Virus record (IMG/VR): IMGVR_UViG_3300031939_000012
Coordinates: 1-40,945 of that record
Strand: one strand, 5' to 3'
Length of the DNA: 40,945 nucleotides
Origin: a virus
Lineage: Duplodnaviria; Caudoviricetes
Part shown: piece by piece, positions 1 to 40,945 of the stretch
Numbering within the stretch: position 1 is the stretch's first letter
How the letters are laid out: the number at the start of each line of letters is the position of its first letter
Program-made: the position numbers and the translations under genes
The notes under the pieces: model-generated
What the model saw: only the letters and a program-made list of their open reading frames with translations
Database searches by the model: none
What the model was told of the DNA's origin: nothing

Positions 1-127
1 TCCCGCTGCAGGCCGGCGAAGAGGAAGAACGCGAGCGCGTCCATGTCCACCAGCTCGAAGACGTTCTTGTCCTTCACCCGGTAGAGCTTCGTGAGGAAGG
101 CCGGGCCGAACTTCTGGACGAGAAGCC
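1..127. repeat. Terminal 127-bp direct repeat, left copy (circular-assembly overlap)
   Basis: Identical to 40819-40945 and falls in the middle of a CDS; 127 is a common assembler k-mer size. Confidence 0.95.
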
Positions 128-209
128 AGGTAGCCGCGTGATCGAAGAAGAGGATGCGTGTGCGATCGAGCTCGACGGGAATGGCGCCGCGCTGCAGTGA
201 GAGTTCCAT
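1..209 (-). CDS. Tail assembly chaperone (gpG-like), 5' part; continues across the origin into 40527-40818
   Basis: ATG at 209 reads MELSLQRGAIPVELDRTRILFFD...RVKDKNVFELVDM, in frame with ORF 40527..40895; lies between tail tube and tape measure genes. Confidence 0.8.
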   Translation of the reverse strand, partial: MELSLQRGAIPVELDRTRILFFDHAATWLLVQKFGPAFLTKLYRVKDKNVFELVDMDALAFFLFAGLQR

Positions 210-243
210 GCGCAGCTTGTAGGCTGGCGGGTGCGATTGCGTC

Positions 244-275
244 AAAACAGAAGGGCCTCCGTTTCCGGAGGCCCC
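244..275 (-). terminator. Rho-independent terminator after the tail tube gene
   Basis: Minus strand reads GGGCCTCCG-GAAA-CGGAGGCCC followed by TTCTGTTTT. Confidence 0.75.
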
Positions 276-373
276 TTTGCTTGGGCGGCGGTGATTAAGG
301 ACGGGACCAGCGACCCTGTCCGCAGATTCCCTGCGACACTACAGCCGCCGCCCAGGCTTTCACGCGCCGGAGG

Positions 374-1177
374 TTAGATCTCGGCGGTCTCACCCGTGCC
401 CGTGTTCGGGTTGGCAACCGGCGCAATCTGCGTCAGGACGTTGAGCTTGCCGGTGCCCTTGAGCGAGATGTCGAGGCCGACAACCTTGCCCATACCGCTG
501 GCGATCGTGATCCCGTCGACGTAAGCGTTGCCGCTGAACGCAGCGCGTCCGGTGGCGATCGTCGGGAAGAAGTTCCACTGCTGCGGAGCCGTCGGCGTGG
601 TGATGGTCGCGAGGATGTTCGTCGACTGCGACGTGTCGCCGTCGATGAACATGTACTTCGCCTTCACCGTCCAGCTTGCCGTGGATCCGAGCGAGGACTC
701 GTAGGTGTCGTCATCCGTGGTGGTCGCGTCGGCCGTCTTGCGCTTCCAATCGATCGTCCATTCCGCGAGGCCGATGACCTGGACCTCGCTGCCGGTACCG
801 CCGACCGAGGTCTGCGCGAGATCGCCGAGCAGCTTTGACGGTGTGGGGCCCGTCGCCTGAATGGTTCGAACGACGCCGGTGCCATCTTCCGTCAGCAGGC
901 CGACCGAGGCGTGAATCGCATCGATCTCACCGGTCACCGGGTTGCGCGTTACCTCTACCTGCGCGTCGAAGTGCTGCAGCGCTTCGAGCAGCTCCTCGGG
1001 TGTCACCTCGCGCAATGCGAAGGCGTCCTCGTCGCCGCTGGCGTGCAGGTTCAGGACGTTGCTCGTTTGCGCGTCGGTTACGAGCTTGTCGAAGTCGATC
1101 CACTTGCTCTTGCGCACTCTGAGTCCGAGGAACGATACCTCGGTCTCACTGATTACCGTGACATTCTTCTGTTCCAT
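374..1177 (-). CDS. Major tail (tube) protein with an N-terminal extension
   Basis: Between tail terminator and chaperone; tube-like motifs (EWTIDWKRKTADATTTDD, SWTVKAKY, AFSGNAYVDGITI, ISLKGTGKL); CAGGAG RBS. Confidence 0.75.
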   Translation of the reverse strand: MEQKNVTVISETEVSFLGLRVRKSKWIDFDKLVTDAQTSNVLNLHASGDEDAFALREVTPEELLEALQHFDAQVEVTRNPVTGEIDAIHASVGLLTEDGTGVVRTIQATGPTPSKLLGDLAQTSVGGTGSEVQVIGLAEWTIDWKRKTADATTTDDDTYESSLGSTASWTVKAKYMFIDGDTSQSTNILATITTPTAPQQWNFFPTIATGRAAFSGNAYVDGITIASGMGKVVGLDISLKGTGKLNVLTQIAPVANPNTGTGETAEI

Positions 1178-1196
1178 GCTGTTCTCCTGTGCTGCG

Positions 1197-1649
1197 TTAG
1201 TAGCCCTGCACGCTCGGGTCGCGCAGGATGGTGCTGTACTCCACTTCGTAGGTCACAACGCGTGCGATGACGTCCAGCTCGCTTTGCTCCATCTCCCACT
1301 TGTGGCTGACTTCGCGGATGCGCCGCACCAGACTGCCGAGGGTGATGTCGGCGAGCAGCAGCTTCGCGCCGCGGACGTAGCGCGCATCAGCGACCTTGTC
1401 GGCGGGCGTCGCAGCGTTCTTGGTGACCGCGGCGAGATGCCGGACGTGAAACCGGAACTTCCGCTCCACGCCGTCTGTGTCCTGGTACTCGGGGTCTTCC
1501 TCTTGCGGGATGACGTTGTCGCCGGGAAGCTCTGAAGTCGCAAAGCTCGAGAAGCGGCAGCGGAATATGTTCGCCGCGTTGCCGCCGAGAGTGGCGACAA
1601 CCGCATCGAGGATGTCCGACTGGATGCTCTGCCCGTTCTCTGCGCTCAT
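1197..1649 (-). CDS. Tail terminator (gpU-like)
   Basis: 150 aa directly upstream of the tail tube; ADITLGSLV and VTYEVEY...DP pattern typical of terminators. Confidence 0.65.
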   Translation of the reverse strand: MSAENGQSIQSDILDAVVATLGGNAANIFRCRFSSFATSELPGDNVIPQEEDPEYQDTDGVERKFRFHVRHLAAVTKNAATPADKVADARYVRGAKLLLADITLGSLVRRIREVSHKWEMEQSELDVIARVVTYEVEYSTILRDPSVQGY

Positions 1650-1969
1650 TGCCTGTAGAGCTCGTAGACGAGGAAGGCGCCGTCGTCCTCGGCGGTCGGT
1701 GTGCTCACTGTGTACCCGGTGCCTTCAACGACGACTGTGTCGCCGTCCTCGGGCATGGGATTGAAGGTGTTGAACGGAAGCCGGAGTTCGGGCTTGGCGC
1801 TCTCAATGCCGCCGATGCCGGAGTCCATGAGCTTCATCTGAATCGGCCGATCGAACAGACCGTGGATGGGCATGCCATCGGGGTAGGTGGAGACGGCCCG
1901 GAAGCTGACGCGCGGACCCGTCGAGCAGAGAGCTCGGAGATCGCGCGCGCCAAAGACCAGGCCGTTCAT
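1646..1969 (-). CDS. Head-tail joining / head closure protein (gpFII-like)
   Basis: 107 aa, beta-rich, with GDTVVVEGTGYTV...EDDG motif; synteny; ATGA coupling to the next gene. Confidence 0.65.
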   Translation of the reverse strand: MNGLVFGARDLRALCSTGPRVSFRAVSTYPDGMPIHGLFDRPIQMKLMDSGIGGIESAKPELRLPFNTFNPMPEDGDTVVVEGTGYTVSTPTAEDDGAFLVYELYRQ

Positions 1970-1972
1970 GGC

Positions 1973-2326
1973 TTACTTCTTGCCCTTGGGCGCGGCGGCT
2001 TCCTGCTGTGCGTCAGCAACCTCGGCGTCGGTCGCAGGCTCGGCGCGGCCGGCGGCGATCAGCCGCTTGGCGTCGGGCTCCTGCACCTGGACGAAGTCGC
2101 CGGTGGAGACGTGCTCGCCGGCGGAGACGAAGAAGGGCTCGGTGACGCGCACGAAGACGAGCTTGGCGGTGGGTGCCGCAAACCCGCGCACAGCGGCGGC
2201 CTGGAGGCTGTCGGCGGTGCCCTGCGCTCCGCTCATCGAGCTGATGATGCCGGGCTCCGCGGCGCCGGCGTTGGGATAGCGGGTGCTGAAGGCCGCGGCG
2301 ATGGCGGCGAAGGTGAGAACTTTCAT
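1973..2326 (-). CDS. Small head-associated protein (FI-like / capsid accessory)
   Basis: Follows the capsid gene; GDFVQVQEPDAKRLIAAGRAEP motif typical of post-capsid small proteins; CAGGAG RBS. Confidence 0.5.
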   Translation of the reverse strand: MKVLTFAAIAAAFSTRYPNAGAAEPGIISSMSGAQGTADSLQAAAVRGFAAPTAKLVFVRVTEPFFVSAGEHVSTGDFVQVQEPDAKRLIAAGRAEPATDAEVADAQQEAAAPKGKK

Positions 2327-2437
2327 GGCTGGCTCCTGAAGGTTTGGGCTGGGGCTGGGAGGAGCATTTCGTCGGCGGTCAACGAAATGGTGAGGAGTTC
2401 AGGCCGGGGCCGCCGTGACTCAGCCCCGGCCATCCGG

Positions 2438-4666
2438 TTAGCTCGGCAGCGCCGAGGTGCAGGCCGCGAACGACTCGATGTGGCGCACGTTGGTGTCGTA
2501 GAACGCGTGCTCGGTGATGGTGTACAGCGCAGACGCCGCGTTGGTGTACGGGTCCGCGATGACCTCCGACAGACCCCAATCGCCGAACAGCATCTGGTCC
2601 CACACGCCGAGGATGAAGGCGTGCAGATTGTTCACCGAGTTCGCGCTGAAGCCGGTGAGCGCCGCGTTGGACGTCGCGATGCCGTCATAACCCAGCGGGC
2701 CTTCCTGCAGCCCGTTCGGGCCAACCTTGGAGTTGGGGAACAGGAAGCCGGAGACGGCCGAGCCGGGGATCTGCGGAGTGGAGCGGCCGGCGGCGCGCAC
2801 CTTGGGCGTGGAGGCCCAGCGCAGCGTGCCGATGTCGCCGTTGACCGTGGAGATCGCGGCCTCGAGGTTGTTCACGTCGACGAAGGTCAGAGGCACGCCG
2901 CCCAGGCCTGCGGTTACAGTGCCGTTGGAGGCGCGCGTGGTGCCCGCCAGCACGGCTGCGAGGCCGGTCTGGTTGAGCAGGCCCTTGGGCACCGGGGCGA
3001 CGCCCGAACCGGCCAGGCCGGCGGTGTCCAGCGAGCGCGTGAGCACCTGCAGGCGGTCATCGGCGAGGAACGAGTCCACGGCGAGGGCCGACTGCGCGAG
3101 AAAGTCCAGGTAGTACGCGTTCTGCATGCTGAGGCGCTTGGGCGTCATCAGGATGGAGTTGAGCGTCGGATCGCTCTCGGTGGCCGAGCCGCCTTCCGCC
3201 AGCCAGTTGCTGGAGGCCGCGCCGCTCTGCCGCGGCATCTGGATGGCGCCGTGCAGGCCGGTCATCATGCGCGCGCCCAGCGCGAGGCAGACCGTGCGGC
3301 TGCGCAGCAGCTCGATCGGGTCGGGCTCGACCTGGGTGATGTTGGTAGCCGTGCCGGCATTGCCGCCAGCGGCGATGGCGCGCTGCTGTGCAACCGAGCG
3401 CGTGGTCGAGCTGGGGATGGCGATACCCGAGCCCAGGCCGGTGATGCCGCGCTCCTCAGCCTTCTTGCGCAGAGTCTCGCCGACCTCACGCTCGAAGCCG
3501 CCGTCCTGGCCCTTGCCCTTGAAGGTTCCGGGCGTGCGGGCGTTCACCGCCGCGCGGTAGGCGCCGACGATCGAGTACTGGCTGCGCTCCTTGGCGGACA
3601 TCCCGTCGAACAGCTCGTCGGCGACGGTGGGAACTTCCGAACGCTGCGAGTTGGCGATGATGGCGTCCGCGATGCGCGCCTTCACGGACTCGACGGAGAC
3701 GCCGAGGTCCTCCGCGGCCTTCAGGCTGCGCTCGTTGAAGTCGTTGGGGTACTGGCTGTGCAGGGTGCGAAGACTCGAGAGGCGCTCCTGGTTCTGCGCA
3801 GCGAGGTCCGGTCCTGCAGTCGTCGTGGTCGGCTCTGCCATGGTGGCTCCTGTTCGTGTTGAGGTTGGGTTGGGGTTGCTGGTGGTTGGTGCAGAAACTT
3901 CGCGGGCCGCGGCCGGAACGCCGACGACGGTCTCATTGGTGGCCTGCCCGGCGTTGCCGGTGGAGGAGAGCGCGCGCTCGTCTTCGTCCTCGTCGTCTTC
4001 GTCCTCGTCGTCGGGATTGTCTGTATCGTCCGCGTCCTGGTCGTCGACCTTGCGGAAGGACCGGACCTTCACCGGCTGCGCGTCTTTCGCATCGCGGCCG
4101 ACGCCGACGGTGGGATCGGCGGGCACGGTGACGAGCGACACTTCGAGCAGCTCCCAGTCAACGGCCAGATAGGTGCGAACGCCGTTCTTGTCCTCGGTGA
4201 TCTCCCACTCGTGCACGATGTAGCCGATCGAGACATCGACCAGGATGTCGGCTTCGACGTCGGCTTCCTTTTCGGTTGCGAGCGCGCTGGTGCCAAAGCG
4301 GGAGGTGACGCGGATGGGATCGCCGAGCTCGAAGCTCTGCGATCGTCCGAGAAGTTGGTCGTAGTCGTGGTTGTAGAGCAGCGAGACGCCGCCCTTGAGC
4401 CGGTCGGTGCGGACCGCGCCCTTCTCGTGCGAGAGAATCTCCTGGCCAAACCAGCGCTCGACCGGAGTCGACGAGCTGACAGCCATGGTGACGGTGCGAG
4501 TCTCTTTGTCGTAGCCGGCGACGCTGGCTTTGCGCTGCAGCCTCCCGAGTTTCTTCGGGATGCCACGCTCGTCGACGTTCTGCGCCTCTGCAGCGGAGAG
4601 CTTGTGGATGACGCCGGAATAGCGTGTGGTTTCGGGCAGGCGAGGGTTCACGGGTCGGTTATCCAT
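2438..4666 (-). CDS. HK97-type prohead protease fused to major capsid protein
   Basis: N-terminal protease motifs (LLYNHD, DVSIGY, WELLEVSLVTVPADP), an acidic linker, then an HK97-fold capsid (IQMPRQSG, WLAEG, MTPKRLS, GVWDQMLFGDWG, DTNVRHIESFA). Start placed at MDNRP (4666); the ORF track extends to 4756. Confidence 0.9.
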   Translation of the reverse strand: MDNRPVNPRLPETTRYSGVIHKLSAAEAQNVDERGIPKKLGRLQRKASVAGYDKETRTVTMAVSSSTPVERWFGQEILSHEKGAVRTDRLKGGVSLLYNHDYDQLLGRSQSFELGDPIRVTSRFGTSALATEKEADVEADILVDVSIGYIVHEWEITEDKNGVRTYLAVDWELLEVSLVTVPADPTVGVGRDAKDAQPVKVRSFRKVDDQDADDTDNPDDEDEDDEDEDERALSSTGNAGQATNETVVGVPAAAREVSAPTTSNPNPTSTRTGATMAEPTTTTAGPDLAAQNQERLSSLRTLHSQYPNDFNERSLKAAEDLGVSVESVKARIADAIIANSQRSEVPTVADELFDGMSAKERSQYSIVGAYRAAVNARTPGTFKGKGQDGGFEREVGETLRKKAEERGITGLGSGIAIPSSTTRSVAQQRAIAAGGNAGTATNITQVEPDPIELLRSRTVCLALGARMMTGLHGAIQMPRQSGAASSNWLAEGGSATESDPTLNSILMTPKRLSMQNAYYLDFLAQSALAVDSFLADDRLQVLTRSLDTAGLAGSGVAPVPKGLLNQTGLAAVLAGTTRASNGTVTAGLGGVPLTFVDVNNLEAAISTVNGDIGTLRWASTPKVRAAGRSTPQIPGSAVSGFLFPNSKVGPNGLQEGPLGYDGIATSNAALTGFSANSVNNLHAFILGVWDQMLFGDWGLSEVIADPYTNAASALYTITEHAFYDTNVRHIESFAACTSALPS

Positions 4667-4709
4667 CGGCCCGGGGGTTATCGCATGCAATGACGCAAAC
4701 GTGTCAAAT

Positions 4710-4934
4710 CTAGGCGAACATCCCGCGGCGCAACTCTTCGGTGTGGTACATGGCAACGACGACGCCCGACATCATCCACGCGCGCTGCAGATCCGCGCCC
4801 AGCTCGTCGAACCGCGGCAGCGGCGCCCCGGTTGCGAGCGAGCGGCCGCTCGATGCCTGGCAATAGGCTGCGTACGCGATCGCTCCCAGCTTGCGTGCCT
4901 CCCTGGCCTGCTCGGGTGTGAGGGGCGCGGTCAT
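4710..4934 (-). CDS. Hypothetical protein, 74 aa (paralog of 25081-25398)
   Basis: MTAPLTPEQ...; ATGA overlap with the upstream ORF; LGAIAYAAY...PRFDEL...QRAW motif. Confidence 0.55.
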   Translation of the reverse strand: MTAPLTPEQAREARKLGAIAYAAYCQASSGRSLATGAPLPRFDELGADLQRAWMMSGVVVAMYHTEELRRGMFA

Positions 4935-5131
4935 TTGTGCGCATCCAGCGCGTCGCGCGCGTCGAAAGCTGCCTGCACCGCGGCGGCCACATCCTCTGGC
5001 TGCATCCCGGGTGCGAGATGAATGGCGATCGGCCGCTTTTTCGCGATCGCAGAAGTCATAGCCTCCCACGAAAACATAGCGAGGAGACAGCCTATGAACA
5101 TACTGGTCGCGTCGAGGATGAAGTTCTTCAT
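4931..5131 (-). CDS. Small putative membrane protein, 66 aa
   Basis: ATGA-coupled to the portal stop; hydrophobic N-terminal segment. Confidence 0.5.
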   Translation of the reverse strand: MKNFILDATSMFIGCLLAMFSWEAMTSAIAKKRPIAIHLAPGMQPEDVAAAVQAAFDARDALDAHK

Positions 5132-6759
5132 TTGCCCTTCGCTCCCTTTCCGGCGTTGCTGTCCTTGCCGCCACTGGCCTCAGCAGCTTCCGTTTCATCG
5201 CCGGCGGCGACGCCCTTGCCACCCTGGTCGCCGGTGATGTCGACGCCGTAGGTGACGCCGAGCTCCGCGAAGAAGTCCTGCTCGCGCTTGCGCTGCTGCG
5301 CGACCGTCTGCCAGTCGAGCCCGAGCTTGGCGCACTCGATCTCGTAGGTGGTGAGCCCTTCGCCCAGCTTGAGAACGATGGCGTTCGCGTCCTTCTGCGG
5401 ATCGACCCAATCCCAGCCGCGCCCGCGCAGCGAGTGCTGCTCCATCTGCTCGGGCGTGAGGGTGATGTCCTGCAGTACGGTGAGCAGCGACATCCTGAGC
5501 CAGTTGCGGCGAATCTCGCCGACGAAGCACTCGCCGAACCAGCGCTGGATGAGCCGCCACATGTCGCGCTCGTCGATGAGCCCGGCGCGGATGGAGGAGA
5601 AGTTCACGCCCTCGAGGTCGTTGGCGAGCGACGGATACATCACCAATAGGCCGCTGGCGATGTTGCGCAGCATGGTCTGGGTGAAGTCTTTGTGCGTGTT
5701 CGTCGGGAAGCGCGGATCCGTGAAGTTGAGGTGCTCGCCGATCTCCAGCTGCTCGATCTCGCCGGCGTTGCCGGACATCATCCGCGTGCCGTCGGTGGTT
5801 GTATCGTCGCCGGTGGCGTCTTCATCCTCGTAGCCGAGGCCGCCATCTGTCGGATAGTCCTTCTCAATGACGGCGAACTTCGCGGCTGAGGAGCGCGCCG
5901 CAACTACGACGGCCTCTTCGTAGCGGTTGTACTGATTCAGCGGCAGGATGGCGGCCGAGAACCATGTATAGCCGCGCGTCTGTCCGGGCCTCTCCCACAT
6001 CGCGGAGTGGATGATCTCCGTGGCCGGCACGCGAATGCGCTCGCGGGTGCCCGGCAGCATGTCGTTCGGATGACCGCTGAACAGGTGATAGGCGAGCGGG
6101 CGGCGGTACTTGTCGACCTCAACACCCATGCGGATCTGGCCGTCGTTAGTGGTGTAGGCCATCATCGAATCGTCGAGCTGGTCGTTGTCGAGCAGCTGCA
6201 CGGCATAGCCCGCATCGTTGAACTGGCGGCCATAGACGTTGCGCACCAGGTTCTCGCCCTCGCGCGCAATGTTGGCGATCGCGAGGAGCTGCAGGTCCGC
6301 GAAGGAGAAGCGTCCGCAGGCCGTGCACTTGCCGCGCCTGCACCAGCGGTTCCACTCCTCGTCGATGCGCGCGTTGATGTTGTCAGTCTGAGCGGTGTCC
6401 TTTCCGTTGACGCTCGTGACGGCGGATTTTACGAGAATGCCCGATGGGCCGACGACGTTCTGCTTCACCATCTGCAGAAACTTGCGGGCGAAAGGATTGT
6501 CCAGCGCGAGACTGCGGGCGCGGGCGCGGAGGCGCTTGTTGTCGCTGAAGAGGTCCTGGTCGGCCGACCGCGAGCTGCCGACGAAGTCCAGGGTGAGGCG
6601 GTTGATCTTGGCCGCGGCGAATCCGCCGGAGCTGAGGGCACCCGCAACGCCTGCAGAGGTGTTGCCCAGGCTGAGGGCACGGCGCCGTGGAGCGGCGAAG
6701 AGCCGCTTACCGTCGGCGTTGCTGGCGGGCTTGGCGCCGGCGAGATCGAGAATCGGCAT
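5128..6759 (-). CDS. Portal protein, lambda family
   Basis: LRARARSL, RMGVEVD...PLAYHL, RPGQTRG, VNFSSIRAG and WDWVDPQKD motifs. Confidence 0.93.
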   Translation of the reverse strand: MPILDLAGAKPASNADGKRLFAAPRRRALSLGNTSAGVAGALSSGGFAAAKINRLTLDFVGSSRSADQDLFSDNKRLRARARSLALDNPFARKFLQMVKQNVVGPSGILVKSAVTSVNGKDTAQTDNINARIDEEWNRWCRRGKCTACGRFSFADLQLLAIANIAREGENLVRNVYGRQFNDAGYAVQLLDNDQLDDSMMAYTTNDGQIRMGVEVDKYRRPLAYHLFSGHPNDMLPGTRERIRVPATEIIHSAMWERPGQTRGYTWFSAAILPLNQYNRYEEAVVVAARSSAAKFAVIEKDYPTDGGLGYEDEDATGDDTTTDGTRMMSGNAGEIEQLEIGEHLNFTDPRFPTNTHKDFTQTMLRNIASGLLVMYPSLANDLEGVNFSSIRAGLIDERDMWRLIQRWFGECFVGEIRRNWLRMSLLTVLQDITLTPEQMEQHSLRGRGWDWVDPQKDANAIVLKLGEGLTTYEIECAKLGLDWQTVAQQRKREQDFFAELGVTYGVDITGDQGGKGVAAGDETEAAEASGGKDSNAGKGAKGK

Positions 6760-6939
6760 CTAGCTCGCCTCCCCGGCGAGGATGGTGCGGGCGGCGCGCA
6801 GCGCAGCGAGGCGTGTGCGGGCTTCGGTGCCGTCGCGCTCGGCCTTGGCGATGAGCACGTCCAGCTCGGCTGTGTCGTGCGGGCATCCGTTGATCTCAAC
6901 GGCAGTGTGGCCTTGCTTGGTGCGGATGGAGACGGTCAC
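6760..6939 (-). CDS. Hypothetical protein, 59 aa
   Basis: GTG start behind GGAGG; its stop abuts the portal ATG. Confidence 0.5.
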   Translation of the reverse strand: MTVSIRTKQGHTAVEINGCPHDTAELDVLIAKAERDGTEARTRLAALRAARTILAGEAS

Positions 6940-7061
6940 TCGGAGACCTCCTCGCGCGAATCGCTCGCGCTGCAATGGGCTGCATAGCCGATTGCGAGGA
7001 AGAGCAGAACGAGGAAGATGGCAATGCAGACCGCCGCGGCTTCGGCTGCGAACTTGAGCAT
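6936..7061 (-). CDS. Small membrane protein, 41 aa (not in ORF track)
   Basis: MLKFAAEAAAVCIAIFLVLLFLAIGYAAHCSASDSREEVSE; TAATG and GTGA overlaps with both neighbours. Confidence 0.5.
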   Translation of the reverse strand: MLKFAAEAAAVCIAIFLVLLFLAIGYAAHCSASDSREEVSE

Positions 7062-7642
7062 TAGCGACCTCCGAACGTGATGCCGATGACCTTCGTCGGC
7101 AGCTTCTCGCCGCGCCGCATGCGCTCACGACGGACGCGGACTTCGATGATGCCCTCCCACTTGAGCAGGTCCATGGGAGCCAGGCGCGTGATCTCGCGAC
7201 CGCCGATCTTGTACATGGCGATGTCGTCCTGGGTGCGGCCCTCAATCAGGCAGCGAATGGCATCCAGGAGCCGCTGATTGTAGGTGCGCGGGTCTGCGGG
7301 GTTGGCGCCGGCCGGGTCCGGCGAGATGCGCGTCTGACCCTGCGCAAGCTGGATGCGGTTGCTGCTCGCATCGAGCGCAAAGCACACCCACTCGTACCGG
7401 CCGGGCGCCCAGGCTGCAGTTGTAGCGCTGGCAATGGTGAAGCTGGCGACACCGGCATCGTCGATCGCCACCGCAGCAATCTGGATACGCGTGGGCACGT
7501 TGCGCACGATGCCCGTGAGCACAAAGAAGAGCTGTGTGCCGGGGTCGAGTGCAACGGTCTGAACGGCGAAGCTGAGAGCGTCGCCGGCGCGGAGCTCGGC
7601 GGGCAGGCTCTGGTTCACCGCGACGGGGCTGGGAGTTTCCAC
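7061..7642 (-). CDS. Head completion / adaptor protein (gpW-like C-terminus, beta-rich N-terminal domain)
   Basis: Between terminase and portal, as for lambda W; LLDAIRCLIEGR...YKIGGREIT pattern. Confidence 0.65.
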   Translation of the reverse strand: METPSPVAVNQSLPAELRAGDALSFAVQTVALDPGTQLFFVLTGIVRNVPTRIQIAAVAIDDAGVASFTIASATTAAWAPGRYEWVCFALDASSNRIQLAQGQTRISPDPAGANPADPRTYNQRLLDAIRCLIEGRTQDDIAMYKIGGREITRLAPMDLLKWEGIIEVRVRRERMRRGEKLPTKVIGITFGGR

Positions 7643-7861
7643 CCGCTGTAGTTAGCGGCGCGGTGCGAAAGCGGTCAAATCAGGCGCGGGCGAAGGTCCA
7701 CTTGCAGCAGCACGTCGCCGCCGGCGTCGCGCGCGGTTTCGGCCGCGGCGCTCAGGGAGGGTTTGGGTGCAGGCGCGATGGCGCAGACCGGGCAGAACGG
7801 CGTGTCGGGCGTGGATGTGTCGCGCAGATGTTCGCAGAGCATCACGCGGAAGAATACAGCT

Positions 7862-9844
7862 TCAATTTCCGTGAATCCACGAAAATCCGGGCCGAACGCG
7901 GCGTTTCTTCCTCTTTTTCGACATTGTTTGAGGCCTACTCGCCGGCGAGGCGGATGCCAGCGAGGAATCCGACGACGCGGACGGCTTGAGGACGTCGACG
8001 AGCTGCACCGCCAGGCGCGCCATCTTCCAGCGCTCGCCGCCGGGGCGGTCCTCCGGAGGAAGCTGTGCCGCCTTCAGCTCGAGCTTGCGCGCTAGCTCCC
8101 GCAGAGGCGCGCGAGTGAACTCCTTCGCTGCCAGCGCGTATACCGCGCAGTCCAGGGCCTCGTTCCGCCGTTGCTGCTTTTCCCATTTCGAAGTCTCTCC
8201 GCCCTTAGTCTGACGCGTTACGAGCTTTTCGGAGGTGAGCTGGGCGAAATAATCGGCATCGCAGCCGGCGTGCGCGTGCGCCGGGAAGTGGATGTAGCCG
8301 GGGCGCGTGCGGTCCTCGATCTGCAGGCGCGAGTAAAGGATGTCCTTCGCGGTGGAGCTGCCGACGCTGACCACTATGGTCTTGCGCCGGCCGACGCGCT
8401 TGCCCTGATTCACCAGAGGCGCGCCCTTGAGCGAGCTGCCCTTGCAGGCGTAGACGCGCTCGCGCTCATGCTTTTTCGTGTAGCTGTAGACCGCCTCCGT
8501 GCGGTTGCCGTCGCCGGAGTCGATGAAGGTGCAAGCGATGGGCAGCACCAGACCGCTCTCATGCCACACCTGCTGACGCCGCCAGGCGGTGAACTCGTCC
8601 CAAACCTCCGGCTGCTTGACGGGGTCGCCGTGGAAGACGCGGTGCTCGATGACGCCGCTCTGCTCGTTGAGGCCGAAGCCCCATTTGGTGGCCTCGATAC
8701 GGTCTTTCTGCACGTCGGCGCCGATGGTGAAAATGATGGCCCAGGAGGGCGCCTGTGCGACGTACTCCTCCGCGTGCTTCTGCACGGCGTTGAGGTCGGC
8801 GCCTTCGGCCTCCTCGTCCCACGGCTCGGCGAGGACCGTGTTGGTGAAGACCTGCAGCTTGTCCGGGATGCCTTCGCACTTGCGATAGTCCGCGAGGATC
8901 TCCGCCCAGGTGTAGCCGATGGTGGAATACAGCGCCGAGAGCTGATAGCCGGCCGTCTTGCCGTCGCCGCCGCCGGGATTCTCGGCGCGCCACTCGCCGG
9001 CGCGAATCATGCCGTGCTTGTCATCCTCCGTGAGGCAGCAGCCCGCGGCCTCACAGACGTAGTAGCAGTCCTCGGCCGTGCCGCGGAGCTGGCTGAAGCG
9101 CAGGGTTTGGAAGTGTCCGCACTGCGGGCAAGGCACGTAATAGCGGCGCTGGTCCGACTGTTCGAAGGCCTTGGTGATGCGGCACGTCCGGCGAAGCGCG
9201 GGGCTGGAGACGCGGAGATGCTTGCGGGCGGTTTTGAAGGTGGCGAGACGTTTGCGCGCCTGGTCGACCGGGTCGCCTTCGATGTTCTGCCCATAACGGC
9301 CTTCCTCGTCTGTGATCAGGGCGCGGATGGGCCGCGAGGCGAGCTGCGACGGCGAGTTGGCCCAGCCCATGGATATCTGGCCACCAGGAAACGGCATGTG
9401 GAAGGTGTCGGTCTTGCCCTTGGCGCGGCTGGCGAAGAGCTCGCGGAGCTGCGGGGTGTCGCGAATCATCGGCTTAATGCGGTCGTTGACGATGACCTTC
9501 GCGAGATCCTCGGTGGGCTCGACGAAGAGGATGGGCGCGGGGTCGTGGTGGACGTGGAACGCGGTAAAGAAGAGTGCGATCTGCGTCTTGCCGATCTGAG
9601 AGCCCCACATCAGCACAGAGGTCTGGATGCCGTTGCCAGGCGTAAGCGAGTCGAGCGGCGTGCGCTGGTACTCGGCCGTCGAGACGTAGAACTTGCCAGG
9701 CTCTGCGGAGCCTTCGGCCGAAAGCATGCCGTACTTGTCGGCCCACTCGGCGACGGTGAGGTGTTCGGGCGGGCGGACCAGCGCGCACGCGTCGAGCAGA
9801 ACCTGGTCGAAGGCGGCGAGGCCTTCGCTACTGGACGGGAGCAT
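7862..9844 (-). CDS. Terminase large subunit (lambda GpA family)
   Basis: GSQIGKT Walker A, ITDEE Walker B, SSP coupling motif, YYVPCPQCG, GADVQKDRIE, IDSG, RNEALDCAVYA. Confidence 0.95.
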   Translation of the reverse strand: MLPSSSEGLAAFDQVLLDACALVRPPEHLTVAEWADKYGMLSAEGSAEPGKFYVSTAEYQRTPLDSLTPGNGIQTSVLMWGSQIGKTQIALFFTAFHVHHDPAPILFVEPTEDLAKVIVNDRIKPMIRDTPQLRELFASRAKGKTDTFHMPFPGGQISMGWANSPSQLASRPIRALITDEEGRYGQNIEGDPVDQARKRLATFKTARKHLRVSSPALRRTCRITKAFEQSDQRRYYVPCPQCGHFQTLRFSQLRGTAEDCYYVCEAAGCCLTEDDKHGMIRAGEWRAENPGGGDGKTAGYQLSALYSTIGYTWAEILADYRKCEGIPDKLQVFTNTVLAEPWDEEAEGADLNAVQKHAEEYVAQAPSWAIIFTIGADVQKDRIEATKWGFGLNEQSGVIEHRVFHGDPVKQPEVWDEFTAWRRQQVWHESGLVLPIACTFIDSGDGNRTEAVYSYTKKHERERVYACKGSSLKGAPLVNQGKRVGRRKTIVVSVGSSTAKDILYSRLQIEDRTRPGYIHFPAHAHAGCDADYFAQLTSEKLVTRQTKGGETSKWEKQQRRNEALDCAVYALAAKEFTRAPLRELARKLELKAAQLPPEDRPGGERWKMARLAVQLVDVLKPSASSDSSLASASPASRPQTMSKKRKKRRVRPGFSWIHGN

Positions 9845-10493
9845 CGTCGTAGTCCTCGAGCAGCTCGGCGACGTTGCGCAGGATGTCGGCGTTGGTGACG
9901 GCAGGCTCGGGCCCGGCCGCGGCATCGATCTTCTCCACGGTATTGGGCTGCACCTCGTCAGGGAGGTCGACGATGGCGCCGGTGGAGATCTCGCGACAGA
10001 GCGCCTCGATCTCGTCCTTGATTGCTGCCTCGCGTTCGGTGCGCACCTTCAGGCCCTCGATGCGGCTGGCGAGCTTGGGTGCCATGCCGAGCAGCTTCGC
10101 GCGCAGATTGCCGAGCATGCGGTCGAGCCGCACCTTCGCGTCGGCGATGGTGATGACCTCACTGCGTAGCCGGCTAAGGGCCAGTTCCTTGAGGTTTGCC
10201 TCGGCGCGCGTCTTCCGCAGGGTGGCCTGGCGGATGTCCTCGTTCGGGCGCTGTCCGGCGGGCTCGCCCTCGTCGACGTCGGGCTCGTCCTGGGCCACAG
10301 CGGCCCTGTCGCCGGCTTCCAACGCGCTCTTGTAGCCGACGTACCAGTTGAGGACCTCGGGCCACGAGAAAACGGGCGTGCGGCCTTCCTTTCGCGACGG
10401 GCAGCCGAACTGGGTCACATAGGTGCGGATCTGGCGCGTGGAGACGTCGAGCAGGTCCGCAACTGTCTCAATGTCCATGGCTTCGTGTGGCAT
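9828..10493 (-). CDS. Terminase small subunit (Nu1-like)
   Basis: N-terminal wHTH (VADLLDVSTRQIRTY...GCP) and coiled coil; overlaps the large subunit start; next to cos. Confidence 0.85.
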   Translation of the reverse strand: MPHEAMDIETVADLLDVSTRQIRTYVTQFGCPSRKEGRTPVFSWPEVLNWYVGYKSALEAGDRAAVAQDEPDVDEGEPAGQRPNEDIRQATLRKTRAEANLKELALSRLRSEVITIADAKVRLDRMLGNLRAKLLGMAPKLASRIEGLKVRTEREAAIKDEIEALCREISTGAIVDLPDEVQPNTVEKIDAAAGPEPAVTNADILRNVAELLEDYDDAPVQ

Positions 10494-10510
10494 CGCCGAG
10501 ACGGTAGCCG

Positions 10511-10735
10511 ACTTCCACGAAACCGGGGAAATCGGGCTCGTGGAAGTGTGTCCGGGCGGGTGACTTCCACGAAAACCGGGGGTACTTCCGCGAGCGGCTA
10601 CACGTGCGTGATGCAAACAAAGGGGTTAGCGAGATGGGTGGGGTTCGTGGAAGTGGAACTGGCCATTTTTCAATTTTTGTAGCCCTTCCACGCGGTGGCG
10701 CGTTACCCGCACGCGGCGAAGTCCAGGGAGGACCC
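10511..10735 (-). other. cos packaging region (cosQ / cosN / cosB-like)
   Basis: Lambda cosQ heptamer GGGTCCT at 10729-10735 (minus), then symmetric GCGG-GTAACGCGCCA-CCGC, an AT-rich tract and repeated ACTTCCACGA sites upstream of the small terminase. Confidence 0.7.
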
Positions 10736-10919
10736 ATCGTGCGTGGACATAAACCACGCCCCTCCCTCGCCCTGTCAGTCTTTACGGCAAAGAGTGAACC
10801 GCTCCGCCGGCCGTGTCGCATGGAAAGAAGGTGAGCCACGAGTTGGCTTGTGGCGACGATCGGTATCGCGACGGAGCGGTTCGGCGTGGTTATCCGCTGC
10901 TCAGTGTGATGCCGTCAAA

Positions 10920-11471
10920 TCAGGCAGCCCAGAGGCGTGCCAACTTGGACTCGCGCAGCTCGAGCTGCAGCGCCACGCGGTCAGGATCTCCGTGCTCGAT
11001 GCCGGCGACGTGCTCGTAGTCGGTTTCGCTCACCAGAGGCAGCACGTTCTGTCTCGCGATCGCCGTCGGCATGCCCGCACAGGTGAGGACGGCAGCCCGG
11101 CGCTGGTAGACCGTCGTTCGCACATGCTCACGATAGGCGGCGAACACATGTGCATCGAGCTCGATCACCAGGCGTTCGCGTTCGGCTTTGGCGTCGAGTC
11201 CCAGCCATGAGCATGCACACTCAAACGAACGCTCCCACTCTTCGCGATCGGACTGCTTGGGTCTGTGCTCTTCAATCCACCACCGCGCGAGGATGGCGGC
11301 GTCCGTGGGCAGGCCATACGCTGTGCGTTTCGCATCGGCTACGGCGGAGTTGATCATCCAGCGCCAGAACTTCAACACTGGATCCGCCTGCAGCTGAGGG
11401 CGTGACGGCGCACTCTGAATCAGGCTGCGATTCGTCTTCGCGGCAGAAATCTCAACGGTCGCTTGGGGCAT
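10920..11471 (-). CDS. Hypothetical protein, candidate late transcription regulator
   Basis: Last gene before cos/terminase (the Q position); ARWW...SFECACSWLGLD motif. Function inferred from position only. Confidence 0.5.
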   Translation of the reverse strand: MPQATVEISAAKTNRSLIQSAPSRPQLQADPVLKFWRWMINSAVADAKRTAYGLPTDAAILARWWIEEHRPKQSDREEWERSFECACSWLGLDAKAERERLVIELDAHVFAAYREHVRTTVYQRRAAVLTCAGMPTAIARQNVLPLVSETDYEHVAGIEHGDPDRVALQLELRESKLARLWAA

Positions 11472-11503
11472 GCGAAGTCAATATCTCACGCAACAGCAGC
11501 AGT

Positions 11504-11719
11504 TTACGCGCTCCGTACAAACTCGTTTGGTGCGCTAGGCAACTCAGCAGCGGCAATCAATCGCTCCACGACGCCGACTAGCGGCTCTAATTTGCCATTT
11601 TCGTCTGCAGCCGCGAGTCGGTTCAGCTTTTCATACGCATCCGGTCGAAGGTCCAGCCGAAAGCTTCTGCGGTTGCGTGTCAGTCCTCTTCTCTGGCGCG
11701 AGCCGCCCCTTCTTCCCAT
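11504..11719 (-). CDS. Small putative ribbon-helix-helix DNA-binding protein
   Basis: SFRLDLRPDAYEKLNRLAA...VVERLI strand-helix-helix pattern; start uncertain. Confidence 0.4.
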   Translation of the reverse strand: MGRRGGSRQRRGLTRNRRSFRLDLRPDAYEKLNRLAAADENGKLEPLVGVVERLIAAAELPSAPNEFVRSA

Positions 11720-11845
11720 GCGTCCTACCCTACTTTGCGCCAGGCGCGTCCACAATGGCACTCTCTGCGCGCGAGGTCTTTACCATCTATGTCCCTCCCT
11801 TCCCGTCCTGCCTGGCGTCATAAACGCCCGGCGCCTGGATCCGGC

Positions 11846-12403
11846 ATGCCCCAGATGCTGCGTTCCGATGACATCACCTGGACGCGCACCGTCGAGCCGC
11901 GCGAACGCTATCGCATCCTCTACCTCGATCGTGACGGCGCGCGGTCCGAGCGCATTATCGAGCTGCAGAAGATCGGCGAGGTGAAGGGCGTTCCCTACCT
12001 CGGCGTCGTCGACAAGGGCAAGTTCAAGACCATGCGCGCCGATCGCGTTCTCGCCGTGCTCGAGCAGCTCAGCAGCGGACACGTGCCAACGCTGCGCAGC
12101 TGGAAGCAGGTTGGCTATGCGGACACGCTGCCGGCGTTCCCGGTTGCGAGCGCGGTCCACAAAATCGCCACGGTGGCGAAGTCGAACCGGACCTGGACGG
12201 TCGACCTCAACCACTACACATGCACGTGTCCGGAGAAGCGGATCCGCAGCGGCTTCGGGTATGCGCCCGGCCAGCTCGGTTTTGTGTGCCCGCACATCGC
12301 GCGCGCCATCCTCGAGCACTTACCCGCGGAAACACACTGGCCGGACGAGCTCCTCGCCTTCCTTCGCGATCCGCGGCGCGTGCACATCGACAACCTCAGC
12401 TGA
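11846..12403 (+). CDS. WYL-like domain plus SWIM zinc finger protein
   Basis: ILYLDRDGARSERII...KTMRADRV matches the WYL signature; WTVDL..YTCTCP...CPHI matches SWIM CxC-n-CxH. Confidence 0.7.
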   Translation: MPQMLRSDDITWTRTVEPRERYRILYLDRDGARSERIIELQKIGEVKGVPYLGVVDKGKFKTMRADRVLAVLEQLSSGHVPTLRSWKQVGYADTLPAFPVASAVHKIATVAKSNRTWTVDLNHYTCTCPEKRIRSGFGYAPGQLGFVCPHIARAILEHLPAETHWPDELLAFLRDPRRVHIDNLS

Positions 12404-13174
12404 ATTGGAGATCAGCACTTCCGTCACAGGTCCCCGCGATTCGAGTGTGCTGCCGAGGGCATAGCGCGTCTGCACCGCCTCCAGAAACATGCCGTGCTTG
12501 CGCGCCAACTCGCGGACCTCGGCGCAGTTGTCGAAGCTGAGGAGAAACACGCCCTCGATCGCAGCCAACGTCTCGAAGAGCTCTAGCCGTTTCGATTCCG
12601 GCAGCGCGTCATAGCGCCCGTTTGCCTTGTAGTGAACATAAGGCGGGTCGAGATAGAAGAACGTTTCCGGCGTGTCGAAACGCCGGACCAGCTCCGTGAA
12701 GTCACGCTGCTCGATGCGGACACGACGGAGGCGCTCTGTCGTCACGTTCAGCAGCTCGCGCACTGCATCCAGAGGCCGGCGTGCGGACCCGCGCTGCAGC
12801 TCCGTGAGATGGGCGCCGGCGAAGTGCAGACCTTTGGCGCCGTAGCTGTACCAGGTCGTGTATGCGAAACGGAGCGCGCGGCCGAGTTCGTCGGTCGGTG
12901 CCGATACGCGCAGCTCGCGAAAGCGCTCCGGGTGGACGATCTCGTGTTCGAGCAGCTCGACGAGTTCCGCCGGCCGGTGCTTCACGACGCGAAAGAAGTT
13001 AGCGACCTCGCCATTGAGGTCATTCATCACTTCGGACGGGGACGGGTCTTTGGCGAACAGAAGTTTGGCGGAGCCGGCAAAGACCTCGACATAGATCTTG
13101 TGGGTCGGGATGCGGGCACGAAGGGTTTTCAGGAGGCAGCGTTTGCCGCCGGGCCAGGCGAAGGGGGAGTTCAT
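12320..13174 (-). CDS. DNA adenine methyltransferase (Dam / D12 class)
   Basis: PFAWPGGK, YVEVFAGS, MNDLN and FYLDPPY motifs. Confidence 0.93.
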   Translation of the reverse strand: MNSPFAWPGGKRCLLKTLRARIPTHKIYVEVFAGSAKLLFAKDPSPSEVMNDLNGEVANFFRVVKHRPAELVELLEHEIVHPERFRELRVSAPTDELGRALRFAYTTWYSYGAKGLHFAGAHLTELQRGSARRPLDAVRELLNVTTERLRRVRIEQRDFTELVRRFDTPETFFYLDPPYVHYKANGRYDALPESKRLELFETLAAIEGVFLLSFDNCAEVRELARKHGMFLEAVQTRYALGSTLESRGPVTEVLISNSAEVVDVHAPRIAKEGEELVRPVCFRG

Positions 13175-13266
13175 GCGCGCACGCTAGCTCCACTGTCTAT
13201 AACGTGCAAACACCCGATTCGTTCATGCACGAATCCCTGCACGGAGCGCGCCGCTACGGTGGTGCG
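13175..13266. promoter_or_regulatory. Divergent promoter region with palindromic operator
   Basis: Perfect GATTCGT-N6-ACGAATC at 13216-13235; minus strand TTGCAC-17-TAGCGT-6-ATG; plus strand TACGGT-6-ATG. Confidence 0.6.
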
Positions 13267-13476
13267 ATGGCAAGCATCCTCTCCCGGCGGCTGGGCAGAC
13301 GCATCCGTGCGCTCCGGCTCGAGCGTAGCTGGCGACAGATCGATCTGGCGGCACACGCGCAGCTAAGCAAGACGCACGTCTGCGATATCGAGACCAGCCG
13401 GCGCGAGATCTGCCTCGGCACCCTGGAGAAGCTGGCCCGCGCGCTCGACACCACGCCGTCAGACCTACTCAAATAG
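13267..13476 (+). CDS. XRE-family HTH regulator (R-M controller C-protein-like)
   Basis: LGRRIRALR...QIDLA...IETSRREICLGTLEKLARAL; divergent from the MTase. Confidence 0.8.
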   Translation: MASILSRRLGRRIRALRLERSWRQIDLAAHAQLSKTHVCDIETSRREICLGTLEKLARALDTTPSDLLK

Positions 13477-13493
13477 GCGCGCCCTGTATTCTG

Positions 13494-13522
13494 TTGACGT
13501 GATATTGCTTTGGCAGCATACT
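13494..13522 (+). promoter_or_regulatory. Sigma70-type promoter of the TA operon (leaderless)
   Basis: TTGACG-17-CATACT with the ATG 6 nt downstream and no SD. Confidence 0.6.
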
Positions 13523-13528
13523 AGTTAC

Positions 13529-13876
13529 ATGGCATACGAGGTCGAGTTCACCGACGAGTTTGAAGTGTGGTGGAACGGCCTTACGGAAGCCGAGCAGGTC
13601 AGCATCAATGAGGTTGTCATCGTTCTCATGGAAAAAGGCCCAGCTCTGGGCCGTCCGTATGCCGATACGCTGTCGGGCTCGAAGTTCCCGAACATGAAGG
13701 AGCTTCGCGTGCAGCATCATGGCCGCCCGTACCGCATTCCGTTCGCCTTCGACCCCCGCCGCGTCGCGCTCCTTCTGCTTGGCGGGGACAAGACGGGGAA
13801 CTCTCGTTGGACCGCCGAGGCCATCGCGCGGGCCGACACTCTCTACGCCGCTCACCTCGCCCAGTTGGAAGGGTGA
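13529..13876 (+). CDS. RelE/HigB-family toxin (Gp49-like)
   Basis: GPALGRPYADTL.GS...MKELR...RIPFAFDPRR..LLLLGGDK motif; upstream of an HTH antitoxin. Confidence 0.88.
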   Translation: MAYEVEFTDEFEVWWNGLTEAEQVSINEVVIVLMEKGPALGRPYADTLSGSKFPNMKELRVQHHGRPYRIPFAFDPRRVALLLLGGDKTGNSRWTAEAIARADTLYAAHLAQLEG

Positions 13877-13906
13877 GGGGCGTCTATCAACAGGAAGATC
13901 ACGACC

Positions 13907-14218
13907 ATGGCCAAGAACTTCAAGATTCTCCAGCAGCGCATGTCGCCCGAGGCGCGCGCTATCTCCGAGAAGCGCGCTGCAGCCACGCTCGAGAAGATGG
14001 CGCTTCACGACCTGCGCAGGGTTCGCCGCATGAATCAGACCGAGCTGGCCGCCCAGCTCGGGACCGCGCAGAGTGAAGTCTCCAAGATTGAGAACCGTGC
14101 TGATATGCACATCAGCACGCTTCGCCAGTATGTTGAAGGGCTTGGTGGCCAGTTGGAGATGAAGGCCGTCTTCCCGGAGAAGACCATACTGCTCGATCTT
14201 GCCGCAGGACGGCGATGA
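13907..14218 (+). CDS. HigA-like HTH antitoxin
   Basis: QTELAAQLGTAQSEVSKIE...ISTLRQYVEGLGGQLE. Confidence 0.88.
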   Translation: MAKNFKILQQRMSPEARAISEKRAAATLEKMALHDLRRVRRMNQTELAAQLGTAQSEVSKIENRADMHISTLRQYVEGLGGQLEMKAVFPEKTILLDLAAGRR

Positions 14219-14236
14219 GCAACATATCTTCGCCGC

Positions 14237-14635
14237 TCACGATGCCTTCCGCCATCTCGCCGAGTGTTTGCATGTGGCGAAGTGTGAGACCGCGCGCGAC
14301 GCGACCTCGGGCATGGGATCGAACGGTGCGGGCCTGTCCTTCGGCGTCTTCCACCACTCGATGCGCGCCTCGCAGGAATGGCACTCGCCGTTGCCGGTGT
14401 ACTGATATCCGCCTGCCATCAATTCGCCGCGCGTCTTCGGCATGCCGGCAGCCTGCGCGCGCCGAGTCTCCATCCGGTGAACCTCTTTGTCGCGTTCGGT
14501 CTGCGCGTTGATATTGTGCAGAAACGTGTGCCGAGGGCAGTACTCGCTGCCGTCCTGCGCAGCCAGGCCACAGACCACGTCCTGTACCTTGCCCTTCACC
14601 ATCTTGTGCTTGAGAACAAAGGTGCATGCGCGCAT
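14237..14635 (-). CDS. Hypothetical Cys/His-rich protein
   Basis: YCPRH, CHSCEARIEWWKT and SHFATC; TAATG coupling. Confidence 0.6.
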   Translation of the reverse strand: MRACTFVLKHKMVKGKVQDVVCGLAAQDGSEYCPRHTFLHNINAQTERDKEVHRMETRRAQAAGMPKTRGELMAGGYQYTGNGECHSCEARIEWWKTPKDRPAPFDPMPEVASRAVSHFATCKHSARWRKAS

Positions 14636-14838
14636 TAGAGGCCTCCTCTCCTGAACGCATCCGCCATGGCGCACGGCAGGCACCAGGCCGAACTGCGTCC
14701 GCCAACCTCGTCACGACGTCCCGTCGTCGGCAGCTTGCAACCACGGCACGGACGCTCCTTCCTCCGTGAGTCGTTTGTCCAGTCGATCTGCACGTTGTTC
14801 ACGCGAAGTGCAGCGGCGCTTGTCTTTTTCGCCATCAC
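14635..14838 (-). CDS. Small zinc-finger protein
   Basis: CRGC...CLPC; GTGA coupling to the ATPase, with GGAGG RBS. Confidence 0.55.
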   Translation of the reverse strand: MMAKKTSAAALRVNNVQIDWTNDSRRKERPCRGCKLPTTGRRDEVGGRSSAWCLPCAMADAFRRGGL

Positions 14839-16586
14839 TCACCTCCGATAAACAGCAGCTCACGGTTGACCGCAACGTGGCCCTGCTGTTCTACGAGCAG
14901 CCCGGTCGAGCGAGTCTCGCTAAGCCGCGCCGCAAAGCCGCCGCCCGTCGCTTCCATGCCGACGGCTTCGGCCAGCAGCGAGCGACTGATGAACCGCCCG
15001 CGCAGTGACACCAGGTGATCGAACATCTGCAGCGATTTTCCGCTCAGCTTCGGCCGCCACAGCGCCAGAACCTCATCCGTCGTGTCCGGCGCCTTGAACG
15101 CATCGCCGAACCGCTCCGTGCCCTCGGGCGTTGCGTAGACCATGCTGCCTTCGGTGCGGATTGCGCCCGCTGTCCGCGCCTCGCTCAGCCGCGCGTTGAA
15201 GCCGCCGCCATCGACGGACATCCCACAGAGCGTCGCCAGCAGCTTCTTGCTGATGCCCTCGCCGCGCTTCGCATAGCCGGCTGCGATGCCGGCGATCTTC
15301 AGCGAGGTTCCGGTGAGGCGCGCATCGGCATTCGTTGACGGCTTCGGCGCAGGGATCGGTTTTATGAGCGGCGGCACTGGCATCTGGATGCGGAAAGATG
15401 ACGCCACTGGCACGTTGCCGAGCGTCAGCTTCGCATCCGCAAATCGAATCGCGCGCAGCTCCTCGACTTTCGCCGTGCACTGCTGCGCAAACGACTCCAG
15501 CGCCGCTACCGCGGCATCCTTGGCACGGTGTGCATTCGCGAGGTCGCGTTCCAGCACGTCAATTCGTTCGCGGATGGCCTTCATCTCGCCAGCATCAACC
15601 GCGGCCGGTTGCTTCTTCGCCTCCCGCGCCAGCTCTTCCTGCAGCTTCCGAATCGTAGCCTTCAGCTCCGCCGGCGAGTTCTCCTTGGCGCGCTGCACTG
15701 TCGCGGAGATCTCCGCGCCGAGCTGCTCGATGTCTACGGTCGCCAGCGCTTTCGGCGACTTCACCCGCTGTCCCGGCTTTGGGGTCGCGGAGCTGTCAAA
15801 CGTCTCGCGCCGCCGCACCTTCGTGCGTTGCATCAGGTCCGAACCTGGGGCCCAGAACCAGGCCGTTCCCACCGGCAGCGACGGCAGCGACTGGATCATC
15901 TCCTTCGCCGCTGCCGGGTCGGAGTGCACGTCCACCCACTCCTTCACCGCCGCCAGGTCCTTGGGATGATTCATGCGCAGCGCGACCAGCATGTCCGCCT
16001 GCGTCAGCACATCCTTGTTGAGCACCTGTGGCCGTTGCGTGATCATCGCGCAGCCCAGCCCGCGAATGCGGCCGCGGCGCACGATGTCCTGCATCGCGCC
16101 GAGCGTGCGCGCCTCCTCGCCAAACGGCTTCTGCGGTGCTGCAAAATCCGCCTCGTCCACAATCAACAGCAGCGAGTGCCGGTTGATCCGGTAGAGCGTC
16201 TCGAGAAACGGCACCAGGAACCGGTGCATCTGGCCCTTGCGAAAGAGCGAGAGATCGATGACCGCGGAGAACTGCCGCTCCACGATCGCGGTCGCTACAA
16301 CCTCGCCGGCCGATTCCTCCAGCGGGATGTCGGCGTGCTCGCCGCCGAACACGGCGATGGGAAAGCCTGGGTGCTCGCCGTCCGCAGAGCTCTTCAGACC
16401 CCACCAGGCTCCGGTAGGATCCAGCACAACGACCTGCTGCTTGAGCTTGAGCGCTTCCTCAATCTCAACGGCGGCGGTGTACGTCTTCCCGGCGCCCTTC
16501 TTCGCAAGAATGACCTGCGTCTGCGTGACGATCTCGAGCGGCAGCTCAAGATCCTCCGAGACACGTAAACCCTCGCTCTTCGCCAT
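14835..16586 (-). CDS. HerA/FtsK-superfamily ATPase (DUF87-like) with two C-terminal winged-helix-like repeats
   Basis: AKKGAGKT Walker A, VVVLDPTG, LLIVDEAD Walker B, RRGRIRGLG arginine finger, ITQRP. Confidence 0.85.
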   Translation of the reverse strand: MAKSEGLRVSEDLELPLEIVTQTQVILAKKGAGKTYTAAVEIEEALKLKQQVVVLDPTGAWWGLKSSADGEHPGFPIAVFGGEHADIPLEESAGEVVATAIVERQFSAVIDLSLFRKGQMHRFLVPFLETLYRINRHSLLLIVDEADFAAPQKPFGEEARTLGAMQDIVRRGRIRGLGCAMITQRPQVLNKDVLTQADMLVALRMNHPKDLAAVKEWVDVHSDPAAAKEMIQSLPSLPVGTAWFWAPGSDLMQRTKVRRRETFDSSATPKPGQRVKSPKALATVDIEQLGAEISATVQRAKENSPAELKATIRKLQEELAREAKKQPAAVDAGEMKAIRERIDVLERDLANAHRAKDAAVAALESFAQQCTAKVEELRAIRFADAKLTLGNVPVASSFRIQMPVPPLIKPIPAPKPSTNADARLTGTSLKIAGIAAGYAKRGEGISKKLLATLCGMSVDGGGFNARLSEARTAGAIRTEGSMVYATPEGTERFGDAFKAPDTTDEVLALWRPKLSGKSLQMFDHLVSLRGRFISRSLLAEAVGMEATGGGFAARLSETRSTGLLVEQQGHVAVNRELLFIGGE

Positions 16587-18472
16587 TACGCGCCCGCCGT
16601 TTCTATGGCTGTGCCAGTTGTGGGCTGCAACGCCGTGCCCGGCTTGGTGCGGGATTTCTTCTTCGCTGGCACACTCTTCGCCGGCTGAGCCGCTTTTGTG
16701 CCAGCCTTCGCTGCCTCCGCCGCGGCTTTGCGGTCCGCCTCGGCCTTGTCGCGGATCTGCTGTGCGATGGCGTCCGCATCGATGCCCAGCGCCTGCGCCG
16801 TCTTCTCCAGCAGGTCGTCGTTGTCCCAGTCGTTGGCGGTGGCTTCACCCAGCAGCAGCGCCACGGCGACGTCATCCAGCTCGGGTGCCGTGAGGCTGTC
16901 CAGGTGTTTGCGGAAGGCCTCGCCGGCGAGCTTGACCTGATCGCGCGCCTTCTCCCACGTGGTGTGGCCCTTCTTCGCCTTCGGCACATCAATCGACAGA
17001 GACTCGCAGAGCTTCGTGATGTCACCGTTCCAGGCGTTGCTCGTCACGAACCAGGCGAGGAAGAAGTTCAGCATCCGCGCGTTCGGCGCATCGGCGCGCT
17101 CGATCTCGGCCAGCAGCGCGGCGTCGATCGCCTTCTGCACGTTGGCTTTGAACTCGCGCTCCTCTTCATCTCGCTTCTGGCGCTGCGCGTAGCTCTCGCC
17201 GTTCGGCTGCACGCCATGCGTCATCTCCCGCGTCGGTTCCACGTGATGGTGATGCACCTTGCAGCTCTGGTCGGCGCACACGTAGCGCAGCTTGCCCTGG
17301 TCCGGGCCGTCGGTGGCGATGGCCTGCACCGTCGCCGGGCACGCGCCCTTCTTCGACCCCACCCACTGCCCTTCCTTCACCGCCTTGTTCGCCACCACAA
17401 CGGCGCGCGCCGTCTCGACGGCCTTGCCCTGCTGCAGCTTCACCGCGCTGGCGCGAATCTCGACCACCGGCTTTTCCAGCTTCTCGGTCGAGTGCTTGCT
17501 GGAGATCTTCAGCAGCGGCGAGCCCTGGTCCTTCGCCCGCGCCTGGGCGAGCAGCGTGAACGCCTTTTGCTTGTCCGCGAAGCAGGCTGGATCGACGCAG
17601 GTGTCTTCCACTGTTGTCAGGTCCGCGAACAGAGCGGCGTTGGCGCCGGTGCGCTTGGGGCAGGTGGTGCACGGGCCCGCGATCGGCAGCAGATCCGCAT
17701 CGCCCAGATCCCACGGCACACCCTTGAGCTGCAGCAGGACGTGGTCGCGTATCCACTCGCCGAGTTCTACCGCAGTGGGGTTGACCAGGCGCCTCATGTG
17801 CTTCGCGTCAAAGCGCTGCATCCGCGTCGCGATCAGCTTCTCCGCGGGCATCTCTTTTCTGATCTCCCACTGCGCGATGCCTAGCAGGTAGACCAGTGCA
17901 TTGATCTGGTCCTTCGCGGTCAGCCGTGCCAGAAGCAGCGCATGCCCCAAAGTCAGGTGGCCGGCCGCGAACAGTCCCTTCGCGTCAACCTCGAGCGTCA
18001 GCAGCTTCAAGCGCTGCTGCACATAGCCCAGCGTCTTGCCTGCCTTCTTGGCAACGTCTTCGGCAGTCGCACCGTGCGCCAGCAGCGCGCGATAGCCCTC
18101 GGCCTCTTCCACCGGATGCAGGTCGGCGCGCTGGAGGTTCTCGACCAGCTGCAGGTCCATCGCATCGCTGTCGCTCAGCCCGTCGTGCACGATGGCCGGA
18201 ATCTCGCTGAGCCCCGCGGCCTGCGCCGCACGATAGCGCCGCTCGCCAGTGACGAGCTCGTAGTGCGCCGGCTCGTCTCTGCCGGAATCGGGTTCAGGCC
18301 ATTCGTCGATGATCGATCGCACCAGGATCGGCACGGTGACGCCGCACTCGCGGATGCTGCCGGTCAGCTCCTCGAGCGCGGCCGGGTCGAAGTGCTTTCT
18401 CGGGTTCGTGGTGGATGGACGGATGGCGGAGAGGGGGATAGATTCAAAACTGCCGGGCTGAAGCTGGTTCAT
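16586..18472 (-). CDS. ParB/RepB/Spo0J-family protein (long form, PRTRC-ParB-like)
   Basis: NPRKHFD, GERRYRAA, ENLQRADLHPVEEA, an HTH, and a CTTCPKRTG...CVDPAC cluster. Confidence 0.9.
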   Translation of the reverse strand: MNQLQPGSFESIPLSAIRPSTTNPRKHFDPAALEELTGSIRECGVTVPILVRSIIDEWPEPDSGRDEPAHYELVTGERRYRAAQAAGLSEIPAIVHDGLSDSDAMDLQLVENLQRADLHPVEEAEGYRALLAHGATAEDVAKKAGKTLGYVQQRLKLLTLEVDAKGLFAAGHLTLGHALLLARLTAKDQINALVYLLGIAQWEIRKEMPAEKLIATRMQRFDAKHMRRLVNPTAVELGEWIRDHVLLQLKGVPWDLGDADLLPIAGPCTTCPKRTGANAALFADLTTVEDTCVDPACFADKQKAFTLLAQARAKDQGSPLLKISSKHSTEKLEKPVVEIRASAVKLQQGKAVETARAVVVANKAVKEGQWVGSKKGACPATVQAIATDGPDQGKLRYVCADQSCKVHHHHVEPTREMTHGVQPNGESYAQRQKRDEEEREFKANVQKAIDAALLAEIERADAPNARMLNFFLAWFVTSNAWNGDITKLCESLSIDVPKAKKGHTTWEKARDQVKLAGEAFRKHLDSLTAPELDDVAVALLLGEATANDWDNDDLLEKTAQALGIDADAIAQQIRDKAEADRKAAAEAAKAGTKAAQPAKSVPAKKKSRTKPGTALQPTTGTAIETAGA

Positions 18473-18548
18473 GGACAGGTTCCTTTCTTCGGTTCGGTTG
18501 TGGTTTTACGCAGCGCCGGTCGTTCTCCGCGATCGGCGCCGCGCCGTT

Positions 18549-19178
18549 TCAGGCCACTGTTTGTGCTGGCGCTTCCTGGGTTGTGACCTCACGCATACGG
18601 CGCATGCGGTCGCGGACGTCTTCCATATCTGCCTTCGGAATCGCCGCGATAACCGCTGCTATCTCTGCATCGCTATGCCGGGGCTCCACGGTTCGTCCGA
18701 GTTGCCGGCGCGGGCTGCGCACGATCACCGCGCGCGGGATGCCGGCGGCAATGTCCTCCTCGCGCTCCCGAAGCCACTGTGCCTTCCACGCGTCGATCTG
18801 CGTTACCGCCTTGCGGCCGGCGCGCAGACTGGTTTCGGAGCGCAGTTCCGCCTCGATCTCATGAGGCTCGGGAAAAAACGGCGCCCTCGCCCGGTCGCGT
18901 ATGACCTTCGATAACGCGGCTGCGAACGGCTCGATCTTGTACCGCACTACCATCTCCTCCCACTCCGAGAGGTACATCTCCGTCGTAAGCGGGCCGAGCT
19001 CCTGCTTCGGATAACGGGCAATGGTCTGGTCCCAGAGGGCCTTGAGCTGCAATGCCGTATCGACGCTCAAACGCTGCGTCGGATGCAGCGTAAGACCGTT
19101 GAAGACGTTGTGCTGAAGCGCTGACGTGGAATCCCGGTCCAGTTCCCCGGCCCGCTGAATTTGGCGCAGGCTGTGCAT
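18549..19178 (-). CDS. Putative helicase loader/inhibitor (lambda P / G39P position)
   Basis: GGAGG-N6-ATG at 19178; follows the initiator; FFPEPHEI motif. Confidence 0.55.
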   Translation of the reverse strand: MHSLRQIQRAGELDRDSTSALQHNVFNGLTLHPTQRLSVDTALQLKALWDQTIARYPKQELGPLTTEMYLSEWEEMVVRYKIEPFAAALSKVIRDRARAPFFPEPHEIEAELRSETSLRAGRKAVTQIDAWKAQWLREREEDIAAGIPRAVIVRSPRRQLGRTVEPRHSDAEIAAVIAAIPKADMEDVRDRMRRMREVTTQEAPAQTVA

Positions 19179-19998
19179 TGGTTCCTCCATTCGGCTGTCG
19201 TGTCAGGTGTTCGGGCTTGATGCGGTACTCGCGCAATCGCATGAACTCGGCGACGTCCTTCAGGTACCGCCATTCGCTCTCGGGCACAGCGTGGGCAATG
19301 CCCTCGACGAAGTGCAGCACGGCGATCGCAGCATCCTGGGGCGAGGCTCGCGAGGACTCTGCCTCGGCCCGCACGGCCGCCAGCGTGGCGATGCGATCGG
19401 GGTAGGGGATGTCCTTGGCCGACCAGTTGCGCATGCGGGCTCGAGGATGCGCCAGGATGATCTGCGCCACAAACGGCTGCAGATCGGGCTCCTGATTCAA
19501 GGGCGGAGGTTCAGGTGGAGGGGCGGCGAATGCTTGGGGCATCGCAGTTGGCTGCTCGGCCGCAGGCTGCTCACGCGCGTTAACTCTCTCTGCATTTAAG
19601 GATGACGATGAAGGGCAATGCTCGGGCTGTGCTTGTGCAATGCTTGGAGCATGTTTCCAGCGGGAGCGGGCGGCCTTCGATGCCTTAGCCGAGGCGTTTC
19701 TCTGTTTTTCCGCGTATTCTGCCCGAATCAGCTCTAGCCGGGACTGGATCAGCTGGCCGTCGCGCATTGTGAAGAACGCCCGGAGCGCGTCCCATGCAAT
19801 GCTCCAAGCATGCTCGGGCACACGCGCGATGCGACGAAGCCGCTCGGATTCGAGCGGCAGGGATCCATTCCTCCAGGCATGCATCAGCAGCAGCATGTAG
19901 GCGCCGGACTCCAGCGCATCCAGGTGAGTCGTGGCGGCGAGAAAATCGCCGATGTACAGCGGCATCCAGACATCAGGCTTCGGAGTCGTTCTCTTCAA
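18859..19998 (-). CDS. Replication initiator, YdaU/DUF1376 family
   Basis: WMPLYIGDFLAATTHL...GAYMLLLMHAW...LP N-terminus; internal iteron-like repeats. Confidence 0.85.
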   Translation of the reverse strand: MKRTTPKPDVWMPLYIGDFLAATTHLDALESGAYMLLLMHAWRNGSLPLESERLRRIARVPEHAWSIAWDALRAFFTMRDGQLIQSRLELIRAEYAEKQRNASAKASKAARSRWKHAPSIAQAQPEHCPSSSSLNAERVNAREQPAAEQPTAMPQAFAAPPPEPPPLNQEPDLQPFVAQIILAHPRARMRNWSAKDIPYPDRIATLAAVRAEAESSRASPQDAAIAVLHFVEGIAHAVPESEWRYLKDVAEFMRLREYRIKPEHLTRQPNGGTNAQPAPNSAGRGTGPGFHVSASAQRLQRSYAASDAAFERRYGIAAQGPLGPDHCPLSEAGARPAYDGDVPLGVGGDGSAVQDRAVRSRVIEGHTRPGEGAVFSRAS

Positions 19999-20030
19999 TG
20001 GACTCGTTCCTTTAGGTGTGCTTGGAGCAT
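19530..20030. repeat. Iteron-like quasi-palindromes (putative origin)
   Basis: ATGCTTGG(A/G)GCAT at 19530 and 19640, inverted copy at 19799, GTGCTTGGAGCAT at 20018; AT-rich patch near 19580-19600. Confidence 0.55.
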
Positions 20031-20209
20031 GCGCGTAGCTTTGCCGCGAGAGCAGCGGCGAAGCGGGTCAGGCAGGATTGTGTGTTGCAGACCGTGCCCT
20101 GGCGGTCTGCCCACTCGCATCCTTCGTCGCAAGCGCGATAGAAGGTGCAGCGGCAGTAACGGCAGTGGCCGGGGGTTGTGGCAGGCAGAGGGTTGTCGAT
20201 CAGCTTCAA
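20012..20209 (-). CDS. Small Cys-rich protein
   Basis: TTG start overlapping the upstream stop, GGAGG RBS; CRYCRCT..RAC...CEW...C...C. Confidence 0.55.
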   Translation of the reverse strand: MKLIDNPLPATTPGHCRYCRCTFYRACDEGCEWADRQGTVCNTQSCLTRFAAALAAKLRACSKHT

Positions 20210-20499
20210 CGCAGGCCCTCCATGTGTTGCCGGTAGGCGTTCTGCAGCGTGTCGAAGTTCTCGAAGCACTTGCCCTCGGACCAGCGCATCATGGCGGCGT
20301 ACTCGGGGACGTGGGCGTCGATCTTCTCGGCCGCCGTCCACCAGTTCGCCGCGCTCGGCACCTCGATAACCGGCAAGCCGCATATCGGGCACTCCAGGCC
20401 GCTCACGCCATCAGCGTCCGACCGGGTAGAGGGCGCGGCGTCGCGCGGATGGCCGTGCCACTGGCATTGCTTTCCGAATGCATACGGTTGATCGTGCAT
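20206..20499 (-). CDS. Hypothetical protein with Zn-ribbon
   Basis: AGGAGG RBS; CQWHG...CPICG. Confidence 0.6.
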   Translation of the reverse strand: MHDQPYAFGKQCQWHGHPRDAAPSTRSDADGVSGLECPICGLPVIEVPSAANWWTAAEKIDAHVPEYAAMMRWSEGKCFENFDTLQNAYRQHMEGLR

Positions 20500-20622
20500 C
20501 GTGTGTCCTCCTAGTTCCCGCGCCACCATTCGCGGCGGCGCCGCACATGCCCGACGAGCAGCTCGCCGAGCTCCCAGCCGAGTCCACGCCCGACGGCAGA
20601 CCACAACAGCTCCGCGCAGAAC

Positions 20623-20946
20623 TCAGGCATCGTGCAGCTCCACGCTCACGGCAACGGCGTCCTCGTCGAGGATCTCGATGAGCTGCGGATGGGCGCTGTC
20701 GCGCGCGATCAGGCCGCGCCATTCGAGATACTCGACCGCCTCCACGACGAGCTCTGCGATCTCGCCTTCGCAAGAGTCCAGGTCGAAGTGCACACAATCG
20801 TCGGGATCGGTCTGGTTCAGCGTGTGCACGTCGATTACGCTGCAGGCGTACTCATACGCGAGCGATCGCTCGATCGCGAGCATCTGCATCTCGGTCTTTG
20901 TGGCGCTGGGTGCAAACGTGCGGCAGGCGCCGCGGCCGGCGCTCAT
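20623..20946 (-). CDS. Hypothetical acidic protein
   Basis: ATGA coupling; EAVEYLEWRGLI helix. Confidence 0.55.
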   Translation of the reverse strand: MSAGRGACRTFAPSATKTEMQMLAIERSLAYEYACSVIDVHTLNQTDPDDCVHFDLDSCEGEIAELVVEAVEYLEWRGLIARDSAHPQLIEILDEDAVAVSVELHDA

Positions 20947-21521
20947 CCGAGCACCAGCGTGATGATGATGAGAACCATGACTGCGGCGCACGCGGCCTGG
21001 AAACGGCGCGTGCGCCGGCTATGGGCAAGCTTCGCCGCGTCGCCACGCGTGGGCTCGGTCTCCTCCCACTGTGGGAGCTTGGCGAAGTCCAAGGCACCGC
21101 GCTTCGGCTCAGGCCGGCCCTCGGCCCGGGTACCGGGCAGGTTGGCCAGGGCCGCGACGCCGCCGATCGACAGCAGCAGGCAGGCCGAGTCGGTGAGCGA
21201 CCTGAGGTAGCAGGCCTCGCCGATGCCCAGTTCGCCGAGCATGGATCCCGACTCGTACCATGGCAGCCCGCGGGCGGCGGCGCTGAGGCGCAGGCCGCCC
21301 TTGAGCTGAGGGCTCCCGGGCGCGAAGCCAGATTCGATCAGCGAGGCTTCGATCTGCCGCGCACAATCCTTCGCTGCGTCGGCGAAGCAGCCGTTGCAAA
21401 ACCGCTCGCCGGCAACGGGCGTATCGCAACCCGGTCCGGCACAGGTCCGCACCGTGTTCGGTGCGATAACAGGGATGTCTAGGAGGGGTATGTCCGAGGT
21501 AAGAGAGGAGTTTGTAATCAC
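20943..21521 (-). CDS. Hypothetical protein with C-terminal TM helix
   Basis: First gene of the leftward early operon; CAGPGC...FCNGC and a hydrophobic C-terminus. Confidence 0.55.
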   Translation of the reverse strand: MITNSSLTSDIPLLDIPVIAPNTVRTCAGPGCDTPVAGERFCNGCFADAAKDCARQIEASLIESGFAPGSPQLKGGLRLSAAARGLPWYESGSMLGELGIGEACYLRSLTDSACLLLSIGGVAALANLPGTRAEGRPEPKRGALDFAKLPQWEETEPTRGDAAKLAHSRRTRRFQAACAAVMVLIIITLVLG

Positions 21522-21532
21522 GGCCTGCTCGC

Positions 21533-21590
21533 TGATGGATTGTCTTCATCCTGCGATGATGACAATTTCACATCAGCGATTCAGTGTCAA
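21533..21590 (-). promoter_or_regulatory. Leftward early promoter/operators (OL-like)
   Basis: TTGACA at 21585-21590 (minus), with 16-bp TGAn-N7-CATCA sites at 21533-21548 and 21560-21575. Confidence 0.6.
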
Positions 21591-21628
21591 CTGCAAAGCT
21601 TCATCAATGGGTCGAGGAAGATACACCC

Positions 21629-22258
21629 TCAGATGTCAAGCTGATATTTTTCGACCCCGACTCCGAGGATCACGAGTGCCTGCTGATCGGAGCGAATCGA
21701 GGGATAGAGGGTGTTTTCGGGGATGAGTTCAAAGACGGGGTTGCCGTTCGCATCTGGCAGCCGCGCTGCATACCGCGCGATAACCGCTCGCGGATCGGCA
21801 TTGCACTGTGCGACCACAAACTTCCCTGGAGCCGGGTCCGTCTCCGGATCTGCGATCAGGAAGTGGCCGGTCTTCAGGCTCGGAGCGTTGGCGTCATCCT
21901 CGATGATCACCGCGAACGCGCGGCGCGAGTGCTTTTTAAGCGACATAACATGCTGGATTGGTTCACGTGACTTTTCGTTGTCTTCAGCCGCAACACACTT
22001 GGCTGCGGTCGATTGGGCCCAAGCTGGAATGATTACCCCCTGTAGGATCACTGGTTCGTCGTTTTCACCGAGCGGATTGATGACCTCAATTCCTAAGGCT
22101 TGCGCCAGTGGACCGAGGTGCGGCGAAACCAGGGGCATCCTCCCTGCTTCAATCCGCGCGATGGTGGCTTGATCGACGCCGCTAGCTTCGTGTAATTGAC
22201 GCTGCGTGAGATGGAGTCGATTGCGACGTTGTTTCAGTTGGAAACCCAACTTGGCCAT
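21629..22258 (-). CDS. CI-like repressor (HTH plus degenerate S24 domain)
   Basis: LTQRQLHEASGVDQATIARIEAG HTH; AFAVII...P...G..LIADP, LIPENTLYP and ILGVGV S24 scaffold; divergent from a Cro-like gene. Confidence 0.88.
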   Translation of the reverse strand: MAKLGFQLKQRRNRLHLTQRQLHEASGVDQATIARIEAGRMPLVSPHLGPLAQALGIEVINPLGENDEPVILQGVIIPAWAQSTAAKCVAAEDNEKSREPIQHVMSLKKHSRRAFAVIIEDDANAPSLKTGHFLIADPETDPAPGKFVVAQCNADPRAVIARYAARLPDANGNPVFELIPENTLYPSIRSDQQALVILGVGVEKYQLDI

Positions 22259-22277
22259 GTCTACTTTTCCCATTTCC

Positions 22278-22358
22278 TGATTGCACAGCATCAAGAAACC
22301 AGATTAGAGGACAAGTTTGCATCGCCCCGCATTCTCTGGTAATGATAATACGTCATCA
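22278..22358. promoter_or_regulatory. Rightward operators/promoter (OR-like)
   Basis: TGATTGCACAGCATCA (22278-22293) and TGATAATACGTCATCA (22343-22358); TTGCAT at 22317. Confidence 0.6.
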
Positions 22359-22367
22359 GGAGATTAC

Positions 22368-22652
22368 ATGACCCCATTACTAAAAGCACGGAAAATGCGG
22401 GGACAGACCCAGCGAGACGTGGCTGCGGCGACGGGAATCGATCAAGCCATCCTGTCCAAGATCGAGCGCAGTGAGCGGTCTAGAGCTCATCCGGACAAGG
22501 AGGGCGCTACGGCCGCGCACGCGGCGGTGCTGTCACGGTATTTCGGGCACCTCGTCACTGAGGTGCAGATACTGTACCCGGCCGATTACCTGGTCGACGA
22601 GGCGGATGTTGCGATGCTGCATGCCTCAGCCGCCGCCAACGAGGCCGCCTAA
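22368..22652 (+). CDS. Cro-like HTH regulator
   Basis: MTPLLKARKMRGQTQRDVAAATGIDQAILSKIER...EVQILYP; CAGGAG RBS. Confidence 0.85.
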   Translation: MTPLLKARKMRGQTQRDVAAATGIDQAILSKIERSERSRAHPDKEGATAAHAAVLSRYFGHLVTEVQILYPADYLVDEADVAMLHASAAANEAA

Positions 22653-22658
22653 GCCATG

Positions 22659-23051
22659 CTAATTGGCTTCGCTATCCACCCGGCCGGTGACGCGCGCCGC
22701 CGCGTTGCCCAGCGTGCGGCCCACCGAGAGCATCGCTCCGGGATCTTGCGGCGCAGGCGGAATGTATTGCGCCGGGTAGCCGCCCTGCATCATCTGCCGG
22801 GTGGCGAACTCCCGCATGCGGGCCTGGGCTTCGCTCTCTGCGGTGCACGCCCAGATCAGCGCGCCGAACCAGCCCAGCACGGTCCAGCCCAGAAACAGGT
22901 TCACCAGCACGATGCCGGTCTGCGCGACCACGCGCCGGCTGCGGGCGATTACCGAAGGCAGGAAGTACAGAAAAACGCCGCCGAAAAGTATCAGCAGGCC
23001 AAGGACGACAGGAAAACCGGGGTCGACAAAGCAGAGAAGCGCCTGCGGCAT
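22659..23051 (-). CDS. Superinfection immunity membrane protein (T4 Imm-like)
   Basis: LYFLPSVIA..R.....IVLVNLFLGWTVLGWFGALIWA signature. Confidence 0.85.
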   Translation of the reverse strand: MPQALLCFVDPGFPVVLGLLILFGGVFLYFLPSVIARSRRVVAQTGIVLVNLFLGWTVLGWFGALIWACTAESEAQARMREFATRQMMQGGYPAQYIPPAPQDPGAMLSVGRTLGNAAARVTGRVDSEAN

Positions 23052-23146
23052 GAACAAGCTCCAGTGTGAGAAGTCCCGCCAGCATACAGGTGTAAGGACG
23101 AATGCGGAAGAGTACGGATATACAAAAACCAGGCCAGGAAAAAACG

Positions 23147-23374
23147 ATGAACGAGACACCAGCGAAGCCCACCTCCCACAAAGTCGACGCCATCCTCCGG
23201 CTCCCGGAAGTGGAGCGGATGTCCGGGCTAAAGAGGACCGCAATTTACGAGCGCATGGCCGAGGGCAAGTTCCCCCAGTCCGTGCCCCTGGGCGTGCGTC
23301 ATGTCGGCTGGCTCGAGTCAGAGATTCAGGCGTGGATCCGCGAGCTGGCAGACTCCCGAAAGGTCGCCGCCTAA
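23147..23374 (+). CDS. alpA: AlpA-family excisionase / regulator
   Basis: ILRLPEVERMSGLKRTAIY...GKFPQSVPLG...VGWLESEIQAWI. Confidence 0.9.
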   Translation: MNETPAKPTSHKVDAILRLPEVERMSGLKRTAIYERMAEGKFPQSVPLGVRHVGWLESEIQAWIRELADSRKVAA

Positions 23375-23376
23375 AG

Positions 23377-23646
23377 TGGGGGCAAGCATGGGGGCAAGCA
23401 GCCGATTTTGGCGCTTGCCCATTTTTTGTTTTCAGCAGCTTACAAGTTTTCTTTGGTAGGTGCCTCGCCTACCAGTACGACCGCCGCGGCCAGCCGCCTT
23501 CGTTTCGGGGGCATTGAAAAATAAGGTATTTCGATGCGTTTAGTTGCCGCCATCTTCCGCCGTGAGCCGTTGACTGTGGCAGTCTTCCGGGGGCAATATT
23601 GGGGGCAAGACATGCTTCCCGGAAAGGCTTGCCCCCAAATTGCCCC
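23377..23646. other. attP region with integrase arm-type repeats
   Basis: TGGGGGCAAGCA x2 (23377-23400), GGGGGCAA x2 (23589-23608) and inverted TTGCCCC x2 (23629-23646) flank AT-rich IHF-like tracts. Confidence 0.75.
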
Positions 23647-24830
23647 TTACTGACGTTGCGCTGCGATCGCTGAAGACCGATGTTCCGCGCAAGATCTTCG
23701 ACGGGCGCGGCCTCTATCTTGAGGTCACAGCAGCCGGCAGCAGGCTCTGGCGAATGAAATATCGGTTCGCCGGAAAGGAAAAGCGCCTCTCCCTGGGGAG
23801 CTATCCCGAGGTCAGCCTGAAGGCCGCGCGGGCGGCTCATGCCGAGAAGCTTGCCCTGCTAGCGCGCGGCATTGACCCGAGCGCCGAACGGAAGTCGGCC
23901 GCCAACGCTACGGGCGGGAGCTTCGAGACGGTAGCGCGGGAGTGGATTGCGAGCCGCGAGCCGATCTGGGCACCGGGCAATACAGCCCGAATCAAGAGCC
24001 TCTTCGAAAACGACCTCTTCCCTTACCTCGGGTCGCGGCCGCTCTGCGAGATTACGGCGCCGGAGCTCCTCGTCACCATCCGGAGAATCGAGCGGCGAGT
24101 GCTCGAGCGAGCGCATCGCGCCCTCATGAACTGTGGCCAGGTGTTTCGATACGGGGTGGCGACCGGCCGATGCGAGCGCAATCCTGCCGCCGATCTGCGA
24201 GGAGCACTGCCGCCCTACAAAAGCGGCCACTTCGCAGCGCCTACCGACCCGAAGCTCCTGGCGCCTCTGTTGCGCGCCATGTACAGCTACGAAGGAACGC
24301 CGGCGGTGACCGCTGCCCTGCGGCTGGCTCCGCTGGTGTTTGTTCGACCCGGCGAGCTGCGCAAGGCGGAGTGGGCTGACGTGGACCTGGACGCCGCAGA
24401 ATGGCGGTATGTCGCCAGCAAAACAAAGGTCCCCCACCTGGTGCCGCTGGCGCGGCAGGCGGTTGAGATCCTGCGCGAGCTGCTGCCAGTCACAGGCCGG
24501 AGCCGGTTTGTGTTTCCGAGCGCGCGATCGAAGGACCGTCCGATGAGTGACAATGCCGTGCTGGCAGCCCTCCGCCGGTCGGAGATATCGAAAGAGGAGC
24601 TATCCGGCCACGGCCTGCGTGCCACCGCTCGCACCATCCTGGATGAGGTGCTGAGCTTTCGCCCGGACATCATTGAGCACCAGCTCGCGCACGTAGTGAA
24701 AGACCCGAACGGCCGTGCGTACAACCGCACCGCGCATATCGAGGAGCGGCGGCGCATGATGCAGGCCTGGGCGGATTATCTGGATACTCTGCGCCGGGCG
24801 GAGGTCGTGCCCTTCGCGAAACGCGCCTAG
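23640..24830 (+). CDS. int: Tyrosine integrase, P4-like
   Basis: Arm-binding N-terminus (DGRGLYL, WRMKYRFAGKEKRLSLGSYP); RPGELR, HGLR, QLAH and AYNR catalytic motifs. Confidence 0.95.
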   Translation: MPLTDVALRSLKTDVPRKIFDGRGLYLEVTAAGSRLWRMKYRFAGKEKRLSLGSYPEVSLKAARAAHAEKLALLARGIDPSAERKSAANATGGSFETVAREWIASREPIWAPGNTARIKSLFENDLFPYLGSRPLCEITAPELLVTIRRIERRVLERAHRALMNCGQVFRYGVATGRCERNPAADLRGALPPYKSGHFAAPTDPKLLAPLLRAMYSYEGTPAVTAALRLAPLVFVRPGELRKAEWADVDLDAAEWRYVASKTKVPHLVPLARQAVEILRELLPVTGRSRFVFPSARSKDRPMSDNAVLAALRRSEISKEELSGHGLRATARTILDEVLSFRPDIIEHQLAHVVKDPNGRAYNRTAHIEERRRMMQAWADYLDTLRRAEVVPFAKRA

Positions 24831-25084
24831 ATGAAGTCGTCGGCGGCGAGCTGGACGATGTCGTCGGGCAGTGTTTCGGTACCGGATGTTGCCGCGTCAG
24901 CCTGCATGCGGCGTTCGGCATGAAAGGTGCGCGGAGGATCCGTGGGCGTGGGTGCGGGATCGTGCGACCAGTTGCAGAGCTCGCCGGCAGAAGCACCACA
25001 TCCCCAGCCATTCGCGGCGACGTGCGGGCAGTTCCAGGTGAGCGGGTCGATCAGCGTCGGGTCGGTTGTCGGCGTATCACTCAT
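24827..25084 (-). CDS. Small zinc-finger-like protein
   Basis: CPH...CGASAGELC...FHAER; ATGA coupling. Confidence 0.5.
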   Translation of the reverse strand: MSDTPTTDPTLIDPLTWNCPHVAANGWGCGASAGELCNWSHDPAPTPTDPPRTFHAERRMQADAATSGTETLPDDIVQLAADDFI

Positions 25085-25398
25085 GCGGTCCGCTCCTGAG
25101 CTTTGCGGGATTCGCTGCGAGCGGCGAGAGCGGCGGCGATCCACTGACGTTGCGCGGCGTGTCCCATGTCCGTCCAGGTCGGGAAATGCGCGAGGGGCAG
25201 GCCGGTGTCCTCGAGCCAGGCGAGATACATCGCCTGGCCGGCGCGCTCATCAGAGACGGCTCCGGCCTGTGCCGCCGCGATGCCGGCGGACTCCCATAGC
25301 CGCCGCGAGCTCGCGCGCAACTCGTCGAATCGACGCGCACGGTGGACGGACGAAGCGGCGAAGAAGGCGTCATGTGCGATGCGGCCGAGCGAATCCAT
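25081..25398 (-). CDS. Hypothetical protein with an internal two-fold repeat
   Basis: LGRIAHDAF...FDEL...RLW and AGQAMYLAW...WTDM...RQW. Confidence 0.55.
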   Translation of the reverse strand: MDSLGRIAHDAFFAASSVHRARRFDELRASSRRLWESAGIAAAQAGAVSDERAGQAMYLAWLEDTGLPLAHFPTWTDMGHAAQRQWIAAALAARSESRKAQERTA

Positions 25399-25469
25399 AG
25401 AGCTTCCGGGGTCGGGTGCGAGATGATGATCAGCCCGGTCTCGCAGGTGAGGCGAGGCCGGGCGTGAGA

Positions 25470-26171
25470 TTACTGGCCAGTGCCGATCAGCACGCCGAAG
25501 ATCGGCTGAATGTCACTGCCGCCCGAAACTGACGATTTCAGGATGCGAACGGTCGGCATCGCATACCAGTGCGTGGTCTTGTACTGAATCGGAACGCCGA
25601 CCCCTGTGCTCCACGCCCACCCTGTGTTCGGGCCGTTCCATGAGATACCGGCGGCGGTGGGCACGAAGATGTCGCGCCCCGCGATGGTGGCGATGCGCTG
25701 CGCGATACCGATGCCGATGTTGGTGTTCACCGCGAACGGCTTCACGCTGGCTGGCAGCGCATCGATGAGCGTGAACGCGTAGGTTCCCGACGTATTGATC
25801 TGGTGCGCATAGAGCGCCGTGCCCGCGATCGCCGGCGAGGCGCCGGGCTGCGCGGAGAGGCCGGCCATATAAAGGTTCGCGATGCCCTGCTGGGCCTTCA
25901 TCGGCACGGCGAGGCAGAGCAGCACGGCGAACAGAACGATGGCGGCGTTCAGCCATCCGGAGACGATCGACTGGACCTTCGCCGCACTCAGGAAGAACGG
26001 CTTCTTCACGATGTCGATGGTGAGGTTCTGGCCGTCGTAGTCATAGCCGAGGGTGACGCCGCTCTTGGAGGCCTGGCCCCTGTAGGTATCGAGGCTAATG
26101 CCCTGCTCGCGGCGGAGCTGGTCGGCCTTCGCGTTGAACTGCGGCGGCGTGAGTGGAATTTTGAACGACAT
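25470..26171 (-). CDS. Putative outer-membrane beta-barrel protein with N-terminal soluble domain and internal signal/TM segment
   Basis: AAGGAG RBS; AAIVLFAVLLCLAVPMKA-QQ, then alternating Gly/aromatic beta-strands. Confidence 0.6.
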   Translation of the reverse strand: MSFKIPLTPPQFNAKADQLRREQGISLDTYRGQASKSGVTLGYDYDGQNLTIDIVKKPFFLSAAKVQSIVSGWLNAAIVLFAVLLCLAVPMKAQQGIANLYMAGLSAQPGASPAIAGTALYAHQINTSGTYAFTLIDALPASVKPFAVNTNIGIGIAQRIATIAGRDIFVPTAAGISWNGPNTGWAWSTGVGVPIQYKTTHWYAMPTVRILKSSVSGGSDIQPIFGVLIGTGQ

Positions 26172-26195
26172 GTGAAGCACTCCTTGGTTGGTGAG

Positions 26196-26465
26196 TTAGT
26201 CGGACCCGTTGTACGTGCTGAACTCTGCGTGCTCCTCGACCGAGACGTGCACCTCTTCGTTGGCCGCGAGCTGCGAGACCAGGCCGGCGATGCGCTGGTC
26301 GGCGAGCCGGTGCGCGTTCGAGGCGAGGTCCTGGATGAAGCGGAACCAATAGCCGTAGCGCGTGCGCTCCTGGCCGGTCGCGGGCGGAAGCATGGCGCCG
26401 GCGGCGCTATTGAAAACGGTGTAGACGATCACGGTCGCGATGATGGCGAGGACGCTCGGGTGCAT
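26196..26465 (-). CDS. Putative holin
   Basis: 89 aa; N-terminal TM and an amphipathic YGYWFRFIQ helix; TGATG-coupled to the endolysin. Confidence 0.55.
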   Translation of the reverse strand: MHPSVLAIIATVIVYTVFNSAAGAMLPPATGQERTRYGYWFRFIQDLASNAHRLADQRIAGLVSQLAANEEVHVSVEEHAEFSTYNGSD

Positions 26466-27391
26466 CAGGCTTTAGCCTCCTGGGCGGCGGAGAGGAACTG
26501 GGTGCGTGTCCAGGCGTTGCGCGCGTCGAACGCGCGGTTGCCGGGTTCGCGGGTGCACTCATCCGCGACGTGCTTCCAGTCGCGCATGCAGGCACAGGCG
26601 CAGAGCCGTGAGAATCCCAGCAGCCCGGTGGCCGGGGCGCCGGGGCGGTACGGCCGGCCCACGCCCATGTTGAACGCCATATCGAGCAGCCCGGCCTTCG
26701 CCGGGCCGGGGAACGAGTCGAAGCCGCGGAAGATGAGGCGGAGCTGCGTCAGGAATGTCTGGCAGCGCGAGCGCCGCAGTGTCGCGCGGTCGTCGGCTCG
26801 CAGTACCAGGCTGCTGGGCGAGAAGTAAAAGCTGGCGACGCGGCCGGGCGTCCTCGACGCGACGTGGTGAAACTCGGCGATGATCTGCTCCTGCGTGGCG
26901 AGCTCGCCGGCGGGAGTATGCAACGGCAGCGCGAGCGCGGCGTGCGCATCGGGAATCATCAGGCCGGATCCAGCGGTAACGTGGTCCGCGGTGTCGAGGT
27001 ACAGCCAGGAGATGTCACCTTCGAACGCGGGCAGGCGATGGTCGACGTAGTCGGCGAACCATGCCTCCTCGTCGGCCGCGCGCAGCGAGATACCATCGGG
27101 CGCCTGCTCGGCGGCCTCGATTGCCTTCAGCGCGATGGTGGGGTTGCCGCCTGAGTGGATCAGCGCCAGGACGAGCGAGTTAGTGTGCGTGGTGGAGCGA
27201 TCGATGTTCTGCAGGGTGAGCTCGATCTCGCGGCGCGGGACGAACTCCTTGGGCAGCTCCTTCTGGGCGGTCTCCAGCTCATCCACGCGGCGTTCCAGGC
27301 CGCGCAGGGTGGCGCGTGCGGCGGCCACAGCGGCGACCAGGGTGAGCCCCTGCGAGGCAAGGACGGCGATCAGAGTGTCATCAAAGGGCAT
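26465..27391 (-). CDS. Endolysin (GH24 lysozyme) with N-terminal hydrophobic and coiled-coil domain
   Basis: E-x8-D-x5-T triad (FEGDISWLYLDTADHVT), LLDMAFNMG, DW..VADEC, RNAW. Confidence 0.85.
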   Translation of the reverse strand: MPFDDTLIAVLASQGLTLVAAVAAARATLRGLERRVDELETAQKELPKEFVPRREIELTLQNIDRSTTHTNSLVLALIHSGGNPTIALKAIEAAEQAPDGISLRAADEEAWFADYVDHRLPAFEGDISWLYLDTADHVTAGSGLMIPDAHAALALPLHTPAGELATQEQIIAEFHHVASRTPGRVASFYFSPSSLVLRADDRATLRRSRCQTFLTQLRLIFRGFDSFPGPAKAGLLDMAFNMGVGRPYRPGAPATGLLGFSRLCACACMRDWKHVADECTREPGNRAFDARNAWTRTQFLSAAQEAKA

Positions 27392-27427
27392 CGGCGAGGA
27401 GACTGTGCGGGTGAATCGCCGAAAGCG

Positions 27428-27631
27428 TCAAAAGCCCGGGGCAACGCCGAGCGCCTCCAGCAGCCGCTTGCGGAGCACGCCGACCTCGCAGCGCAGGAGC
27501 GCGAGGTCGTGTTCGGCCGTCGCGCGCACCTGTCGGCCAAGCAGATAGTCGACGACGGACTCGAGCTCGCGGCAGCGCTGGCGGAAGGTGTCGCGCTCGA
27601 TGCGGAGCTGCTCAATCTGGTCGGGGCTCAT
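27428..27631 (-). CDS. Small coiled-coil protein
   Basis: MSPDQIEQLRIERD...; ATGA coupling to the upstream mini-ORF. Confidence 0.5.
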   Translation of the reverse strand: MSPDQIEQLRIERDTFRQRCRELESVVDYLLGRQVRATAEHDLALLRCEVGVLRKRLLEALGVAPGF

Positions 27632-27747
27632 GGGAGGAGATGGTGCAGCACGCGCAGGCCGTAGAGCGCGACAACGAAGAAGCCGGCGCCCGCCAGCACG
27701 AAAGGCCAACGGGCGAGGGCTGCGGGTTTGATCTCCACTCGGTGCAT
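27628..27747 (-). CDS. Small TM peptide, 39 aa (not in ORF track)
   Basis: MHRVEIKPAALARWPFVLAGAGFFVVALYGLRVLHHLLP; AGGA RBS. Confidence 0.45.
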   Translation of the reverse strand: MHRVEIKPAALARWPFVLAGAGFFVVALYGLRVLHHLLP

Positions 27748-27751
27748 GGTC

Positions 27752-30085
27752 CTACCAAGCCGCCGTCGCGGTGCATGTTGTGTTCGTGTCGAAGTTGCCC
27801 GCGCCCGCGTCTGGAGAGAACTGCACCTGATAGACGCCCGACGTACTGTTGCGCCATACGCCCTGATCGCGCCGTGCGGTTGCTCCGGCCGTCGTGTCGC
27901 TGTCGAAGCGTATGGAATCAGACACGATGTTTTTACGGATGTTCGGACTTGTGTAGTCGTAAATCGTAATGTCCGTCGTCCCCATCTGCCCCGCTGGTGC
28001 CGCCGAGCCGGGTAGACTTCCGGCCGGGTAGAACCCGCCGTTGTTGAAGGATTGCCCGACGTACGAGGAACTGCCCGGATTGGCGGCCACCATCAACGCA
28101 TAGCCATAGTTCGTCGAGCCGGCATCTCCGTTGAGCATCAAGTCCCACGAGGACGCGCCGCTCGTTGTGCGGCCCGAGCATGTAAATTGCAGCTTATGTC
28201 CGCAACTCGGAATCGCGTAGAAGATGATGGAAGCCGCGGGGGCCGCGAGCGTTTGCGTTTGTGTCCAGCACTCCGGCTGCGTCCCAAGGTGCGGGTTTCC
28301 AACCGTATAGAAGCCGAGCGAGGCTGCGTTGCCCTCTTGCGTCGTGACGAGTTGGGCAAGCGTCATCGGCGCGGCCAGGAGCTTGATATGGTTGAAGTCT
28401 CCCGGCGTGGGCGTTTGGTTATCCGTCGCCGACATATAGGCGTAGGTCACGCCGTTTATGCTGCTCGGGACGCCGTCAATCTGCGCAATGGAGAAGTCCC
28501 CAATCTGCCCCGGACCTCCAGGTGTCACGGTTGGCCCCTCATCAAGCGATTGCCGAGTGACCGCGCCGTTCGGCGTGTCGAGCGTCCAGACGTGTTGCTG
28601 CGAGTCCGATGACTTCCAGCGGAATACATCCGTCGGAGTGCCGCCGTTGACGCCCGCGACCAGGCCGTACTTGTCGCAGTGCAGCCACGTATAGAAAGCG
28701 CCGCTGACCTGTACCGTCGAGCGAGCGCCGCCGCACATCCCCCCTTGCGCCCAATTACTTCCGCTGTAGCCGCCCCAGCTGATTACCGGGTTGCCGCTGT
28801 ACGCCGTTGCCGTGTATCCCGCCGTTGGCGCGCCCGCCGTGTTGCCGGAAGCGCGGCCTACTCGCCAGAACCCATCTGATCCGAGGGCTTCATAGAGAAA
28901 CTGCCATACTCCATTAGAGTCCACCCACCAGTCGATATTGCCCTTTTGCCCCGAGTCCCACGAAGTTCCGCCGAGCTGCGGAATGAAGCCCGTTTCGAGG
29001 ATCGACCATGTTTGACCGTCGGTCGATACGGCGATGGTGAAGCTCGTCGGGTCGACGCCGTACTGCTGCCCAATCCAGTAGTAATTTCCCCCGGCGAACT
29101 TCTTTACGCGGCCGTGGTAGAAGCCCGGCCCAATAACGGGCTCGCCGTTATTTTGGGGGACCATATGCATTGGGTCTTGGCCGTAGAAGTGGCAGATGCC
29201 AGCGGTTGTATATCCGCACGTCTCGAAAGCTTCCCAAAATGCCGGGTTGCCGTCCGGGTGATAGAGAAGACTCGATTCTTGATATGTCTGCTGGTTGCGC
29301 GCGCCGCCGACGAAGACCGTCCCGAGGCGTTGCCACACGCCGCCGATAGGCTGCTTTGTGTCCGTGTACTGCTTCGTCGCCGGCTGAAGCGCCTGCGTCG
29401 GATCCGCGGCGAGCGTCACGGTCGAGCCAAACGTCGTCGCGTTCGGAACTGTCCCACCCGTAAACGTAGTGCCGGCATGGTTGTCCACGTAGTGCTTGTC
29501 AGCGGCCTGCAGGTCGGTCGTTGGGTCGCCAGGCAGCACGATCGCATTCGTAACCGTGCCGCCATTGAACGCGGGGTTGTTCACGATCGTAGTGCCGCCG
29601 CCCATGTTCTGCGTCGGGATGTTCGGCGTGAAGGTTTTGAAGAGGTCGAGATTGCATGAACTAGTCGAGCACCATCCCGCAGTAACCGCGGCCGAGCCGG
29701 TGGTGATCGATGGCTGCACGCAGGTATAGTTCGGCAGGTCCTCGGTGTAGTTCGATGGATCCTGATAGCTGAACGCGAGACACACATTCTGCGGTGTGGT
29801 GTTGTACGTGTCCGGAACGGTTGTGGAGAACGCGCCGCCGGTGACGGGCACCTGAACGCACGCGGCGAGGCCTGTGCCGCCGCCGGCGACGTTGAAAGCG
29901 ATCGGCACGCCCTTATCGGTGACCGGGCAGATGGTGATGTTACCGGTGACGGGCTGGCCGGTGACGGTCTTGAGGTTCGTCGCGGTGAGCGGGATCTGCG
30001 CAACCATAGGCGCGGAACCCAGGCATGCGCCCAGTCCGAGGATGAGTGTGGTCGCGAGGCGGCGAAGCGAAAAGCGAGGTTGCAT
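27752..30085 (-). CDS. Tail fibre / receptor-binding-like protein with beta-propeller glycosidase-like domain and N-terminal signal peptide
   Basis: Follows the tail tip gene; two DPT..LQ.A.K.Y.D fibre repeats; GH32/43-like propeller motifs (WDSG, WQFLYEA, VGRA, YSGNPVI); MQPRFSLRRLATTLILGLGACLGSAPMVA-Q leader. Confidence 0.65.
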   Translation of the reverse strand: MQPRFSLRRLATTLILGLGACLGSAPMVAQIPLTATNLKTVTGQPVTGNITICPVTDKGVPIAFNVAGGGTGLAACVQVPVTGGAFSTTVPDTYNTTPQNVCLAFSYQDPSNYTEDLPNYTCVQPSITTGSAAVTAGWCSTSSCNLDLFKTFTPNIPTQNMGGGTTIVNNPAFNGGTVTNAIVLPGDPTTDLQAADKHYVDNHAGTTFTGGTVPNATTFGSTVTLAADPTQALQPATKQYTDTKQPIGGVWQRLGTVFVGGARNQQTYQESSLLYHPDGNPAFWEAFETCGYTTAGICHFYGQDPMHMVPQNNGEPVIGPGFYHGRVKKFAGGNYYWIGQQYGVDPTSFTIAVSTDGQTWSILETGFIPQLGGTSWDSGQKGNIDWWVDSNGVWQFLYEALGSDGFWRVGRASGNTAGAPTAGYTATAYSGNPVISWGGYSGSNWAQGGMCGGARSTVQVSGAFYTWLHCDKYGLVAGVNGGTPTDVFRWKSSDSQQHVWTLDTPNGAVTRQSLDEGPTVTPGGPGQIGDFSIAQIDGVPSSINGVTYAYMSATDNQTPTPGDFNHIKLLAAPMTLAQLVTTQEGNAASLGFYTVGNPHLGTQPECWTQTQTLAAPAASIIFYAIPSCGHKLQFTCSGRTTSGASSWDLMLNGDAGSTNYGYALMVAANPGSSSYVGQSFNNGGFYPAGSLPGSAAPAGQMGTTDITIYDYTSPNIRKNIVSDSIRFDSDTTAGATARRDQGVWRNSTSGVYQVQFSPDAGAGNFDTNTTCTATAAW

Positions 30086-30133
30086 GCGGTGTTCTAGGCC
30101 GCATGCGGAGAAATCGTCAAAAGGTTGCGGGCA

Positions 30134-33100
30134 TCACTCTTCCGAAACGGGCTGCAGCATCTTGGCGTTATGCGTCCAGGAGGCGGTCGCGGCGCGCGTG
30201 CCGACCATGTACTCGTGGTCCGGGCCGTCGAGCTCGATGCGCAGCACCTCGGCGGCGCCCTCGATGCGTTGCGGGTGGAGCGCGCGGAAGCCCTGCGCGA
30301 CCGTTTCGACCCGCCGCCGCTCGCGCAGCGTGGAGCACCAGCGATAGTGCCCGTCCTCGGTGCGCAGGGTGTGGCTGGCGGACGCGGCGTAGATATCGCA
30401 GCCCTCGATGTGCAGGCGGAAGGTGTACGGGACCGAAACCCACTCGGCGGAGCGGATGCGCTCCGGTCCGCGGCGGCCATCGAGATAGACGTCCTCGCCG
30501 GCGGCGAAGCGGCGCTGGATCTCCTCGTTGGAGACGCCCACGCCCTGGATGAGGAGCGGCGTGCCGCGCACCGTGCAGGCCACCGGGTACGGGTTGGACG
30601 TGATGCCGGAGCCGCCGGGGCTTCCACTGCCCGTCGCCACGGTGGCCATCTGGAAGCCGCCGGAGGTGAGAGCAATGCGACCATCCTGGCGGCAGGCGGC
30701 ATCGGCGTAGATGTCGAAGGCGGTCGCCAGAAGCGCGGGTGTGCCGGCCGCGCCGGTCTGCGGAGCCGCCGCCTTCACGCCGCCGTACATGATGTCGAAG
30801 TAGAGGAATGCCCAGTAGTTGGTGCTCTGGGCGAGGCCGGTGAATTCCATCGAGCCGGGCTGAATCTGGGTCACCGCTCCATCGGGCCAGAGAATGGCGA
30901 TGTTGCCCCAGGAGATCGTGATGGCGCTGTCGGACGACGAGTAGGTGAAGGTTCCGGTAAACGTCGGCAATACCGAGCCCTGCACCCGCAGACCGGTGCT
31001 CGAGCCAGACTGGAAGATATCGAGCACGTTGCCCTGCACATCGAGGTCAGCCCACGCACTCGCCACGACGACGCCCTCCTGTGACTCCTCCAGCAACAGG
31101 TGTGAGAAGGTCAGGGTCGAGCCCACAGGGATGTTGACGGTTGTGCCGCCGATGCCGATGTACACGCCGATGTCTGCCGTGCCCGCGGGGATCTGGAACG
31201 AGGCTGTGTTGGTGCGGTTCAGCGTCGGCGTTGTGCCGTTCAGTGGAATGAAGCACTGTCGCACGCCGGTCTGATTGCCGCTCGCGTCCAGGAAGAAGAC
31301 GCCGAAGATAACCTGGCCCACGTTGGGCGCCGAGCCTGAAACGCAGGTGTCTTCGAAGTAGCCGGAGAGCAGCAGATAATCGCCGACGCTCCACTTGCTG
31401 CGCGAGATCATCTGGAACGCGAAGGTTGTCGAGGCAGTGATAGCCGAGCCGGCGACGGTGTACTCGGCCTCGCCGTCGTTAGCGAACGTCGGCACAAACG
31501 TGTCGCCGGCGCGCGGTGTGACGGACCAGTAGGTGAAGCCCGAAGCAAACGTGCTGTCCAGCAGCAGGTTGGTCGCGATGCCGACCGCGTCGATCGTCAC
31601 CGTGGGCGCGGTGGTGAAGCCCGCATAAAGATTCTTCGCGTCGAAGCCAATCACGCTGTAGTCGTAGCTCGACCCGGGTGCCTGTTGCCCCTGCCAGCTG
31701 GTGACGCCCGCACCCAGCCGCTCGACGAGCTTAGGTGTGGCCGTGCTCCCGGTGATCTTCGCGTAGATGCCGACGCCGGCAGTGTCCGGGCCGTTCTGCC
31801 AGGCCAGCGACGCATAGCTGACATAGCTTCCGCTGACCGTCTTGAAGAGCTCTTTGCCGCTCAGGTTGATGACGCCGGGATTGGATTTCACGATGGCCGA
31901 GGCCTCGCCGATGATCGGCGTCGCGACATCGTAGATGCGGCTGTCGTAGTCGAGCCATTCGATCATCGAGCGGTTCTCGCTGGCGCGTTTGATGTTGGTG
32001 ATGCGCACCCATTTCGTCGCGCCAGCCACACCGTAGATGTAGTTCGAATAATCTTCCGGTGCGCGGGAGAGCGGCGTCGCGAGCTGCACTAGGGCTTCGG
32101 TGCCCTGCACTGTGACACTGGCGACGGCCGCGGTTTCGAGCACGTCGGTGTCATGCAGCGAGACGGTTTGCCCCGCGAGCGGGACGAAGCCCGGCGGCGG
32201 CGATACGATAACGCTCTGCACGTCCGAGCGAAGCACCGCGCAGTCATGGCTCTTGCCGTCGGATGAGACGACCAGCGCGCGGGTGATGCGGGTGTTGTTC
32301 GCCCAGCTCGGCACGGTGAGCGTATAGCCCGCCGGGCTGGTCGATGCGGCGACGGCCGAGATGTTTGCCGTGGCGAGCCGCAGCACGTCCGGGTGCTGCA
32401 CCATGACGGTGTAGTTCGTGCCGGCCACGAAGGGAACGTCGTTGCGATCGAGCAGCAGCGCATTCGCCGTTGAGCCGGGCAGCGTGCGTCCGCCGCAGCC
32501 CCATTGCGGAACGTCATGCTGCAACGCCACGACGTTGTACGGGCGGCAGGCGATGCCGTCGGTGTCGGTGCGGAAGCTGCCGGAGCGCAAGAGAAACTGG
32601 TTGCCGCGCTCCTTGTAACGTGCGTGGTGCCAGGCCTGCGCCGGGATGGTGATGCCGCGGCCGTTGATACGCACGGGCTTGGGCACGGCCCCGGTGTTCT
32701 GCTTCGTGGGGTCCATGTAGACCAGCGGATTGTCCTGCTTGTAGTAGCGCGTGGAGTCGGCGAACTGCACCTCCACCTGATTGGCGCGCTCGTCGATCGG
32801 CAGCCACGCCTCGGAAAACGAGTCCTGCAGGATGTTGCCGACGGTGAACATCTGCACCGGCGCATCCACCGGCGCGTCCAGCGCGACGGCGTAGTCTGTG
32901 CCGACGGGAACGATGGCCGCGCGCGACATGCCGGTGACGGATTGCAACTGCGTCCAGAGATCGCTCTCGTTGTCGAAGACGCCGTTGTAGACGCACATCC
33001 GAATAGAGTTGCCGTTCCCGTCGGCCACCAGTGTGTCGTTGTTCTCCGCCCAGGCCACCCACTCGTCGATGTAGCGCTCGATGTTCGGGGGCACGACACC

Positions 33101-34774
33101 GGGCCACGCACCGCCGCCGTAGAGATCGTCGAGCAGCATGTCCTCGGCGACGCAGGCGGGATTGTCCTCCTCGTAGGCCATCAGCTCCGCCGGCATCAGT
33201 CCGGTGTCGCGGGTGCGCAAGCCGTGCTCGACCAGCGCGGTAATGCTGAGGTTCTGGCCGGAGAGCTGCGACGTCGCCAGCGCGCGCACCGCCACCAGAA
33301 TCATGTTGGGATACACGAGATCCAGATAGGCGACCTCGTTGACCGAATGTACCCACAGGTCCTGCCCGATGTCGGGCGCCCAGTTGTCGCCGGGAAAGAC
33401 GTCGTCGTGCAGCCGCGCCGTGCCGTACTTGATGATCTGCACGTCATACTTCGCGGGCGCGAGGCCGAGAATCTGGGTGCGCGAGTAGTACGGCGTGGTC
33501 TGCGCGGCGATCGCCTCGACATAGCCGTCCGTCCAGGTGAGGACCTGAACGTAATTCATATTGATATCGAGCAACTGCCATTCGCCCGCGGCGGGCTTCT
33601 GGTAGGTGTAGTGATTGCCGTTGGGCGCGAAGTTCTCGGTGGTGAGTGTCCCGGTCCATTTATCGCCGGGGGTGTGCGGCCCATCGTCCAGCGCGTAGAC
33701 CACGCCCGAGCCCGCCGGCATATCCGTCGCGACCACGCCCCAGGCGTGCGGCAGATAGGCGCTGCCGTCGGCGTGGAGCTGGACGACCGGTGCGGTCGTC
33801 TGCGGTTGCACCACCGGGATCCAGTCGCCCGCCGGCGTCGAGCCCACCGCGGCGGTGCGGTAGAAGACCTGGTAGGTCATCACGGCCGGGATGATGTGGC
33901 CCAGCGAGGTCTCGACGAACAGGCCGGAGGGGAACGAGACATCGACCTGGATGGCCTGCGTGAGAACGCCGGTGCCCGGGATGACGACCGCCTGCCCGGC
34001 GAGGCACTGCGTCGATTGCGGATAGCCGTTGACGATCTGATTGAATTGCGCGATCTCGGTCTGGTCGTTGGTGCCTAGCCGCGTGTAGTACTGCACGTTC
34101 TGGTAGCTGGAGATCGGCTTGCCGTTGATCTCGATGTCGGTGATGGAGCGCGCCGGACCGAAGCCGTAGCAGGCGAGGGCATTGATGAACTGGTCGGAGC
34201 CCGCGATCTCGGTGAAGCTGGAGATGATGTTGCCGCCCCAGCGAAACGTCCCGTTGCCCTTGGGAATGACCGTGCCGGAGCGCGCCAGCGACTTGGGGCC
34301 GTCCGGGTCGTAACTGGGCGAGCTGCTCTTGCTGGAGGGCGAAGACGGCCCCATGAACGCGGAGAGGAGCAGGTTGCCGGCGATGGATACCGCGCCCGCC
34401 AGCATGGTCGAGGTCATCGCAATGCTCATGCCGAGTAGCGCGACGCCCGCGCCCGCGGACATCACGGACACGGCGGCCGCCGCGGCGATGATCGCCACGC
34501 TCGCCAGCGTGCGCAGGATGCCGCCCCCGTGAACGATCGGCGCGATGACGACGGAGTCGCCGCCGCGCGGCGTAACCTCACTCCAAAGCGAGCGCTCCCA
34601 GGTGTGGCCGTTGACCGAGACGCTGACGGTTGCGGCCCAGGTATCGAATTCCAGCGTGTCGCATCCGTAGAGCCGCATCAGGTGTTCGAGCGTGAGGTAC
34701 TCGGGCTCGACGTCCTCGATGACGCGGTCGCGCGACGGGTCGACGGGGTTGGTGATGCGGATGAGGCGGATCAA
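30134..34774 (-). CDS. Central tail tip / host specificity protein (gpI-gpJ-like fusion) with C-terminal Hint domain
   Basis: Ubiquitin-like gpI start (VSVNG...GDSVVIAP..HGGG); gpJ motifs (GPARSI, YPN, DNPA, MFTVGNI, ERANQVEVQF); TTG start behind GGAGG. Confidence 0.88.
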   Translation of the reverse strand: MIRLIRITNPVDPSRDRVIEDVEPEYLTLEHLMRLYGCDTLEFDTWAATVSVSVNGHTWERSLWSEVTPRGGDSVVIAPIVHGGGILRTLASVAIIAAAAAVSVMSAGAGVALLGMSIAMTSTMLAGAVSIAGNLLLSAFMGPSSPSSKSSSPSYDPDGPKSLARSGTVIPKGNGTFRWGGNIISSFTEIAGSDQFINALACYGFGPARSITDIEINGKPISSYQNVQYYTRLGTNDQTEIAQFNQIVNGYPQSTQCLAGQAVVIPGTGVLTQAIQVDVSFPSGLFVETSLGHIIPAVMTYQVFYRTAAVGSTPAGDWIPVVQPQTTAPVVQLHADGSAYLPHAWGVVATDMPAGSGVVYALDDGPHTPGDKWTGTLTTENFAPNGNHYTYQKPAAGEWQLLDINMNYVQVLTWTDGYVEAIAAQTTPYYSRTQILGLAPAKYDVQIIKYGTARLHDDVFPGDNWAPDIGQDLWVHSVNEVAYLDLVYPNMILVAVRALATSQLSGQNLSITALVEHGLRTRDTGLMPAELMAYEEDNPACVAEDMLLDDLYGGGAWPGVVPPNIERYIDEWVAWAENNDTLVADGNGNSIRMCVYNGVFDNESDLWTQLQSVTGMSRAAIVPVGTDYAVALDAPVDAPVQMFTVGNILQDSFSEAWLPIDERANQVEVQFADSTRYYKQDNPLVYMDPTKQNTGAVPKPVRINGRGITIPAQAWHHARYKERGNQFLLRSGSFRTDTDGIACRPYNVVALQHDVPQWGCGGRTLPGSTANALLLDRNDVPFVAGTNYTVMVQHPDVLRLATANISAVAASTSPAGYTLTVPSWANNTRITRALVVSSDGKSHDCAVLRSDVQSVIVSPPPGFVPLAGQTVSLHDTDVLETAAVASVTVQGTEALVQLATPLSRAPEDYSNYIYGVAGATKWVRITNIKRASENRSMIEWLDYDSRIYDVATPIIGEASAIVKSNPGVINLSGKELFKTVSGSYVSYASLAWQNGPDTAGVGIYAKITGSTATPKLVERLGAGVTSWQGQQAPGSSYDYSVIGFDAKNLYAGFTTAPTVTIDAVGIATNLLLDSTFASGFTYWSVTPRAGDTFVPTFANDGEAEYTVAGSAITASTTFAFQMISRSKWSVGDYLLLSGYFEDTCVSGSAPNVGQVIFGVFFLDASGNQTGVRQCFIPLNGTTPTLNRTNTASFQIPAGTADIGVYIGIGGTTVNIPVGSTLTFSHLLLEESQEGVVVASAWADLDVQGNVLDIFQSGSSTGLRVQGSVLPTFTGTFTYSSSDSAITISWGNIAILWPDGAVTQIQPGSMEFTGLAQSTNYWAFLYFDIMYGGVKAAAPQTGAAGTPALLATAFDIYADAACRQDGRIALTSGGFQMATVATGSGSPGGSGITSNPYPVACTVRGTPLLIQGVGVSNEEIQRRFAAGEDVYLDGRRGPERIRSAEWVSVPYTFRLHIEGCDIYAASASHTLRTEDGHYRWCSTLRERRRVETVAQGFRALHPQRIEGAAEVLRIELDGPDHEYMVGTRAATASWTHNAKMLQPVSEE
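30167..30577 (-). other. Hint (intein-like) domain, 137 aa, within the tail tip gene
   Basis: Block A CTVRGTPL, block B ASASH, block F VLRIELDGPDHEYMV, terminal WTHN followed by AK. Confidence 0.8.
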
Positions 34775-35229
34775 CGCACGGCCTCCGGGAGGTAGTAGCC
34801 CATGACGCGCCGCGCCCACACCGGACTGCGCAGGCCTTCGCTGCACGCGCGGCCGACGTCGCGCAGGGTGTGCAGCATGCGGTAGGGATCGATCATCGTG
34901 CCGAGATGGCGTTCGCCGTGCAGCATGCGCAGCAGCACGATGCAGCCGGGCTCCGGCGCGGCGATCTCGCGGCAGGGCCCGAGCACGCCCTCGCGATGCT
35001 GGCGCGCGAACTCCTCGGGCGTGGAGTCATACGCCGGCAACGGACGGCCCTGACGGCGTTGCAGCTCCAGCACCAGGCCGAGGCAGTCGAAGGCCTCCGG
35101 GCCGCGTGCGCCCTCGGCATAGGGCTTGCCGATGAGGTCGGCATAGAGCTTCGGGCTGAGTGTGCCGCGCGCCATACGCCGCATACACATGCAGTTCGGC
35201 GCGCAGGTAGGCTTGCAGTGGGGGATCAT
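34771..35229 (-). CDS. Tail tip assembly protein, NlpC/P60 (gpK-like)
   Basis: LIGKPY..GARGPEAFDCLGL...HLG...MLH. Confidence 0.85.
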   Translation of the reverse strand: MIPHCKPTCAPNCMCMRRMARGTLSPKLYADLIGKPYAEGARGPEAFDCLGLVLELQRRQGRPLPAYDSTPEEFARQHREGVLGPCREIAAPEPGCIVLLRMLHGERHLGTMIDPYRMLHTLRDVGRACSEGLRSPVWARRVMGYYLPEAVR

Positions 35230-35918
35230 GCCACGCTCGCGATCGCCGCGCCGTTGGTGTCGATGCCGGGGAAGAACAGGCCGCGCAGCGGCGAGGTGGG
35301 AAAGTGCGCCTGGCAGCCGGTCGCGCCCTCGATGGTCTTGGAGCAGCTTGTCATCGGCCCCACGTAGCCGCACTGCGGACCCTTGTACTGCCAGGCGCAG
35401 AAGTTCGGGCGATACATGAACAGCGGAAACAACCGCCGCAGCGGCGAGCTCGCGCCCAGCTTGAAGGTGACGAGCTTGGCATCGCACACCGACTGCTTTA
35501 CGGTGAACGCGACGGCCAGCTCGGGCTCGCCGGCAAGGTTCGCCTGGTTCACAACGTAGAGGTTGAGGTCCGCACCTACGACGCCCGCGTACTGCTCGAT
35601 GGTGGCCTGCAGCGCGCGCATCACGTTCGAGGCCTTGAGGTCCATCTCCGGCACGACACCTGTCGTCGAGAGGTTGAATTCGCCCATCTCGAAGTTGAAC
35701 GGCGCATAGGTCTGCGGCCCCTGGCCGTCGCCGGCGTCGAACACAATCGGATCGGGGTTGCGCACCAAGCGCACATACTGCTGCGCGGCGTTCGGGTCGG
35801 CTGAGCCGGGATAGCGCAGATTCAGCAGCAGCAGCCAGGGCTCGCCGGACGCGAGTTTGTGGCGCTCAAGGTTCGAGGCCAGGGAGAGCAGCGTGAAGGC
35901 GGGGCGCGGCGTGGGCAT
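35226..35918 (-). CDS. Minor tail protein (gpL-like)
   Basis: C-terminal CAWQYKGPQCGY...CSKT...C..HF...FFPGI Fe-S-type motif. Confidence 0.85.
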   Translation of the reverse strand: MPTPRPAFTLLSLASNLERHKLASGEPWLLLLNLRYPGSADPNAAQQYVRLVRNPDPIVFDAGDGQGPQTYAPFNFEMGEFNLSTTGVVPEMDLKASNVMRALQATIEQYAGVVGADLNLYVVNQANLAGEPELAVAFTVKQSVCDAKLVTFKLGASSPLRRLFPLFMYRPNFCAWQYKGPQCGYVGPMTSCSKTIEGATGCQAHFPTSPLRGLFFPGIDTNGAAIASVA

Positions 35919-36284
35919 CTAGACCTCCCGGATCGCGAAGGTGCAGTTCTGGCGGAACTCGCCTTCGATGTTGTTGGCGTCGGCGTAGGCGGGCAGCGTG
36001 GAGAAGCGCACCACATAGCTCTGCGGGTGCTTCGGATCGCGGTTGTCCGGGAAGGTGAAGCTGTTGGCGCCGTAGACGGCGAGGTTCTCGACGAAGTTAT
36101 CCAGCACCGTCACGTCGGCCGGCGTGAGGAAGTCGATCGAGACGTTCCACTCCCGGCGGCGTCGCTTGTAGCGGGCGCGGGTGGACTCCATGCCATTCTC
36201 GTAGCTGTCGCGCAGTGTCGGGTCGAGCGTTTTGGCCTGCGTCTTCAGCGCGGGCTTGCGGCTCAACTTGGGAAAGGTAATCAC
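35919..36284 (-). CDS. Distal tail protein (gpM-like)
   Basis: 121 aa upstream of gpL-like; YENG.E..RAR, YVVRF and IREV end. Confidence 0.75.
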   Translation of the reverse strand: MITFPKLSRKPALKTQAKTLDPTLRDSYENGMESTRARYKRRRREWNVSIDFLTPADVTVLDNFVENLAVYGANSFTFPDNRDPKHPQSYVVRFSTLPAYADANNIEGEFRQNCTFAIREV

Positions 36285-36339
36285 GGCGAGGTTATAGGGA
36301 GATTTCGGGGTTTAGCGCAAAACGGCTAAACTCCGCCCC

Positions 36340-37089
36340 GTGCCCGCGTTCGAAATAAAGTGCGATGTGTCCGGCGCCGTCGAAGGCATGGAGAAGCTGC
36401 TGGGCGATGACCTGCCCTTCGCGGTTGCGCTGTTCCTGACGAAGCAGGCCCAGACCGGGCAGAAGGCCGCGCGCGGGCTGGAGCAGTCCGGCATCTTCCG
36501 GCTGCGCAACGACTGGACAGTGCGCAACACGAAGATCGAAGCCGCGACGAAGAAGAACCTGCAGTCGATCGTCTACACCGACACATCGAACTGGACGACC
36601 GGAGCGCCGGATTATCTACCGCGGCAAGGCGAAGGCGGCGAGCGCGTCCCGGTCGACGGCCGTCAGCACCTGGCCATTCCGACCGACTATCTGCGCCGCC
36701 TCGCCGGCGGCCCCGATAAGCCTATCCCCGACTGGCTACGGCCGAAGGCGCTGCTGGAATACGCGCGCAACAATGGCAAGTGGACGGCGGTGCGCGGCAA
36801 ACTGAGGGGCCAGCTCCGCGGCGCGCCTCAAGCCGTTCGCGGCATGTACTTCTTCCGCGTGACGTTCAAGAGCGGCGCCGAGGGCATCCTGGCACGCTAC
36901 GTCTCGGATCCGCGTGAGCAGGTTTATCCGATGTACATCTTCGTGACCAGGGCGCATCTGCGGAAGCGGTTTCCGATGGAACAGAGCGTGGAGCAGCAGC
37001 TGGCGCAGAGCATGGATCAGGACTTCGAACGCGCCGCGCTCGAGGTCTTCACGAATCGCGACCTGGGCTGGGCGCGCGTAACGTTCTAG
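36340..37089 (+). CDS. Tail completion / neck protein (gpZ-like), inverted orientation
   Basis: LPFAVALFLTKQA...F...WT...EAATKKNL...YL..Q.EGGER...LAIP pattern; no other gpZ candidate in the connector cluster. Confidence 0.6.
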   Translation: MPAFEIKCDVSGAVEGMEKLLGDDLPFAVALFLTKQAQTGQKAARGLEQSGIFRLRNDWTVRNTKIEAATKKNLQSIVYTDTSNWTTGAPDYLPRQGEGGERVPVDGRQHLAIPTDYLRRLAGGPDKPIPDWLRPKALLEYARNNGKWTAVRGKLRGQLRGAPQAVRGMYFFRVTFKSGAEGILARYVSDPREQVYPMYIFVTRAHLRKRFPMEQSVEQQLAQSMDQDFERAALEVFTNRDLGWARVTF

Positions 37090-37604
37090 CCAATAACCAG
37101 CAGTCCCTCGCCTTCGAAGCTCAGCCGTCCATTGAACCGTTCGGAGCTGGCCGACAAGCTGACGCGCGTGGATTTGTAAGCGGCCTTCTCGCGCAGCAGA
37201 ATCGCCGCGCCCGTGAAGGTGACCTGGGTGAGTGTCCAGACCGCGGCGCGCATGTCGGCGACGTGGCACTCGATCATCTCGTAGCTCATGCCCAGCTCGC
37301 GCGCCTGGTCTGACATGGCCTCGCAGATCTCCGGGAAGTCGTGGCCGTAGATATGTCCGCGGACGCGCAGCTCGTCGCCTTCGATGAAGGCTTCATTGAT
37401 CAGACCGCACTTCTGGCGCGGATTGTGGCCGTCCAGGTCGGCCGTAAAGCCGACAGCCATGCCGAGCAGCGTGGGGATGGCCTCTTCGGCCGCCGCGCGG
37501 GTGAGCAGCACGCGATGGCCGCGCGCGCCAGAGGGCGCGGAGTCGGAGGGAATATCCAGGCGCGTCAGTACGCCTTCAAAGGGGAGCCGGTTGGGGTGTT
37601 TCAC
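37086..37604 (-). CDS. Stand-alone prohead-protease-like protein
   Basis: DGH...CGLINEAFIEGDELRVRGHI...LGMSYE...FTGAAIL...AAYKST: His/Ser assemblin-type layout. Confidence 0.65.
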   Translation of the reverse strand: MKHPNRLPFEGVLTRLDIPSDSAPSGARGHRVLLTRAAAEEAIPTLLGMAVGFTADLDGHNPRQKCGLINEAFIEGDELRVRGHIYGHDFPEICEAMSDQARELGMSYEMIECHVADMRAAVWTLTQVTFTGAAILLREKAAYKSTRVSLSASSERFNGRLSFEGEGLLVIG

Positions 37605-37687
37605 GAGGCCGAAGATGCTGTGCGGCCAGAGTTTCTGGCAAATCGCGTCACGTTACCCGGCAGCAAACTGGACCGGCGTCGGATGCA

Positions 37688-40282
37688 TTATCCCTGTCCG
37701 AATCCCATCATCGACTGTGCGATCGGGCCGTTCTGCGAGTGGTCGGTGAGCACGGTGTGGATGACGAACTCTCGCAATTGGCTGTCATAGCTCACCTGGC
37801 TGGGTTGCGCGCTGACGGGCTGCGAGGACTGATTGATCACGTTGGTCGTGACGCTGGGCATCTTGCCGCCGCCGGACTCGGCGAGCTTGGAGGTGAGGCT
37901 GGCGGGGATGACCGAGCCGCCCTTCTGCGGAGGCACCCACAGCTCCGGGCCGCGCTCGCCCACCACGGCCGCGCCGCCCATGTTCGAGGTGCCCGAGGCG
38001 TGGCCCATGCCGGCCGCACCGAAGATCGACGAGAACATGCTGGATAGAAAACCGCCGCCGCCGGCCGCGCCCGCGCCGGAAGCCCCGCCACTGGCGTCGC
38101 CCAGCAGCTTCATCTCCAGCAGCTTCATGGCAAGCTTCAGGGCGTCCTGCTCCATCTCCTGCGCCATCTGCTTGAAGCTGGTTTTTCCGCGCATTGTCTC
38201 TTCGGCGATGCGATCGGCCATGGACGTGACGCCCTTGGAGAGCGTCTTGCCGAAGTCCGGCTCCTTGCTCTTGTCCGGTGTCTGCAGCTTGGCGAGCTCG
38301 GCGTGCAGCTCCGCGGCCTTCTCCTTGAAGGGACCGCCGAGCGTCTGCGCGAGCGCGTCATATTGCTCGACCAGGGACTCGAGCGCGGAAGCCTCCTGCT
38401 GGTGCAGGGCGTTGAGCTCGCGCTCGGCGGCCAGCTTGGACTCCTGGCCCTTGCTGGCGCGGTCCTCGATGGCCTGCGCCTTGAGCTTGTAGCTCTCCTC
38501 CTGCTGCTGGATCTGGCGCTCGACGTCGCCGATCTCAAGCTGCTTGGCCTTGTAGTCGCCCAGCGCGCGCACCTGGTCGACCGCGCCGGCGGAGCCGCCC
38601 TGGGCCTGCAGCTTGCGGGCCTCGAGCTCGGTCTCGCGCTGCAGTAGAGCAAGCTGCGCGGTGATGCCGTCGTTGCGCTGCTTCTCGAGCTCGGCCGCGG
38701 CGCGCAGGTTGTCGAGCTCGGCGGCCTGCGCCCCGGTCGCCGTCTCCGCCTGCGCCGCGCTCTTGAGCTGCTTTTTCCGAGCCTCCAGGTTGCCAATCTC
38801 TTCCTGCAGCCGGAGCAGCTCCGTCTGGGTATGGTCCTCTTCGGCGGAGTGGCCGTTCTTGTCGCGCTTGAGCGTCTTGTCCTTGTGCTGCTTCTCCAGG
38901 AGCGACTGCAGGGCCGTCTGCTTTTTCTGGAGTGCGACTTCCTCAGCGTTGAGGGCATCGGTTTCGAGGCGCAGCTTCTCGGCGTAATACGCCTGATCCG
39001 AGATGAGCAGTTGCTTGTGTTGCGCCTCGTTCCGCGCGAGTTCGACGGTGTCGGCATTCTTCTGGGCATCCGCCGCCGCCTTGGCCTGCTCCGCGACCAG
39101 CGCCGCCGCGGCTGAGGCGATGCCGTTCTGGCTGTGGTCCTCCTTGCTCTTTTTCGTGCCGTCGCCGACGACCGTCGGCGGAACAAACGGCTTGGTGCCG
39201 TCGCCCTGCGCCCACGAATCGAGATCGCTCGGGCGTATAACATCGGTGAACTTGGAGACGTCCGCCTTGGTCGGATCGCCCATGGCGATGGCGCGGAACT
39301 CGTCAGCCTTCTTGGCGTAGGCATCCCCACTCGCCTCGGCGGCCCGGCCGCTGGCCGTCAACTCACCGGCGCGTGCGATTGATTCGAAATAGTCCTTACC
39401 GGCTGCGGCTGAGTAGAATCCCGCAGCTACGGCCGCCATGACGCGGCTCAGATCACGTCCCCATTCCAGGAAGACCTGCCGGTCTGTCTTGCCGTCACGG
39501 ATCACATCCATCATCTGGTCGAGGCCGGGGACCAAGCCCTCGGTGAACTCCAGCCCCGCGCCGTGAACGTGCTCCTTCAGGTCGTTGAACCTCTGCTGCG
39601 TCTCTTCCAGAGCCTTGGCAGTCTCTCCGTTGAGCTGCACGCCCGCCTCTTCGGCGCGCGCCTTGTACTCGTCCCAATGCTGGGCGATCTCGATCAGCAT
39701 TGGAATCTGGGCGACTCCCGCTTTGCCCAGCATGTCCATGGCCAGCCGGTTGCGCGCGGAGGAGCTCTCGGTAGCTGCAAGCGTCTGCACGAGCTTGTGA
39801 AACGCAATCTCCGAGCCATCGGTGCGGCTGGCCAGATCCTTCGCGTTCAGCCCAAGGGCCGCGAAGTCCGCCGCGAGGTTCTTGTTTCCTGTCGCGGCTT
39901 CGCTGAGGTTCTTGCCCATGCGGGCCACGCCCGTGACGAGGCCTTCGAAGTCGGTGCCAAGCACCGCCGCCGCATAATGCAGCGTGGACAGCGAATCGAT
40001 GGTCAGCCCGGTCTGTTCGGACGCGTGCTTTAGCGTTTCGCCCAGCTCCATCGATCCGCCGATGAGCTCGCGGACGCCTTCGGCCGCCATGCGAAAGCCC
40101 TCATACAGGCCCATGTATTCGATCGCCGTCTTGGCGCGCTCCCAGGCTTCCGACGTCTCGCCGGCGCTGTGCTTGGCCTCCCCGGCCGTCTCCTTCATCT
40201 GTTCGCGGATCTGCTCGAGCGCGGCCTTCGTCGTCGACGGGTCCGCGGTGATGACGATCTCGATGCCCTTTTTCCCGGCCAT
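37688..40282 (-). CDS. Tape measure protein
   Basis: 864 aa, Ala-rich helical coiled coil; HASG...VVGERGPELWVP C-terminal motif; follows the chaperones. Confidence 0.92.
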   Translation of the reverse strand: MAGKKGIEIVITADPSTTKAALEQIREQMKETAGEAKHSAGETSEAWERAKTAIEYMGLYEGFRMAAEGVRELIGGSMELGETLKHASEQTGLTIDSLSTLHYAAAVLGTDFEGLVTGVARMGKNLSEAATGNKNLAADFAALGLNAKDLASRTDGSEIAFHKLVQTLAATESSSARNRLAMDMLGKAGVAQIPMLIEIAQHWDEYKARAEEAGVQLNGETAKALEETQQRFNDLKEHVHGAGLEFTEGLVPGLDQMMDVIRDGKTDRQVFLEWGRDLSRVMAAVAAGFYSAAAGKDYFESIARAGELTASGRAAEASGDAYAKKADEFRAIAMGDPTKADVSKFTDVIRPSDLDSWAQGDGTKPFVPPTVVGDGTKKSKEDHSQNGIASAAAALVAEQAKAAADAQKNADTVELARNEAQHKQLLISDQAYYAEKLRLETDALNAEEVALQKKQTALQSLLEKQHKDKTLKRDKNGHSAEEDHTQTELLRLQEEIGNLEARKKQLKSAAQAETATGAQAAELDNLRAAAELEKQRNDGITAQLALLQRETELEARKLQAQGGSAGAVDQVRALGDYKAKQLEIGDVERQIQQQEESYKLKAQAIEDRASKGQESKLAAERELNALHQQEASALESLVEQYDALAQTLGGPFKEKAAELHAELAKLQTPDKSKEPDFGKTLSKGVTSMADRIAEETMRGKTSFKQMAQEMEQDALKLAMKLLEMKLLGDASGGASGAGAAGGGGFLSSMFSSIFGAAGMGHASGTSNMGGAAVVGERGPELWVPPQKGGSVIPASLTSKLAESGGGKMPSVTTNVINQSSQPVSAQPSQVSYDSQLREFVIHTVLTDHSQNGPIAQSMMGFGQG

Positions 40283-40689
40283 CAGCGCTTCCCTTCGGTG
40301 GACTTGAGTAACCCAGCTTTGTGCATCTTCTTCTGCAGCTTCTTGAGGTCGCGCTCCGCCTCAGCCTCGCGCGTCGCGACGTCGGTCTGTTCCTCGCCGA
40401 GGAGCTGCGCAGCCGTGACCGCCTCGCCGGTGGTGGCAGAGAGATGCAGTGACATCCAGGACGCGCGTTCGCGGCGCTCGTCCTGCTGGCGCTGATAGTG
40501 GCCCTGCCGCGCGAGCGAGAGTTCTCTTAGCGTCGACGCCCAGAACTGGGCTTGCGTCCAGCCGAGGACCGCGAAGGCGAAGCGCTGCGCTTCGTCGAAG
40601 TCGTAACCTTCGTCGGGCCGGGATGGCTGGGAGCGGCCTGTTTTGGGGCGGGCGGCTCGGCCGCGCTGGCGTCCGCCGCCGCTTTTCCC
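40282..40689 (-). CDS. Tail assembly chaperone gpT-like frame (reached by -1 frameshift)
   Basis: Open -1 frame after G GGA AAA encodes ...FAFAVLGWTQAQFWASTLREL...; its TGA overlaps the tape measure ATG. Confidence 0.8.
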   Translation of the reverse strand, partial: GKSGGGRQRGRAARPKTGRSQPSRPDEGYDFDEAQRFAFAVLGWTQAQFWASTLRELSLARQGHYQRQQDERRERASWMSLHLSATTGEAVTAAQLLGEEQTDVATREAEAERDLKKLQKKMHKAGLLKSTEGKR

Positions 40690-40945
40690 GGCAGCGCCGG
40701 AGAGGCTGTCGCGCCCACCGCCGCGAAGATGACGGCATGGAAGATGAGCGTGTAAGTCCAGGGGCGAAGGAACTCCTGCGCCTGCTCAAGCGTCAGATCC
40801 TCGCCGTGCTGCTTGGCGTCCCGCTGCAGGCCGGCGAAGAGGAAGAACGCGAGCGCGTCCATGTCCACCAGCTCGAAGACGTTCTTGTCCTTCACCCGGT
40901 AGAGCTTCGTGAGGAAGGCCGGGCCGAACTTCTGGACGAGAAGCC
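40527..40945 (-). CDS. Tail assembly chaperone (gpG-like), 3' part
   Basis: Continuation of the ORF starting at 209; contains the slippery site at 40683-40689. Confidence 0.8.
   Translation of the reverse strand, partial: LLVQKFGPAFLTKLYRVKDKNVFELVDMDALAFFLFAGLQRDAKQHGEDLTLEQAQEFLRPWTYTLIFHAVIFAAVGATASPALPGKAAADASAAEPPAPKQAAPSHPGPTKVTTSTKRSASPSRSSAGRKPSSGRRR
40819..40945. repeat. Terminal 127-bp direct repeat, right copy
   Basis: Identical to 1-127. Confidence 0.95.

What the first reader, a model, noticed from the sequence alone, without database searches (positions are those of the whole stretch)
27752..30577. Candidate new system: self-processing Hint-tipped tail protein paired with an exported fibre/glycosidase
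Seen: the gpJ-like protein ends in a Gly/Ser linker and a Hint domain. The next gene, with its own promoter-like motif, encodes a fibre-like protein with a signal peptide. Known: Hint domains form a thioester at Cys1 that an external nucleophile can resolve (Hedgehog, BIL domains); virion proteins normally assemble in the cytoplasm without signal peptides. Inference (speculative): the receptor-binding protein folds in the periplasm and is added to the tail only at or after lysis, possibly via the activated or newly exposed C-terminus of J. This would be a two-compartment route to virion maturation.
Basis: partly seen in the sequence, partly recalled or inferred. Interest (0 to 1): 0.85.

Follow-up and report, generated by a model that had tools for sequence, protein, structure and literature searches.

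The report
Exported side fibre, self-cleaving tail tip
This soil phage, likely of Acidobacteria, encodes a side tail fibre with a predicted bacterial export signal and paired cysteines, so the fibre likely folds outside the cytoplasm and would clamp onto the finished particle only when the cell bursts; the predicted self-cutting domain on the neighbouring tail-tip protein comes and goes in relatives independently of it.

Summary
Both features are real, but they are not one system. The window is a complete lambda-like temperate phage whose relatives are Acidobacteriaceae prophages. J ends in a Gly/Pro linker, a Hint fold (Cys1, His-Asn) and a 10-residue tail: a type-A BIL-like domain. It is optional (9 of 48 J units), scattered on the J tree, and uncoupled from the exported fibre (6/9 vs 17/39, p=0.28). 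Covalent joining through the thioester is unlikely. Its tail carries a Lys within six residues in 54 of 57 homologues.

The next gene is the stronger finding. It has a Sec-type leader, an N-domain whose predicted fold best matches phage fibre collars (including lambda StfN), fibre repeats and a glycosidase-like propeller. The same N-domain occurs with and without a leader in the same gene slot. Three cysteine pairs appear only in leader-bearing copies (17, 17 and 15 of 22 vs 0 of 15). Best reading: a periplasm-folded side fibre that docks on the tail collar at lysis (about 50%). Virion binding is untested. The scan noted such fibres earlier in other Acidobacteria phages.

The parts
30134..34774 (-). 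gpI/gpJ-like central tail fibre, 1546 aa from TTG 34774 (the open frame extends to GTG 34846)
   Evidence: PHROG31 E 3e-78, Pfam Lambda_tail_I at the N-terminus; database record starts here
30578..30652 (-). Gly/Ser-rich then Pro-rich linker; 9 Hint-less J relatives end in a similar Gly/Pro-rich tail after the same domain
30167..30577 (-). Hint domain, 137 aa: Cys1 (C1400), block-B His (H1468), His-Asn end (N1536); type-A BIL-like
30137..30166 (-). 10-residue tail after the Hint; Ala at +1 (no Cys/Ser/Thr), Lys at +2
   Evidence: Lys within +1..+6 in 54 of 57 homologous tails
30091..30121 (-). promoter-like two-box motif ending 5 nt before the ATG, no Shine-Dalgarno; shared with other head and tail genes
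   Evidence: not found by the strict sigma-70 scan
29999..30085 (-). predicted Sec signal peptide, residues 1-29 (cleavage before Gln30 inferred from homologues)
29630..29998 (-). N-domain (ND), predicted StfN/collar-type beta-sandwich with six Cys in three family-level pairs
29351..29608 (-). two fibre-type repeats
   Evidence: PHROG tail fibre families, E 1e-6 to 7e-4
28316..29350 (-). predicted five-bladed beta-propeller, GH32/43/130-like; catalysis untested
   Evidence: Atlas structure search, TM 0.69-0.75 by target; one homologue in L024
27755..28288 (-). C-terminal domain, unassigned (likely the fibre tip)
   Evidence: no Pfam, PHROG or NCBIfam hit
35919..36284 (-). gpM/Dit-like distal tail protein, the expected docking site of the fibre N-domain (inferred from lambda)
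   Evidence: Pfam DUF2460 weak, PHROG384; PMC12617516

Best explanation
The 777-aa gene is a lambda Stf-like side fibre that is predicted to be exported by Sec, likely folds and forms disulfides in the periplasm, and would dock through its collar-type N-domain onto tails built in the cytoplasm when the compartments mix at lysis, while the Hint on J is a separate, optional module that likely cuts itself off. Shown here: gene position, leader-like N-terminus, cysteine pairs confined to leader-bearing copies, interchange of leader-bearing and leaderless versions in one slot, independence from the Hint. Predicted: the collar fold, the propeller and the Hint fold. Inferred: export, trimerisation, docking at the gpM/tube junction after holin and endolysin action, and binding or cutting of a host surface glycan by the propeller. 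For the Hint, Cys1 would form a thioester and Asn cyclisation would free the short tail. Hydrolysis would leave J with the Gly/Pro end that Hint-less relatives encode directly. The conserved Lys suggests that part of the product is instead resolved by the tail peptide, through its alpha-amine or the Lys side chain.
For: (1) The four best of 48,161 solved chains for the ND model are phage neck or tail-tip parts: A-1(L) neck/neck fibre Z 8.5 (rmsd 3.4, 101 aligned), Bxb1 tail tip Z 8.3 (2.7, 82), Ur-lambda tail tip chain Ta Z 7.7 (2.8, 91 of 94) and XM1 neck Z 6.6. The 94-residue chain length equals gpStfN in PMC12617516. (2) ND genes occur with a leader (32) and without (22), with 3 label changes on the tree, 2 forced by supported branches. 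Both types carry the same kinds of fibre head (SGNH esterase, collagen repeats). (3) Cys pairs: 17/22, 17/22 and 15/22 in leader-bearing NDs vs 0/15 each in leaderless ones; mean Cys 4.4 vs 1.2; even mature Cys count in 18 of 20 vs 8 of 17 complete proteins. (4) Gln follows a small-residue site in 22 of 24 leader-bearing copies. (5) ND was found in 16 of 301 Acidobacteriaceae-family genomes. Of 14 examined, 10 lie beside PHROG tail genes, 1 beside a tape-measure-like gene, 2 in Mu-like elements and 1 is unresolved. In 4 whole host genomes ND occurs only in the prophage slot. (6) The upstream motif is shared with head and tail genes. (7) Hint independence: p=0.28, and p=1.0 among ND carriers; 8 changes for 9 of 48 units against a shuffled mean of 8.5.
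Against: No direct evidence places the protein on virions. No cultured phage matched ND or the Hint region. Z 7.7-8.5 is near the level that common beta-sandwiches reach, pilin domains score 6.5, and Foldseek gave no match at E<=0.001 (best 0.011, Bxb1). Leader status changes only 2-3 times on the tree, so the cysteine counts are not independent observations. Cytoplasm-made J also has 14 Cys. Signal peptides were called by my own rules. Dilution at lysis could make docking inefficient. The block-B His is missing in 16 of 60 Hints, so activity may vary. 11 of 48 units have no ND gene in the DNA held, two of them with under 2 kb downstream.
Confidence: 0.5

Rival explanations
1. The exported fibre never joins the particle. 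It acts in the envelope (receptor masking, superinfection exclusion) or is released at lysis as a free glycan-degrading protein that clears capsule or EPS for the progeny.
For: Export separates it from tail assembly; it carries a glycosidase-like propeller; it has its own promoter-like motif; exported phage-like fibres exist on Bdellovibrio cells (PMC10769870).
Against: The collar fold is kept. Leaderless versions, which should be ordinary side fibres, occupy the same slot with the same head types. The motif is shared with morphogenesis genes. ND genes sit inside tail operons, even between the tape measure and Dit genes.
Confidence: 0.3
2. The leader is not a cleaved export signal. It tethers the fibre to the inner membrane, or an internal start (Met27 here) gives a cytoplasmic form that assembles normally and oxidises after lysis.
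For: Met27 lies just before the mature start; no dedicated predictor was run; Met at -3 is atypical.
Against: Cys pairs track the leader. Gln follows the predicted site in 22 of 24. The promoter-like motif is spaced for the first ATG. A Met at this place is not general among the leaders listed.
Confidence: 0.12
3. One reading: the J-Hint thioester, or the exposed J C-terminus, captures the exported fibre.
For: The genes are adjacent; 6 of 9 Hint units have a leader-bearing ND fibre; a Hint thioester can be resolved by a Lys of another protein (BIL2, PMC8616854).
Against: 17 of 23 leader-bearing units lack the Hint. The nearest J relative (L066, 65% identical) is Hint-less with two leader-bearing fibres. 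The fibre has its own collar anchor. A thioester would have to survive from J folding until lysis (inference). An N-terminal Gln often cyclises and loses its amine (recalled, not tested).
Confidence: 0.05
4. Hint only: it is a near-neutral passenger that spreads by recombination at the Gly-rich linker and removes itself, with no benefit to the phage.
For: It is optional and scattered; Hint-less ends resemble the cleaved end; one copy has an internal stop (L051 vs L052).
Against: There is no homing endonuclease to drive spread. His-Asn and a position-flexible Lys are kept across divergent hosts and protein types, against 3% Lys background.
Confidence: 0.4

Closest known systems
Ur-lambda side tail fibre gpStf, N-terminal collar domain (PDB 9E7M; PMC12617516, passages read)
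   Same: Gene downstream of J in a lambdoid tail module; predicted N-domain fold (Z 7.7, rmsd 2.8, 91 aligned); fibre stalk and variable head; apparently dispensable.
   Different: Here a Sec-type leader and leader-linked Cys pairs; glycosidase-like propeller head; no sequence-level match to Pfam or PDB chains. That Stf is made in the cytoplasm without a leader is recalled.
Type A bacterial intein-like (BIL) domains (PMC4031507, passages read; C. thermocellum BIL, 2LWY)
   Same: Hint fold, Cys1, C-terminal His-Asn, no +1 Cys/Ser/Thr.
   Different: Sits at the extreme C-terminus of a phage tail-tip protein with a median 6-residue tail that nearly always holds a Lys; no Pfam BIL profile hit.
Tetrahymena BUBL BIL2 (PMC8616854, passages read)
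   Same: Precedent for a Hint thioester resolved by a Lys to give an isopeptide bond; structural match Z 15.3.
   Different: Eukaryotic and flanked by ubiquitin-like domains; the Lys role here is only inferred.
Bdellovibrio MAT fibres (PMC10769870, passages read)
   Same: [quoted passage not shown]
   Different: Bacterial surface proteins, not prophage tail genes; homology of the two N-domains was not tested.
Peptidase S74 intramolecular chaperones (PMC12403621, PMC10769870, passages read)
   Same: Self-removing C-terminal module on a tail fibre.
   Different: Ser-Lys dyad and a trimerisation role; unrelated fold; the Hint here is optional.

Membership tests
Type A BIL | Hint fold | tested here: met
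   AF2 model pLDDT 90; Z 16.1, rmsd 2.0, 129 aligned to 2LWY
Type A BIL | Cys1 and C-terminal His-Asn | tested here: met
   C1400 and H-N1536; Cys in 57 of 60, Asn in 58 of 60, the rest gaps (the profile was seeded from Cys..HN sequences)
Type A BIL | No Cys/Ser/Thr at +1 | tested here: met
   Ala here; Ser or Thr in 7 of 57 homologues
Type A BIL | Match to curated BIL/Hint profiles | tested here: inconclusive
   No hit for this protein; 1 of 32 homologues hits Vint at 6e-5
Type A BIL | Autocleavage and some splicing | not testable with these tools
   needs expression and mass spectrometry
Canonical intein | +1 Cys/Ser/Thr nucleophile and a substantial C-extein | tested here: not met
   Ala at +1; 10-residue tail
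Hedgehog autoprocessing domain | C-terminal sterol-recognition region after the Hint (definition recalled) | tested here: not met
   only 10 residues follow the Hint
Lambda Stf-type side fibre | N-terminal collar beta-sandwich | tested here: met
   top four structural matches are phage neck or tail-tip parts, Z 6.6-8.5; moderate scores from a predicted model
Lambda Stf-type side fibre | Tail-module position and fibre stalk | tested here: met
Lambda Stf-type side fibre | Cytoplasmic synthesis without a signal peptide (recalled) | tested here: not met
   leader present; leaderless family members exist
Lambda Stf-type side fibre | Trimer docked as a 12-mer collar on the tube/gpM junction | not tested
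   the complex prediction never ran because the queue was full
Bdellovibrio MAT | Chromosomal, non-prophage surface fibre | tested here: not met
   phage tail context
GH32/43/130 glycosidase | Five-bladed propeller with catalytic acids | tested here: inconclusive
   fold by Atlas model; E270, D385 and D530 shared with the single homologue; no Pfam hit

The most novel reading that the evidence does not exclude
Tailed phages of Acidobacteria build virions in two compartments: Sec-exported, disulfide-bonded side fibres wait in the periplasm and snap onto the tail collar at lysis, and the same anchor domain has switched between cytoplasmic and exported forms more than once. Separately, tail-tip Hint domains use a conserved tail Lys for isopeptide-type splicing.
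Probability: 0.45. Interest if true: 0.85.

Novelty: new variant of a known kind. Interest (0 to 1): 0.66.

Why it matters
Tailed-phage particles are taken to assemble wholly in the cytoplasm. A side-fibre family that exists in both leaderless and exported, disulfide-bonded forms would add a maturation step at lysis, and it supplies its own natural control. It is testable by inducing an Acidobacteriaceae prophage, and it would suggest a route to loading disulfide-rich binders on phage tails. The Hint gives BIL-type domains a concrete virion setting and a specific prediction (the tail Lys), although it is probably incidental to the fibre.

Tried and rejected
Coupling of Hint and exported fibre: rejected. 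A fibre-specific promoter: rejected, the motif is shared. A terminator-like hairpin after the fibre (27682-27697) is at chance level (4 found, 2.2 +/- 1.6 expected). Profile and sequence searches missed the Hint (Pfam, NCBIfam, PDB sequences) and the ND. Single-protein scans of viral contigs found no relatives, and alignments A2 and A3 were too diverse to scan with. No shorter homologues of residues 248-777 were found, and the Atlas feature search gave no usable hit. Cultured-phage tblastn gave no match for ND or the Hint region and only distant J matches of about 25%. No RNA holder was listed, which says nothing on expression. The complex prediction of ND with gpM was never run because the queue was full, so there is no verdict on binding. 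Ten literature searches listed no paper on signal-peptide-bearing virion fibres or on Hint-tipped gpJ. The library is open-access only and no supplements were read. The Tunturi phage paper has no occurrence of 'signal peptide' or 'mass spectrometry' in its main text (PMC11924767). Passages of PMC5259590, PMC5723332, PMC7824862, PMC3556154 and PMC6116005 gave only terminase or reductase inteins, unassigned signal peptides or endolysin leaders.

Full report
Context. The window is a complete circular phage genome with a 127-nt terminal overlap (100% complete virus record). It has a lambda-type terminase and portal, a fused protease-capsid, tube, tape measure, gpM/L/K/J, an integrase and a repressor. 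Holders are soil metagenomes. The closest J relatives in genomes are mostly Acidobacteriaceae prophages, and the nearest on the tree is from a Granulicella genome at 65% identity. The host is therefore inferred.

The Hint. J ends in a Gly/Ser/Pro linker, C1400 to H-N1536, and ten residues. Profiles miss it, but the model is confident (pLDDT 90) and matches inteins and BILs at Z up to 17.3. Of 17 other J proteins found with the C-terminal region, 13 carry the Hint and 4 lack it. Related Hints also end short tail proteins and a GTA-megatron-like protein. Among 60 dereplicated Hints (of 70 hits), Cys1 is present in 57, the last Asn in 58 and the block-B His in 44; the missing Cys and Asn are gaps. 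The profile was seeded from sequences picked for Cys and HN, so that conservation is partly built in. Only 7 of 57 tails begin with Ser or Thr. This fits the type A BIL definition (His-Asn end, no +1 nucleophile, cleavage dominating, some splicing through the freed amine; PMC4031507, passages). The tails are short (median 6) and hold a Lys within +1..+3 in 46 of 57 and within +1..+6 in 54 of 57, against 3% Lys elsewhere. Two of the three exceptions have a Cys instead. A Lys-resolved Hint thioester has precedent in Tetrahymena BIL2 (PMC8616854, passages). A Lys role here is inference.

Coupling test. From 112 loci I kept L001-L072, L095 and the window, and left out 39 distant loci. Ten loci whose J ran off the contig were dropped. 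The remaining 64 collapse to 48 units. Hint-bearing units: 6 with a leader-bearing ND fibre, 3 with a leaderless one. Hint-less units: 17, 11, and 11 with no ND gene. Fisher p=0.28, and p=1.0 among ND carriers. The Hint needs 8 changes for 9 units on the J tree, the same as shuffled labels. Nine Hint-less J clusters end in the same domain plus a Gly/Pro tail like the predicted cleavage product. The two traits are independent, so the proposed coupled system is not supported.

The exported fibre. Its parts are a leader (1-29), ND (30-152), two repeats matching PHROG tail fibres, a five-bladed GH32/43/130-like propeller (246-590; Atlas model) and an unassigned C-terminal domain. [quoted passage not shown] These Z values are moderate, pilin domains reach 6.5, and Foldseek found nothing at E<=0.001.

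The family supplies an internal control. The same ND follows J either with or without a leader. A post-hoc rule separates them 24/24 against 0/17 with 1 of 300 controls flagged; the looser rule flagged 29 of 300. Three Cys pairs are complete in 17, 17 and 15 of 22 leader-bearing NDs and in 0 of 15 leaderless ones. With 17 more domains from host genomes the means are 4.4 and 1.2 Cys, and the leader label changes 3 times, 2 forced. That is few independent events. Gln follows the predicted site in 22 of 24. Both forms carry SGNH esterase or collagen modules. ND was found in 16 of 301 family genomes (the tally includes one unpublished genome that I did not examine and the genome of L066). Of the 14 examined, 10 lie beside PHROG tail genes, some between tape measure and Dit, 1 beside a tape-measure-like gene, 2 in Mu-like elements and 1 is unresolved. 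The upstream two-box motif scores at least 10 bits in 28 of the 40 training regions. In the window it ranks the fibre start first, followed by head-tail joining, chaperone and gpM genes. That points to a shared, probably leaderless, late class and not to a lysogenic moron; this is inference.

Mechanism. Most likely the fibre is made late, exported, oxidised and trimerised in the periplasm. After holin and endolysin act, particles meet it inside the outer-membrane sac and 12 N-domains close a collar on the distal tail. Export is well supported indirectly. Docking rests on the retained fold and the slot interchange, and I put it at about 50%. The main rival is an envelope-resident or free glycan-active protein (30%). 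The complex prediction could not be run because the queue was full.

Novelty. The parts belong to known kinds (Stf-like fibre, type A BIL-like Hint). Ten literature searches listed no paper on leader-bearing virion fibres or on Hint-tipped gpJ; the library is open-access only and I read no supplements. The nearest printed analogue is the Bdellovibrio MAT family (PMC10769870, passages). Earlier unchecked notes of this scan report the same leader-plus-cysteine fibres in other Acidobacteria phages and Hints on other phage fibre proteins. They are not independent support. A search for notes on the gpJ Hint with its Lys found none. Verdict: new variant of a known kind, interest 0.66.

Noticed in passing
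window 30137-30166 and 57 homologous Hint tails: Lys within six residues after His-Asn in 54 of 57 tails, at variable position; several tails read Lys-x-x-Cys.
   Followed up: partly
L140 (G196:C25), L143, L144, L148: In HK97-like prophages ND genes follow the tape measure gene directly, and precede Dit in L140, L143 and L148; L140 has three leader-bearing ND proteins there, one with an internal ND.
   Followed up: partly
L002, L003, L006, L015, L062, L067, L068: A leaderless ND gene is followed by a second, leader-bearing fibre-like gene: a possible cytoplasmic adaptor plus exported distal fibre.
   Followed up: no
window 37086-37604 (-): Conserved 172-aa ORF between tape measure and gpM, with homologues in 15 loci including the window; it looks like a prohead-protease-like protein by eye, with no Pfam or PHROG hit.
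   Followed up: no
window 26465-27391 (-): Lysis gene with an N-terminal hydrophobic and coiled-coil part fused to a lysozyme-like part; a homologue hits Phage_lysozyme at 6e-5.
   Followed up: partly
window 25470-26180 (-): Orphan 236-aa ORF: small N-domain, an internal signal-like hydrophobic stretch, then a beta-rich part; no homologue in the fetched loci.
   Followed up: no
window 30121, 36284, 7642, 209, 27431, 4707 (-): Two-box promoter-like motif 5-10 nt before start codons of many late genes, without Shine-Dalgarno, suggesting leaderless transcripts.
   Followed up: partly
L051:5690-6091 vs L052: Near-identical phages, one with a stop codon inside the Hint, so J keeps Cys1 and a short Hint stub.
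   Followed up: partly
L031, L035, L013, L029, L050, L069: A second tail-tube-like gene occurs, in L029, L031 and L035 just after gpM; a small beta domain is shared between tube N-termini and some leaderless ND proteins.
   Followed up: no
L046-L059 group: J cores at least 90% identical carry different C-terminal ends and next genes (Hint plus exported fibre, or a short J plus a leaderless non-ND protein): recent module exchange.
   Followed up: partly
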